From NCBI RefSeq assembly GCF_003428155.1, contig NZ_QLIR01000016.1, positions 9,412 to 41,411 on the forward strand: a stretch of DNA of 32,000 nt, written 5' to 3'. Each line of letters begins with the position of its first letter. Position 1 is the first letter of the stretch. Below the pieces are notes generated by a model that was given only the letters and a program-made list of their open reading frames with translations, was not told the DNA's origin and did no database searches. Both the position numbers and the translations under genes were made by a program. This DNA comes from Fastidiosibacter lacustris (lineage in GTDB: Bacteria > Pseudomonadota > Gammaproteobacteria > Francisellales > Francisellaceae). Positions 1-32,000 of this stretch are shown one piece after another.

Positions 1-398
1 TCCAGTTTTTTAGCGTATGGACGTAATTGTCTTAAGCGTTCAATCAAACCAGAACTCACGCCTGAACCACCATGTACCGCAACGCCTGAAGGTTTATTAA
101 TAATCATATAATCGTCGTTTTCATATAAAATAAGCGACTCAAGGAAGTTCAGATGATCTGCGCTGATTTTTATTGATTTGTGATCATCTTCTAATGTGAA
201 CGGTGGAATGCGGATAATATCACCTATTTGGACACGATAGGTTTGTTTGATGCGTTTTTTATTCACCCGCAGCTCACCCTTACGAATCCAACGATAAATC
301 AAAGTTTTTGGCAATTTGCTAAATTGACCGATTAAAAAGTTATCAATGCGCTGACCATTACGATCTGGATCAACATTTAGGTATTGAACTGAAGTCAT
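1..398 (-). CDS. rluC: 23S rRNA pseudouridine synthase RluC, N-terminal part (C-terminus lies beyond the window edge)
   Basis: My minus-strand translation from the ATG at 398 gives MTSVQYLNVDPDRNGQRIDNFLIGQFSKLPKTLIYRWIRKGELRVNKKRIK...IINKPSGVAVHGGSG. This is an S4 domain followed by the start of the RluA-family catalytic core, closely parallel to E. coli RluC. It is absent from the ORF track because it runs off the window. Confidence 0.8.
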   Translation of the reverse strand, partial: MTSVQYLNVDPDRNGQRIDNFLIGQFSKLPKTLIYRWIRKGELRVNKKRIKQTYRVQIGDIIRIPPFTLEDDHKSIKISADHLNFLESLILYENDDYMIINKPSGVAVHGGSGVSSGLIERLRQLRPYAKKL

Positions 399-677
399 AT
401 TAGTGCCTTTATTTACTCCGACATAAACGCTTGACGTTGTTGGTAAGTGTCTTGCTGATGAAAAACTTTAGTTAAGTGTACCAAAAAAAATAACAAAAAT
501 GCTGAGAAAATTGAAATCTGTCCAAAAGCAGATTGTGATCAAGATTTAAAAATCGCGAAGGTAATTATGCTGTGATATTTACTCATAAAGCGATGGAGTG
601 CTCGTAAATTCTTCGACTTTTAAGCGTGGTTGGTTACAATAGTCTGGTTTTATTTAGACTATCAAAAAGGACGCATA

Positions 678-1871
678 ATGAATAAAGCATTTTACGATTA
701 CCTTAAACAAGGCATTCAAGAAATTAAAGACGCTGGTATCTATAAAGCTGAGCGTATTCTTAACTCTCCTCAGTCTTCAGATATTACCTTAAAAAATGGA
801 GAGCATGTCATTAACTTCTGTGCCAATAATTATTTGGGGCTGGCAGATAATAAAAAACTGATTGAAACAGCTAAGTTAGCATTAGATAAATATGGCTATG
901 GCTCAGCATCTGTACGCTTTATTTGTGGGACTCAAACACCGCACAAAGAGCTGGAAGAGTTGATTAGTGATTATTTGAAGATGGACGAAACCATCGTTTT
1001 TCCATCTTGCTTTGACGCAAATGGTGGTGTGTTTGAATCACTATTAAATACAGAGGATGCCATTATTAGTGATCAATTGAATCATGCTAGTATTATTGAT
1101 GGAATCCGCTTATGCAAAGCAATGCGTTTTCGCTATCAAAACAATCATATGGCAGATTTAGAAACGCAGTTAAAAGCAGCAGATGAAAAAGGTGCGCGCT
1201 TTAAGCTGATCGTAACTGATGGTGTGTTCTCAATGGATGGTATTATCACAAATTTAAAGGGCATATGTGATTTAGCCGATAAATATCATGCACTTGTCAT
1301 GGTTGATGATTCACATGCCACTGGTTTTATTGGTGAAAAGGGACGGGGCACACCAAGCTTTTGTGGGGTTGAAGGTCGAGTTGATATTATCACTAGTACA
1401 CTTGGTAAAGCATTAGGTGGCGCTTCAGGTGGTTTTGTTGCAGCACGCGCACCAATTGCTGAAATGCTAAAACAAAAAGCACGCCCTTATTTGTTTTCAA
1501 ACTCTCTGGCACCGATAATTGCAGCAACCTCAATTGAAGCGATTAAGTTAGCAATACATTCAGATGAACGCAGAGAAATCTTACAACGTAATCAAAAGTA
1601 TTTTAGACAAAAGATGACCGAAGCAGGATTCAACCTTATTCCAGGACAGCATCCTATTATTCCTGTAATGTTATATGAAGAGAAAAAAGCAGCGCAAATG
1701 GCAGAACAACTACTTAAAAAAGGTATTTATGTCATCGCATTTTCTTATCCTGTGGTACCAAAAGGCTTAGCACGTATTCGGACGCAGATGTCGGCAGCAC
1801 ATACGGTTGAACAAATCGATAAAACTGTAGCTGCCTTTATTGAAGTTGGTAAAAAAATGGGTGTGATTTAA
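678..1871 (+). CDS. kbl: 2-amino-3-ketobutyrate CoA ligase (glycine C-acetyltransferase)
   Basis: NFCANNYLGL, SVRFICGTQ, DALNHASIIDG-like and DDSHATGF motifs are near-colinear with E. coli Kbl. I chose the ATG at 678 (MNKAFYDYL), preceded by aaaagga, over the track start at 630. The gene is followed directly by tdh, the canonical kbl-tdh operon. Confidence 0.93.
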   Translation: MNKAFYDYLKQGIQEIKDAGIYKAERILNSPQSSDITLKNGEHVINFCANNYLGLADNKKLIETAKLALDKYGYGSASVRFICGTQTPHKELEELISDYLKMDETIVFPSCFDANGGVFESLLNTEDAIISDQLNHASIIDGIRLCKAMRFRYQNNHMADLETQLKAADEKGARFKLIVTDGVFSMDGIITNLKGICDLADKYHALVMVDDSHATGFIGEKGRGTPSFCGVEGRVDIITSTLGKALGGASGGFVAARAPIAEMLKQKARPYLFSNSLAPIIAATSIEAIKLAIHSDERREILQRNQKYFRQKMTEAGFNLIPGQHPIIPVMLYEEKKAAQMAEQLLKKGIYVIAFSYPVVPKGLARIRTQMSAAHTVEQIDKTVAAFIEVGKKMGVI

Positions 1872-2933
1872 ATGCAAAAAACAATGAAAGCACTATCAAA
1901 GCTAAAAGCAGAACCTGGGATTTGGATGACAGAATTACCCATCCCCGAGGTTGGACATAATGATGTATTGATAAAAGTCAAAAAAACAGCGATTTGTGGT
2001 ACAGATTTACATATTTACTTATGGGATGAGTGGTCACAAAAAACAATTCCAATCCCCATGGCAGTTGGACATGAATTCGTTGGTGAAATCATTGAAGTAG
2101 GCTGTGAAGTAAAAGGATTTAAAGTAGGTGATCGCGTATCTGGTGAAGGACACATTACTTGTGGTTTTTGTCGCAACTGTCGCGCAGGTAAGCGTCATCT
2201 ATGCCGTAATACGGTTGGGGTGGGTGTTAATCGCCAAGGAGCTTTTGCAGAGTACCTAGTCATCCCTGCTGAGAATACTTTTAAAGTGCCAAATTATGTG
2301 GATGATGATATTGCCAGCATGTTTGATCCTTTTGGTAATGCGGTACATACGGCATTATCATTTGATTTAATAGGTGAAGATGTATTAATCACCGGTGCTG
2401 GTCCAATAGGTATTATGGCTGTAGCCATTGCGCGCCATGTCGGAGCTAAACATATTGTCATCACCGATGTGAACGAATATCGCTTAAATCTGGCAAAGCA
2501 ATTGGGTGCAGATATCGCACTTAACGTAAGCGTGTATAAATCAGCACAAGAACAAGCTGATGCACTTAAAAAATGTATGCAGCAATTAGGTATGACAGAA
2601 GGTTTTGACGTTGGCATGGAAATGTCTGGTAATCAAAGTGCTATTCCAGCAATGATTAAAACAATGAATAATGGTGGCAGTATTGCCATGCTTGGCATCA
2701 GTAAGGGAGAGCTCAGTGTACCTTGGAACGATATTGTATTTAAAGGCTTGCATTTAAAAGGCATCTATGGACGTGAAATTTATGAAACTTGGTACAAAAT
2801 GGCAAGTATGGTGGGCTCAGGTTTAAATATTAGTTCTGTCATTACACACCAGTTTCATATAGATGACTTTATCAAAGGATTTGAATTAATGAAGTCTGGT
2901 CAGTGTGGTAAAGTAATTTTGAATTGGAGCTAG
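1872..2933 (+). CDS. tdh: L-threonine 3-dehydrogenase (Zn-dependent)
   Basis: [16 protein letters not shown]...[11 protein letters not shown]...[21 protein letters not shown]...GKVILNW is colinear with E. coli Tdh. The start codon abuts the kbl stop. Confidence 0.95.
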
Positions 2934-3091
2934 AGTCTGTCTCTCCATCTAACTGTGTAAATTTTTCATAATTCCAAATTCTGCCTTCAAATTTGATTAA
3001 AAAATGAGACATAGCTTCACTCCAATTGGGAGTATTCAAATAATTGTGTAAATTCATTCCTAGGTTATGATGATAAAAACATATAATCTAG

Positions 3092-3250
3092 GAACGAAAG
3101 ACGAGAAATAGAAAACAAAATGAAGCTTTAAATCAAGCGCGTGATCTGATTGTTGATTCAGGCGCTGATCTGTCAAATTTATTTAAATCAGAAGGTTTGC
3201 TAAAACAACTCACATAAGGGTTAATTGAATGCGCTTTACAAAGTGAATTA
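3092..3250 (+). pseudogene. Relic of an IS256/Mutator-family transposase N-terminus, with an in-frame stop and a truncated 3' side
   Basis: My translation gives ...EALNQARDLIVDSGADLSNLFKSEGLLKQLT*GLIECALQSEL. This resembles the conserved N-terminal LLKQLTKxLxExALxxEL segment of IS256-family transposases. A TAA sits where a Lys is expected, and similarity ends just before the cpoB stop. No catalytic DDE part is present. Confidence 0.5.
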
Positions 3251-3272
3251 AAATTTGAATATTTCCTTAAAT

Positions 3273-3980
3273 TTATCTAATTTCCTTCAACTGCTCTTGT
3301 GCTTTTGCTATCAGATCTGAATGTGGGTATTTTGCAATGATTTCATCAAGGTATTTTTTTGCTATTTTGCTGTTGCCTTTACTTATTTCCAGTAATGCCA
3401 AGGCATACGTTGCATCGGCGATTTTAATACTTTTAGGATATCGTGTTACAATCGTTTTGAACTGTTGATAAGCAAAATCTATGTCACCATTGATAAGGTA
3501 AATTTGCCCCAACAAATATAAAGATTCTGAATAGTGCTCACCATTGTAATAATCTTTAAGATATTGCTTAAATAAGCCCTCAGCATCTTTATACTTTTTC
3601 GCTAGTAGTGCTTTACTTGCTTTGTCAAACGCAGCGTTATCATTTTCTAACCTTAACTCCTTGGGTGAGGGTTTATTGATTTCTTTTTTAAGCGCATTTA
3701 ACTCTTTTTCAAAAGTCGCAAGCTTGGAATCTATCAACACATTAAGTTGATTGATTTTATAGCTATTGAGCTCAATTTGACCACGTAAGTCATTGAGCTG
3801 TTGACGAAAATCTTGATTACTGACCTTATTTTGTTGATTAATCAAATATTGCACTTGATTGCTCAGCTTAGTAGTTTCAAGTTTAAGGTTTGCAACATCC
3901 GCATTTAAGTTTGCAAACACTAAACCTGGCGCAAAAACAAGCAACACCCCGCATATGCCTAGCTTTCTTACTTTTGTCAT
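3273..3980 (-). CDS. cpoB: Tol-Pal system protein CpoB/YbgF (signal peptide, coiled coil, TPR repeats)
   Basis: It has an N-terminal signal peptide, a Q/N/L-rich coiled-coil region and a C-terminal TPR-like region (YLLGQIYLINGDIDFAYQQF..., YALALLEISKGN). It occupies the last position after pal in the tol-pal cluster. Confidence 0.85.
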   Translation of the reverse strand: MTKVRKLGICGVLLVFAPGLVFANLNADVANLKLETTKLSNQVQYLINQQNKVSNQDFRQQLNDLRGQIELNSYKINQLNVLIDSKLATFEKELNALKKEINKPSPKELRLENDNAAFDKASKALLAKKYKDAEGLFKQYLKDYYNGEHYSESLYLLGQIYLINGDIDFAYQQFKTIVTRYPKSIKIADATYALALLEISKGNSKIAKKYLDEIIAKYPHSDLIAKAQEQLKEIR

Positions 3981-3993
3981 AACTACTTATCCA

Positions 3994-4674
3994 TTAACCG
4001 CATTGTTGACCAAATTCAAGCTCGGTGCGGCGATCCAAATAATAAGCATGCTGACGTGCTTTGGCTTTACATGCCACATTTTCAGTAGCTCCACACATTT
4101 GTGCATAAAATTGAGAAGGAGCCGCAGCAGGTTGTGATTTACCGTAACTCACCGTGCAAACATCTCCTCCTGTTACACCTTGTTGTAACAAGTATTGACG
4201 CACATTATCGGCGCGACGCTGACCAAGGTTTAAGTTATATTTTTCACTTCCGCGTGGATCAGTGTGACCTGCTAAGCGAATCGGTTGATTGTATTTCAAT
4301 AAATAACTCGCTACTTGATTTAAGCAGCTTTTTGCATCAGCGGTAAGCTCTGTACTATCAAACGCAAAATAGACACGCTGACATGACGACATACTATTTA
4401 ATGCTGCCATCATTTGTTGTTGCTGTTTAGGGGTATATTGACCAATATTAGCAATTTGACTTTGCAAGTCAGCAATACTTTGACTATCCAAGCTACCAGC
4501 TTGACCTAGTGCATTTGTTTCAACGTCAGAATTTGTTGCACTTGTCCCCAAACCACCTTCGGGTCCAACTCCTTCAATCGGAGCCTGCCTCTGTGAAGCG
4601 CAACCTGCAACGAATAATATCGATAATAAACTTGCCATTGCCAAAAGATTTTTTTTTGTTTGTTTATTTGCCAT
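3994..4674 (-). CDS. pal: Peptidoglycan-associated lipoprotein Pal (OmpA-like domain)
   Basis: It has the lipobox LFVAGC and the OmpA-like core VYFAFDSTELT...LAGHTDPRGSEKYNLNLGQRRA...DRRTELEF. It lies between tolB and cpoB. Confidence 0.9.
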   Translation of the reverse strand: MANKQTKKNLLAMASLLSILFVAGCASQRQAPIEGVGPEGGLGTSATNSDVETNALGQAGSLDSQSIADLQSQIANIGQYTPKQQQQMMAALNSMSSCQRVYFAFDSTELTADAKSCLNQVASYLLKYNQPIRLAGHTDPRGSEKYNLNLGQRRADNVRQYLLQQGVTGGDVCTVSYGKSQPAAAPSQFYAQMCGATENVACKAKARQHAYYLDRRTELEFGQQCG

Positions 4675-4734
4675 TTTTAGTCCTTAATTATTTTTTTACT
4701 ACCCGTGATTTTTAGAAAATCAGAATACTATAAT

Positions 4735-6054
4735 TTATATCATCTGTGACCATGCAGGAGATTGCACTGCTCCTACGGTATTGGATGGTAAGGTAATTTG
4801 CACCTTGCCGTCAATGGATACCATCGCTAGATTCGCCCCTCCCCCTACTTGCCCTTGACTGTAGATAATCATATTGCCATCAGGGGAAACGCTTGGCGAA
4901 GAATCCATTTGTCCTTGTGTGAGTACTGTAATTTTTTGAGTCGCTAGATCAACTTTTGCGATTTGAGTACCCGAATTACCATCTTTCTGATACATAAATA
5001 CAATGTTTTGACCATTTGGCGTATACTGCGGATCAAAAGCTTGATTTGGTCCATAGGTTAAGCGCTCAGATGAAGGGTATTTACTGTTAATATCAGTGAT
5101 ATAAATCTGCGGACTCCCGCCCCGATTAGAAACGAATGCTAACTGCTTGCCTGAGGGTGAAAAGGCAGGTGCGGTATTGATACCATTTAAGGTTAATTTC
5201 TTATAAAGCTTATTATTATTCAAATTCATCAAATAAATATTCGTGTTTTCCGAATACCCTTGTGATAAGGCCATAGCTAGTGTATTTCCATCTGGTGAGA
5301 ACGCAGGTGAGCTATTAATACCCTGATAACTTGCCACTTTTTTGCGTTGCCCAGTGTACACCTCAATCGTATAAATCGCCATATTTCCTCTGCTATAACT
5401 TACATAAGCAATAGTTTTGCCATCCTTTGACCAACTGGGTGACATGATCGGTTCTTTTGTTTGACGTAACAATACATGGGGATTAAAACCATCATAATCT
5501 GACACAATGAGCTGATATACGGCTTTTTTTGTATCATAAGGATTTTCAACGTCTACATAGACAAGCTTAGAAGTAAAATAACCTTTGCTACCTGTGATTG
5601 CTTCATAAATGAAATTACTAATTGTATGGGCAACCGATCGTAGTTGATTACTTTTGATATTGCTAAATTTACGTGCACTTAACACACTGTTACTTAATTT
5701 ACTGACTAGCTCATAGCTTATATCATAGCTACCACCATTATCTTGAACCTCCCCAATCACAATGTAATCTGCAGACCATTTGGACCAATTGATCTCACTC
5801 ACACGATTAAGTTTTTGCCGAAAATCCTTTGTTTGTGGCGCCAAACGACCTGAGTTTCTTAAATCATCTGCAATCACGTAAGAAATGCCATCTGGTACTT
5901 CAGTATTTTTAGGGTAGGCACCACTAAATGGCATTACTGCCACAGGAATTTGCTGTGAGACGCCTTGGGTAATGTTAATCGTAAGCCTTGCTTGTACTGC
6001 TACTGTCGACACAACTAAAAAAATCATTGTCAAAGCTTGGAATAGTTTTTGCAT
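4735..6054 (-). CDS. tolB: Tol-Pal system beta-propeller protein TolB
   Basis: It has a signal peptide, then repeated SP(A/S)(F/W)SPDG(K/N) propeller blades (PSWSKDGKTIAYVS, PAFSPDGNTLA, PAFSPSGKQLAFVS, PSVSPDGNMI). Its position after tolA fits. Confidence 0.93.
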   Translation of the reverse strand: MQKLFQALTMIFLVVSTVAVQARLTINITQGVSQQIPVAVMPFSGAYPKNTEVPDGISYVIADDLRNSGRLAPQTKDFRQKLNRVSEINWSKWSADYIVIGEVQDNGGSYDISYELVSKLSNSVLSARKFSNIKSNQLRSVAHTISNFIYEAITGSKGYFTSKLVYVDVENPYDTKKAVYQLIVSDYDGFNPHVLLRQTKEPIMSPSWSKDGKTIAYVSYSRGNMAIYTIEVYTGQRKKVASYQGINSSPAFSPDGNTLAMALSQGYSENTNIYLMNLNNNKLYKKLTLNGINTAPAFSPSGKQLAFVSNRGGSPQIYITDINSKYPSSERLTYGPNQAFDPQYTPNGQNIVFMYQKDGNSGTQIAKVDLATQKITVLTQGQMDSSPSVSPDGNMIIYSQGQVGGGANLAMVSIDGKVQITLPSNTVGAVQSPAWSQMI

Positions 6055-6057
6055 TGT

Positions 6058-7050
6058 TTATCCTTGTTCACCAAATTGAAAATCAATACCTTCTGATATG
6101 AGTTTTTTTGCACCAATATCGTTTGGTAAAGTAGGTGCTTGTACGTTTTTAAATGCTAATAATAATGACCGATCACATTGCATATTACCACTAGAAACGA
6201 AAATCGTTGGTGTGCGTCCTGGAATAACCGTCACTGTAGGCAACTGATTTGCACTGATTTTACGGCAATCATCCATTATCCATACGGCTTCAATACGTGC
6301 CTTATACGCTTGAGCATAAGTCTGTAGAGCTTTTTGCGTTGCACTTTGTGCGGCTAGTTCAGCGCTTTGGGCATTTAAATCATTTAATGCTGATTGCTGT
6401 AAAGCCTTTAATGCCTCTTGCTGACGAACTTTGGCTTGTGCTTGTTGCTCTAATTTGAGCACTTTTTGGCGTTCAAGCTCAGCTGCTTTAGATTGTGCTT
6501 CTTGCTTTAGTTTTTGTTCTTTTTCTTTCTGCTCTTTTTGTGCTTTTTCACGTAACACCTGTTGCTTTTTTTCTTCTACTTGAATCTTGAGTTTTTCCTC
6601 TTGTGCTTTTTGTTTTGCTTCTTCAGCAAGCCTTAGCTGTTCTTGACGTACGGCTTCTTGTTTTGCTTGAGTCAGCTTTTCTTCCATTTCTTTTATTTTA
6701 TCCTGGCGTTTGCGCGCTTGAATTTGTTGTTGCTCATAAACTTGTTGCACAGCTTGATAGGCTTTTAACTCTTTATCTAAGTCTTCGCTAGATATCGCTT
6801 GAGCTTGCACAATCTCTTTATTTGAGATGTTTACAAGCGGAAGATTAGCAGTTAGGTTTAAGGTTTGTTTATTACTCTGCAATATTGCCTTTAATGCCAC
6901 CAAACCAATCAGCAAACCAATATGTAATAACACGGAATAAACGAAACTACGACGCTCAAACGTTTTTGTGACACTTACATAGATTAGTTTTATTTGGTCA
7001 AATACTGCTTTTTTTGTTGCCTTACGCATATGACTATCGTTGCGAGTCAT
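6058..7050 (-). CDS. tolA: Tol-Pal system protein TolA
   Basis: It has one N-terminal TM helix, a long K/E/Q/A-rich helical domain II and a C-terminal domain III. It lies between tolR and tolB. The start is uncertain: ATG 7050 overlaps the tolR end, and the alternative ATG at 7029 lies 4 nt after the tolR stop. Confidence 0.8.
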   Translation of the reverse strand: MTRNDSHMRKATKKAVFDQIKLIYVSVTKTFERRSFVYSVLLHIGLLIGLVALKAILQSNKQTLNLTANLPLVNISNKEIVQAQAISSEDLDKELKAYQAVQQVYEQQQIQARKRQDKIKEMEEKLTQAKQEAVRQEQLRLAEEAKQKAQEEKLKIQVEEKKQQVLREKAQKEQKEKEQKLKQEAQSKAAELERQKVLKLEQQAQAKVRQQEALKALQQSALNDLNAQSAELAAQSATQKALQTYAQAYKARIEAVWIMDDCRKISANQLPTVTVIPGRTPTIFVSSGNMQCDRSLLLAFKNVQAPTLPNDIGAKKLISEGIDFQFGEQG

Positions 7051-7465
7051 CGGTTACCAATCCCACACTTGCTACACCCGCTTTTTGCAATAACACCATT
7101 GCTTCTACAACCTGTCCATAGCTTGCATTTTTATCGCCTCGCACATACACCTGTTTACCTTTATCTTGAGATAAGGTAGTACTAATAATACTTGTAAGCT
7201 GCGCTGCTGTAAGCGCGGTATTCTCATTGTTACGATTTAAGAAATATTGCCCTTGCTGATTGACGGTAACAATCAAGGGCTTTTGATCAGTTGGTGGAAT
7301 CTTCTGTGCCTGAGCCTGTGGCAAATCGACCTTGACCCCTTGGGTGAGCATTGGTGCAGTGATCATAAAAATAACCAAAAGCACAAGCATCACGTCAATA
7401 TAAGGAACAACATTAATTTCAACCATCGCCTTACCTGTGGTACGGCGAGAGTGTTTACGACGCAT
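7034..7465 (-). CDS. tolR: Tol-Pal system protein TolR (ExbD/TolR family)
   Basis: EINVVPYIDVMLVLLVIFMITAP is the ExbD/TolR signature TM segment. The size is 143 aa and it lies between tolQ and tolA. Confidence 0.9.
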   Translation of the reverse strand: MRRKHSRRTTGKAMVEINVVPYIDVMLVLLVIFMITAPMLTQGVKVDLPQAQAQKIPPTDQKPLIVTVNQQGQYFLNRNNENTALTAAQLTSIISTTLSQDKGKQVYVRGDKNASYGQVVEAMVLLQKAGVASVGLVTDDSQR

Positions 7466-8160
7466 TATAGTGCCTCGCTGATACCTGGTTTATATGCTTC
7501 ACGATAAAGCAAAGTACAAAGCTCATCTTGAAAATTCTCATATTCCAATAACATTGCATCTACTGCACGCGAATAGCGGTTATAACCCACAACCGCAGGA
7601 ATCGCAACAAATAAACCCAATGCAGTGGCAATTAAGGCTTCAGCAATATGAGGAGCCACCATTGACAAAGTAGCCTGCTCAACGCCACTTAGCGCGGTAA
7701 AGGAAGCCATAATTCCCCACACAGTTCCTAATAATCCAACGTAAGGCGCAATCGAACCAATCGTGCCTAAAAGTGAAATTTGATGTTCAAGCTTTTGGCT
7801 TTCTTGCATCATGGCAACACGCATTGAACGCTCAACCCCTTCCAATACAATATCACCATGCAAAGCTGACTGTTTACGTAAACGCATAAACTCACGAAAA
7901 CCGCAACTAAATAAATACGACATGCCCTGTGCTTTTTGCTTATTATGCTGTAACTGCTGATAGACTTTACTGATGTTACCACTTGACCAAAATTCCTTTA
8001 CAAATGATTTTGCTTCAAGCCTTGCGCTTTTAATCACATGATAACGTTGGATCATAATCGCCCATGACCAAACTGAACCCACAATTAAAATTAATATAAT
8101 AAGCTGCACCACAATATCTGCATTTAAAACCAAATGCCAAAAAGATAAATTATTGGACAC
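7465..8160 (-). CDS. tolQ: Tol-Pal system protein TolQ (MotA/TolQ/ExbB proton channel)
   Basis: It has a three-TM architecture, and the GTIGSIAPYVGLLGTVWGIM motif is typical of TolQ/ExbB. It is the first gene of the cluster. Confidence 0.92.
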   Translation of the reverse strand: MSNNLSFWHLVLNADIVVQLIILILIVGSVWSWAIMIQRYHVIKSARLEAKSFVKEFWSSGNISKVYQQLQHNKQKAQGMSYLFSCGFREFMRLRKQSALHGDIVLEGVERSMRVAMMQESQKLEHQISLLGTIGSIAPYVGLLGTVWGIMASFTALSGVEQATLSMVAPHIAEALIATALGLFVAIPAVVGYNRYSRAVDAMLLEYENFQDELCTLLYREAYKPGISEAL

Positions 8161-8401
8161 ACAAACCCCGCTATTGCTATTAATACAATGGCTTTATTAT
8201 ATGATGATTACATAAATTACCAAAGCCTATTACGGCGAAATTGCAAAAACACTGTAGGATTGTTTGCTTAATCAAAATCAATAAAATTTAAGTGATCCTC
8301 ACTGACATTGCATTAAGACAAATGCTTGCTATTCCAAAAGCAAGTAAGTGTTGAGAATGCTAATTGCCATATTTCACTCTTCCTTTCCTTTGAAGCATTA
8401 A

Positions 8402-9187
8402 CTAATTAATTGCACCCATACTGACACAATGGTAACCAGCATCGACATGAATCACCTCGCCAGTAATTCCACTTGCTAAGTCAGACGCTAAAAATGCAAC
8501 TGTGTTTCCAACCTCCAAAATATCAATATTTCTTTTAAGCGGTGCGACTTGTGCATTATAATCCAACATTTTTCTAAAACTTTTGATCCCTGATGCTGCT
8601 AACGTTCGAATTGGTCCTGCTGAAACTGCATTAGCACGAATACCTTCTGCACCTAAAGATAGTGCTGTATAGCGAACGGTTGCCTCTAAAGCTGCTTTGG
8701 CAACTCCCATTGTGTTATAGCTTGGCATAGCACGCTCGGCACCTAAATAGGTTAAGGTTGTAACGGAGGAGTTTCTACCTTGCATCATTTTACGCCCTGC
8801 CTTTGCTAGTGCTGCAAAACTATATGCACTAATATCATGTGAAATCTTAAATCCTTCGCGTGTTACAGCCGATATAAAATCTCCTTCTAACTGATCAGCA
8901 GGTGCATATGCGACCGAATGAACGATTCCATCCAAACCCTCCCAGTTTTGTCCTAAAATTGTGAAGACATTTTCAATTTGCTCATCACTTGTCACATCAC
9001 ATTCAATCAGTGCAGCAGGATGATAATGCTCCGTGAGCTTTTCAATACGCTCTTTGAAACGTTCATTTTGATAAGTAAACGCAAGTTCAGCACCTTCACG
9101 GTGCATCGCTTCTGCCACACCATAAGCAATCGATTTATTGCTTAGTAACCCAACGATTAGAACCTTTTTGTCTTTTAAAAAACCCAT
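8402..9187 (-). CDS. fabI: Enoyl-[acyl-carrier-protein] reductase (NADH) FabI
   Basis: [13 protein letters not shown]...SIAYGVA...HSVAYAP...[13 protein letters not shown]...[11 protein letters not shown] is colinear with E. coli FabI, including the Y-x6-K catalytic pattern. Confidence 0.95.
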
Positions 9188-9367
9188 TGATTTTCCTTAA
9201 TTTTTAATTAACAAACCGATACACCTATTTATTATGCAATAATTTATCATTTGCTGCAGCAACTAACATAGCATGAATGCTAGATTGTGTTACCATACCC
9301 ACTGACTTACTCCATAGTAATTGTGAATCATCTAAAAGCAAAAACAACAGAAACTAAAAGAAAGAAA

Positions 9368-10105
9368 ATGAATAAAACACGAAAAACATTACACCCACGT
9401 GCGCATACTGAGGCCACGACTTATGGTAACGTTCACTTTGATCAATCGCGAGCCACATGGAATATTTTTAAAGTCATGTCAGAACTTGTTGAGGGATATG
9501 AACGCTTAGATGACATACAACCTGCTGTTAGCATCTTTGGTTCTGCGCGCTTGCCTAGCTCTTCCAAGCATTTTCGCGATGCTGAGGAAATTGCACGCAG
9601 GCTCTCAGACAAAGGTTTTAGTATTATTACTGGCGGCGGACACGGGATTATGGCTGCTGGTAATATCGGTGCCTCAAGGGGGGAAGGAGTAAGCATAGGT
9701 TTAAACATTCAATTACCGTTTGAACAAATTCCGAACCAACATCAAGACATCTCACTTCATTATCGCTATTTCTTCACACGCAAAGCAATGTTTGTTAAAC
9801 ATTCAATGGCCTACATTAGCATGCCTGGTGGTTTTGGCACACTTGATGAGCTCTTTGATATTGCAACGCTCGTGCAAACCAAGAAAAAACGCCATATGCC
9901 AATTATTCTATTTAACACTCGTTTTTGGAAAGGATTATTGGACTGGGTAAATACTAAGCTTATTGAGGAAGGCGTGATTGGCGAAAACGATCCCAATCTT
10001 TTGCTTACAACAGACTCAATAGATGAGGTTGTTGATATTATCAGCAAACATCACGAAGAAAACCAAAACAAAAAAGTTGATAAAAAAGCAGAATTTATTT
10101 TTTAA
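9368..10105 (+). CDS. LOG-family / TIGR00730-type Rossmann-fold nucleotide-binding protein (predicted nucleotide phosphoribohydrolase)
   Basis: GGGxGxM (ITGGGHGIMAAGN) and PGGFGTLDELFD are the LOG-family signature motifs. I preferred the ATG at 9368 (MNKTRKTL) to the upstream non-ATG track start. Confidence 0.85.
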   Translation: MNKTRKTLHPRAHTEATTYGNVHFDQSRATWNIFKVMSELVEGYERLDDIQPAVSIFGSARLPSSSKHFRDAEEIARRLSDKGFSIITGGGHGIMAAGNIGASRGEGVSIGLNIQLPFEQIPNQHQDISLHYRYFFTRKAMFVKHSMAYISMPGGFGTLDELFDIATLVQTKKKRHMPIILFNTRFWKGLLDWVNTKLIEEGVIGENDPNLLLTTDSIDEVVDIISKHHEENQNKKVDKKAEFIF

Positions 10106-10114
10106 GGAGTATTA

Positions 10115-10366
10115 ATGGATTACCTCCATCAAGCAATCACGAATCTTTTTCAGAATATTTACTATTTGATTGCAGCCTTTACTGTTATTGTCCATCTTGT
10201 TTGTACACTTGCAGTGATTCGTGATTTGAATAATTTCACAAAGCATAACGTTACCCCACAAATGCTGCCTAATTTTGCATGGGTGATTACCGTATTAATC
10301 AGTGGCATTTGGGGATTATTTATCTACTGGATAATGCATCATTCGAGTTTATGCAGACGCTCGTAG
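10115..10366 (+). CDS. Small hypothetical membrane protein (two predicted TM helices)
   Basis: AAGGAG lies 7 nt upstream of the ATG, and the gene starts 9 nt after the LOG-family gene. It has two hydrophobic segments. I recognise no family. Confidence 0.5.
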   Translation: MDYLHQAITNLFQNIYYLIAAFTVIVHLVCTLAVIRDLNNFTKHNVTPQMLPNFAWVITVLISGIWGLFIYWIMHHSSLCRRS

Positions 10367-10411
10367 CCATATGTGAAACAGATTTTAATATATACAAACC
10401 AAGATGAATAA

Positions 10412-11041
10412 ATGCAAAAATTGGATAAAACGTTTTTTGATAAAGATGCCATTACATTGGCAAAGAGATTGTTGGGGAAAGTAATCTACCGTTATCATCA
10501 AGGTATATGGCTTAAAGCACAAATCATTGAAACTGAAAGCTATGAACTAGAAGATAAAGCAAGTCATGCCTGATTGGGTTATACAGAAAAGCGTAAAGCC
10601 TTGTTCATGCCGGCTGGTACGATCTATATGTACTATGCCAGAGGTGGAGATTCATTTAATATATCGGCAGCAGGTAAAGGTAATACCGTGTTAATAAAAT
10701 CGGCTGTGGCTTTTTTGGATGACAGAGAAGATACTTCGGTTATGTTGCAATGTATGCTTAAACTAAATCCATTAAGAGGTGGTAAACCACGTCAAACTAA
10801 GCGTTTATTATCTGGTCAAACCCTGTTGTGTAAGGCTTTGAACCTGAAAGTGTGCGACTGGGATCAACAACAATTCAATGATGTTTTTTATATCGTTGAC
10901 GTTGGTTACACACCTAATGAGATCATTCAAACTACGCGCTTAGGGATTCCCAAGCATCGAGATCCAGATTTACCCTATCGTTTTATTGACAAGGCTTATG
11001 CGCATTTGTCTACCAAAAATCCGTTGACGGTTAAAAAATAA
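10412..11041 (+). pseudogene. mpg: DNA-3-methyladenine glycosylase (Mpg/AAG family) interrupted by an in-frame TGA at 10571-10573
   Basis: From ATG 10412 I read MQKLDKTFFDKDAITLAKRLLGKVIYRY...IIETESYELEDKASHA, then TGA. The same frame continues LGYTEKRKALFMPAGTIYMYYARGG...VLIKSA. Together these give the contiguous Mpg signature ETE(A/S)Y..D.ASHA.xG.T.R...MF..G..Y.Y, and the combined length of about 209 codons is normal for the family. Confidence 0.75.
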
Positions 11042-11283
11042 ATGTATTCCATCTCAAAAACTCTTTTTACTCTTCGTCAATTGCTTTAAATTTGGATACG
11101 CTTAAAAGCCAGTTCGAAATAGGAAAATTATTATTGATTTGGAGACCATAAAAAAACTTTGCCAATTGCTGCTTAACCCCAAATCGATTATAAGGTATAC
11201 TTGCCCATGTTTTGCCCTTTGTGTGAATAAACGCGCAAAAATATTGTTAAACAAACCATAATAGTAAAAATAGTGAGAAAGAT

Positions 11284-12459
11284 ATGAATTTACATGAGTA
11301 TCAAGCAAAACAGCTTTTTGCTGAATATGGCTTACCCGTTTCTAAGGGTTATGCGGTAGAAAGTGTTGAAGAAGCGTTGGTTGCTGTTGATAAAATTGGT
11401 GGTGATACTTGGGTGGTTAAAGCACAGGTTCATGCTGGTGGTCGTGGTAAGGCAGGTGGTGTGAAGCTTGTTTCTAACAAAGAAGATGTTGCAAACTTTG
11501 TAAAACGCATGATGAGAACTCGCCTTGTTACTTTTCAAACTGATGAAAAAGGTCAACCCGTCAGCAAGGTTCTTATCGAAAGTTGCACCGATATCGCCAA
11601 AGAATTATATCTAAGTGCCGTGGTTGATCGTGGTACACGTCGCATTATTTTTATGGCTTCAACTGAAGGCGGCGTTGAGATTGAAGAAGTTGCTGCTCAC
11701 GCACCTCATAAAATTTTCAAAGAGATCGTCGATCCGCTTGTCGGTGCACAACCATATCAAGGTCGCAAGCTTGCATTTAAGCTTGGTCTTGACGGCAATC
11801 AAATCAAGCAGTTTGTTAAGATTTTTTTAGGTCTTGCCAAGATGTTCCAAGAAAGAGATTTAGAGCTTTTAGAAATTAACCCACTTGTTATTACAAATGA
11901 AGCTAACCTTCATTGTTTAGATGCAAAAGTATCGGTTGATAACAATGCCTTATATCGCCAACCGCAATTAGCGGAATGGCGCGATCTGTCTCAAGAAGAT
12001 GAGCGTGAAGCGCGTGCAGCTGCATGGGAGCTTAACTATGTGGCACTAGATGGTGACATCGGTTGCATGGTTAATGGTGCGGGCTTGGCGATGGCAACAA
12101 TGGATATTGTTAAACTTCATGGTGGACGTCCTGCTAACTTCTTAGATGTTGGCGGGGGTGCAACCAAAGAACGTGTAGCTGAGGCATTTAAAATCATCCT
12201 GTCTGATTCAGCAGTTAAAGGTGTTTTTGTTAATATTTTCGGTGGGATTGTTCGTTGTGACATGATCGCAGAAGGCATTATAGCTGCTGTTGAAGAAGTA
12301 GGGGTAAAAGTACCTGTGGTTGTCCGTTTGGCAGGAACAAACGCACAGCTAGGTGCAAAAAAATTAAAAGAAAGTGGCTTGAATATCATTGCAGCTACAG
12401 GTTTTACAGATGGTGCGAAGAAAATCATCGAAGCAGTTAAAGAGGTAACTCACGTATGA
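11284..12459 (+). CDS. sucC: Succinyl-CoA synthetase beta subunit
   Basis: [19 protein letters not shown]...[13 protein letters not shown]...[11 protein letters not shown]...FLDVGGGAT is near-identical in pattern to E. coli SucC. Confidence 0.97.
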
Positions 12460-13343
12460 GCGTATTAGTTAATAAAAACACAAAAGTTATTTGCCAAGGC
12501 TTCACAGGTAAGCAAGGTACTTTCCATTCTGATCAAGCAATTGCTTATGGGACAAAAATGGTGGGCGGTGTAACTCCAGGTAAAGGTGGAACAATCCATC
12601 TAGGTTTGCCAGTATTTAACACCGTACAAGAAGCTGTTGACGTAGTGCAACCAGATGCAACTGTTATTTATGTGCCAGCGCCTTTCTGTAAGGATTCTAT
12701 CATAGAAGCTGCAGATGCAGGCATTAAACTTATCGTTTGTATTACAGAAGGCATTCCAGTTATGGATATGCTTAAAACAAAAGTCTACCTAGAACGCTCA
12801 GGGTCACGTTTAATCGGTCCAAATTGTCCTGGTGTGATCACACCAGGTGAATGTAAAATTGGTATTATGCCAGGCAATATTCATAAGCCAGGTAAAGTGG
12901 GGATTGTTTCTCGCTCCGGCACATTGACTTATGAAGCCGTAAATCAAACTACCGCGCTTGGTTTTGGTCAGTCAACTTGTATCGGAATAGGTGGTGACCC
13001 TATCCCTGGTACAAACTTTATTGATGCGCTAGCAATGTTCCAAAACGATCCACAAACTGAAGCAATTATCATGGTTGGTGAAATCGGTGGTTCAGCAGAA
13101 GAAGAAGCAGCTGAATATATCAAGCACCATGTTACCAAGCCTGTGGTATCTTATATTGCAGGTGTTACTGCTCCTGCTGGTAAACGTATGGGGCATGCTG
13201 GTGCGATTATCTCTGGTGGTAAAGGTACAGCCGCTGAGAAATTTGCTGCATTAGAGGCAGCAGGTGTTGCAGTGAGTAAATCGCCAGCTGAAATGGGTAA
13301 AATTCTGCAACAAGTAACTGGCTGGACAGTTGAAACGGTTTAA
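12456..13343 (+). CDS. sucD: Succinyl-CoA synthetase alpha subunit
   Basis: [24 protein letters not shown]...SRSGTLTYE...MGHAGAII contains the phosphohistidine loop. It overlaps the sucC stop in an ATGA arrangement. Confidence 0.97.
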
Positions 13344-13366
13344 ATATTTAGTTGAAGGAAGTCTCG

Positions 13367-13406
13367 AAAAGTCTTGCTGTCAAACAACAGCAAGACTTTT
13401 TTATTT
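13367..13406 (+). terminator. Rho-independent terminator of sucCD
   Basis: A perfect 10-bp stem, gtcttgctgt (13371-13380) paired with acagcaagac (13387-13396), has a 6-nt loop and is followed by TTTTTT. Confidence 0.75.
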
Positions 13407-13478
13407 GAGCCCTAAATACTCTAAGCAACTTTGCAACAAACTTTAAAAGAATCCACCTAAAAGATAGGGGGAATAAAA

Positions 13479-13751
13479 ATGGAAAAAATTCGAATTTTTG
13501 CTGTTTATTTTGTTTATTACACCGTAATTGGAGCGTTAAGTGCATGGATTCCGCTTACTTGGTTTGGTCTATACTTTGGATTACCTTCTATTTTGATTGC
13601 GGCAATTGTTTTATCAGTTTTACGAATATTTGAACTAGGTTCAACGTGTGCATCATTACGATTGGTTTTTTCAGTTAACAGGTTTTCGATTGCGGTATTA
13701 GTGTTATTCGTTGTTGATTGCTTATATACGATTTGGGTTATTTATATATGA
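13479..13751 (+). CDS. Hypothetical small membrane protein
   Basis: AGGGGG lies about 8 nt upstream of the ATG. The product is very hydrophobic with about 3 TM segments. I recognise no family, and the 3' end sits in a 20-bp tandem duplication. Confidence 0.35.
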   Translation: MEKIRIFAVYFVYYTVIGALSAWIPLTWFGLYFGLPSILIAAIVLSVLRIFELGSTCASLRLVFSVNRFSIAVLVLFVVDCLYTIWVIYI

Positions 13752-13759
13752 TTTGGGTT
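13722..13759. repeat. Tandem direct repeat, two copies of an 18-nt core with a 20-bp period
   Basis: ttatatacgatttgggtt (13722-13739) and ttatatatgatttgggtt (13742-13759) differ at one position. The second copy supplies the TGA stop of ORF 13479-13751. Confidence 0.85.
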
Positions 13760-13813
13760 CTTTACAACACCTTTAGTTATTTATGAATTTTTATAACAAA
13801 CTGGTAAAAACCG

Positions 13814-14164
13814 TTAGTTACTCACATAAATAGTTCCAGGAGGGGAATAATCACCACTGACGCTAATCAATTTATTGTCTTTAAAAGTCAAAATAAGTTG
13901 TTTGTCATTGCGTGGTGCATCATACGATTGTTGGTAACTATAAATATAATTCCATTGATTTTGGTCAAATGGATCAATAATATCAGGTGAGCCCAAGATG
14001 TATTTGATCTGTTCGGGTGTCATACCTGGCTTGATCTGCTGCATTACATTTTGTGGCAAGATCTTTCCTTGTTGTATTGGTGGGGTATAAGGACTGAAAA
14101 TACTACACCCCGAAAACGCCAAGACGCTTAGTAAACAAACTGAAATAAGTAATCTATTTTGCAT
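13814..14164 (-). CDS. bamE: Outer membrane protein assembly factor BamE (SmpA/OmlA lipoprotein)
   Basis: It has the lipobox LAFSGC, then QGKILPQNVMQQIKPGMTPEQIKYILGSPDIIDPFDQNQWNYIY. This matches the E. coli BamE pattern QGN.L....V..I..GMT..QV.Y.LG.P...DPF....W.Y. Confidence 0.8.
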   Translation of the reverse strand: MQNRLLISVCLLSVLAFSGCSIFSPYTPPIQQGKILPQNVMQQIKPGMTPEQIKYILGSPDIIDPFDQNQWNYIYSYQQSYDAPRNDKQLILTFKDNKLISVSGDYSPPGTIYVSN

Positions 14165-14190
14165 CGTTTAATCTATCTATTTATGTTTTT

Positions 14191-14778
14191 TTATACTCCA
14201 AAAAGTCCGCGATCAAGGGTATCACATAGGCAGTTAATAACGATTAGCTGTCCTTCGTGAATACAAGTCGTCTTATCGGAGGGGATGCGAATTTCAACAT
14301 CACTGGGCTGATACATGTGGCGTAGTTTACCACCATCTTTGCCGGTTAAGCTAATGATATGCATATTTTTTTCATGTGCAATCTTAATTGCTTCAATAAT
14401 GTTTTCCGCGTTGCCACTCGTAGTAATACATAGCAAAACGTCTTCAGCCTGCCCTAGTGCACTGATTTGCTGAGCAAAAATCGACTTGTAAGCTTGATCA
14501 TTGGCAATGGCACTTAAAACTGTGCTATTAGACGCAAGTGAAATTGCAGGCAGTGCAGGGCGCTCCATCAAAAAACGGTGGATCAGCTGAGTGCTAAAGT
14601 AGTTAGCTAAAGCCGCTGTGCCACCATTGCCACAGGTAAGGACTTTTTTTCCATTTACAATGGTTGAAACCAGCATTTGACCTGCATGTGCAATAGCGTC
14701 AGCTAGACTATCGGCAATTAGGATGCTGGTTTGAATTGAATGACTAAAATGATCTTTGACACGTTCAGATAAATCCAT
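14191..14778 (-). CDS. diaA: SIS-domain protein of the DiaA type (DnaA initiator-associating protein; GmhA paralogue)
   Basis: CGNGGTAA...ERPALPAISL...LSAIANDQ...TSGNAENII...LTGKDGGKL...EIRIPS...VINCLCDTLDRGLF is colinear with E. coli DiaA, and more so than with GmhA. Confidence 0.8.
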   Translation of the reverse strand: MDLSERVKDHFSHSIQTSILIADSLADAIAHAGQMLVSTIVNGKKVLTCGNGGTAALANYFSTQLIHRFLMERPALPAISLASNSTVLSAIANDQAYKSIFAQQISALGQAEDVLLCITTSGNAENIIEAIKIAHEKNMHIISLTGKDGGKLRHMYQPSDVEIRIPSDKTTCIHEGQLIVINCLCDTLDRGLFGV

Positions 14779-14898
14779 GCTAAATTCCTGCTATCTAAGG
14801 ATTGCTATAAACTATAGATTTGATTAATCTGCCACAATAAAATTTTTAGGTCAAATGGCTTTGCAGGAATTATTGATATGAGAAATAGAGGTGCAATT

Positions 14899-15633
14899 AT
14901 GAATACACTTAATGTTGCATGGAATTTGTACCGCTCTACATTGAAAGTATGCTTCATATTTGCGCTTGTCAGTGCGGTTATTGCTGAATATTTTAAGCTT
15001 TATGCACTAAACGCTGGCGTTGGAGAAATTATCCATGCTTATATGCAAAGTGGGCAAATCCCAGCCACACTACCTGATGCCGAAGTATTAGCACTGTTGG
15101 GTTTAAGTTCGATGTTTATCACAATGTGTGTTTATGGATTGTTGATTTGTATTGGAGGAGAGTATTTTAAAGAAGGTGTCATAAAACCTGAGCTTATGAA
15201 AAATGCCTTTGCAATATTTAGAAAGCGTTTCGGTTTGTTTTTGCTTGTTTGCATTTTAAATGGATTTCTGTGGTTTTTAGCTAGCTTTTTAAGCATATTT
15301 GGATTTTGGTTGGTAACGAGCTTCACGCTTATATTATTACCCACTGTTTTACTCGGTAATGTCGGTGTGTGGATGAGCTTTCGTGAAAATTTTCGCTTGC
15401 TAGGTAGCAACGTATTATATGCGCTGCAATTGGGATTTATTATAGTTGCCATATTGCTAATTAAATACGTAGTTTATGCGCTATTTGCTGCAATTGGCGA
15501 TGGCGTTAGTTTTGGTATTAATCATGTCGTAATTATCTTTATTGATGCTTTTAGCTTAGCGTTCATCGTCATGGTGATGGTGGCAGCATTTTATGAGTTA
15601 AATGCGAAAGATGATTTGCCAATAGAAAATTAA
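14899..15633 (+). CDS. Hypothetical multi-pass inner-membrane protein
   Basis: It has 5-6 hydrophobic helices. I preferred the ATG at 14899, with GAGGTG 6 nt upstream, to 14878. Size and topology resemble YciC/UPF0259-type proteins, but I cannot confirm this by eye. Confidence 0.6.
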   Translation: MNTLNVAWNLYRSTLKVCFIFALVSAVIAEYFKLYALNAGVGEIIHAYMQSGQIPATLPDAEVLALLGLSSMFITMCVYGLLICIGGEYFKEGVIKPELMKNAFAIFRKRFGLFLLVCILNGFLWFLASFLSIFGFWLVTSFTLILLPTVLLGNVGVWMSFRENFRLLGSNVLYALQLGFIIVAILLIKYVVYALFAAIGDGVSFGINHVVIIFIDAFSLAFIVMVMVAAFYELNAKDDLPIEN

Positions 15634-16214
15634 GGGTAAATCGTCCGCATATCCGTGACCATCATATTGGCTTTAACGGCATTAATTAATCCTGGTTTAC
15701 CATCCTCAAAAACATGACACTTATCACATTCAACACCAAGCCTGTCAGCTATTAAAGTAAAGGCTTCAGGGTATTCTTTGGTAGGGTGGTCATCATCTGC
15801 GGTAATAATGAACTCGAATAAATTTTTTATGTTTAGTGTATCAAGCGTTTTAAGAACGTTTTGACATGATCCTCCTGAAATGACAACCATTGGTAGTTTA
15901 CCGTGGTACCTTTTTATAAGATCAACTATTGGAGTGATTGGAATGACTTTGTTGATACTTTGTTCAGCAAGGCTCTCTTTTTCATGCGCAAGTTTATGTA
16001 GATCAAAACGTGTTTGATCTATGTGTGAGGTGAGCTTTTTTAAGATTTGTAACGTCGGAATGCCATTATAGTGGGTAAGCTCATCCGTACTTAAATTAAA
16101 TTGGTGCCGTTTGGCAATAGTATGCCATGCTTCGTTATGAATAATCATGCTATCGGCAATGGTGCCATCGCAGTCAAAAATAAGTGCTTGAGTTTTGGGA
16201 TGGATGTAGATCAT
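15630..16214 (-). CDS. HAD-superfamily hydrolase (subfamily IA, phosphatase / beta-phosphoglucomutase-like)
   Basis: It carries HAD motif I LIFDCDGTIADS, motif II SGGS, and a C-terminal FEDGKPG motif. I preferred the ATG at 16214 (MIYIHPK) to the track start at 16271. Confidence 0.8.
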   Translation of the reverse strand: MIYIHPKTQALIFDCDGTIADSMIIHNEAWHTIAKRHQFNLSTDELTHYNGIPTLQILKKLTSHIDQTRFDLHKLAHEKESLAEQSINKVIPITPIVDLIKRYHGKLPMVVISGGSCQNVLKTLDTLNIKNLFEFIITADDDHPTKEYPEAFTLIADRLGVECDKCHVFEDGKPGLINAVKANMMVTDMRTIYP

Positions 16215-16405
16215 GGTATTTCTCACAGATTTTGATAAATTTTGCTGTACCATTATTGACATAATTATCAAGCTTTAGCAAACTTTTGCGCACTGAATTT
16301 GATTCAATAACTTTATTTGCCATGACCTGTATATAAGCCTTGAGCTTACTTATAGGCTGAAATAAAGCTTAACTATACATGGCATACGAAAACAAGGAGA
16401 AAGAA

Positions 16406-17011
16406 ATGAGTGTTTTAGTAGGGCGCAAAGCGCCAGAATTTACAGCAGCAGCCGTATTGGCTTCAGGTGAAATCGTCAATGCTCTTGAGTTTAGTAAGGC
16501 GCGTAATGACAAATATGCCGCCGTTGTATTTTACCCATTGGATTTCACATTTGTTTGTCCATCTGAGCTTATTGCTTTAGATAAACGTGTTGATGAGCTT
16601 AAAAAATTAGGTGTGGAAGTATTTGCAGTGTCGATTGATTCTCAATTTACTCACAACGCTTGGCGCAATACCCCAATCAACCAAGGTGGTATTGGTGCGG
16701 TTAACTATACAATGGTTGCTGATGTTGATCATAGCATTGTTAAAGCCTATGGTGTTGAGCATCCCGAAGCTGCTGTTGCTTTCCGTGGTACTTTTTTAAT
16801 TGACAAAGAAGGTGTAGTTAGACATCAAGTAGTGAATGACCTTCCACTTGGTCGCAATATGGATGAATTAATACGTATGGTCAAAGCACTCCAATTCTAC
16901 GAAAAGCATGGTGAAGTTTGCCCTGCTGGTTGGAAGGAAGGTGATAAAGGGATGAGTGCATCACCTGAGGGCGTTGCCAGTTATTTGGCAGAAAATGCAG
17001 AATCTTTGTAA
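16406..17011 (+). CDS. ahpC: Typical 2-Cys peroxiredoxin (AhpC/TsaA type)
   Basis: The peroxidatic Cys motif is DFTFVCPSE and the resolving Cys motif is GEVCPAGW. The gene is colinear with TsaA-type peroxiredoxins. AAGGAG lies 8 nt upstream of the ATG at 16406. Confidence 0.92.
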   Translation: MSVLVGRKAPEFTAAAVLASGEIVNALEFSKARNDKYAAVVFYPLDFTFVCPSELIALDKRVDELKKLGVEVFAVSIDSQFTHNAWRNTPINQGGIGAVNYTMVADVDHSIVKAYGVEHPEAAVAFRGTFLIDKEGVVRHQVVNDLPLGRNMDELIRMVKALQFYEKHGEVCPAGWKEGDKGMSASPEGVASYLAENAESL

Positions 17012-17160
17012 TTTTTATTAAAAAATGATATGAATTGCTTGAAAATTTAAAATAAAGTGTTACCTTTGTCGGGGTGTAGTTTTTAAGACGGTTAGAATAC
17101 CGCGAGAAAAGGAATAAAAATTTAATAAAAATAAGTTTTAAAACAGTTGAGGAGAAACTA

Positions 17161-18438
17161 ATGAAACTTAAGATGATCGTAGCAGCGGTTGCTGCAACTG
17201 CAAGCGCTTCAGCTTTTGCAGCTGGTTCAATGAATGATCAAGTACAAAACGGTGGCGGTATCGTTAACGTTCGTACAGATGCGCAATATGCGCAACAAAT
17301 GCTAAACAACCAGCAGGTAACTGGTTCTGTATTGAATATTTTGAATGCACGTCAATCAGGTGATCTAGCCTCTAACGCTATCTATATTGGTGGAAAAGGT
17401 GAGATTTACGCGCAATATCAGAATACTTCAAGTGCCCCTAATTCAAACAATAACAGTAAAACTGAAATTAAAATGCCTTATGCTGATTTAGCATTTACAT
17501 CAACTATTGGTGATTGGGTAAGTGGTTTTGCTGATATTCAAGTTAATAATGCTGCTAGTAGTAGTGTAATATTGCCAAGTGCTTATTTTATTTTTGGTAA
17601 CTTGTCTAAGTCTCCATTCTACGCATTTGGTGGTAAAAAAGTAGTTGAATTTGGTAAATTTGATTCAGTCACTAACTTTATGCCAACCTTAACCCGTGCT
17701 TACTTTATAGCTTATGGTGGTCAAGTCGGTGCTGGTTTTACTATGAATGGTTTAGACGTTGTTGCTACTTTAATGAATGGTAAAGGCACTGCAATGATGA
17801 ACTCTCAAGCATCAAGTGCACAACAAATTAATGATTTTGCAATTAATGCTTCATATAACGGTAAAGCAGGTAACTTAGGCTACTATGCAGGTGCGGGTTA
17901 TATTAATGCAACAGGTTTCTCTGGTAATCCAACTGGTGCAAATAACAAAATGGTGGGTGCATTAGATTTTAACGCTGGTTTCAACATCCAAGGTCTTGCA
18001 GTTAATGGTGAGTTTTTAGTAACAACTTCTGGCGTTCATGGTATGAATAAGACTGCATTTGGTTCTAATACCATTCCTGGCGTTGCATCTCATCCTGATA
18101 CAGCAGGGGCAACAGCGTTTGCTATTAATGCACTTCCAACGTTAATTACTTTTGGCGGTACAACAGCGGGTGCATCTAATTGTACGGTTAAAGCGTGGAG
18201 CTTAGACTCTTCTTACACGATACCTGTTGCTGGTAAAGACATGGTGCCTTATGTATCTTATAGTCAAGTAGCACAAAACTCTGACAATAACTTATATCAA
18301 TTAGAACTTGGTACGCGTTATAACATTGTCGACACTGTTTGGCTTGGTGGTTCTTATAACTATATGTCTGGTAAATCAACAGGTACCAAAGTGGGTAGCT
18401 TCAACACAATTATGTTGGATGCAACTGTTTACTTCTAA
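17161..18438 (+). CDS. Outer-membrane beta-barrel porin (major outer membrane protein-like)
   Basis: It has a strong RBS (GAGGAG), the signal peptide MKLKMIVAAVAATASASAFA, G/N/S/T/Y-rich alternating strands and a C-terminal aromatic residue (...ATVYF). A terminator follows. The exact family is not identifiable by eye. Confidence 0.75.
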   Translation: MKLKMIVAAVAATASASAFAAGSMNDQVQNGGGIVNVRTDAQYAQQMLNNQQVTGSVLNILNARQSGDLASNAIYIGGKGEIYAQYQNTSSAPNSNNNSKTEIKMPYADLAFTSTIGDWVSGFADIQVNNAASSSVILPSAYFIFGNLSKSPFYAFGGKKVVEFGKFDSVTNFMPTLTRAYFIAYGGQVGAGFTMNGLDVVATLMNGKGTAMMNSQASSAQQINDFAINASYNGKAGNLGYYAGAGYINATGFSGNPTGANNKMVGALDFNAGFNIQGLAVNGEFLVTTSGVHGMNKTAFGSNTIPGVASHPDTAGATAFAINALPTLITFGGTTAGASNCTVKAWSLDSSYTIPVAGKDMVPYVSYSQVAQNSDNNLYQLELGTRYNIVDTVWLGGSYNYMSGKSTGTKVGSFNTIMLDATVYF

Positions 18439-18463
18439 TCTGACTGATTAGTTTAGATATATT

Positions 18464-18495
18464 AAAAGGTCGCTGATGCGGCCTTTTTTATTTTG
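18464..18495 (+). terminator. Rho-independent terminator of the porin gene
   Basis: The stem aaaaggtcgc / gcggcctttt contains one G-U pair, has the loop tgat, and is followed by ttattttg. Confidence 0.6.
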
Positions 18496-18581
18496 TAGTT
18501 TAAGCAAAAAGTGATTTTACAAAAATACCTTGTTAGTATGGCACAACCTTGATCACACTTTCTTTGGTTGAAGGAAATGAT

Positions 18582-19496
18582 ATGACTGAAAAGTCACATT
18601 TTTACGCTCCTAAATATTGGGGCTTACAATTATTTTTCTTATTCGCGCGGTTGTTTGTGCGATTACCCTATCGCTGGCAAATGCGTTTTGGTGTGCGCCT
18701 TGGGCGAATGATATATCCCTTTTTAAGGCGACGTAAACATATTACGATGATTAACCTTAAAATTGCATTTCCAAATAAAAGTACACATGAACTTACTGTA
18801 TTGTGTAAAAAATGCTTTGATTCGATTGCGGTTTCTGGGATTGAAACGATGATTGCCTGGTTTATGCCTAAGCATCAATTTCAAAAGATCAAAATTGATA
18901 CACATGGTATGGAACATTTTGAAAACGTGCATAATGATCCTAGAAAAGGGGCATTGATGCTGGGCTCACATTTTACTTGTATGGAAATCATTGGGCGATA
19001 CATTGGGGAAAACTACTCTCCTTTTTATTTGGTATACCAAAAGCATAAAAATACACTTTTTGAGCATACGATGACAACAGCGCGTGAGAAGTATGTAACA
19101 CAATGTTTACAGCGCAAAAATGTTGTCTCAATCGTTAAGATGCTTAAGCGCAATGCTTCGGTGTGGTATGCCCCAGATCAAGATTTTGGCGCTGAGCGTA
19201 GTATATTTGTGCCATTTTTTAGCAAGACTTGTTCGACTTTAGTTGCAACCTCGTGGCTTGCAGAAAAAACATCTGCTAAGGTTATCCCCTGTTATTATAC
19301 ACGTAAAGTAGATTTCTCAGGTTATGACATTTATGTATTGCCTGTGCTTGAAAATTTCCCTTCAGGTGACGATTATCAAGATGCGCTTCGTTATCACCAG
19401 ATCTTAGAAAAAGCAATTTGTGAGTTTCCAGACCAATATCTATGGCAACATAGGCGTTATAAGTCGCGCCCGCCAGGTGAAGAAGGAGTATATTGA
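18582..19496 (+). CDS. lpxL: Lipid A biosynthesis lauroyl (late) acyltransferase, LpxL/HtrB family
   Basis: It is colinear with E. coli LpxL: PKYW...LPY..., the HX4E motif GSHFTCMEIIG, VWYAPDQDFG, and DQYLWQHRRYKSRP. The ATG at 18582 is preceded by GAAGGA. Confidence 0.88.
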   Translation: MTEKSHFYAPKYWGLQLFFLFARLFVRLPYRWQMRFGVRLGRMIYPFLRRRKHITMINLKIAFPNKSTHELTVLCKKCFDSIAVSGIETMIAWFMPKHQFQKIKIDTHGMEHFENVHNDPRKGALMLGSHFTCMEIIGRYIGENYSPFYLVYQKHKNTLFEHTMTTAREKYVTQCLQRKNVVSIVKMLKRNASVWYAPDQDFGAERSIFVPFFSKTCSTLVATSWLAEKTSAKVIPCYYTRKVDFSGYDIYVLPVLENFPSGDDYQDALRYHQILEKAICEFPDQYLWQHRRYKSRPPGEEGVY

Positions 19497-20095
19497 TGAC
19501 TACATGGCGCCAATTACGCTTGATTTTACTTATGGTTTGTATCTTATCATTAACTGCTTGTACCCTATTTAAAACACGTGCAATTAACACACCTAGAGTA
19601 GAAGTGTTTAAAAACCAATGGATTACGCTACCAACGCCACAGATGCTGGATTTAGATTTCACTGCAACTCAAATTCTAAGTGCAACGTACAGCATTAAAG
19701 GCAAAGCAGAATCCTATATAACAGAAGTGCAAGTTGAAGTAGCACGCAATAAAATCGTTTTGGTTGCAGCAGCTGGTTGGGGAGGGTCGATATTTTCATT
19801 GTTATATGATGGTAAAACCATTGAAAGTAGTAGCTTACCGATGCCACATGCCGATATGGGAGTTAAGCAAAGTCTAATTGATTTTATTTTTACTTATGCT
19901 CCAACAAATGTATTAAAAACCATGCTTGCTGATAGCCACATAACTCTTGAGGTTGAACCCAACAGACGCTTATTCTATATTGGTACTCAGCTGGTCATGA
20001 AGATTGATTATCAAAATCAACAAGATTTATATTCAGTTGTGCACCTCTATAACTATCAATATCATTATCAAATTAAGATTAAGACGTTATTATAG
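19496..20095 (+). CDS. Hypothetical lipoprotein, translationally coupled to lpxL
   Basis: It has the signal peptide and lipobox LSLTAC. The ATG overlaps the lpxL TGA (TGATG), with GAAGGAG 7-8 nt upstream. It may be DUF3261-like, but I could not verify this by eye. Confidence 0.7.
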   Translation: MTTWRQLRLILLMVCILSLTACTLFKTRAINTPRVEVFKNQWITLPTPQMLDLDFTATQILSATYSIKGKAESYITEVQVEVARNKIVLVAAAGWGGSIFSLLYDGKTIESSSLPMPHADMGVKQSLIDFIFTYAPTNVLKTMLADSHITLEVEPNRRLFYIGTQLVMKIDYQNQQDLYSVVHLYNYQYHYQIKIKTLL

Positions 20096-20240
20096 ATGAA
20101 TGATTCCTTTGTTACATGCTTTGAAACTCAAGAGGGTATTTTTTGAATTTATTAGACATGAAATCTATGGATATATGGAGCATATAGAGTTATTTTAATT
20201 AACTTGTTGTTCAAATAGCTTTTGAGAAAGGAGAATCCAA

Positions 20241-21644
20241 ATGTTCAAATTTAGTGCAACTTATACCGATTTTTATCAATTGACAATGGCGCAATGCTAT
20301 TTTTTAGAAGGTAGAAAGTTTCAAACTGCCACTTTTGATTATTTTTTTCGTAAACATCCCTTTAATGGTGGTTATGCTATATTTGCCGGATTACAAAGCT
20401 TATTGGAGATATTGGATGGTTTTCTCTTTACCGAACAAGATTTGATATTTTTACAAAGACAAGGTTTTAATCAGCATTTTTTAAATTATTTACAAGATTT
20501 CAGTTTTCAAGGAGATATCTACTCATTCCAAGAAGGAGATATTGTTTTTCCCAATCAGCCAATTTTAACAGTTTGTGCGAATATTATTGAAGCCCAAATC
20601 GTTGAAACAATCCTTTTAAACGTCTTAAATTTTCAAACCTTGATTGCAACGAAAGCAAGTAGAATACGCCAAGTTGCCAAGGATAAACGGCTACTTGAAT
20701 TTGGTCTTCGACGTGCTCAAGGTCCTGGTGGTTTTTTTGCATCACGCGCCGCAATTATTGGGGGATTTGATGCTACAAGCAACGTTCAAGCAAGTCGAGT
20801 ACATAATATTCCCGTTGCTGGGACAATGGCGCATTCGTTTATTCAAAGCTATGAAAATGAGCTCGAAGCTTTTCGTCAATATGCAAAAAGTTTTCCTCAC
20901 AACACCACTTTATTGGTAGATACCTATAATACATTAAAAAGTGGAATTCCCAATGCAATTACAGTTGCCAAAGAAATGGAAAGCCAGGGGTTAAGACTAA
21001 AGGGTATTCGTTTGGACAGCGGTGATTTAGCATATTTATCAAAAAAAGCAAGGCACATGCTTGATACCGAAGACTTGCAATATGTTGGTATTACCGTATC
21101 TAATCAGTTAGATGAATCTGTTGTGAAAAGCTTAATCGAACAAGATGCACCTATTGATAGTTTTGGCATTGGGACGTCTTTGGCAATTGGTTACCCAGAT
21201 GCTGCTTTAGATGGTGTTTATAAATTGGCACAAATTGATGATCGTCTATGTATTAAGATTTCTGAAAGCATCACAAAAACCACTTTGCCAGGACATAAAC
21301 AAGTATACCGTCTTCTGGATCATAACAACCAGTTTTATGGTGGTGATGTTATAACGTTTTTTGATGAAAAATCGATTACCCAAATGCATCACCCATTTGA
21401 AGCTTTCAAGCATTTGAATATTGATGGTATTGCAAAAGAACCTTTATTACATAAAGTAATGCAGCAAGGGAAGGTTTTATCAAAACAGCAAGATTTAAAT
21501 ATGATTGCACAATATTGTCGTCAGCGTTTGTCACAACTGCCATCAGAATATAAACGAACAACAAACCCGCATTTATATAAAGTTGGAATGAGTGATGCCT
21601 TAAAACAAAAGCGTGATCAATTGATTGAGCAATATCATATATAG
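20241..21644 (+). CDS. pncB: Nicotinate phosphoribosyltransferase
   Basis: The product is 467 aa. TDFYQLTMAQ, EFGLRRAQG, GTMAHSFIQ, LLVDTYNT and IRLDSGDL are the NAPRTase family motifs. A GGAG RBS precedes the start. Confidence 0.9.
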   Translation: MFKFSATYTDFYQLTMAQCYFLEGRKFQTATFDYFFRKHPFNGGYAIFAGLQSLLEILDGFLFTEQDLIFLQRQGFNQHFLNYLQDFSFQGDIYSFQEGDIVFPNQPILTVCANIIEAQIVETILLNVLNFQTLIATKASRIRQVAKDKRLLEFGLRRAQGPGGFFASRAAIIGGFDATSNVQASRVHNIPVAGTMAHSFIQSYENELEAFRQYAKSFPHNTTLLVDTYNTLKSGIPNAITVAKEMESQGLRLKGIRLDSGDLAYLSKKARHMLDTEDLQYVGITVSNQLDESVVKSLIEQDAPIDSFGIGTSLAIGYPDAALDGVYKLAQIDDRLCIKISESITKTTLPGHKQVYRLLDHNNQFYGGDVITFFDEKSITQMHHPFEAFKHLNIDGIAKEPLLHKVMQQGKVLSKQQDLNMIAQYCRQRLSQLPSEYKRTTNPHLYKVGMSDALKQKRDQLIEQYHI

Positions 21645-21829
21645 CCATCGCCTCACCCTAACACATGGTGTAAACAAGCTTACGTTTACATTCCCTAACG
21701 ATTCCTAATTTGTAATCTACTACATACAGCTTGATACATAAGATAGATATTTTCTTGCGCAAAATTCTGTTAACTTCAATTTTCTGCTTGCTCGGCAAGA
21801 CTTTCCAACAGAAATATAAGGTGAACTTT

Positions 21830-23614
21830 ATGCAGAATTTTGGTCGTTTGATCTTTTTTGTTTCTCTTTTTTTTATATCTTTAGTCAAATATGCAAATTC
21901 TAATGACTTGAGCCTTGATAACTCAACTATCTTCGATTATGGATGCAAGGAACAAAACAATTCAAAATTTAAAGTCATAGTAGAAAAATATGAGCGTCAG
22001 CTGTTTTCATTATATGAAAAATGTACTCACATAAATCTTATACGCTCCAATGACCCTAATGTAATAATATCGAACTTTGAGAACGCCTTAGAGAAGAAAG
22101 ACATATGCCATGTGTCAACGCACGATATAAAAAAAATGATTTTAGATCGAGGGTATTCGGAAATCACAATGTTGCATATAGCAGCACTATTTCCAAAACA
22201 TAAACTCTATGAAGAAATTTTAAATTTAATAAGATTAGATGCTGATGCAATTGAAGATATAACAGGGGCAACGCCAGAAGATATTAGAAATTTAGTTTTT
22301 ATTGATACTTCAAAAATTGGTCAGGTAGAAGATGGTGTACTTTATAGTAATCACATTAAAAAATCATGTTCTGATATTATTGATAGCTGGCATAGTAATT
22401 ATACTAATATAATTTATGATTTAAATAATGTGCTATCTAAAAATTTTGGGTTAAATTATCAACTAAAGTTAAATAACGAATCGCTCAAGGAAATTTGTAT
22501 AAATCACAATATCTGTTTATTTTTACCGAATAAAAAACAAAGAAAAAAAATGCAACCAAAGTTAGAGCATTTATTTAAAGACGAGAGGGAATATACAACG
22601 ATAGAAACTTTTTACACCACTCATTCCAATACAAAAATCAAAGGTAGTTTTGCGTTGCAGGATATATCTCCTGGTGAGGTAATTCTGGAATATCCTGGTA
22701 AATCCAGCTCATTGACTGAGTACGAGACTGAAGATTCAAGCAGAGAGTATTCGTATGCTTATCAAAATGGAAACAAGATTAGGGGTATTGCTTCATATAT
22801 AAATGACTGTACCCCAAATGTAACAAAGATTGACGTATTATATAAGGGTGCTATCAGGGGGGTGATGGTGGCAATAGATACGATAAAGCAAGGAGAACAG
22901 TTATGCTCAGACTATGGTATGCATGATATAAAAAGGTTGAGATATGAAAACTTTAATGAGAAAAGGTTAGACTCAATAATGAGCAACCCTGAGACATGGC
23001 GTAAATTAAATAAATATGTGAGTAATGGCTCGGATAGTGCTCACATATCAACTGATAACTATGATCCTCTTGTTCGTTTATTACTTAATGAAGGGGAACA
23101 AGACTTAGAGTCGATCTATAATCGCTCCCTTTTAGTCCATATTTTAAATAGCCCATATGTTCTTTTAAATCTATTGCTTAATAAACAAATAACCCGTTAC
23201 CAATTAAGACTACTAGACGTAAGGATCTCTCCTCAATTAATGTTAAATTATTATCATATAAACTATTTAAACCTACTCTTCAATTTGTCTGATTATTTTT
23301 TAAAAGAAAAAGAAAAGACGGGTAAAATTGAAGAACAAAATTCTGTACATCGAAGTTTTAAATGGCTTTTAAAAAAAGCGATGCCAATGAATTTTGTACT
23401 GAGCTACCTTAACTTCCTCAACCACAATGACTTCTTTATTACAATAGAAGAAAAACACCAAAAGGAAGAAAATCTAATAGAAACTGCTATTGGTATGCAA
23501 CAGGTCTTTCTTGCTAATAGTCGACTTGATAATAGTTATAAGCAGTATATACGAGAAGTTAATTTTAACGATATGTTTAATGAATCGCCTATTGCACCGA
23601 AAGATGACTTATAA
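21830..23614 (+). CDS. Eukaryote-like SET-domain protein (putative protein-lysine methyltransferase) with an ankyrin-like repeat and a Sec-type N-terminus
   Basis: SET signatures occur in canonical order: IKGSFALQDISPGEVILEYPGK, YINDCTPNV (consensus NHSCxPN) and GEQLCSDYG (consensus GEELxxDY). An ankyrin-like repeat TMLHIAAL...DADAIEDITGATPEDI lies upstream. The ATG at 21830 has AAGGTGA 7 nt upstream, so I preferred it to the TTG track start at 21731. Confidence 0.8.
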   Translation: MQNFGRLIFFVSLFFISLVKYANSNDLSLDNSTIFDYGCKEQNNSKFKVIVEKYERQLFSLYEKCTHINLIRSNDPNVIISNFENALEKKDICHVSTHDIKKMILDRGYSEITMLHIAALFPKHKLYEEILNLIRLDADAIEDITGATPEDIRNLVFIDTSKIGQVEDGVLYSNHIKKSCSDIIDSWHSNYTNIIYDLNNVLSKNFGLNYQLKLNNESLKEICINHNICLFLPNKKQRKKMQPKLEHLFKDEREYTTIETFYTTHSNTKIKGSFALQDISPGEVILEYPGKSSSLTEYETEDSSREYSYAYQNGNKIRGIASYINDCTPNVTKIDVLYKGAIRGVMVAIDTIKQGEQLCSDYGMHDIKRLRYENFNEKRLDSIMSNPETWRKLNKYVSNGSDSAHISTDNYDPLVRLLLNEGEQDLESIYNRSLLVHILNSPYVLLNLLLNKQITRYQLRLLDVRISPQLMLNYYHINYLNLLFNLSDYFLKEKEKTGKIEEQNSVHRSFKWLLKKAMPMNFVLSYLNFLNHNDFFITIEEKHQKEENLIETAIGMQQVFLANSRLDNSYKQYIREVNFNDMFNESPIAPKDDL

Positions 23615-23724
23615 ATTTGGTGTTTATCGTAAGATGTCACCTATCGCTCATTGTGCGAGCCTGAAAGCCTTCATAACATTATCCATCTGAAGTTAAACCA
23701 ATAAGGTTATCAAGGGCATTCCCG

Positions 23725-24390
23725 ATGAGAGTTTTTAAAAACCGTGCCGATGCAGGACAACAATTAGCTGAAAAATTATTAAGTTACCAAAACAAAAAGG
23801 ATGTTTTGGTTTTAGCTTTGCCTCGTGGAGGAGTCCCCGTTGCGTTTGAAATTGCAAATATATTGCATGTGCCAATGAGTGTTGTTCTTGTCAGAAAATT
23901 AGGTATCCCTGGACAGGAAGAACTCGCTATGGGTGCTGTTTCTGAAGGTAACGTTCGTATCCTCAATCAAGAGTTAATCCAACACCTTAATATTAGTGAA
24001 AAACAGATTCAACACGTGTTGCAAAAAGAACAACAAGAATTGGCTCGACGCTTACAACGTTATCGTCAGGGGAAACCATTACTTAAATTAAATAACAAAA
24101 CTATTATTTTAGTTGATGATGGTATTGCTACAGGCGCTACCTTTAAAGCTGCCATTCAAGCGTTAAAAACTTCAAACCCTAAAAAATTAGTTATCGCAAC
24201 ACCTGTCGCAAGTCATAGTAGTTTTCAAGAAATTACTTCATTAGTCGATGAATCCGTTTGTTTAGTTACCCCAGAACCTTTTTACGGCGTTGGACAATGG
24301 TATCAACGCTTTGATCAAATCAGTGATGAAGAAGTTTTAAATTTACTTCAAACCTCACCTGTGAAATTCGATCATTTAGAGCAAAAATAA
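23725..24390 (+). CDS. Phosphoribosyltransferase-family protein (COG1926-type, substrate unknown)
   Basis: It has the PRPP-binding loop IILVDDGIATGAT and the N-terminal LALPRGGVPVA motif, both typical of type I PRTases. Confidence 0.85.
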   Translation: MRVFKNRADAGQQLAEKLLSYQNKKDVLVLALPRGGVPVAFEIANILHVPMSVVLVRKLGIPGQEELAMGAVSEGNVRILNQELIQHLNISEKQIQHVLQKEQQELARRLQRYRQGKPLLKLNNKTIILVDDGIATGATFKAAIQALKTSNPKKLVIATPVASHSSFQEITSLVDESVCLVTPEPFYGVGQWYQRFDQISDEEVLNLLQTSPVKFDHLEQK

Positions 24391-24417
24391 ATATGGTAAG
24401 ACATATGCGTCTTGCAT

Positions 24418-25479
24418 TTAACGCTTGAAATAATCATCACTTTGCATTGCCTGCAAGCGGCTTTTCGTACGTTGAAACTCAAACTTTAAACGTTCACCTT
24501 GATATATGTCATCGAAATGCCTATCTGCTGAGATAATCACATACTTTCCTTCATCATAAAATTCATCAATCATAGCGATAAAACGCCTTGTTTCGCTTTC
24601 AAACTTTGTCGTCAAAATAGGCATCTCACTGATAAAAATATAATCAAAACGCTTAGCAAGTGCGATGTAGTCATTGACACCACGTGTATCACCACAAATG
24701 GCAAAAAAATCAAACCAAATCATTTGTTCATCGACTGCTTTGACCCTGACCAAGCGATCTTCAAGAATAATTTCAGTGTCATAGATTGCGAAGGAAGATG
24801 CCTGTTTTTTGAATAGTAAAGTTAAGGTACTTGTTCCCTGAGTAAGTGGATAAAAATAACGTTGTACACTTTGCAAGATTTGTTGGCGATAATCTACTCC
24901 TGAATCGAGATTGAACACTTCCACATGTTCAGTAAGTGCGTTTATTGCAGGCAAGAAAAGTTCGCGTTGCAATCCTCCTTGATAAAGCCTTTCAGGCGGA
25001 ATATTCGAAGTAGTAACAAGGGTGACATCAAGACTAAAAAGCATTTTAAAAAGATTGCCTAAGATCATAGCATCGGCAATATCTTCAACAAAAAATTCAT
25101 CGAAACAGATGACTTTTGATTGTTTGGCAATGTCCTTGGCAGTCTCATAAAGCGGATTCTTCTGACCTTGAAATTGTTTTAATAAGGTGTGAACTTCTTT
25201 CATGAAGTGATTGAAATGCTGGCGGCGCTTAGACGATAAGATGAGAGACTCATAAAACAAATCCATAATAAAAGTTTTACCACGCCCAACACCTCCCCAC
25301 ATATATAACCCTTTGACTGATTGCACTTTTTTTCTAAACAATGACCACCTGTTTTTTTGGTTTACATTATTTAAAATGTTCCCAATGCTTTCCAGTTTCT
25401 CTATTGCTTGCAATTGAAGACTATCTTGTTGGAAGTTTTGTATTGTAATGTATTCTTGATAACGATCAATAAGGCTCAT
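24418..25479 (-). CDS. zapE: Cell division protein ZapE (AFG1-like ATPase)
   Basis: It has the Walker A motif GGVGRGKT and the Walker B motif ICFDEFFVEDIADAM. The 353 aa size and colinearity fit ZapE/YhcM. Confidence 0.9.
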   Translation of the reverse strand: MSLIDRYQEYITIQNFQQDSLQLQAIEKLESIGNILNNVNQKNRWSLFRKKVQSVKGLYMWGGVGRGKTFIMDLFYESLILSSKRRQHFNHFMKEVHTLLKQFQGQKNPLYETAKDIAKQSKVICFDEFFVEDIADAMILGNLFKMLFSLDVTLVTTSNIPPERLYQGGLQRELFLPAINALTEHVEVFNLDSGVDYRQQILQSVQRYFYPLTQGTSTLTLLFKKQASSFAIYDTEIILEDRLVRVKAVDEQMIWFDFFAICGDTRGVNDYIALAKRFDYIFISEMPILTTKFESETRRFIAMIDEFYDEGKYVIISADRHFDDIYQGERLKFEFQRTKSRLQAMQSDDYFKR

Positions 25480-25487
25480 ATAAACAA

Positions 25488-26804
25488 TTAAACTGTTTGT
25501 TCAAATTCATTGTCTTTATCTTTGACAAAACACAATAAGATAAAGGCTAATACCATACTCAAGGTAAGGATGGAGAACGCCATATGATAAGAGGAAACCG
25601 CAAAATGCTTAACGGCATTAACAGGTACCATGCCTTGAGCATAATGGATGACTTGACCTGTACTGTTGATATAATCACCCGTCCATGTCAACTCTAAGAA
25701 GTATCCAATCAGTGGGTCGAAGATTGCACCTAACACAGGCTCACCTGTATTGATAAGCGCTGCGACTGTTGCAGTAACAGCAAGTGAGTTGATGCGTCTA
25801 CCAATGGCAAAAGTTAGCATATATATACCTAAGCAAAAACCAAATACAAACAAACAAATGGATGAAATTAGAGGTGAGGTTTTAAAAGTCAACACAATCG
25901 CAAGACTAATAGTTGCAACAACGTGAAAGCTTAGCATTAACTTTTTGGTATTAAAGTTCTCAGAAAGCTTACCAATGATAGGAGAACCAATCGCCATGCC
26001 CAAGAAAATCATCGAAATTATTCCTGCTGCATATTCGGTTGAGACTTGATATTGCTCTTTGAAATAATTATTTCCCCATAGACCGGCAAAAGCATCAATT
26101 GCAGTAAAGCTTAAGCCAGAATAAAGTGTAAGTAACCAATTATCACGATTAGTGAGTACAGTTTTAATCGAAGACCATTTTAAGCTTACGCCTTCAGAAA
26201 ATAATACTTTTTGCTTTGGGTTATGATCACGAACAATCAGAAAATATAAAATTGCACCAACAATACCAATACAAGCACAAATGGCAAGAGCCTTATGCCA
26301 CGATCCAGTGGAGCTAATTAAATAAGATAGCGGCGCTTGACCCACAATGGCACCTAACATGGCAGCAGTTGCTAGAAAACTTGCAACAAAGGCAAATTGC
26401 TTAGGTGAAAACCATACCGAAGTTGCTTTGATGTAACTGACGGTTGCAAAAGAAATACCCACACCAATCATGATCCGACCAATATAAGCTAACGGTAAGT
26501 TGCTAATATCTGCGGCATAGACAAAAAGTAAAAGACCACAAGCCGAAGTCATCAATGACAAGGCGCTAATGAGTCTAAAACCAAATCGATCCAAAATAAC
26601 GCCAGAAAATAATTGCGTAATGACAATTGTCCAAAAGGTAATCGCAACAAGCGAGCCGGCTTCGGAAGCCGAAATACTAAAGGATGACATAATATCATTG
26701 GCGATAAGTCCTGGAAAAACTTGCATGATATATTTGTAAAACAATAAGAATGCGCTAAACAACACAATTAAGATAACATAGCCTTTTATTTTATGAATAG
26801 ACAT
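25488..26804 (-). CDS. MFS transporter (12 TM, substrate unknown)
   Basis: It has about 12 hydrophobic helices, and the MFS loop 2-3 motif GVILDRFGFR. Confidence 0.88.
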   Translation of the reverse strand: MSIHKIKGYVILIVLFSAFLLFYKYIMQVFPGLIANDIMSSFSISASEAGSLVAITFWTIVITQLFSGVILDRFGFRLISALSLMTSACGLLLFVYAADISNLPLAYIGRIMIGVGISFATVSYIKATSVWFSPKQFAFVASFLATAAMLGAIVGQAPLSYLISSTGSWHKALAICACIGIVGAILYFLIVRDHNPKQKVLFSEGVSLKWSSIKTVLTNRDNWLLTLYSGLSFTAIDAFAGLWGNNYFKEQYQVSTEYAAGIISMIFLGMAIGSPIIGKLSENFNTKKLMLSFHVVATISLAIVLTFKTSPLISSICLFVFGFCLGIYMLTFAIGRRINSLAVTATVAALINTGEPVLGAIFDPLIGYFLELTWTGDYINSTGQVIHYAQGMVPVNAVKHFAVSSYHMAFSILTLSMVLAFILLCFVKDKDNEFEQTV

Positions 26805-26940
26805 AAAGCAAACAGTTTAAATTTGTAATTCATTGATAACCAACATCTTAACCGTTTAAATGACAAAATAAAGAAATAATTTTAGTCATGACTGATTAAA
26901 GAAAACTCAGTGAATTTTTATTGGAATGATGGGTATTTTA

Positions 26941-26969
26941 TTGACCAATAATTTTTTTTCGCTTAGAAT
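26941..26969 (+). promoter_or_regulatory. Putative sigma70 promoter of rpmH-rnpA-yidD-yidC
   Basis: TTGACC (26941-26946), an exactly 17-nt spacer, then TAGAAT (26964-26969), about 70 nt upstream of the rpmH ATG. Confidence 0.5.
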
Positions 26970-27041
26970 CTGCGCTTTGCACAAATAGCATTACATACTT
27001 TTATACTTTAATTTTAAATAATCTAAACGAGGATAATAAAT

Positions 27042-27176
27042 ATGAAAAGAACGTTTCAACCAAGCAACTTAAAAAGAAAAAGAACGCATGGCTTTCGTGC
27101 GCGCATGAAAACTTTAAGTGGTCAAAAAGTATTGCGTAATAGGCGTGCTAAAGGCAGACATAAGCTTGCCGCTTAA
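27042..27176 (+). CDS. rpmH: 50S ribosomal protein L34
   Basis: This gene is not in the ORF track because it is too short. My translation is [44 protein letters not shown] (44 aa), the universal L34 sequence. A GAGGA RBS precedes it. Confidence 0.95.
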
Positions 27177-27513
27177 TGCACTTAAAAAAGAAAACATATT
27201 AAATGCCAAGCGATTTAATCTTGGCTTTTCACGCATCTGCCAAAAAATTCATACCAAACATTTTTCTTATCTTATCGCTCAAGGCGAAGACCTTAGCACA
27301 AGCATCGGTATTATCGCTGGTAAAAAGAAAGTAAAAACAGCAGTTAAACGCAATTTATGCCGACGCTTAAATAAGGAAATGTTTCGTCATAACAAAGCTA
27401 AATTTACCAACACAATGTTAATCGTCATTGTAAGCCAACATGCAGATGCAGCAACGAAGGAAGATTTATGGTGTTCTATCAACAGTTTTCTCGCACAATA
27501 CGCACAATTATAG
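27166..27513 (+). CDS. rnpA: Ribonuclease P protein component
   Basis: It is a basic protein with the conserved RNR-like motif [19 protein letters not shown], located immediately after rpmH. There is no in-frame ATG near the 5' end. Candidate starts are TTG 27166 (used here) and GTG 27118, so the start is uncertain. Confidence 0.8.
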
Positions 27514-27734
27514 CACTACCTTTTATTGTACTTATTCGTAGCTACCAGATATTTATTAGCCCCTTATTAGGGATGCGTTGTCGTTTTTACCCTAGTTGTT
27601 CGCAATATGCACTAGAAGCAATTAAATTGCATGGTTTACTGATTGGGCTTTGGCTAATTACAAAAAGGCTGATAAAATGCCACCCAGCCTGTCAAGGCGG
27701 ATATGATCCAGTACCAAAGAAAGAAAAGGTTTAA
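27468..27734 (+). CDS. yidD: Membrane protein insertion efficiency factor YidD
   Basis: [31 protein letters not shown]...[13 protein letters not shown] is the YidD signature. It overlaps the rnpA 3' end. Confidence 0.9.
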
Positions 27735-27738
27735 ACTC

Positions 27739-32000: not shown

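Follow-up and report, generated by a model that had tools for sequence, protein, structure and literature searches.

An ankyrin-SET-helical protein of Fastidiosibacter lacustris as a candidate exported lysine methyltransferase of a very rare bacterial family

Fastidiosibacter lacustris carries, within the window (the whole 32,000-nt stretch of DNA that was analysed), a gene at 21830..23614 (+) that on balance probably encodes an exported, host-directed protein-lysine methyltransferase of a very rare bacterial family. Secreted SET enzymes that rewrite the epigenetic marks of the host, such as RomA/LegAS4, NUE, BtSET and BaSET, are textbook cases of pathogen action. Two of these bacterial enzymes, NUE and RomA/LegAS4 (the H3K14 methyltransferase of Legionella pneumophila), have host histones as their methylation substrates. 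To our knowledge, every secreted bacterial SET enzyme known so far is injected or gets to the nucleus by some other means, and each has standard SET motifs.

In the open reading frame list the gene runs from an ATG at 21830 to a stop codon at 23612-23614 and specifies 594 aa. The product is identical to the NCBI entry "SET domain-containing protein [Fastidiosibacter lacustris]". Inspection of the sequence revealed a Shine-Dalgarno-like AAGGTG (21818..21823, +) 6 nt 5' of this ATG. We therefore preferred ATG 21830 to the upstream TTG at 21731, and the 594-aa form is also the one annotated by NCBI.

A rare family of ankyrin-SET-helical proteins

An exhaustive HMMER search of 1.84 billion representatives returned 24 proteins only, all with the order ankyrin, SET and family-specific helical domain, and the family alignment comprised 25 sequences. 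The layout of the family can be read as an optional signal peptide, a pair of ankyrin repeats, a linker, the SET domain and the helical domain. In phmmer searches P0002 was matched over aa 96-459 (E 9e-25) and P0003 with an E value of 7e-21. The family signature, [NQ]-[DE]-[GC]-x-P-N followed by the post-SET motifs H.[IV]K...Y.ELR and Y.L.TP.VL, was present. The original prediction had suggested an undescribed architecture. No description of the ankyrin-SET-helical arrangement was found in the literature searched, but the arrangement is not unique to this gene, being shared by the rare family of 24 representatives.

The relatives sit on bacterial contigs, where the Pfam clues from the gene context were Chlam_OMP, rpoN and flagellar genes. 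At least one relative is chlamydial, with a neighbouring protein that matches Chlam_OMP at 46 bits. P0004, which ends in HDEL and has a predicted signal peptide, is bacterial and adjoins rpoN. A word-index search with the single protein recovered only the 594-aa protein itself. With the full-length alignment the same search was swamped by generic ankyrin proteins, and with the alignment of the SET domain plus C-terminus it recovered only P0001 and P0020. A scan of GTDB genomes with the family gave no match in a collection without F. lacustris and its close relatives, and the neighbouring NAPRTase found a best match of 63% in the GTDB scan. Viral contigs, plasmids and metagenomes scanned for relatives yielded none, or few weak ones. 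A giant-virus origin was unsupported, the viral fold matches being weaker than the matches to eukaryotic PDB entries. Judged from their sequences, the ankyrin-SET-helical proteins appear to be a very rare bacterial family that extends the known kind of bacterial SET effector.

A SET domain with non-canonical motifs

The SET domain core was placed at aa 272-363 (22643..22918, +) by Pfam PF00856, PDB profile search and Foldseek. The PF00856 match (E 6.3e-10; 39.8 bits against a cutoff of 22.4) covers model positions 3-105 of 105, and the same model is matched by 24 of the 25 family members. When the family profile was compared with the PDB, EHMT1/EHMT2 gave the best sequence matches (64 bits, E ~1e-16). 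When the full 594-aa protein was compared by phmmer with every PDB chain (E<=10), the only matches were chains of KMT2C, a yeast H3K4 enzyme and EHMT1, and there was no LegAS4 chain (PDB 5CZY) that would indicate a sequence relationship. A single-sequence AlphaFold model was discarded at pLDDT 35. The AlphaFold2 model built on the 25-sequence family alignment was used instead, and its pLDDT was 70-94 over aa 250-400. Foldseek against the PDB matched the SET domains of G9a, GLP, NSD1 and MLL1 at probability 1.00 (rmsd 2.8-4 A, 120-138 columns), with a TM score of 0.57-0.66 to the MLL1 SET domain. The Pfam score and this Foldseek match bear out the SET domain that had been called from the letters of the sequence.

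The three SET motifs had been placed correctly to within a few nucleotides, but they are not as canonical as had been claimed. Ile270 stands in the first, and Asp326 in another that is one residue shorter than the standard. Both altered motifs, GxG and NHxCxPN, are signatures of SAM binding. Of the GxG motif the second Gly, G272, is present, and I270 falls opposite the first Gly of GLG in KMT2C. GxGxFA is kept in the family consensus; the 594-aa protein and the two members closest to it lack the first Gly. Set against KMT2C and EHMT1, the protein does not have the canonical NH(S/H)CxPN but N325-D326-C327-T-P-N330 in its place. This non-canonical motif III, YINDCTPNV (aa 323-331; 22796..22822, +), has Asp326 for the His of NHxCxPN. 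Mutation of the motif His in SUV39H1 reportedly abolishes activity. Across the family, position 326 is Asp in 18 members, Glu in 5 and Cys in 2, and never His; P329 is found in 24/25 and N330 in 25/25.

Within GEQLCSDYG, the Tyr362 codon (22913..22915, +) is equivalent to that of the catalytic Tyr of ELxFDY, corresponding to the DY of KMT2C and EHMT1. The C-terminal Tyr of the SET domain is a catalytic residue (PMC10653858). Y362, Y288 and G290 are each present in 25/25 sequences and, with N330, are the only invariant positions in an alignment whose mean column identity is about 16-24%. Y307 (19/25), P329, I352 and K368 are nearly invariant. In SET enzymes these conserved residues correspond to the EYxG, PN and DY positions, a pattern that speaks for catalysis being under selection. 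Position 326 is acidic in 23/25, so that the change from His resembles a variant kept by selection more than it does decay. Because the SET motifs are non-canonical, activity cannot be assumed.

These departures from the canonical motifs could also mark a SET pseudoenzyme, a secreted or envelope protein whose SET, ankyrin and helical surfaces would only bind a partner. All 25 members lack the motif III His, the 594-aa protein and the two relatives nearest to it also lack the first GxG Gly, and the ankyrin module has degenerated. We think a pseudoenzyme unlikely, however, for the conserved residues are not surface residues but the active-site and lysine-channel tyrosines Y288, Y362 and, in 19/25, Y307, and an acidic replacement kept in 23/25 suggests a functional alternative to the His.

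The ankyrin element, linker and basic cluster

A degenerate ankyrin-derived repeat was located upstream of the SET domain at aa 111-158 (EITMLHIAAL...GATPEDIRNL; 22160..22303, +), on the strength of a family HMM and an AlphaFold2 pLDDT of 75-87. No Pfam Ank family matched the 594-aa protein even at E<=10. The HMM was built from the ankyrin region of the relatives with the window protein left out, and it scored 11.5 bits over aa 111-158 (E 1.5e-5 with a single target). The ankyrin-like repeat that had been proposed upstream of SET thus finds its support in the family HMM and not in Pfam. Two clear repeats are found in this region in 17/25 relatives (Pfam Ank_2 matches), and aa 111-158 align to the second of them. 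We read the element, from these alignments, as the decayed relic of a module of two repeats, which only the relatives show clearly. A family-conserved linker follows at aa 168-192 (DGVLYSNHIKKSCSDIIDSW; 22331..22405, +). Its consensus is F.....V.P..L...W, its columns are aligned in the family alignment, and it forms a second, weak domain of the ankyrin-region family HMM (2.3 bits, E 0.01).

The order of an ankyrin-like element (aa 111-158) and then SET (aa 272-363) is, as had been stated, different from that of LegAS4. RomA/LegAS4 has the reverse, an N-terminal SET domain and then six C-terminal ankyrin repeats (PMC10653858).

Between the linker and the SET domain lies an NLS-like basic cluster, KKQRKK (aa 235-240; 22532..22549, +), within an insertion specific to the 594-aa protein when set against the family alignment. 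A 6-mer with at least 5 K/R was found in only 1 of the 29 other proteins of the window. The cluster resembles a monopartite NLS, and basic NLS motifs are found in both NUE and RomA/LegAS4. The nearest solved SET domains are those of histone enzymes, EHMT1/2 (E ~1e-16) and then KMT2C, NSD1 and MLL1. Both observations would fit a nucleomodulin, the host-chromatin effector of the original prediction, which after export would move into the nucleus of the host and modify histones there as RomA/LegAS4 or NUE do. We regard this as rather doubtful, although it deserves more weight than the other alternatives. The insertion that contains KKQRKK is lineage-specific and unconserved in the family. A Sec signal combined with a KDDL end (see below) is unlike the known injected nucleomodulins (T4SS/T3SS). 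The Cys-rich pre-SET and post-SET zinc modules are absent from the 594-aa protein, which has two Cys in the linker, two in the SET region and none in aa 373-594. Many SET enzymes, moreover, have non-histone substrates (PMC10653858). The KKQRKK cluster would be the only hint at host chromatin as the target.

A family-specific C-terminal domain

The region after the SET domain had been described as about 230 aa that could not be assigned to any family. No Pfam or PDB family does match it, but its first ~100 aa are conserved across the family. They make up a family-specific helical domain at aa 364-470 (22919..23239, +) with the motifs H.[IV]K...Y.ELR and Y..L.TP.VL..L. The phmmer alignments to relatives reach aa 459-502. 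K368 is shared by 24/25 members and the YxLxTP Tyr by at least 90% of the family, and pLDDT was 70-86 over aa 420-460 in the family-alignment model. The domain gave no credible match as a profile against PDB sequences or when members were compared individually with Pfam. A variable helical tail follows at aa 471-590 (23240..23599, +), with low pLDDT and poor alignment within the family.

Predicted export signals

The N-terminus was predicted to be a Sec-type signal peptide (aa 1-24; 21830..21901, +), read as MQNFGR / LIFFVSLFFISLV / KYANS, in which A-N-S fits the -3/-1 rule. The prediction was heuristic, combining hydrophobicity with that rule. The hydrophobic 12-mer at aa 8 (KD 2.88) is the strongest in the family, and the SET protein has no hydrophobic segment besides this one. 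Similar N-termini were found in the relatives P0002, P0047, P0004, P0009 and P0013. The region that follows, aa 25-100 (21902..22129, +), is weakly conserved and was unaligned to the relatives, the phmmer match to P0002 beginning at aa 96; pLDDT was <50 over aa 25-74 in the family-alignment AlphaFold2 model.

The protein ends in KDDL (aa 591-594; 23600..23611, +), a KDEL-like candidate ER-retrieval signal. An end of the form [KRH][DE][DE]L was found in 3/22 family members: KDDL in the 594-aa protein, and HDEL in P0004 and P0007, which share 34% identity. The expected number of such C-termini was 0.006 (P(>=3) 3.7e-8), a post hoc statistic since the motif was noticed first. The KDEL receptor needs Glu/Asp at -2/-3, selectivity among signals is set by position -4, and the solved KDEL, HDEL and RDEL signals carry K/H/R there (bioRxiv 10.1101/2021.03.21.436307). 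KDDL fits the rule of K/H/R at -4, acidic residues at -3/-2 and Leu at -1, and it falls outside the classical xxEL pattern. The literature searched contains no mention of KDDL as a described retrieval signal. Together with the KDDL/HDEL C-termini, the N-terminal signal suggests that the protein is exported through Sec, possibly with use of the host secretory pathway.

Cholera toxin (KDEL) and Pseudomonas exotoxin A (REDLK) are Sec/T2SS-secreted toxins that are captured by the KDEL receptor and bound for the ER. On this precedent, the protein could be released in a host-derived compartment or taken up, captured through KDDL by the KDEL receptor and carried to the ER, acting there or after retrotranslocation. 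The tail satisfies the needs of the receptor, the count of three ends in 22 members far exceeds expectation, and HDEL-ended P0004 is a bacterial protein that also has a predicted signal peptide. We nevertheless consider ER routing improbable. KDDL is not a described signal in the literature searched, most family members do not have the motif, and the statistic is post hoc. 'Ca. Nebulobacter' lives in the host cytoplasm, and for a cytosolic protein the luminal KDEL receptor would be out of reach. The supply of S-adenosylmethionine in the ER lumen is, in our own assessment, doubtful.

Cholera toxin A, E. coli LT and Pseudomonas exotoxin A resemble the 594-aa protein in combining a Sec signal with a KDEL-type tail (both predicted here) and in having a eukaryotic intracellular target. 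They differ in their catalytic domain, an ADP-ribosyltransferase where the 594-aa protein has SET. The 594-aa protein has no recognisable B subunit or domain for receptor binding, and its KDDL is a candidate variant of the toxins' tail.

Proposed mode of action

We favour the reading of an exported methyltransferase directed at a host on several grounds: the SET fold, the invariant active-site tyrosines, the export-type N-terminus, the presence of the gene in an obligate ciliate endosymbiont, and the precedent of RomA/LegAS4 and NUE. A SAM-dependent enzyme exported from the bacterium would, moreover, have no obvious cofactor supply except in the host. The N-terminal signal peptide suggests that Sec would carry the protein over the inner membrane, and exit would then take a Sec-dependent outer-membrane route. 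The candidates for this second step reported for the genome are type IV pilus/T2SS-like machinery, a T1SS and a VirB T4SS only. The F. lacustris genome paper lists T1SS, Sec-SRP, type IV pili and a VirB-type T4SS as the only secretion systems; T2SS is not among them, which counts against the proposal. Inside the host, a ciliate or an amoeba, S-adenosylmethionine is available, and there the SET domain would methylate lysines of a host protein. By analogy with the ankyrin domain of RomA/LegAS4, the substrate may be held by the decayed ankyrin module together with the helical domain after SET; LegAS4 activity requires its ankyrin domain.

Comparison with known SET proteins

RomA/LegAS4 and the 594-aa protein both combine SET with ankyrin in an intracellular, protist-associated gammaproteobacterium, both have GLP/G9a as the nearest solved SET structures, and both carry a basic NLS-like cluster. 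They differ in that RomA has six repeats after SET, whereas here a single degenerate repeat (two in relatives) precedes it. RomA is also a T4SS substrate, whereas a Sec-type signal peptide is predicted for the 594-aa protein. Effectors of the RomA/LegAS4 type use a Dot/Icm type IVB system, and the T4SS listed for the F. lacustris genome is of the VirB type. RomA has nothing that corresponds to the KDDL tail or to the helical domain after SET.

The eukaryotic EHMT1/GLP and EHMT2/G9a share the order of ankyrin and then SET; they gave the best PDB profile matches and were among the top structural matches. The EHMTs have Cys-rich pre-SET and post-SET zinc modules, which the 594-aa protein lacks, and a longer ankyrin domain with an aromatic cage that reads H3K9me1/2, where the family has 1-2 short repeats. 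The His of the EHMT NHHC is replaced by Asp in the 594-aa protein and the motif is shortened. The 594-aa protein, unlike the EHMTs, is bacterial and has a predicted signal peptide.

NUE (CT737) of Chlamydia trachomatis and cpnSET of C. pneumoniae are likewise SET proteins, from bacteria with an obligately intracellular life. Once secreted, NUE is found in the nucleus, and it has basic NLS motifs; at least one family member is found on a chlamydial contig. NUE is, however, a T3SS effector; ankyrin repeats, a signal peptide and a long helical C-terminus go unmentioned in the review that describes it.

If the protein is a SET effector, it would widen the host range of such effectors to a ciliate symbiont in the Francisella/Legionella neighbourhood. 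To bacterial SET effectors it would add an architecture, ankyrin followed by SET and a new helical domain; a chemistry, with an acidic residue replacing the motif His; and possibly a delivery mode, a Sec signal with a KDEL-like tail. The boldest form of this proposal, to which we give a low probability, is that the gene represents the founding cultivable member of an undescribed Sec-exported SET family with the acidic-for-His swap, in which the KDDL/HDEL subset hijacks the KDEL-receptor route. Were that route true, this would be the first lysine-methyltransferase effector delivered via the host secretory pathway and not by injection.

Organism and genomic setting

The whole 32,000-nt window is 99.95% identical to a contig of 'Ca. 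Nebulobacter yamunensis', a cytoplasmic, obligate endosymbiont of the ciliate Euplotes. This identity supports an intracellular lifestyle of the bacterium, a point in favour of the original prediction. F. lacustris and this endosymbiont have an ANI of 99.38%. F. lacustris grows free-living on BCYE medium and thus does not depend on a host, a point against the host-directed reading. A cultivable bacterium this close to an obligate endosymbiont of Euplotes is a rare system that lends itself to experiment. 'Ca. Nebulobacter yamunensis' carries the same SET gene with a sole, synonymous difference at 22612. The identity of the two genomes is uninformative on selection, because one synonymous change was seen in the SET gene and ~0.9 was expected.

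The gene lies between that of a NAPRTase (pncB) upstream and that of a PRTase downstream. Both neighbours were as the earlier reading had named them, and the SET gene is indeed wedged between housekeeping genes. No island signature was found around it, with no tRNA, meaningful flanking repeats or mobile genes nearby. Archaeal SET enzymes methylate chromatin proteins, and a gene set among housekeeping genes, free of island marks and with neighbour-like GC3, could specify a methyltransferase that modifies proteins of the bacterium itself, such as those of its nucleoid or envelope. A bacterial precedent is cpnSET, which methylates chlamydial Hc1 and is located mainly in chlamydial cells (PMC3980110). 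For the 594-aa protein we hold such a role to be very unlikely. Its signal peptide would take it out of the cytoplasm, the site of both S-adenosylmethionine and nucleoid proteins, and a family of so few representatives among 1.84 billion, scattered patchily and including chlamydiae, is unlike a housekeeping modifier.

Recent horizontal transfer, or a genomic island, was also unsupported, given the normal GC3 and the lack of tRNA, flanking repeats or mobile genes. At 31.1% (z -3.15) the SET gene has a low GC content, but its GC3 (z -0.85) resembles that of the genes around it. The low GC is an effect of amino-acid composition and not of recent transfer.

The SET gene and its relatives

The SET gene runs on the plus strand from the ATG at 21830 to the stop at 23612–23614, and a ribosome-binding-site-like AAGGTG lies 6 nt upstream of this start. 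A longer form from the TTG at 21731 is mechanically possible, without such a ribosome-binding site. The ORF is real as originally predicted (21830–23614, 594 aa), and an identical NCBI protein bears the sole name 'SET domain-containing protein [Fastidiosibacter lacustris]'. F. lacustris is classified in the Fastidiosibacteraceae (order Thiotrichales, Gammaproteobacteria). Contig JAMBMW010000018.1 of the 'Candidatus Nebulobacter yamunensis' genome also encodes the 594-aa protein. This obligate symbiont from the cytoplasm of the ciliate Euplotes aediculatus can hardly be told apart by its genome from F. lacustris, which is cultivable (ANI 99.38%; PMC9837558). Over 20,171 bases the window and this contig show 10 differences, one of them a synonymous change at 22612 inside the SET gene; a single such difference is about the chance expectation and so carries no information on selection.

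HMMER searches of 1.84 billion cluster representatives (E≤1e-3) found 24 family proteins in total, the window protein included, all with the order Ank, linker, SET and helical region. The relatives are all metagenomic or MAG proteins. The best matches were P0002 (670 aa; E 9e-25, alignment over aa 96–459), then P0003 together with P0047, the full-length member of its cluster (E 7e-21); all others fall between E 1e-8 and 1e-4. No further relatives came from viral contigs, plasmids or GTDB species genomes, and a metagenome scan gave six weak ones.

A solid SET domain with variant active-site motifs

Pfam PF00856 matched aa 272–363, with nearly all of the model aligned, at E 6.3e-10; its 39.8 bits exceed the gathering score of 22.4. 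NCBIfam has no model for the protein. Compared with PDB chains as a single sequence it gave weak matches (best KMT2C, E 0.17). The family profile retrieved EHMT1/GLP and EHMT2/G9a at E ~1e-16, followed by KMT2C/D, NSD1/2, SET1/SET2, EZH2, MLL1 and ASH1L. AlphaFold on the sequence alone gave a model of no use (pLDDT 35), and a model from the family alignment of 25 sequences was used (pTM 0.64; pLDDT 70–94 over aa 250–400). Its SET region superposed on G9a, GLP, NSD1, NSD3 and MLL1 with a Foldseek probability of 1.00 and an rmsd of 2.8–4 Å over 120–138 columns. The Pfam match, the family-profile matches and the modelled fold together make the predicted identification as a SET protein solid, and the original assignment thus stood up to both domain search and structure prediction.

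The active-site motifs that had been called canonical do exist, but they depart from the canon. In alignments to KMT2C and EHMT1, Ile270 occupies the first Gly of the GxG motif, and YINDCTPN falls one residue short of (R)FINH(S/H)CxPN, with Asp326 in place of His. Column 326 held Asp in 18, Glu in 5, Cys in 2 and His in none of the 25 family sequences, so the missing His is a family-wide trait. Pro is found at position 329 in 24/25 sequences and Asn at 330 in 25/25. The only invariant residues of the whole alignment are Y288 and G290 (EYxG), N330 and Y362 (DY motif); Y307, I352 and K368 are nearly invariant. From the G9a and SET7/9 structures, the two tyrosines other than the C-terminal one line the lysine channel and the SAM site. 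In SET enzymes it is the C-terminal Tyr that is catalytic (PMC10653858). Strict conservation of exactly these residues at ~20% overall identity, with a conserved acidic substitution, argues for an active site that is variant yet probably working, not dead.

Regions flanking the SET domain

No Pfam ankyrin family matched the window protein, even at E≤10. Its relatives carry a clear two-repeat module (consensus LH.A......LL....D..GWTPLH.AA......LL..GA....N..G.T..D), and Ank_2 matched 17 of the 25 (best E 4e-13). An HMM of the ankyrin region, built from the relatives with the window protein left out, matched aa 111–158 (EITMLHIAAL...GATPEDIRNL; 11.5 bits, E 1.5e-5, single target) and, more weakly, a conserved linker at aa 168–192. 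The family model reached pLDDT 75–87 over aa 100–190. The relatives' module, the HMM match and the model thus point to aa 111–158 as what can still be recognised of the second ankyrin repeat in an ancestral pair; the single repeat originally proposed survives in this form, although Pfam did not detect it.

Searched as single sequences and as a profile, the ~230 aa after the SET domain gave no match in Pfam or among PDB sequences. To that extent the region is unassignable, as had been stated, but it is not featureless. Alignments to relatives extend to aa 459–502, with the conserved motifs H.[IV]K...Y.ELR..E.R.F and Y.L.TP.VL..L, and aa 420–460 were modelled at pLDDT 70–86. From conservation and model we read aa 364–470 as a family-specific post-SET helical domain and aa 471–590 as a variable tail.

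Predicted export and site of action

Several features had not been noted in the original prediction. The N-terminus, MQNFGR-LIFFVSLFFISLV-KYANS↓ND, combines a positive n-region, a 13-residue hydrophobic core (the sole hydrophobic segment of the protein) and an A-x-S cleavage motif. Similar N-termini occur in P0002, P0047, P0004, P0009 and P0013 and are absent from most other members, including P0020 from a chlamydial contig. This signal-peptide-like sequence predicts Sec-dependent export, not injection by the C- or N-terminal signals that T4SS and T3SS effectors carry. A Sec signal peptide would carry a SAM-dependent enzyme out of the only bacterial compartment that contains SAM, so that the most plausible place of action would be the host cell. 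In Francisella, type IV pilus genes serve to secrete Sec-dependent proteins, and by analogy such genes offer a plausible exit route. The F. lacustris/Nebulobacter genomes carry T1SS, Sec-SRP, type IV pilus and VirB-type T4SS genes (PMC9837558). In the host cell, the substrate of the SET domain would be a lysine in a host protein, and the ankyrin remnant and post-SET domain may help to bind it, a role shown for the ankyrin domain in LegAS4 (PMC10653858). We lean, by a little more than an even chance, towards an exported, host-directed lysine methyltransferase.

Two narrower versions overlap with this reading. The window protein ends in KDDL, and P0004 and P0007, which share just 34% identity, end in HDEL. 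A [KRH][DE][DE]L ending, a motif noticed post hoc, occurs in 3 of 22 independent family members against 0.006 expected (P(≥3) = 3.7e-8). The KDEL receptor requires Glu or Asp at −2 and −3, and its selectivity is set by −4, which is K, H or R in the solved KDEL, HDEL and RDEL complexes (bioRxiv 10.1101/2021.03.21.436307). By its residues KDDL fits this rule; no mention of it was found in the literature searched. Signal peptide and KDDL together point toward the secretory pathway, as an ER-routed effector would require, a possibility to which we give a low probability. The same combination weighs against a nuclear histone methyltransferase, which we consider unlikely, though less so. That version draws on the histone enzymes being the closest solved SET structures and on an NLS-like KKQRKK cluster (aa 235–240) within a linker insertion specific to the SET protein; a comparably basic hexamer occurs in only 1 of the 29 other window proteins.

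The exported methyltransferase would work like the secreted bacterial SET effectors, yet it is, by comparison, outside the RomA/LegAS4 family of Legionella: its domain order is reversed (the original prediction had noted a difference), its secretion signal is of another type, and it has no detectable pairwise similarity to LegAS4. It lacks the pre-SET and post-SET zinc modules of EHMT and has at most two repeats, and is thus not an EHMT. Chlamydia NUE, compared by description, is a T3SS effector, a character that the window protein lacks. In the literature searched on Fastidiosibacter and on SET-ankyrin effectors neither the protein nor its family is described, in keeping with the undescribed architecture first suggested, and the supplements of the Nebulobacter genome paper (PMC9837558) mention no SET or ankyrin protein.

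Genomic contexts

The relatives' genomic contexts are bacterial. P0002 lies near flgE, parAB, mnmG, tmk and pst genes; P0047 and P0052 adjoin metG; rpoN is 30 bp from P0004 (Sigma54_DBD, 188 bits); and a neighbour of P0020, from an NCBI MAG, matches the Chlamydia major outer membrane protein family (46 bits). P0006 adjoins lanthipeptide genes (two LanC-like genes, a flavoprotein and a LanB-type dehydratase directly after it, L088 2536–8858), a neighbourhood that is unexpected for a putative effector. The only mobility sign seen near any member is an IS21-type element 1.5–3.8 kb upstream of P0002 (L001 6191–8543), with an IstB ATPase and a Mu-transposase C-terminal domain.

P0002 and a P0047-type paralogue share a sample (ERZ25068762), a similar GC of ~34% and a '4x' contig label, and may thus be two copies in one organism. 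The P0047-type gene, intact at 655 aa in one assembly (L086 764–2731), is split into 375-aa and 221-aa ORFs in another (L089 10001–11824), as is the DHDPS gene beside it, either by long-read frameshift error or by pseudogenisation. In P0019 (1013 aa) a long C-terminal extension matches the DnaJ J-domain (E 2.6e-9), which suggests that different host-targeting modules may be fused to a common Ank-SET-helical core. A 413-aa protein with a weak Ank_2 match (E 0.002) is encoded ~3.7 kb upstream of P0009 (L084 174–1412).

The SET gene itself sits alone among housekeeping genes, as predicted: lipid A acyltransferase, DUF3261 and NAPRTase (pncB) genes upstream; PRTase, AFG1-like ATPase and MFS transporter genes, then rpmH-rnpA-yidD-yidC, downstream. 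Its GC content of 31.1% is the lowest in the window (z = −3.15). The deficit falls in codon positions 1 and 2, owing to an Asn/Ile/Lys/Leu-rich composition, and GC3 is ordinary (28.1%, z = −0.85). No tRNA genes, meaningful flanking repeats or mobile-element genes were found around it, so the locus shows no sign of recent insertion.

Two further ORFs, of 425 aa (17161–18438, +) and 251 aa (14878–15633, +), have no Pfam match and are likewise blank in the Nebulobacter contig listing. The nearest GTDB relatives of pncB (20241–21644, +), a Legionella MAG and many Flavobacteriia/Bacteroidota but no Thiotrichales, are just 59–63% identical. Such identities indicate that the window's own lineage is absent from the GTDB collection scanned; a foreign origin of pncB may also be hinted at. 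A lone 5S rRNA (Rfam RF00001, 77 bits; 29547–29661, +) between yidC and a MacB/FtsX-type ABC transporter gene is an orphan copy, since the window has no reported 23S or 16S rRNA. The rpmH-rnpA-yidD-yidC cluster (27042–29415, +) lies ~3.5 kb from the SET gene, and P0002 lies near parA-parB and mnmG (gidA). Both gene sets are typically near oriC in Gammaproteobacteria, and the shared setting may be due to chance or be left over from an older synteny.
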